From Candidatus Iainarchaeum sp. (lineage in GTDB: Archaea; Iainarchaeota; Iainarchaeia; Iainarchaeales; CSSED10-239): 12,433 bases of DNA. Below are positions 1 through 12,433 of this stretch, piece by piece. Each line of letters opens with the position of its first letter. Position 1 is the stretch's first letter. The translations under genes and the position numbers were made by a program. The stretch is taken from assembly GCA_028700905.1 (NCBI GenBank), contig JAQVRT010000021.1, forward strand, positions 1-12,433, written 5' to 3'. Under the pieces are notes generated by a model. It made no database searches and was not told where the DNA came from. It worked only from the letters and a program-made list of their open reading frames with translations.

Positions 1-247
1 TATATCCTTCTTTAGTAGAAATATCTTGTTTTATATCTTCAATTATTCTTCTTTGTTCTCTTCCTTTTAATCCATCTAGTTTTTGTCTTAATGCTCTTTG
101 AGATTCATTAGAAGGAAGTTTCTCTCTTTGTTGTTGTAATACTAATTCATTTTGCCTTGCTAATTCTTCTTGCACAGCTATTTGGGATTTATAATCTTGA
201 ACCTTTGCTCTTTCAGTTTGTAATGTTTGCCTTGCTTGTTCTGTCAT
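1..247 (-). CDS. Hypothetical coiled-coil protein (C-terminus outside window)
   Basis: Not in the ORF track because it runs off the window edge. The minus frame is open from nt 1 to the ATG at 247-245. ATGA overlap with the stop of ORF 244..420. Hand translation MTEQARQTLQTERAKVQDYKSQIAVQEELARQNELVLQQQREKLPSNESQRALRQKLDGLKGREQRRIIEDIKQDISTKEGY... is Gln/Glu/Arg-rich with a heptad-like pattern. Confidence 0.5.
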   Translation of the reverse strand, partial: MTEQARQTLQTERAKVQDYKSQIAVQEELARQNELVLQQQREKLPSNESQRALRQKLDGLKGREQRRIIEDIKQDISTKEGY

Positions 248-420
248 CTCCAATCTCTCTCTTCATTAAATAATTTCTTTTTTGAAAAACCTTTTATCTC
301 TATGTTTAATAAATCATCAATAGAAAGATTATTTTCTTTAAGTTTTAACTTTTTTATTTCAAGTTTTTCTTGGTTATTTTTACTATTCTTGAAATGCGAA
401 ACAAAGTCTTTTAATTTCAT
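244..420 (-). CDS. Hypothetical 58-aa protein, leaderless first gene of a sub-operon
   Basis: Below the track length cutoff. Hand translation: MKLKDFVSHFKNSKNNQEKLEIKKLKLKENNLSIDDLLNIEIKGFSKKKLFNEERDWR. The ATG at 420 lies 21 nt downstream of the promoter module ACCATCAAaTATATAAA (minus strand, 458->442). Its TGA overlaps the next ATG (ATGA). Confidence 0.5.
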   Translation of the reverse strand: MKLKDFVSHFKNSKNNQEKLEIKKLKLKENNLSIDDLLNIEIKGFSKKKLFNEERDWR

Positions 421-441
421 AGAAAGGTTACGAGTAATTTA

Positions 442-458
442 TTTATATATTTGATGGT
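442..458 (-). promoter_or_regulatory. Promoter P1: ACCATCAA-a-TATATAAA (BRE/operator + TATA box)
   Basis: The reverse complement of 442-458 reads ACCATCAAATATATAAA. The TATA centre is ~26 nt upstream of ATG 420, giving a leaderless transcript. Same 17-nt module as P2-P4. The 10-mer TTACTCGTAA (plus coordinates 428-437) lies between TATA and ATG. Confidence 0.6.
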
Positions 459-700
459 TACCAATCCAAATCTTTATTTAACCATTTTTTTTCTTCTTCT
501 ACTTCTTTTTCTATATTATCTTCATTTAAAGTTATATCAAATCCATACTCTTTTAATTTTTTGATATTTCTTTTATTATCTATATTCTTACCCCTTTCTA
601 ATTTGAGTTGAGTTATTGTTTGTTTGAAATTATCCTCTACTCCGATTGTTAAATACTTTGCCTTTCTTCCATAATTAATCCAATTAGTTCTCTTTAACAT
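458..700 (-). CDS. Hypothetical 80-aa protein
   Basis: ORF track. The start ATG (700-698) overlaps the stop of the upstream ORF (TAATG). GGAGGT lies ~14 nt upstream. Lys/Glu-rich, no recognisable motif. Confidence 0.6.
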   Translation of the reverse strand: MLKRTNWINYGRKAKYLTIGVEDNFKQTITQLKLERGKNIDNKRNIKKLKEYGFDITLNEDNIEKEVEEEKKWLNKDLDW

Positions 701-1248
701 TATCCAAATAAACTACCTCCCATAAAATAATTTATACCAAATAATCCTGCACCTATTGCAATTATCCAAATTATTATATTTCCTCCTTTGGATTTTACTT
801 TTATGGTATCAGATAACATTTTAGCCATAGTATATTTTTGACCATATGTTTCATTTCTTTCTTCTTCTGGAATAATTTTTAATGGATTTAGTTTCCAAGA
901 TGGTTGAATTATTATTGGAAATTTTCCTTGCCAAAAAAGTATTTCTCTTCCATCTGTTGAGTGATAAATTCCTTCTTTATCTTTAAAAGAACTTCCAACT
1001 ACCTTTTGTTTTTCTGCTGTAATGTTTCTATTTTCATCTATTCTTAATATCCCAATCCAACCTTTCTTTAGTTTTCTTTTTCTAACCTTAGCTTTTCTTG
1101 GAATCTTTATATTTTTTGTTTTAATCTCTCCATTAATTACTTGTTTTTTGAATTCAGTAAGTTCTTTTACTTGTTCCACTAAAGGTTTTTCTTTTACTTC
1201 TTTTTGTTCTATTTTTTCTTGGGTATTATTCAAAGTTATTTCTTTCAT
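700..1248 (-). CDS. Hypothetical protein with C-terminal transmembrane anchor (182 aa)
   Basis: ORF track. Perfect SD, AAAGGAGGATTAAAATG. Basic stretch PRKAKVRKRKLKKG. C-terminal hydrophobic helix NIIIWIIAIGAGLFGINYFMGG. Confidence 0.7.
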   Translation of the reverse strand: MKEITLNNTQEKIEQKEVKEKPLVEQVKELTEFKKQVINGEIKTKNIKIPRKAKVRKRKLKKGWIGILRIDENRNITAEKQKVVGSSFKDKEGIYHSTDGREILFWQGKFPIIIQPSWKLNPLKIIPEEERNETYGQKYTMAKMLSDTIKVKSKGGNIIIWIIAIGAGLFGINYFMGGSLFG

Positions 1249-1261
1249 TTTAATCCTCCTT

Positions 1262-1654
1262 TCAATTTTCTTCTGGTTCTTTCTTTTGGAAGAACCCTGT
1301 TTTTTTCTTTTTTCTAGGAGTCATATCTGATAATTCTTTCTTTTGTGTTACTGAAAGTTTTACCAGTAGTCCATCCTTAGATAATGAAGTTGATGTATGT
1401 ATTTCTGATAATTTTTTAAAATATGATGCCCAACCTTTATCTTCCCATATATCTTCAGCAAATAATTCTAATTCTTTTATGCTTCTAACTGGTAAATTTG
1501 GAGTTCCTAATTCTTCTTTATCTAAGTTACCAACTTTTGTAGTATCTGGATTTTGAATAATCTTTGTAAAAAAACTATGAACATTTCCTTTTCCTTCTGC
1601 GAATTGTCTTAACATTTCTTTCGCTTCTTCTTCTGAAAAATTATCTTCTGTCAT
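1262..1654 (-). CDS. Hypothetical 130-aa protein
   Basis: ORF track. The ATG overlaps the stop of upstream ORF 1651..1818 (ATGA). Soluble, with a basic C-terminal tail (PRKKKKTGFFQKKEPEEN). Confidence 0.7.
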   Translation of the reverse strand: MTEDNFSEEEAKEMLRQFAEGKGNVHSFFTKIIQNPDTTKVGNLDKEELGTPNLPVRSIKELELFAEDIWEDKGWASYFKKLSEIHTSTSLSKDGLLVKLSVTQKKELSDMTPRKKKKTGFFQKKEPEEN

Positions 1655-1818
1655 TCTGTAATATCCATATATTCTTCTGTATCCTCTTTTTTATCTATTA
1701 TCATATCTTTTATATCTCCTATAACTTCTCCAACTGTTTGTCTACTAACCTTTGCCCATACTACCAAAATAATTACAACAACAATTAAAATTCCTATTAA
1801 TGAATCCCAGTTTACCAT
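1651..1818 (-). CDS. Hypothetical 55-aa single-pass membrane protein
   Basis: Below the track cutoff. Hand translation: MVNWDSLIGILIVVVIILVVWAKVSRQTVGEVIGDIKDMIIDKKEDTEEYMDITE. TAATG overlap with the upstream ORF at 1818 and ATGA overlap with the downstream ORF at 1651-1654. One clear TM helix. Confidence 0.55.
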   Translation of the reverse strand: MVNWDSLIGILIVVVIILVVWAKVSRQTVGEVIGDIKDMIIDKKEDTEEYMDITE

Positions 1819-2147
1819 TAGTTTTTGAATTTTTGTGGTCTAAATCCTACTTTTTGAAAATAAAGAGGTTTCCACCCAAATTTAGTTAATTCTTTTTTTA
1901 CATAATCTAACTTAATTAGTTCTGATTCCATTTTTTTTAGATGTTCTTTTAATCTTTCGATTGCTTTTTTTCTCCATTCAGAATCATATTCTAAATCTGG
2001 ATGTTCTTTTATAACTCCGCCTTTGTTTAGTTTTAATCCTTCTATGGTAGTAATTGTTTGTGTATATGGGTCACGAAACATTAAATTATTTCCATCTATA
2101 ACTACTTCTGATTGTTCTCCCCCTAATTGATAAACACTTAAAATCAT
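1818..2147 (-). CDS. Hypothetical 109-aa protein
   Basis: ORF track. Sits in the coupled gene chain. No recognisable motif. Confidence 0.7.
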   Translation of the reverse strand: MILSVYQLGGEQSEVVIDGNNLMFRDPYTQTITTIEGLKLNKGGVIKEHPDLEYDSEWRKKAIERLKEHLKKMESELIKLDYVKKELTKFGWKPLYFQKVGFRPQKFKN

Positions 2148-2148
2148 T

Positions 2149-2298
2149 TTAACCTATCTTTTTTTCCATCTCTTTTACTTTGTTAAGTAAATCTAAGACT
2201 ACTTTTTCAAGATAAAAGATTTCTCCTGCTGGGTCTTGAAAAGCCAACATTTCTCCAGTTGGAACTTTTACTAATTCCCAATTTTTTTCTTCTGTCAT
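2149..2298 (-). CDS. Hypothetical 49-aa protein
   Basis: Below the track cutoff. Hand translation: MTEEKNWELVKVPTGEMLAFQDPAGEIFYLEKVVLDLLNKVKEMEKKIG. Preceded by the same 21-nt SD cassette (AAAATTGAAAGGAGGATTAAAATG) as ORF 700..1248. ATGA overlap with the upstream ORF. Confidence 0.55.
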   Translation of the reverse strand: MTEEKNWELVKVPTGEMLAFQDPAGEIFYLEKVVLDLLNKVKEMEKKIG

Positions 2299-2651
2299 TT
2301 TAATCCTCCTTTCAATTTTTTTAATTTTTCTTCATATCTCATTAAAGTATATTTTTTTCTTATTTGTTTTGTTACTTCTTTTATTTCTTTTTGTTCTTTA
2401 GTTTCTTCAAATAAAAATGAACTTAAAAGTAAAGGAAATATGTAAATAAAAACCATATCAATAACCATTAAATAAACATTAAGAACAACTCCAAATTCTC
2501 CAACATCATATTTTATAAGACTTTCTAAAAAATCTATTACAATCTTTTCATAAATTCCACTTTGGATAAAGATTGTTAAATTGTATATATAAACAATTAT
2601 TAAACTAATTATTAATACCTTCATCCAAGTTACTTTAAATTTTATTTCCAT
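2295..2651 (-). CDS. Hypothetical multi-pass membrane protein (118 aa from ATG 2651)
   Basis: The track ORF 2295..2702 overlaps the upstream gene by 50 nt. The internal ATG at 2651 lies 1 nt after the upstream stop (2653-2655) and gives MEIKFKVTWMKVLIISLIIVYIYNLTIFIQ... with 2-3 hydrophobic helices and a basic C-terminal tail. Confidence 0.6.
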   Translation of the reverse strand: MEIKFKVTWMKVLIISLIIVYIYNLTIFIQSGIYEKIVIDFLESLIKYDVGEFGVVLNVYLMVIDMVFIYIFPLLLSSFLFEETKEQKEIKEVTKQIRKKYTLMRYEEKLKKLKGGLK

Positions 2652-2652
2652 T

Positions 2653-3333
2653 TTATAAATCTTGATATAAATCATATCCTGCGGATAAGGAAAATAATGC
2701 ACCTATTCCTATTGTAAGATATGAAAAGTAATTAGTTAATGTATCTTGATATATTATGACTCCATTATTTATCATATACACTCCTAAAAAAACCATTGCC
2801 ATTCCTCCTAAGATTGTTACAGGAGCATTTCCATTAAATAATCCTAAGAAAGTTATTGCATATATTAATAAAATTATAAATATAAAAAATACTATGTTTT
2901 CATTTCCATCTTTACCACTAGGAGTAACTTCAAAACTCATAGTTTCAATAGAATAAACTCCTCTTTTATCTCCTGCAACTGTGTAAGTATAATCTCCAAG
3001 TAAAGTTGAATTACAAAAGTTATAAGTGAAATCTTGATTTGTTTTAATCATATCTAAATTCATTGTTTCAATAGTTCCGTTTGGATATTTAATTGCTGTT
3101 AGATTAACATAAGAACAATCATCACAAGTTTGATATAAATCAAAACAAGTATTTTGTTTGAATGTTCCTAAATCTGTTGTAGAAAAAGAAGACGTTGTAT
3201 CTCCGAAGTTTAGTGATGATATGAAAGAAAATGAAAAACTAAATAAGAAAAGGAGTATGAATGGGGAAATAACTTTCATTATGATAAGTCTACCCCTCTC
3301 CTCCTTTTTATTTTTTAAATGTATTGTTTGCAT
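2653..3333 (-). CDS. Secreted / membrane-anchored Cys-rich glycoprotein-like protein (candidate virion spike or adhesin)
   Basis: SD AAGGAGTGAATAATG at 3333 (alternative start 3279, MKVISPF...). N-terminal signal-like segment ISPFILLFLFSFSFSFISS. The ectodomain has 4 Cys and three N-x-S/T sequons (NLT, NGT, NST). Three C-terminal hydrophobic helices. Directly follows the capsid-protein candidate. Confidence 0.7.
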   Translation of the reverse strand: MQTIHLKNKKEERGRLIIMKVISPFILLFLFSFSFSFISSLNFGDTTSSFSTTDLGTFKQNTCFDLYQTCDDCSYVNLTAIKYPNGTIETMNLDMIKTNQDFTYNFCNSTLLGDYTYTVAGDKRGVYSIETMSFEVTPSGKDGNENIVFFIFIILLIYAITFLGLFNGNAPVTILGGMAMVFLGVYMINNGVIIYQDTLTNYFSYLTIGIGALFSLSAGYDLYQDL

Positions 3334-3347
3334 TATTCACTCCTTAA

Positions 3348-3566
3348 TTACATCAATCCAGAGTTTCTTAGACCCTGTGCAGCAATACCGATTGCTGTTG
3401 ATGCGATTGAAAGATTGTAGAATAAAGTTGTCAATCCAAGGATAGTAGAACTTGCCCCTGTGATGTTAGTGTTTGCTTGTGCTCCAGCAACTTCATTAGC
3501 AACAGTTGGTGCAAGTGTTACTCCTACAAGAATAACAATGAATCCGCCAATTATATTTCCTAGCAT
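3348..3566 (-). CDS. Putative major capsid protein of the spindle-shaped-virus (SSV1 VP1-like) type, 72 aa
   Basis: Sequence: MLGNIIGGFIVILVGVTLAPTVANEVAGAQANTNITGASSTILGLTTLFYNLSIASTAIGIAAQGLRNSGLM. Two hydrophobic helices are joined by an Ala/Asn/Thr linker with sequons NIT and NLS. The segment TGASSTILGLTTLFYNLS parallels, from memory, TGTNATLLNLVPLFYIL of SSV1 VP1. First gene of the operon, downstream of promoter P4. Confidence 0.65.
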   Translation of the reverse strand: MLGNIIGGFIVILVGVTLAPTVANEVAGAQANTNITGASSTILGLTTLFYNLSIASTAIGIAAQGLRNSGLM

Positions 3567-3631
3567 TTTGTTTTTTTATTTTTTATCCCCCTTTTACTTG
3601 ATTGAATTATGAAAAATCTAATATCTTTGTA

Positions 3632-3648
3632 TTTAAATAAGTGATGGT
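3632..3648 (-). promoter_or_regulatory. Promoter P4: ACCATCAC-t-TATTTAAA for the capsid operon
   Basis: The reverse complement of 3632-3648 reads ACCATCACTTATTTAAA. The predicted TSS is near 3609, giving a ~43-nt leader that contains a GGGGG motif (plus-strand ccccc at 3588-3592). TGATGGT (3642-3648) forms an inverted repeat with ACCATCA (3673-3679) of P2. Confidence 0.5.
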
Positions 3649-3672
3649 AAGTTTTTACTCGTAAGTAGTTAA

Positions 3673-3689
3673 ACCATCAAGTATATAAA
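3673..3689 (+). promoter_or_regulatory. Promoter P2: ACCATCAA-g-TATATAAA for the RHH-ATPase operon
   Basis: The 17-nt module ends 23 nt before ATG 3713, giving a leaderless or near-leaderless transcript. TTACTCGTAA (3655-3664) lies between the divergent P4 and P2 modules. Confidence 0.6.
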
Positions 3690-3712
3690 GAAATTAAATT
3701 ATTCCTTAATTT

Positions 3713-3844
3713 ATGGATAATGAAAAAAAAGAGATAAGATTTTTATTAGATGAAAAAAAATATGAAGAATTAAAAGAAGAAGCCAAAAACTTAGATATTC
3801 CCCTCGCTAGTTATATAAAAAGTAAAATTTTATTAAAAAAATAA
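3713..3844 (+). CDS. Ribbon-helix-helix (CopG/Arc/MetJ-like) DNA-binding protein, 43 aa
   Basis: Below the track cutoff. Hand translation: MDNEKKEIRFLLDEKKYEELKEEAKNLDIPLASYIKSKILLKK. The pattern is beta-strand (IRFLLD), helix (YEELKEEAKNL), helix (PLASYIKSKIL), typical of RHH. The stop at 3842-3844 is 1 nt before the next ATG. Confidence 0.6.
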   Translation: MDNEKKEIRFLLDEKKYEELKEEAKNLDIPLASYIKSKILLKK

Positions 3845-3845
3845 A

Positions 3846-4289
3846 ATGGAAGAAGATACTAAACTATCAAAGTTCTCATCTGGATTAAATATTCTTATGA
3901 GGGTAGACCAATTATGGAAAAATTGTCACGATTTTAAAAGAAGAGGACTTTATCAAAAGTGGAATGATGAATTAGATTCAGTTTGGTTAGAATTATCAAG
4001 AGATTTAAGTGAAAAACAATATAATGGTTCAAAAGATAAAGAGAATACTTCTGAAGAAGAAAAAGAAGGATATAAAAAATTATTTGAAGATTTTGAAAAA
4101 AGATTAAAATATTCTGGAAGATTTTATGATTCTGGTTCTTTAGGATTTTTACCTCCAACAAAAGAAATGCTTGAAGATAGAGATAAACAATATAAGATTT
4201 TAATGGAAAAACAATTATTCTTAGCTAGATTAGAAAATAAATTAGGAAAAGGAACTAGTTGGGAAGATGAAGAAGATGAGGATTTCTAA
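3846..4289 (+). CDS. Hypothetical acidic protein (147 aa)
   Basis: ORF track. Glu/Asp/Lys-rich with an acidic tail WEDEEDEDF. Tightly packed between the RHH gene and the NTPase gene. Confidence 0.7.
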   Translation: MEEDTKLSKFSSGLNILMRVDQLWKNCHDFKRRGLYQKWNDELDSVWLELSRDLSEKQYNGSKDKENTSEEEKEGYKKLFEDFEKRLKYSGRFYDSGSLGFLPPTKEMLEDRDKQYKILMEKQLFLARLENKLGKGTSWEDEEDEDF

Positions 4290-4291
4290 AT

Positions 4292-5257
4292 ATGGCTATT
4301 GTAGAAATTAATGATGAGAAATTTGTAAGAAAATATAATAAACCAATTACTTATTTTTTAGAAGATTGGATAAAACATAGATTTGATACTAAAATTATTC
4401 CAGAACTTTCAAAAGAAGATAAAGACTGTGTAATTTGTATTGATGGAAAGGAAGGAAGTGGTAAAAGTTGGTTAGGATTGCAATGGGGAAAGTATGTAGA
4501 CCCTACTTTAAATCTTTCTAGAGTTGTTTTTACGCCTGAAGAGTTTAGAGAAGCAATTTATAAAGCAAAACAAAAGCAATGTATTGTTTTTGATGAAGCA
4601 TTTACAGGTTTTAGTTCTCGTTCTGCTCTTTCTTCTGTAAATAGAGTGCTAACTAGCTTGATGATGCAGATAAGACAAAAGAATTTGTTTGTAATTATTA
4701 TAATGCCAACATTTTTTTTACTTGATAAATACCTTTCTCTGTTTAGAGCAAGGGTTTTAGTTCATGTTTACGAAAATAAAGGACGCAGAGGATTCTTTAG
4801 GGTATATTCAAAGGATAAAAAACGAGCATTGATTATGGATAAGGGTTCTAGAACTTATTCTTATAAGATTAAGAGTAAAAAGAAGGGAAGATTCTATGGA
4901 GTTTTTGCTTTAGGGGATAAAGATGAAGAGAAATTATATAGAAAAAAGAAGATGAAGGCACTAGAAAAGGCAGAAACTAATCCTATGACTACAAAAGGAG
5001 TTAAATATATGGAACAAAGGGATATTTCTATATGGATTTTGAGAAAAGAACTTAAAATGTCCTATAAAAAGATGGAAGAACTACTTACACACTATGGTTT
5101 TGATATATCTTATCAACAAATAAGGAACATTTGCTTCAAATTAGGGGATAAAGATAGAGAAATTGACCTAATTGATGGAGAAATACCAGATAAAGGCATT
5201 AAAACTCCTGAAATTGAGGATTTTGAAGAAGATTCTGATGAAAATGAAGAAGATTAG
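4292..5257 (+). CDS. P-loop NTPase with C-terminal HTH-like region and acidic tail (321 aa)
   Basis: Walker A GKEGSGKS (aa 52-59), Walker B CIVFDEA, and a hydrophobic strand LFVIIIMPT (sensor-like). The C-terminus has an HTH-like MSYKKMEELLTHYGFDISYQQIRNICFKL and the tail EDFEEDSDENEED. The sub-family (morphogenesis ATPase of pleomorphic/spindle viruses, Zot-like, or replication initiator) cannot be resolved by eye. Confidence 0.85.
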   Translation: MAIVEINDEKFVRKYNKPITYFLEDWIKHRFDTKIIPELSKEDKDCVICIDGKEGSGKSWLGLQWGKYVDPTLNLSRVVFTPEEFREAIYKAKQKQCIVFDEAFTGFSSRSALSSVNRVLTSLMMQIRQKNLFVIIIMPTFFLLDKYLSLFRARVLVHVYENKGRRGFFRVYSKDKKRALIMDKGSRTYSYKIKSKKKGRFYGVFALGDKDEEKLYRKKKMKALEKAETNPMTTKGVKYMEQRDISIWILRKELKMSYKKMEELLTHYGFDISYQQIRNICFKLGDKDREIDLIDGEIPDKGIKTPEIEDFEEDSDENEED

Positions 5258-5269
5258 GCTTATTTAAGT

Positions 5270-5341
5270 CTTTTTTGGTGTTTTTTTGAGTTTTTTGGCT
5301 TTTTTTGTTAAATTTTAAAGTTTTTTTGTTAAATTTTCAAA
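5270..5341 (+). terminator. Cluster of oligo-T tracts (archaeal-type termination signals) after the NTPase gene
   Basis: Successive T6-T7 runs: tcttttttgg, tgtttttttgag, ttttttgg, ctttttttg, gtttttttg. Includes the tandem 21-mer at 5300-5341. Confidence 0.45.
5300..5341 (+). repeat. Tandem 21-nt direct repeat TTTTTTTGTTAAATTTT(A/C)AA(G/A)
   Basis: 5300-5320 reads tttttttgttaaattttaaag and 5321-5341 reads tttttttgttaaattttcaaa. The first 17 nt are identical. Confidence 0.8.
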
Positions 5342-5453
5342 TATTTTAAAGAAAAATATAAAATTAAGCCAAAAAAGTGCCTTTTTTCTCGTATTTCCTT
5401 ATAAAATTGTCAAATTCAAACAACTAATTAATGTAATATATAGTGTTATAAAA

Positions 5454-5510
5454 GAAATGTCGCCGCCCTGTCCAATAGGGAGTTGTTTTCTAGACATTTC
5501 CCATTTTTTT
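5454..5510 (+). ncRNA. Candidate small structured RNA or protein-binding hairpin (local GC-rich island) ending in T7
   Basis: GAAATGTC (5454-5461) pairs with GACATTTC (5493-5500) around gccgccctgtccaatagggag (inner CCC/GGG pairing). T7 follows at 5504-5510. TATA-like TTATAAAA lies at 5399-5406 and 5446-5453. Hypothesis only. Confidence 0.25.
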
Positions 5511-5529
5511 ACCCTTATTCCCAAAAAAC

Positions 5530-5552
5530 AAGGCATCTAACTGCCTTTTTTT
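5530..5552. terminator. Hairpin AAGGCA-tctaac-TGCCTT flanked by an A-run and a T7 run (bidirectional terminator-like)
   Basis: 6-bp stem (5530-5535 / 5542-5547) and T7 at 5546-5552. The upstream ccaaaaaac gives a T-run on the opposite strand. Confidence 0.4.
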
Positions 5553-5589
5553 GTTTGTTTTCCTTTGTTTTGGCTATTTATTATAGAAC

Positions 5590-5800
5590 TATCCCTAGAA
5601 CACCCTATTTAAGACACCCTTTTAATTAACTTCCACTATTTTCTAGGCACTAGTCTGGAAACCCACTATTTTTTATGCTTAAAGGTGTGTGTTTGGGTTG
5701 TTTTTTTTCTTTAATTTTTTTGTGTTTTTTTCAAAAAATTTTTTTAAAAAAAATATTTCTTTTAAAATTTTTAAAGAAAAAAAATAAAAGAATCCTATTA
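5590..5800. other. Candidate replication origin / control region: short direct repeats plus a nearly pure A/T block
   Basis: ACACCCT occurs twice (5600-5606, 5614-5620) and CCACTATTTT twice (5633-5642, 5663-5672). CTAG-containing palindromic pieces (ctaggcactag). 5695-5790 is almost exclusively A/T with homopolymer palindromes (caaaaaatttttttaaaaaaaa, ttttaaaatttttaaag), i.e. DUE-like. Confidence 0.3.
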
Positions 5801-6097
5801 ATATAAATAAAATGCAATGTTCATAAAAGGTTTATGATATTCGAACAAATAAAAACCCCTTCCTTTATTCTGTTTATTAATTAGTCCATTTATGAACAAA
5901 CATAAATTTATTTTAAATATGTTGTCACTTAAAAGTTTTTTAGAGTAATATATTTATAAATCATATATATCTTTTAGAACACATATATTTATAAACCCTT
6001 TATACTATTATAAAGTATATCTGTTTAAGGAAACAGAATAAAAACGAGAGAGGAATAAACCCCACTCCCAAATAATAAAAAGGGGTTAAATACTAAA

Positions 6098-6301
6098 ATG
6101 AAAACACAAACAAACGAAAATAATTTAATAGAAGAATTGTTTAAATTCTTTGAATGGATTACGGAAAATAAACCAACAAAAGAAGAAAAAATTTTAATTG
6201 CAGACTATGTTATGTTAGGTTATGGTTTTAAAATGGTTTATGAATCAGAAAATATATTTAAAGAAATTCTGGAAGAATTGAAAATTGAGGTTTTAAAATG
6301 A
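6098..6301 (+). CDS. Small protein, paralog family member A (67 aa; MKTQTNE N-terminus, YGFKMVYE...EVLK C-terminus)
   Basis: ORF track. SD AAGGGGTTAAATACTAAAATG. Shares its first 23 nt with ORF 6605 and 17 nt with ORF 6741. The C-terminal 70 nt are homologous to the end of ORF 6741..6875. ATGA overlap with the next ORF. Confidence 0.7.
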   Translation: MKTQTNENNLIEELFKFFEWITENKPTKEEKILIADYVMLGYGFKMVYESENIFKEILEELKIEVLK

Positions 6302-6426
6302 AAATAAGAATTTATTTTTTAGATTGTTTTGATAAAGAACATAAAAGAATTATAAGAATAGATAAAAAAGAATTAAAAAACCTAAAAAATGAAAATGGTT
6401 TTTTAAGTTATGAGGTTTTAAAATGA
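6298..6426 (+). CDS. Hypothetical 42-aa protein
   Basis: Below the cutoff. Hand translation: MKIRIYFLDCFDKEHKRIIRIDKKELKNLKNENGFLSYEVLK. ATGA overlaps at both ends. Ends with the shared junction GAGGTTTTAAAATGA. Confidence 0.5.
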   Translation: MKIRIYFLDCFDKEHKRIIRIDKKELKNLKNENGFLSYEVLK

Positions 6427-6608
6427 CAAATACAAACGAACTTACAAAAAAAGAATTAAAAGAAGAAGAAAGACACGATAAAATGTTTTTATGTGAATGT
6501 GGAGAATATACGAATAAACCAAGATTTAGTTTAAATCCTTTTGGAGAATGTAAGGTTTGTTTTAAAAGTAGTTTATATCTTAAAAGAATGAAGGATTTTT
6601 TAAAATGA
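6423..6608 (+). CDS. Small Zn-ribbon-like protein (61 aa, CxC...CxxC)
   Basis: ORF track. Four Cys in CECGEYTNKPRFSLNPFGECKVC. ATGA overlaps at both ends. Confidence 0.65.
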   Translation: MTNTNELTKKELKEEERHDKMFLCECGEYTNKPRFSLNPFGECKVCFKSSLYLKRMKDFLK

Positions 6609-6739
6609 AAACACAAACAAACGAAAAGGAAACAATAAAAGATTTAAGAACAGAATGTTTTATTTTTTGCTGTAATAAAGGTTTATATAATTTAACTAAA
6701 AAAGAATTAAAAGAGTTATTAATAAAATTAAAAAGATAA
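6605..6739 (+). CDS. Small protein, paralog family member C (44 aa; MKTQTNE N-terminus, different C-terminus)
   Basis: Below the cutoff. Hand translation: MKTQTNEKETIKDLRTECFIFCCNKGLYNLTKKELKELLIKLKR. The first 23 nt are identical to ORF 6098. Confidence 0.5.
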   Translation: MKTQTNEKETIKDLRTECFIFCCNKGLYNLTKKELKELLIKLKR

Positions 6740-6740
6740 A

Positions 6741-6875
6741 ATGAAAACACAAACAAAAGAAGACCAAACAAATAAAGAAAGTTATGGTTTTAAAATGGTA
6801 TATAAGAAAGAGATAAATAAAGAGAATGAATTAAACGAGATTCTGAAAGAATTAAATATAGAGGTTTTAAAGTGA
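6741..6875 (+). CDS. Small protein, paralog family member D (44 aa; N- and C-terminal modules of A without the middle)
   Basis: Below the cutoff. Hand translation: MKTQTKEDQTNKESYGFKMVYKKEINKENELNEILKELNIEVLK. Begins 1 nt after the previous stop. Ends in GAGGTTTTAAAGTGA. Confidence 0.5.
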   Translation: MKTQTKEDQTNKESYGFKMVYKKEINKENELNEILKELNIEVLK

Positions 6876-7015
6876 TAAAAGTTTATAAGTGTGAAGTATT
6901 AAAAGAAATACCTTACCATAAAAAAGGAGAATTGATAAACCTTTTTGTTTATGATTACGAAAGATTTAAAGAAAATTTAAAAATAATTAATATAATTGAA
7001 AGGGGGTTTAAATAA
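6872..7015 (+). CDS. Hypothetical 47-aa protein with GTG start
   Basis: Hand translation: (M/V)IKVYKCEVLKEIPYHKKGELINLFVYDYERFKENLKIINIIERGFK. The GTGA overlap follows the same GAGGTTTTAAA spacing as the ATGA junctions upstream. There is no in-frame ATG. Confidence 0.4.
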   Translation: MIKVYKCEVLKEIPYHKKGELINLFVYDYERFKENLKIINIIERGFK

Positions 7016-7016
7016 A

Positions 7017-7520
7017 ATGGATAAATTAAAAGTAATTGAATATTTAAAACATTTAAATGAATTTGAATATATCAAAGTAGAAGGAACAAATAAAAAAAGA
7101 TTAATCTTTAAAAATAGAGATGAGATTTTTAATTTATTTGGTAGTGAATCAAAAGAGGTATTAAGTCCTTTTAATGATTATACTTATAAATGGTTAAATT
7201 CTTTTTTATATCAAGTTATAGATTTATTAGGTTATCAAGATTTTGATAATTTTGAAGAATTAAACGACGAAATAAACGACAATTTAATTTATGAATGGAT
7301 AGATTCAGAAACGGATATTTATACAAGTGATTTAACGCAGTGGTTAGCAGATAATAACACTAATAAATATTATTTAGAAGAAGCTATAAAAGAATATCCA
7401 CAAGCAGAGAATCATATTCAATTGGCCCAGTATAAAGCTATTGAAGAATTATACCAAAATGCTTTAAATATCTTAATTGAAGATTTAAAAAATCAATTTG
7501 AATCAGTAGAAGCAGAATAA
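7017..7520 (+). CDS. Strongly acidic hypothetical protein (167 aa from ATG 7017)
   Basis: The track ORF opens at TTG 6996. ATG 7017 is preferred because it is preceded by GAAAGGGGGTTTAAATAAAATG and follows the stop of the previous ORF (7015). By hand count there are 35 Asp/Glu and 15 Lys/Arg, and the last ~110 aa contain almost no basic residues. Confidence 0.7.
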   Translation: MDKLKVIEYLKHLNEFEYIKVEGTNKKRLIFKNRDEIFNLFGSESKEVLSPFNDYTYKWLNSFLYQVIDLLGYQDFDNFEELNDEINDNLIYEWIDSETDIYTSDLTQWLADNNTNKYYLEEAIKEYPQAENHIQLAQYKAIEELYQNALNILIEDLKNQFESVEAE

Positions 7521-7553
7521 ATTTTTATATTTTTTTAATTAAAAGAGGGTTTT

Positions 7554-7574
7554 GCGTTTGACCATATCAAACGC
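7554..7574 (+). terminator. Perfect 8-bp hairpin GCGTTTGA-ccata-TCAAACGC after ORF 7017..7520
   Basis: Seen directly. Followed by tttatatt, and a T7 run lies just upstream at 7531-7537. GC-containing stem in an AT-rich context. Confidence 0.45.
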
Positions 7575-7602
7575 TTTATATTAAATAGAAATAAAAACAA
7601 AA

Positions 7603-7749
7603 ATGAAAGAAGAAAAAGTAATAAAAGAAAAATTCATTAGAAAAGAAAGTAACAGAATGAGTTTAATTTTGTATAAAAAGAAATGGATTTATTTAACTAA
7701 TAAACAAAAAAATAAAGTTAATAATGAAATATGGAAATTGGGGGATTAA
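7603..7749 (+). CDS. Hypothetical basic 48-aa protein
   Basis: Below the cutoff. Hand translation: MKEEKVIKEKFIRKESNRMSLILYKKKWIYLTNKQKNKVNNEIWKLGD. Fills the gap between 7520 and 7763. No clear SD. Confidence 0.35.
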   Translation: MKEEKVIKEKFIRKESNRMSLILYKKKWIYLTNKQKNKVNNEIWKLGD

Positions 7750-7762
7750 GTATAATTAAAAA

Positions 7763-8377
7763 ATGTATAAAACAAAAATAGAACAAACACCTTTATTTAA
7801 AGGAACAATAGAAGAATATTTAAAAAAAAGTTTAGAAGGAACAGAAGAAAAAGATATTTGTAGGGGTTGGGATTTTTTAAAAGAGAATCTTACAGAAGAA
7901 TTAAAAGGTATTTTATTAAATGAATCTTATTTAAAAATTGTTTATAATAGTGAAAATTCTAAATATATTATAAATGCCTTTAAACTTAATCTTACAGAAG
8001 AATTAAAAAAACAATTAGGTAGTTTTATTTATGTTTGGAAACATATTAAACAGGAATTAGATAAAAAGCAAGAAGAAGATAAAATAAAAATAGAATTACT
8101 TAAAAGGGGTTTTATAGAACAAAATGTTTATTCCTTAAATGAAGAAGAAAATATTAAAATAAATAATACTTTAAAAGAATTAAATGGTTTAAAGGTTTTT
8201 TGTTTTATGGAAATTTCTAAAATTGGTTTAATGGGTAGTTTTGATAAAAAAGAAGAATTAGAAGGTACTTTAAAATATAGTGAATATCAAAAAAGTTTAA
8301 TGTTATTACCTAAAAGAAGCAGAACAAAAGGTTTTATTATTAGAAAAAAATTTTATTATAAAGTTGTAAGGGGGTAA
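7763..8377 (+). CDS. Hypothetical 204-aa protein
   Basis: ORF track. Lys/Glu-rich with a repeated LTEELK motif (twice). No recognisable catalytic motif. Confidence 0.7.
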   Translation: MYKTKIEQTPLFKGTIEEYLKKSLEGTEEKDICRGWDFLKENLTEELKGILLNESYLKIVYNSENSKYIINAFKLNLTEELKKQLGSFIYVWKHIKQELDKKQEEDKIKIELLKRGFIEQNVYSLNEEENIKINNTLKELNGLKVFCFMEISKIGLMGSFDKKEELEGTLKYSEYQKSLMLLPKRSRTKGFIIRKKFYYKVVRG

Positions 8378-8385
8378 ATAAGAAA

Positions 8386-8568
8386 ATGAATAGACAAGAA
8401 CAAAAAGAGTTTAATTTATTAAAAAAAGAGAATAACGATTTAAGACAAGAGCTAAAACTTTATTTATTTAATTTGGCTATACCTGAAAGAGATATAAACC
8501 ACATTTTTTTAAAAATTAATGGTTTAATAGAAAACGAAATTAAACAAGAAACATATACAAATCTTTAA
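8386..8568 (+). CDS. Hypothetical 60-aa coiled-coil-like protein
   Basis: ORF track. SD TAAGGGGGTAAATAAGAAAATG. Confidence 0.6.
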   Translation: MNRQEQKEFNLLKKENNDLRQELKLYLFNLAIPERDINHIFLKINGLIENEIKQETYTNL

Positions 8569-8640
8569 TTTAAACGGGTTTAAGGAGTCGGTTAAAAGAT
8601 AGGATTAAAATTTTTTTAGTCGTTATACTCCTTAAATCAT

Positions 8641-8673
8641 AGGATAGGGATTTAAATCCCTATCCTTTTTTTT
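8641..8673 (+). terminator. Perfect 26-nt palindrome AGGATAGGGATTTAAATCCCTATCCT followed by a T-run (terminator and/or operator)
   Basis: 8641-8666 is self-complementary over all 26 nt, and the T-run extends to 8673. It lies between ORF 8386..8568 and ORF 8677..9009. A second 10-bp pairing, TTTAAGGAGT (8579-8588) with ACTCCTTAAA (8627-8636), lies just upstream. Confidence 0.5.
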
Positions 8674-8676
8674 ATA

Positions 8677-9009
8677 ATGAAAGCAAAACAATATTATACG
8701 GAAAACGAAAAAAAAATAAAATCTTTAAAAATTGGAAATAAAACTTATTTTGTTTATTTAGTAAATGTTTTAAAAGTAGATAATAAAAAATTTTATGGGT
8801 TTATAGATTATAAAAGAAGAAGTATTTATTTATTAAAAGATAAAAATATTAATGAAACTTTAAACCATGAAATAACCCACGCTTTTATTTATGAAATTTA
8901 TTTAAAATCTAAGAATCAAAAAAATACTTTTAATAAATTAAAGAGTAATGAATTTTTTATAAACTCTTTATCTTTTTTAATTGAACAAAATTTTAAAAGA
9001 AAATTCTAG
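8677..9009 (+). CDS. Small HExxH zinc-metallopeptidase-like protein (110 aa)
   Basis: The HEITH motif sits in the context FYGFIDYKRRSIYLLKDKNINETLNHEITHAFIY. The layout G-x(n)-I-x-L ... HExxH resembles SprT-like / ImmA-IrrE-like minimal metallopeptidases. No third ligand could be assigned by eye. Confidence 0.6.
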   Translation: MKAKQYYTENEKKIKSLKIGNKTYFVYLVNVLKVDNKKFYGFIDYKRRSIYLLKDKNINETLNHEITHAFIYEIYLKSKNQKNTFNKLKSNEFFINSLSFLIEQNFKRKF

Positions 9010-9066
9010 TTATTAATAAAATCTTTAATTCTTTTTTTTATGAACACCTACATTTCTTATGGAAAG

Positions 9067-9074
9067 TTTATAAA
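9067..9074 (+). promoter_or_regulatory. TATA box TTTATAAA for the tRNA-like gene
   Basis: Centred ~26 nt upstream of tRNA position 1 (9096). The 12-mer AATGCCTTGATT (9079-9090) lies between TATA and the start. Confidence 0.5.
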
Positions 9075-9095
9075 TTCTAATGCCTTGATTTTAAA

Positions 9096-9169
9096 ATCTG
9101 GGTGGTGTAATGGTCAGCATTTTGCCCTCATGAGGCAAAGGTTAGTAGGTTCAAATCCTCTCCCAGATA
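9096..9169 (+). tRNA. tRNA-like gene, anticodon CAU (Met or Ile2 type), non-canonical details, no encoded CCA
   Basis: Hand fold. Acceptor ATCTGGG (9096-9102) pairs with CCCAGAT (9162-9168), giving A1:U72. U8 is present. D-stem GTGT/GCAT has two G.U pairs, and the D-loop is AATGGTCA (G18 G19). Anticodon stem TTGCC/GGCAA, loop CTCATGA (CAU at 9129-9131, G at position 37). The variable region is 6 nt. T-arm GTAGG-TTCAAAT-CCTCT has one U-C mismatch. Discriminator A9169. Confidence 0.6.
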
Positions 9170-9200
9170 TTCAAATGCCTAGATTAAGTTAAATGCCTTT

Positions 9201-9217
9201 ACCATCAAATATAAAAA
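9201..9217 (+). promoter_or_regulatory. Promoter P3: ACCATCAA-a-TATAAAAA for the basic 73-aa ORF
   Basis: The 17-nt module ends 21 nt before ATG 9239, the same geometry as P1 and P2 (leaderless). Confidence 0.55.
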
Positions 9218-9238
9218 ACCTTAATGTCTTGATTTCTT

Positions 9239-9460
9239 ATGAGTTTATTTGAAAGAGAGTTGGAAAGGGAAAGAAGTATTATTGGATTCAAAAATAAAAG
9301 GAGAAGTGTATATACTAGGAAAAGACAAACAGGAACTTCTAATAAAAAAAGAGATGAATCAAGAGAATCAAGACCTCCCGGAAAAAGAATTAGTAAATTT
9401 GGTAATGAATATTATGAATATAGAAAGAATCGTTCTGATATAACTGGTTCTAAAATTTAA
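9239..9460 (+). CDS. Hypothetical highly basic Arg/Lys/Ser-rich 73-aa protein (leaderless)
   Basis: The ATG is placed exactly as at P1 and P2 relative to promoter module P3. MSLFERELERERSIIGFKNKRRSVYTRKRQTGTSNKKRDESRESRPPGKRISKFGNEYYEYRKNRSDITGSKI. A second frame (9249..9443, TTG start) is also open, so the coding frame is not certain. Confidence 0.4.
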   Translation: MSLFERELERERSIIGFKNKRRSVYTRKRQTGTSNKKRDESRESRPPGKRISKFGNEYYEYRKNRSDITGSKI

Positions 9461-9469
9461 ATGCCTAGA

Positions 9470-10342
9470 TTATTGATAAATTAACTCTAAATACCCTTTT
9501 TTTGGTTTTTGTTTAAAGTAAAAAATTACATACCATCTATAATGGTTTATCTTTTCTTTCTTTATCTCCTTGTTTTTCATATTTATCTTTTGAACTCTAT
9601 GTTCTCTTATTTTTATCTTTTCTAGATACTTTGAAAAATCTTCACTTGTTTTATAATCTAGTTCTACATTTGAAAAACTAGGAAGTATTATTACATTGTC
9701 TAAAACATCTTTTGAATAGTATTTTTTATATCTCTTTAATTTTGTTTTAAAGAAAGTTCCATTTGCTTGTGCTTTTGGAAACCACTTACAATATCTTTCA
9801 TTTTTTAGTAATATTTTTGTTATTATGTTATTAATTAAGAAAATAAGTAGTGGTGCTAGGATAAAAAAATAAATAAAAAGAGTTAGATAAAGGAGGTGAT
9901 TTGATTTTGGAATACCATATAGATAAGTGTCTTTAGAAAGAATAGAAACATCTGTTTTAAAATTTGCGGAGTAGTTTCCTTCAATACAATTTAGATTTAC
10001 TCCTTCTACCCATTTACGATAAGTATTTACATTTGAATCTACTTTTTTTCCATCTTCAAAACCATCTACTTGAATTGAAATATTAGCATAACCTTCATTT
10101 AAAGAAACATTACAATCTGTTGGGTAGTCTACAAAATAAGTTTGATTTGACAGAAAATAAGAATAAGGAACAAACCAAAGAAGTATAATTAAAAAAATTA
10201 AAGGAAAACCCCATCTATGTTGATTAAAAGCATCTTTTTTTGGATTCTTTGTTGGATAACTAAATTTAATTTTAGGTTTTCCCTTTGAGTAATCTATGTC
10301 TACCCTTGCATTTGATGGAGTTTTCCCTTCTTTATAAACCAT
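9470..10342 (-). CDS. Two-TM membrane protein with Cys / N-x-S/T-rich outer loop and basic cytoplasmic C-terminal domain (290 aa)
   Basis: ORF track. TM1 is WGFPLIFLIILLWFVPYSYF and TM2 is LLYLTLFIYFFILAPLLIFLINNII. The ~100-aa loop between them carries the sequons NQT, NVS, NIS and NYS plus 2 Cys. Last gene of the minus operon. Confidence 0.75.
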   Translation of the reverse strand: MVYKEGKTPSNARVDIDYSKGKPKIKFSYPTKNPKKDAFNQHRWGFPLIFLIILLWFVPYSYFLSNQTYFVDYPTDCNVSLNEGYANISIQVDGFEDGKKVDSNVNTYRKWVEGVNLNCIEGNYSANFKTDVSILSKDTYLYGIPKSNHLLYLTLFIYFFILAPLLIFLINNIITKILLKNERYCKWFPKAQANGTFFKTKLKRYKKYYSKDVLDNVIILPSFSNVELDYKTSEDFSKYLEKIKIREHRVQKINMKNKEIKKEKINHYRWYVIFYFKQKPKKGYLELIYQ

Positions 10343-10411
10343 TTATTCTACTTCGGCTATTGGGTCGCCAAATATCTTTCCTTTCTTTTCTTTATTTTCT
10401 TCTTCTCCCAT
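10343..10411 (-). CDS. Possible 22-aa micro-ORF (coupling ORF)
   Basis: MGEEENKEKKGKIFGDPIAEVE. Perfect SD, AGGAGGTATAAAAATG. Its TAA abuts the ATG of ORF 9470..10342 (TAAATG). Could serve only to deliver ribosomes. Confidence 0.3.
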   Translation of the reverse strand: MGEEENKEKKGKIFGDPIAEVE

Positions 10412-10425
10412 TTTTATACCTCCTA

Positions 10426-10740
10426 TTATTTATTTTTCTTTTGATAGCGTTTAGCACACTCTAATTGTCTTTTCTTGAATTCTGGGTCTAAACTATATCT
10501 ATTTTTATGATAAATTCTTTGGTATTCTTTTCTTTTATCAAAATATAATTCTTTCTTTTCATCTGGAAGATTGGTATACCATTTCTTTTGATATTCTTTG
10601 AATCTTCCTTTGAAATCTTCGTTTGTATGCCAGTCTATTGTTGTAAGACAAACATTAAACATTTTAGCTAAGTCTTTTCTTTTCTTTCCTTGTTTTCTTA
10701 ATTCTTTTAGTTCAATTATTTGTTCTTTTGTTAGTTTCAT
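10426..10740 (-). CDS. HTH DNA-binding protein (104 aa)
   Basis: LTKEQIIELKELRKQGKKRKDLAKMFNVCLTTIDWH is a classic N-terminal helix-turn-helix of the resolvase-HTH / small-terminase type. Basic C-terminus. Confidence 0.65.
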   Translation of the reverse strand: MKLTKEQIIELKELRKQGKKRKDLAKMFNVCLTTIDWHTNEDFKGRFKEYQKKWYTNLPDEKKELYFDKRKEYQRIYHKNRYSLDPEFKKRQLECAKRYQKKNK

Positions 10741-10850
10741 TCTATTTCTACCTCTGCTTTGTTTTTAAAATTTTCAATTAACCATTTTTTTAATTCCTTT
10801 TCTATTAAAGTTTTATCTGTTTCTGTTTCTATCTTTATTATTATTTTCAT
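10737..10850 (-). CDS. Hypothetical 37-aa protein
   Basis: Below the cutoff. Hand translation: MKIIIKIETETDKTLIEKELKKWLIENFKNKAEVEIE. ATGA overlaps at both ends (10847-10850 and 10737-10740). Confidence 0.45.
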   Translation of the reverse strand: MKIIIKIETETDKTLIEKELKKWLIENFKNKAEVEIE

Positions 10851-11068
10851 ATTAATTTTGCCTCCCTTAACGATTGAGCAATTATTCTTAAGGCAATATT
10901 TGAGATTTCAACTTGAATCATTATATTTAAAAAATCCTTCATATCTTGAGTAAATTTTAAATAATATCCCGCCTCTAAATAACCAAATTGGTATCTTCTA
11001 TTAAGGTATTGTTCTTGAACCTCTTGATTATAATTCCAATAGTCGTGTCTAGTCTTTCTTGTTTTCAT
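10847..11068 (-). CDS. Hypothetical 73-aa protein
   Basis: ORF track. ATGA overlap with the recombinase stop (11065-11068). Confidence 0.6.
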   Translation of the reverse strand: MKTRKTRHDYWNYNQEVQEQYLNRRYQFGYLEAGYYLKFTQDMKDFLNIMIQVEISNIALRIIAQSLREAKLI

Positions 11069-11745
11069 TTTTCCACCTCTTTGTTCATAAATGGGGTATT
11101 TTCTATTGGTTCATTTACTTCTAGTTTATTTAAGGTATTTTCTCTCTCGTTTTTATGAACATTTATGATTTGACTTATTTTACCTATTGAAAGATTTGTC
11201 TTTTCACTTATTTGTCTATAACTTAATCCCTGATTATACCAATCTAAAATAACTTTAATTTTGTTTGTATGTGTTTTAGGTCTTCCCCATTTCTTTCCTT
11301 TATGATTCTTAAATGCAATTTTTACCCTTTCAGATTTTCTTTGACTTTCCATTTCAGCAATACTTCCTATTAAACCTAATAAGAACTCTTGAATTGTTTT
11401 TCCTAGACTTCCATCTATATTTATTGCTTCAAGCCATGCTTCTTTAACACTATGTAGTTTTGTTCCATAATTTCTTAATATTACTACATCTTCTAGAAGA
11501 GTATCTCTATTTCTCACCCATCTATCTATTGCCCATACTACAACTGCTTGTATTTCCCCTTTACGAGCCATCTCCTTTACTTTTTCGTAGTTTGGTCTGT
11601 TTATGTCTTTAAACCCTGAAAGTCGTTCTAGGAATACGTCTATTACTTCATATCCCCTATTCCTTGCGAACTCTAAGCACTCTTTCTTTTGGTTCTCTGG
11701 TTCTTGTTCTTCTGTTGAAACTCTAAGATAAATAACACATTTCAT
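11065..11745 (-). CDS. Small serine recombinase (resolvase/invertase family) with C-terminal HTH
   Basis: N-terminal VIYLRVSTEEQ (catalytic Ser10), then RPNYEKV, AIDRWVRN, IAEMESQRKSERVKIAF and WGRPK. C-terminal HTH GLSYRQISEKTNLSIGKISQI. At 226 aa it is the small (not large integrase) type. Confidence 0.9.
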   Translation of the reverse strand: MKCVIYLRVSTEEQEPENQKKECLEFARNRGYEVIDVFLERLSGFKDINRPNYEKVKEMARKGEIQAVVVWAIDRWVRNRDTLLEDVVILRNYGTKLHSVKEAWLEAINIDGSLGKTIQEFLLGLIGSIAEMESQRKSERVKIAFKNHKGKKWGRPKTHTNKIKVILDWYNQGLSYRQISEKTNLSIGKISQIINVHKNERENTLNKLEVNEPIENTPFMNKEVEK

Positions 11746-11990
11746 TTTAAAACTCTCTTAAAAAAATCTCCTATATTTTCTCCAGATGGAACATTTATTT
11801 CAAAGGATAAAATCTCATTATTTTTTGGATTAGAAATACTACCTAAATCTAAAGGAGTCTTTTCTTCTTTCCATCTTCCATAGTATCTTATTTCTCCATT
11901 TGGAAGTTTTGTTTGACCTATTTTCCTAAAAGTTCTTAATGTTCCTATTTCTATTTCTTTAATCTCTCTCATATTCCTTGAATCTTTCAT
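11742..11990 (-). CDS. Hypothetical 82-aa protein (start uncertain; alternative ATG at 11972)
   Basis: ORF track. ATGA overlap with the recombinase start. The 5' end overlaps the HNH gene by 32 nt (14 nt if ATG 11972 is used). Confidence 0.55.
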   Translation of the reverse strand: MKDSRNMREIKEIEIGTLRTFRKIGQTKLPNGEIRYYGRWKEEKTPLDLGSISNPKNNEILSFEINVPSGENIGDFFKRVLK

Positions 11991-12291
11991 TTATTTGTTT
12001 AATTATTGGTTGGGTCATTCCAAATTGTCTAATTTTATTATGAAATTTTGCGTGTTCCTTTTGGGATTTGAATAACATTAAATTTTCTATCCTATTATCA
12101 GTTTTAATTCCGTTTATATGGTGGATTGTTTCTCCTTTGTTTAAAGTTCTTCTTATCTTTTCTTCCATTACAAGAACATGCTCTGGAATCCATCCAATAC
12201 CTACTTTAACAAAAAGATAACCATGTGCTTTTCTTTTTAATACTCCATCTTGGACTATGTCTTTTTTATGTTTAATTATTTCGGTTATCAT
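11959..12291 (-). CDS. HNH homing-type endonuclease (110 aa)
   Basis: EHVLVMEEKIRRTLNKGETIHHINGIKTDNRIENLMLFKSQKEHAKFH matches the H-N-H layout (HH...N...N...H) of the HNH_3-type phage or free-standing endonucleases. Confidence 0.85.
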   Translation of the reverse strand: MITEIIKHKKDIVQDGVLKRKAHGYLFVKVGIGWIPEHVLVMEEKIRRTLNKGETIHHINGIKTDNRIENLMLFKSQKEHAKFHNKIRQFGMTQPIIKQINERFKEYERD

Positions 12292-12433
12292 TTCAAAAAT
12301 ACTTTTCCACTTCTTTTATAATCAATTATCTTTTTATGTTCAAGGTAATTTAACATCTCACAAAGTTTTATATGATTTGGTCTATCTGAAAAGACATTCT
12401 TCCAAGATTTTTGATATAATTCTTCTGCTATTT
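12288..12433 (-). CDS. Partial ORF (C-terminal 47 aa), winged-helix-like
   Basis: Not in the track because it runs off the window edge. ...IAEELYQKSWKNVFSDRPNHIKLCEMLNYLEHKKIIDYKRSGKVFLK. Its TGA overlaps the HNH ATG (ATGA at 12288-12291). Confidence 0.45.
   Translation of the reverse strand, partial: IAEELYQKSWKNVFSDRPNHIKLCEMLNYLEHKKIIDYKRSGKVFLK

Follow-up and report, generated by a model that had tools for sequence, protein, structure and literature searches.

The window analysed here, meaning the whole 12,433-nucleotide stretch of DNA, has a GC content of 25.5%, in agreement with its initial description as very AT-rich, and contains at 3348-3566 an open reading frame (ORF) whose translation is the 72-aa protein MLGNIIGGFIVILVGVTLAPTVANEVAGAQANTNITGASSTILGLTTLFYNLSIASTAIGIAAQGLRNSGLM. 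The first-pass annotation had the position and length of this ORF right but gave no strand; the gene lies on the minus strand, and we add this as a correction. It heads an operon of ten minus-strand ORFs that runs from 3566 down to 244, with neighbouring genes separated or overlapping by no more than 37 nt. The layout proposed at the outset, with the capsid gene first, followed by a signal-like 226-aa protein and several small proteins bearing transmembrane (TM) segments, holds. A divergent operon on the plus strand carries an ATPase gene. The features of this part of the window are listed below; locus counts, here and throughout, refer to homologues among 36 related loci.

2..247, minus: coiled-coil protein, first 82 codons, cut at the window edge; homologues of 362-832 aa
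244..420, minus: module protein, 58 aa; homologues in 5 loci
458..700, minus: module protein, 80 aa; homologues in 9 loci
700..1248, minus: conserved protein with a C-terminal TM anchor, 182 aa; homologues in 20 loci
1262..1654, minus: conserved module protein, 130 aa; homologues in 22 loci
1651..1818, minus: single-TM protein, 55 aa; homologues in 13 loci
1818..2147, minus: conserved soluble protein of the morphogenetic module, 109 aa; homologues in 25 loci
2149..2298, minus: soluble protein, 49 aa; homologues in 3 loci
2295..2702, minus: two-TM protein, 135 aa, poorly conserved; homologue in 1 locus
2653..3333, minus: predicted virion membrane glycoprotein, 226 aa; signal-like N-terminus, Cys-containing ectodomain and C-terminal TM segments
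3348..3566, minus: candidate major capsid protein (MCP) of the SSV1 VP1 type, 72 aa, ATG to stop; profile and BLASTP matches
3567..3712, no strand: divergent intergenic region, separating the capsid operon from the ribbon-helix-helix (RHH)/ATPase operon, from the orientation of the flanking genes
3713..3844, plus: RHH regulator, 43 aa; phrog_3180, Arc-like, E 2.8e-4
3846..4289, plus: conserved ATPase partner, 147 aa; homologues in 28 loci, adjoining the ATPase every time
4292..5257, plus: P-loop ATPase of the B251 / 'DnaA-like' spindle-virus type, 321 aa; phrog_5484, E 1.3e-6

Gene content of the window

Synteny of the structural operon extends over more than 20 loci, in which the operon runs on into proteins of 360-1,370 aa. 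In relatives, the coiled-coil gene is followed by another large gene (883 aa in L020 and 995 aa in L017), and large variable proteins (420-1,370 aa) are encoded between the MCP gene and the gene of the 226-aa type, or in place of the latter. The glycoprotein candidate itself carries three sequons and four cysteines, and its homologues, present in 22 related loci, lie in the capsid operon every time. The 109-aa protein encoded at 1818..2147 gave no significant match in Pfam or PHROG.

The intergenic region at 3567..3712 contains the A/T-rich, TATA-like boxes TTTAAATA and TATATAAA and, given these boxes and the orientation of the flanking genes, presumably holds promoters for both directions. 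On its plus-strand side, the RHH protein also matches Pfam CopG_antitoxin and RHH_3, both below the cut-off. The ATPase is assigned through phrog_5484, a family in which SSV1 B251 itself scores 5.2e-101, and through tblastn against 50,697 phage and archaeal-virus genomes, where its sole match was LSV-48N (Haloferax; 30% over 115 aa, E 4e-9). Neither the ATPase nor the 147-aa protein showed significant similarity in pairwise BLAST with SSV1 B251 and His1 ORF16/ORF18, so that the link of the ATPase to this type runs only through the profile and the LSV-48N match. A capsid gene beside an AAA+ ATPase gene constitutes the morphogenetic module of spindle-shaped viruses (Zhou et al. 2025, bioRxiv 10.1101/2025.02.15.638363), and linkage of the two is retained in 33 of the 36 related loci. 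These similarities support the ATPase as a second spindle-virus hallmark, of the B251/His1-ORF16 type, next to the capsid operon.

Beyond the ATPase operon, the window contains the following features.

9096..9169, plus: tRNA-Met (CAU) within the element; ARAGORN, and Rfam RF00005 at 53.7 bits
9239..9460, plus: very basic conserved protein, 73 aa with 22 K+R; homologues in 17 loci
10426..10740, minus: HTH protein with a resolvase-type HTH_7 domain, 104 aa; Pfam HTH_7, E 8.4e-5, just under the cut-off
11065..11745, minus: small serine recombinase of the resolvase/invertase type, 226 aa; Pfam Resolvase, E 4.7e-29, and phrog_125, E 8.9e-38
11959..12291, minus: HNH endonuclease, 110 aa; Pfam HNH_3, E 1.8e-9, and phrog_10730, E 4.9e-15
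12288..12431, minus: gene cut at the window edge, last 47 codons; homologue of 203 aa in L033

The serine recombinase is the only recombinase of the window and, like the 104-aa HTH protein, has homologues in nine loci. The 73-aa basic protein matched no family in PHROG, Pfam or further family profiles; its homologues in 17 loci carry the motif PGKRISKxGxxYWExRxNRSD. The acceptor end of the tRNA-Met is A1:U72, which is the archaeal/eukaryotic initiator tRNA type. This tRNA was considered as a junction with host DNA and rejected, because genes of the virus family flank it on both sides and the tRNA-plus-ORF arrangement recurs in two IMG/VR relatives (L032 and L035).

Homology of the 72-aa protein to fusellovirus VP1

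The reading of the 72-aa protein as a capsid protein similar to SSV1 VP1, originally proposed from the letters of the sequence, is supported by profile searches, BLASTP and a shuffle control, and by the linked B251-type ATPase. Specifically, the best two matches among 38,880 PHROG families were phrog_11172 (E 1.2e-6) and phrog_5402 (E 4.8e-3), which are the families containing SSV1 VP1 and VP3, as checked with the SSV1 VP1 and VP3 sequences. A profile built from 29 homologues, searched against 177,635 distinct PDB sequences, had a sole match, SSV19 VP1 (7xdi_A, E 4.5e-7). The correspondence between the second half of the protein and the conserved core of fusellovirus VP1, which the first-pass annotation had proposed, was reproduced by BLASTP, in which NITGASSTILGLTTLFY aligns over QVTGTNATLLNLVPLFY of SSV1 VP1 (37% identity, 51 aa, E 3e-9). 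The profile scored the real SSV1 VP1 at 30.6 bits, far above the maxima reached by 4,000 shuffled sequences (13.1 bits for 2,000 segment-preserving and 10.9 bits for 2,000 full shuffles). On His1 VP21 the same profile scored about 11.5 bits, in helix 1 only, and an MCP of the Halspiviridae/Thaspiviridae type, closest to His1 VP21, was rejected on this comparison. Similarity to holins, pilins or bacterial phage membrane proteins had been named as the outcome that would point elsewhere; none of these families gave a significant match to the 72-aa protein in Pfam, PHROG or further family profiles. Tblastn of the capsid protein against the 50,697 phage and archaeal-virus records returned no match and also missed SSV1, which is present there; this null is uninformative because the query is short and low-complexity filtering was on. 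At the level of sequence, the 72-aa protein is a homologue of fusellovirus VP1.

The hydropathy profile and an AlphaFold2 model confirm the architecture envisaged for the protein, with two helices joined by an Ala/Asn/Thr linker and the presence of sequons. Hydrophobicity is strong at residues ~4-20 (11-aa Kyte-Doolittle mean up to 2.97) and only moderate at residues ~38-63 (0.8-1.8 on the same scale), with Ala, Asn and Thr enriched in the linker at residues 24-37. TM prediction bore out one of the two hydrophobic helices: helix 1 alone is a classic TM segment (19-aa window, threshold 1.6), whereas the moderate hydrophobicity of helix 2 falls below that threshold. The two sequons are N34-I-T and N51-L-S, and all 114 of the 114 homologues bearing the motif GLTxLF have an N-x-S/T within the 14 residues preceding it. 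The AlphaFold2 model, computed from a 29-sequence alignment, has helices at 2-31 and 35-68 (mean pLDDT 88.6), so that the capsid protein is predicted to form a two-helix hairpin with the sequon N34-I-T at the turn. Foldseek comparison of this model with the PDB and BFVD gave no match at E <= 0.001, the best being generic helical hairpins, a null that is uninformative because helical hairpins as short as 72 aa exceed the resolution of the method.

Taken together, our results make it highly probable that the product of the ORF is the major capsid protein of a fusellovirus-like, spindle-shaped virus of archaea and that the window is a 12.4-kb fragment of its genome.

Constraint, abundance and host

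The capsid gene is real and under extreme constraint. The identical 72 aa are encoded by six other contigs whose copies of the 219-nt gene differ at 35-53 nucleotides, almost always in the third position of a codon, and the protein is 100% identical across genomes whose ATPases are 35-58% identical and whose other structural proteins are 28-61% identical; no gene of the family is more constrained. Conservation so close to absolute over all 72 residues suggests that each of them takes part in lattice contacts. The complete ORF has 72 aa and keeps that form across hundreds of contigs, more distant members of the capsid family have N-terminal extensions of about 60 aa, and some related loci carry two MCP paralogues in tandem. 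Index entries for the exact protein occur in 234 blocks of the assembly collection, and the capsid protein family comprises 279 clusters at 50% identity, which contradicts the idea of a rare lineage. Members of the capsid cluster are named 'xanthine/uracil permease' by JGI, the other public label being 'hypothetical'. We place the window in a virus family met with frequently in metagenomes, tied to tiny DPANN archaea and overlooked by public annotation.

The exact capsid protein is deposited in GenBank as MDD4049865.1 from 'Candidatus ainarchaeum sp.', and relatives come from sediment, subsurface and sulfide deposit samples. Among 15 GTDB species-representative loci, five lie in Woesearchaeota MAGs, two in archaeon BMS3Abin17 (Pacearchaeota), one in a Nanoarchaeota MAG and one in a 648-kb record deposited as a complete 'archaeon' chromosome, a size typical of DPANN; four lie in bacterial bins and one each in bins of Thermoplasmatales and Methanofastidiosia. 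Bacterial bins that hold relatives include Clostridia, Bacilli or Omnitrophota. In the 40-kb contig L017, from a Woesearchaeota bin, no host genes were seen within the 20 kb examined. Judging mainly from binning, the virus most likely infects a DPANN archaeon (of the Woese-, Pace- or Iainarchaeota), and the DPANN host guessed at the outset agrees with the MAG bins of the relatives (mostly Woesearchaeota, Pacearchaeota and Iainarchaeota). DPANN bins form the majority across independent studies and habitats, one copy sits inside the archaeal chromosome record of DPANN-typical size and a GC content of 25% agrees with such a host. It is therefore unlikely, although still a reading with some weight, that the capsid call is right and the host is a methanogen, a member of Thermoplasmatota or an Asgard archaeon from the same anoxic habitats, as might be argued from the single relatives binned with Thermoplasmatales and Methanofastidiosia and from the reliance of viral-contig binning on composition and coverage, which are weak host evidence.

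Virion model and relation to known spindle viruses

By analogy with SSV19 and SSV1 (PMC9351363, PMC5748691), the hydrophobic helices of the hairpins would pack side by side into multi-start helical strands that build a malleable spindle shell, the turn near N34-I-T would face outward and be N-glycosylated by the host, and both termini of the capsid protein would face the DNA. The protein has no cleavable N-terminal propeptide and therefore would need no maturation protease. On the same analogy, the downstream membrane proteins, together with the large proteins cut off by the window edge, would form the tail or adhesin end, and virions would exit by budding without lysis. The serine recombinase may act in integration or in the resolution of multimers.

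The spindle morphology itself we infer from the capsid homology. The element could instead make rods or pleomorphic particles from its VP1 homologue because this hydrophobic alpha-hairpin is also the building block of archaeal virions with a rod or bacilliform shape, and such a non-spindle alternative was also weighed by the authors who described Nipumfusiviridae (PMC10866085); we consider it improbable, given that the similarity is specific to spindle formers (fusellovirus VP1/VP3 and, more weakly, His1 VP21) and that the linked ATPase is of the spindle-virus type.

The likeness to SSV1 and SSV19 VP1 consists of significant homology that spans helix 1 and the turn and reaches into the first part of helix 2 (GxFIxILxGxxLxP...TGxxxTxLxLxxLFY), a length equal to that of mature VP1, the predicted alpha-hairpin, the sequon at the turn and the presence of a B251-type ATPase gene. 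In SSV1, VP1 arises from a precursor whose N-terminal propeptide is essential and is cleaved at a conserved Glu (PMC5748691). By contrast, the window protein lacks a propeptide: its start aligns with residue 75-76 of the 144-aa SSV1 ORF, ~4 residues inside the mature N-terminus. It also lacks the Arg-rich N-terminus of SSV19 VP1, having a single basic residue, and its C-terminus is GLRNSGLM as against the AYKIYKD type in SSV VP1. The recombinase of the window is of the serine type, whereas SSVs have a tyrosine integrase; one relative, L002, carries a Phage_integrase gene. Homologues of VP4, C131 and B210 were not matched by PHROG or Pfam among the window proteins and four large relatives' proteins, and the window ends where the large genes begin. 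Finally, Fuselloviridae infect Sulfolobales at high temperature, whereas the window has a GC content of 25.5% and its presumed hosts are mesophilic DPANN. In three traits of Fuselloviridae (a propeptide-bearing precursor, an SSV-type tyrosine integrase and a hot Sulfolobales host), the window, with its presumed hosts, departs from that family.

A different set of traits is shared with Haloarcula virus His1 (Halspiviridae), whose VP21 is a 73-aa MCP without a propeptide and whose MCP gene is divergent from genes for a 43-aa protein, a 145-aa protein and a 308-aa 'DnaA-like' ATPase, in nearly the sizes and order of the window. The similarity of the MCP is nonetheless much weaker than that to SSV1 VP1 (about 11 bits, in helix 1 only, against 30.6), and BLAST detected no similarity between the neighbouring genes. 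A protein-primed PolB was found neither in the window nor among the Pfam-labelled genes within 10 kb on either side of the MCP gene in 12 related contigs, and neither the window nor the flanks of relatives showed His1-type terminal inverted repeats. LSV-48N, a lemon-shaped virus of Haloferax, shares the ATPase match and an ATPase block divergent from the structural cluster, but it has a haloarchaeal host and no MCP similarity by tblastn.

Spindle-shaped viruses of DPANN archaea were already reported in 2024-2025, which tempers the first description of this element as a possible new lineage. Wu, Liu & Ni in 2024 reportedly recognised a spindle-shaped group among DPANN viruses, beside which the family of the window is set by description only. 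DNSV-1 and DNSV-2 are putative nanohaloarchaeal spindle viruses (Zhou et al. 2025, bioRxiv 10.1101/2025.02.15.638363) that resemble the present family in the DPANN host (a presumed one here), the module of hairpin MCP and AAA+ ATPase, a large adhesin gene, an integrase and genomes of ~20 kb, the tandem MCP paralogues of some relatives of the window being a further point of likeness; compared by description only, they differ in their hypersaline setting, with hosts adapted to high salt, and in the tyrosine integrase common to the DNSVs. Nipumfusiviridae (NYMAG-47 and relatives), which are metagenomic, mesophilic putative spindle viruses of 27-38 kb, likewise have a hairpin MCP, an ATPase and RHH and HTH proteins, together with a methyltransferase (PMC10866085). 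Their MCP is ~89 aa long with a longer turn and matches SSV19 VP1 at an HHpred probability of 75%, and the proposed host is Nitrosopumilaceae (PMC10866085). They were rejected as the home family, a small hairpin ORF from a member genome, chosen by inspection, scoring ~2 bits against the profile of the present family.

The virus of the window thus adds a new member to a kind of virus already known and may represent a new family of that kind. Tentatively, and with rather less than even confidence, we propose that it represents a family-level, globally abundant and not yet formally described lineage of fusellovirus-like viruses of non-halophilic DPANN (Woese-, Pace- and Iainarchaeota), with a propeptide-less, frozen 72-aa capsid protein as its hallmark. 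If so, few known viral capsid proteins would be as constrained as this one, and it could readily serve as a marker in surveys of DPANN viruses, in a group that makes up a large share of archaeal diversity and for which very few viruses are known. With the capsid protein described here, the SSV1 type, found in hot acid springs, reaches presumed hosts that are AT-rich and live in the cold without oxygen, which adds to the case for ancient archaeal spindle viruses. The occurrence of short propeptide-less and long N-terminally extended forms in one family also bears on the need of SSV1 VP1 for its propeptide.

Regarding the extent of the element, the initial suggestion that the whole window is a virus genome stands in so far as the window is virus-derived; it is a fragment, however, as supported by the interruption of genes at both window ends, and it lacks the large tail/adhesin genes. 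Joining the window end to its start does create one continuous minus-strand ORF of 130 codons, and small circular satellites are known for at least some spindle viruses, so that the window might be read as a complete 12.4-kb circular mini-genome, deleted or satellite-like, in which the MCP was kept, the large tail proteins were lost and the end ORFs were fused in frame. We regard this as very improbable: an in-frame join is expected by chance once in three, and large genes follow in all syntenic relatives. Circularity, which had been put forward for checking, was rejected because the two halves of the junction ORF match different, longer protein families (362-832 aa and 203 aa in relatives) and the window has no terminal repeat. 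An exact search with the ATPase retrieved a 1.8-kb Logan contig and nothing else, and exact 43-mer scans gave no match in IMG/VR or the JGI metagenomes.

That the gene encodes an ordinary small membrane protein of a bacterial element, a phage holin or a xanthine/uracil permease fragment as in the JGI annotation, is scarcely credible despite some relatives binned with Clostridia, Bacilli or Omnitrophota: Pfam and PHROG gave no match to a holin or pilin family, the 72-aa ORF is complete and conserved so in hundreds of contigs, its neighbours are spindle-virus genes, and the A1:U72 end of the tRNA-Met is of the archaeal/eukaryotic initiator type. The permease identity itself was rejected, the match to TIGR03173 (pbuX; E 4.2e-4) reaching 19.2 bits against a curated cut-off of 414.15 and covering 58 of 407 profile positions. 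Standard profiles do recognise the capsid gene, and its correct naming would let thousands of existing contigs be re-annotated as spindle-virus genomes.

Identity and conservation of the predicted capsid protein

Profile and pairwise comparisons show that the predicted major capsid protein (MCP), the 72-aa product of an ORF with an ATG start and a stop on the minus strand (3348..3566), is homologous to VP1 of fuselloviruses. MCP has no match in Pfam. The first-pass annotation had proposed profile searches against the fusellovirus VP1 and VP3 families, and these are the top two matches among 38,880 PHROG families: phrog_11172 (E 1.2e-6) and phrog_5402 (E 4.8e-3), both labelled 'virion structural protein', in which SSV1 VP1 and VP3 score 1.9e-73 and 9.2e-42, respectively. 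Likewise, a 29-sequence MCP profile searched against all PDB sequences, at E values up to 10, returned SSV19 VP1 (7xdi_A; E 4.5e-7) as its single match, and the alignment of the second half of MCP to the VP1 core, proposed at the outset, was reproduced by BLASTP to SSV1 VP1 (E 3e-9, 37% identity across 51 aa). Hydrophobic composition alone cannot account for the match, because SSV1 VP1 scores 30.6 bits with the MCP profile, against at most 10.9 bits for its full shuffles (n=2,000) and at most 13.1 bits for shuffles keeping hydrophobic segments in place (n=2,000). Foldseek returned nothing significant for MCP, which we attribute to its trivially small fold.

Hydropathy analysis agrees with the original description of two hydrophobic parts, an Ala/Asn/Thr linker and sequons, to which the minus strand should be added. 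Residues ~4-20 are strongly hydrophobic and residues ~38-63 moderately so, separated by a linker (residues 24-37) enriched in Ala/Asn/Thr; there are two sequons, N34-I-T and N51-L-S, and the only two charged residues are E25 and R67. In transmembrane (TM) prediction, suggested as a check at the outset, the first part alone passes the classical 19-residue threshold. AlphaFold2 with an alignment predicts helices at 2-31 and 35-68 (pLDDT 88.6), and a sequon stands immediately ahead of the GLTxLF motif in all 114 of the 114 homologues possessing it. The predicted hairpin and conserved sequon fit the turn of SSV19 VP1, which faces outward (PMC9351363).

The MCP ORF is a real and exceptionally constrained gene. 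Among 5.8 billion clustered proteins, 691 clusters matched it at E <= 0.01, the best 120 of them at 78-99% identity; 279 clusters (50% identity level) were recovered at E <= 0.001 when a profile was run exhaustively against 1.84 billion representatives, and an unaltered copy of the 72-aa sequence appears in the index of 234 blocks of an assembly collection. Six contigs encode the identical protein with 35-53 of 219 nt differing from the window, nearly all at third codon positions, in genomes whose ATPases and other structural proteins are 35-58% and 28-61% identical, respectively, to those of the window. These comparisons show extreme purifying selection on MCP, an unusually 'frozen' viral capsid protein. 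At related loci L002-L007, silent nucleotide divergence from the window is 16-24% for a 100% identical MCP, with ATPases 35-58% identical.

The family is unannotated or misannotated in public records: the names for MDD4049865.1, GBE19328.1 and JGI gene calls are 'hypothetical protein' (NCBI) and 'xanthine/uracil permease' (JGI). The permease name was traced to a spurious TIGR03173 match of 19 bits, against a curated cut-off of 414 bits.

Capsid operon and extent of the viral fragment

MCP is the first of ten minus-strand ORFs running from 3566 down to 244 with overlaps or gaps of at most 37 nt. The second, of 226 aa, begins with a signal-like N-terminus, includes three sequons and four cysteines, and has its TM segments at the C-terminus, and TM segments occur in four further ORFs; ORF order and TM prediction therefore bear out the layout first proposed, of MCP followed by a signal-peptide glycoprotein and small membrane proteins. 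This structural operon is syntenic in >20 related loci. Relatives have genes for large sequon-rich proteins (420-1,370 aa) inserted behind MCP, and their operon runs on past the position of the window's left edge, first into a gene for a 360-830-aa protein and next into another large gene (883 aa in locus L020, 995 aa in L017). Opposite MCP, three genes are transcribed divergently:

+ strand, 43-aa protein, ribbon-helix-helix
+ strand, 147-aa protein, conserved in 28 related loci
+ strand, 321-aa P-loop ATPase, phrog_5484 (E 1.3e-6)

The SSV1 ATPase B251 belongs to phrog_5484, where it scores 5.2e-101. A tblastn search of 50,697 records from phages and archaeal viruses gave one match for the window ATPase, the LSV-48N (Haloferax lemon-shaped virus) ATPase (E 4e-9). 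An MCP beside an AAA+ ATPase is a recognised morphogenetic module of spindle viruses (Zhou et al. 2025).

In L017 (Woesearchaeota-bin contig CAYMES010000008.1, 6582-8772), the ATPase is split exactly within the Walker A motif (DGEEG/CLFEDT...SHN/SGKST, slashes marking the split) by an intein (Pfam Intein_splicing, E 2.9e-13) with a Vsr/DUF559-type endonuclease. Two MCP paralogues lie in tandem in some relatives (L017 9783-10240; L030 9989-10493), resembling the VP1/VP3 pair of SSV1, against a single MCP in the window.

Only part of a virus genome lies within the window. At its left end are just the first 82 codons of a homologue of the 360-830-aa protein, and at its right end just the final 47 codons of another gene, the homologue of which in locus L033 is 203 aa. 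The proposal that the whole window is a virus genome thus stands as regards the viral capsid gene and operon but not completeness, genes being cut at both ends. Circularity, which had also been suggested as a check, is rejected: an ORF reads through in frame when the ends are joined, but its two halves belong to different protein families and a search of the window found no terminal repeat.

Host and relation to known spindle viruses

Loci in the host scan (GTDB species representatives, 15 loci)
Woesearchaeota MAGs, 5 loci
Archaeon BMS3Abin17, 2 loci
Nanoarchaeota MAG, 1 locus
Unclassified archaeon MAG, 1 locus
CP070794.1, 648-kb 'archaeon' chromosome, 1 locus
Thermoplasmatales bin, 1 locus
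Methanofastidiosia bin, 1 locus
Bacterial bins, 4 loci

Evidence at the level of binning points consistently to a DPANN host. PMC11537232 counts BMS3Abin17, from deep-sea sulfide deposits, among Pacearchaeota genomes, the complete module sits at the start of the CP070794.1 record, and GenBank MDD4049865.1 ('Candidatus ainarchaeum sp.') is the exact window MCP. A 58-kb contig from an 'Omnitrophota' bin (JALNZI010000007.1; L027/L028) has MCP-like matches near both ends, which could reflect a pair of elements, or else concatemerisation or an assembly error; its bacterial bin is probably a binning artefact.

The window virus is not in Fuselloviridae in the strict sense, given the lack of a propeptide, its serine recombinase, and a differing host and base composition (window GC 25.5%). 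Whereas SSV VP1 requires a propeptide (PMC5748691), MCP starts just inside the region matching mature VP1, and SSVs carry a tyrosine integrase in contrast to the window's serine recombinase. Homologues of VP4, C131 and B210 were undetected in Pfam and PHROG searches of the proteins of the window, which stops just short of the large genes, and of four large proteins from relatives. Many distant MCP family members (P0134, P0137, P0145, P0151, P0164, P0172, P0182 and others) are 130-146 aa long, comprising in order a TM helix at the N-terminus, the conserved motif Y-E-x-I-R-D-K-L-T-x-R-E, an acidic or Gly-rich linker and the MCP domain; this propeptide-like layout parallels that of the SSV1 VP1 precursor without sequence similarity to it.

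The divergent layout resembles that of His1, where genes of 43, 145 and 308 aa lie opposite the 73-aa VP21; BLAST found no similarity between the divergent-block proteins of the two, and VP21 scores 11.5 bits with the MCP profile, SSV1 VP1 being closer at 30.6 bits. A hairpin ORF picked by inspection from a Nipumfusiviridae member genome shows no similarity (~2 bits). DPANN spindle-shaped viruses have already been reported, reportedly also within one DPANN set, and the window virus is probably another of this kind. That set is outlined as 97 viruses and mobile elements of DPANN archaea with seven named virus groups (Wu, Liu & Ni 2024), and nanohaloarchaeal spindle viruses have been described (Zhou et al. 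2025). The window virus possibly represents a new family.

Virion model, tRNA region and accessory genes

Taking VP1 homology, the predicted hairpin, the turn sequon, the operon with membrane proteins, ATPase linkage and purifying selection as shown, a virion can be modelled on SSV19 and SSV1. Hairpins would pack laterally via their hydrophobic helices into multi-start helical strands that build a spindle shell, with the glycosylated turn outside and the termini toward the DNA; downstream operon proteins would form the tail and adhesin, and release would be non-lytic. Because it has one basic residue only, MCP probably does not itself neutralise DNA, and a basic protein encoded beside a tRNA gene is, speculatively, a candidate DNA-binding partner:

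9096-9169, tRNA-Met (CAU), inside the viral fragment, A1:U72 acceptor end
9239-9460, 73-aa protein, 22 Lys+Arg, conserved in 17 related loci, motif PGKRISKxGxxYWExRxNRSD

Searches of Pfam, PHROG and NCBIfam gave no match for the protein, which may bind DNA or belong to the virion core. An A1:U72 acceptor end is typical of archaeal/eukaryotic initiator tRNA, and tRNA-Met likewise adjoins the basic ORF in the IMG/VR relatives L032 and L035. Five + strand copies of AATGCCTTGA (<=1 mismatch) cluster about the two genes at 9079-9469; across the window as a whole there are 7, with 0.82 expected, and 0/200 shuffles reach that count. Some copies have a TATA-like box (TTTATAAA / ATATAAAA) on one side and the start of the tRNA or ORF on the other, and motif and placement are kept in L028, L032 and L035. 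The motif could be a promoter-proximal element, an iteron set or a recombination site.

Three small paralogous ORFs at 6098-6875 (starts 6098, 6605 and 6741) open with MKTQTNE/MKTQTKE, two of them ending in E[IL]LKEL.IEVLK. No related locus compared contains a homologue of them, and they sit in the window's most AT-rich stretch (~21% GC), so the region looks like a fast-evolving accessory one. A 110-aa protein with a HEITH motif (8677-9009), without homologue among the related loci, has a sub-threshold match to Pfam SprT-like (E 3.9e-3; 17.5 bits, cut-off 25.6) and matches phrog_1233 at E 8.9e-12.
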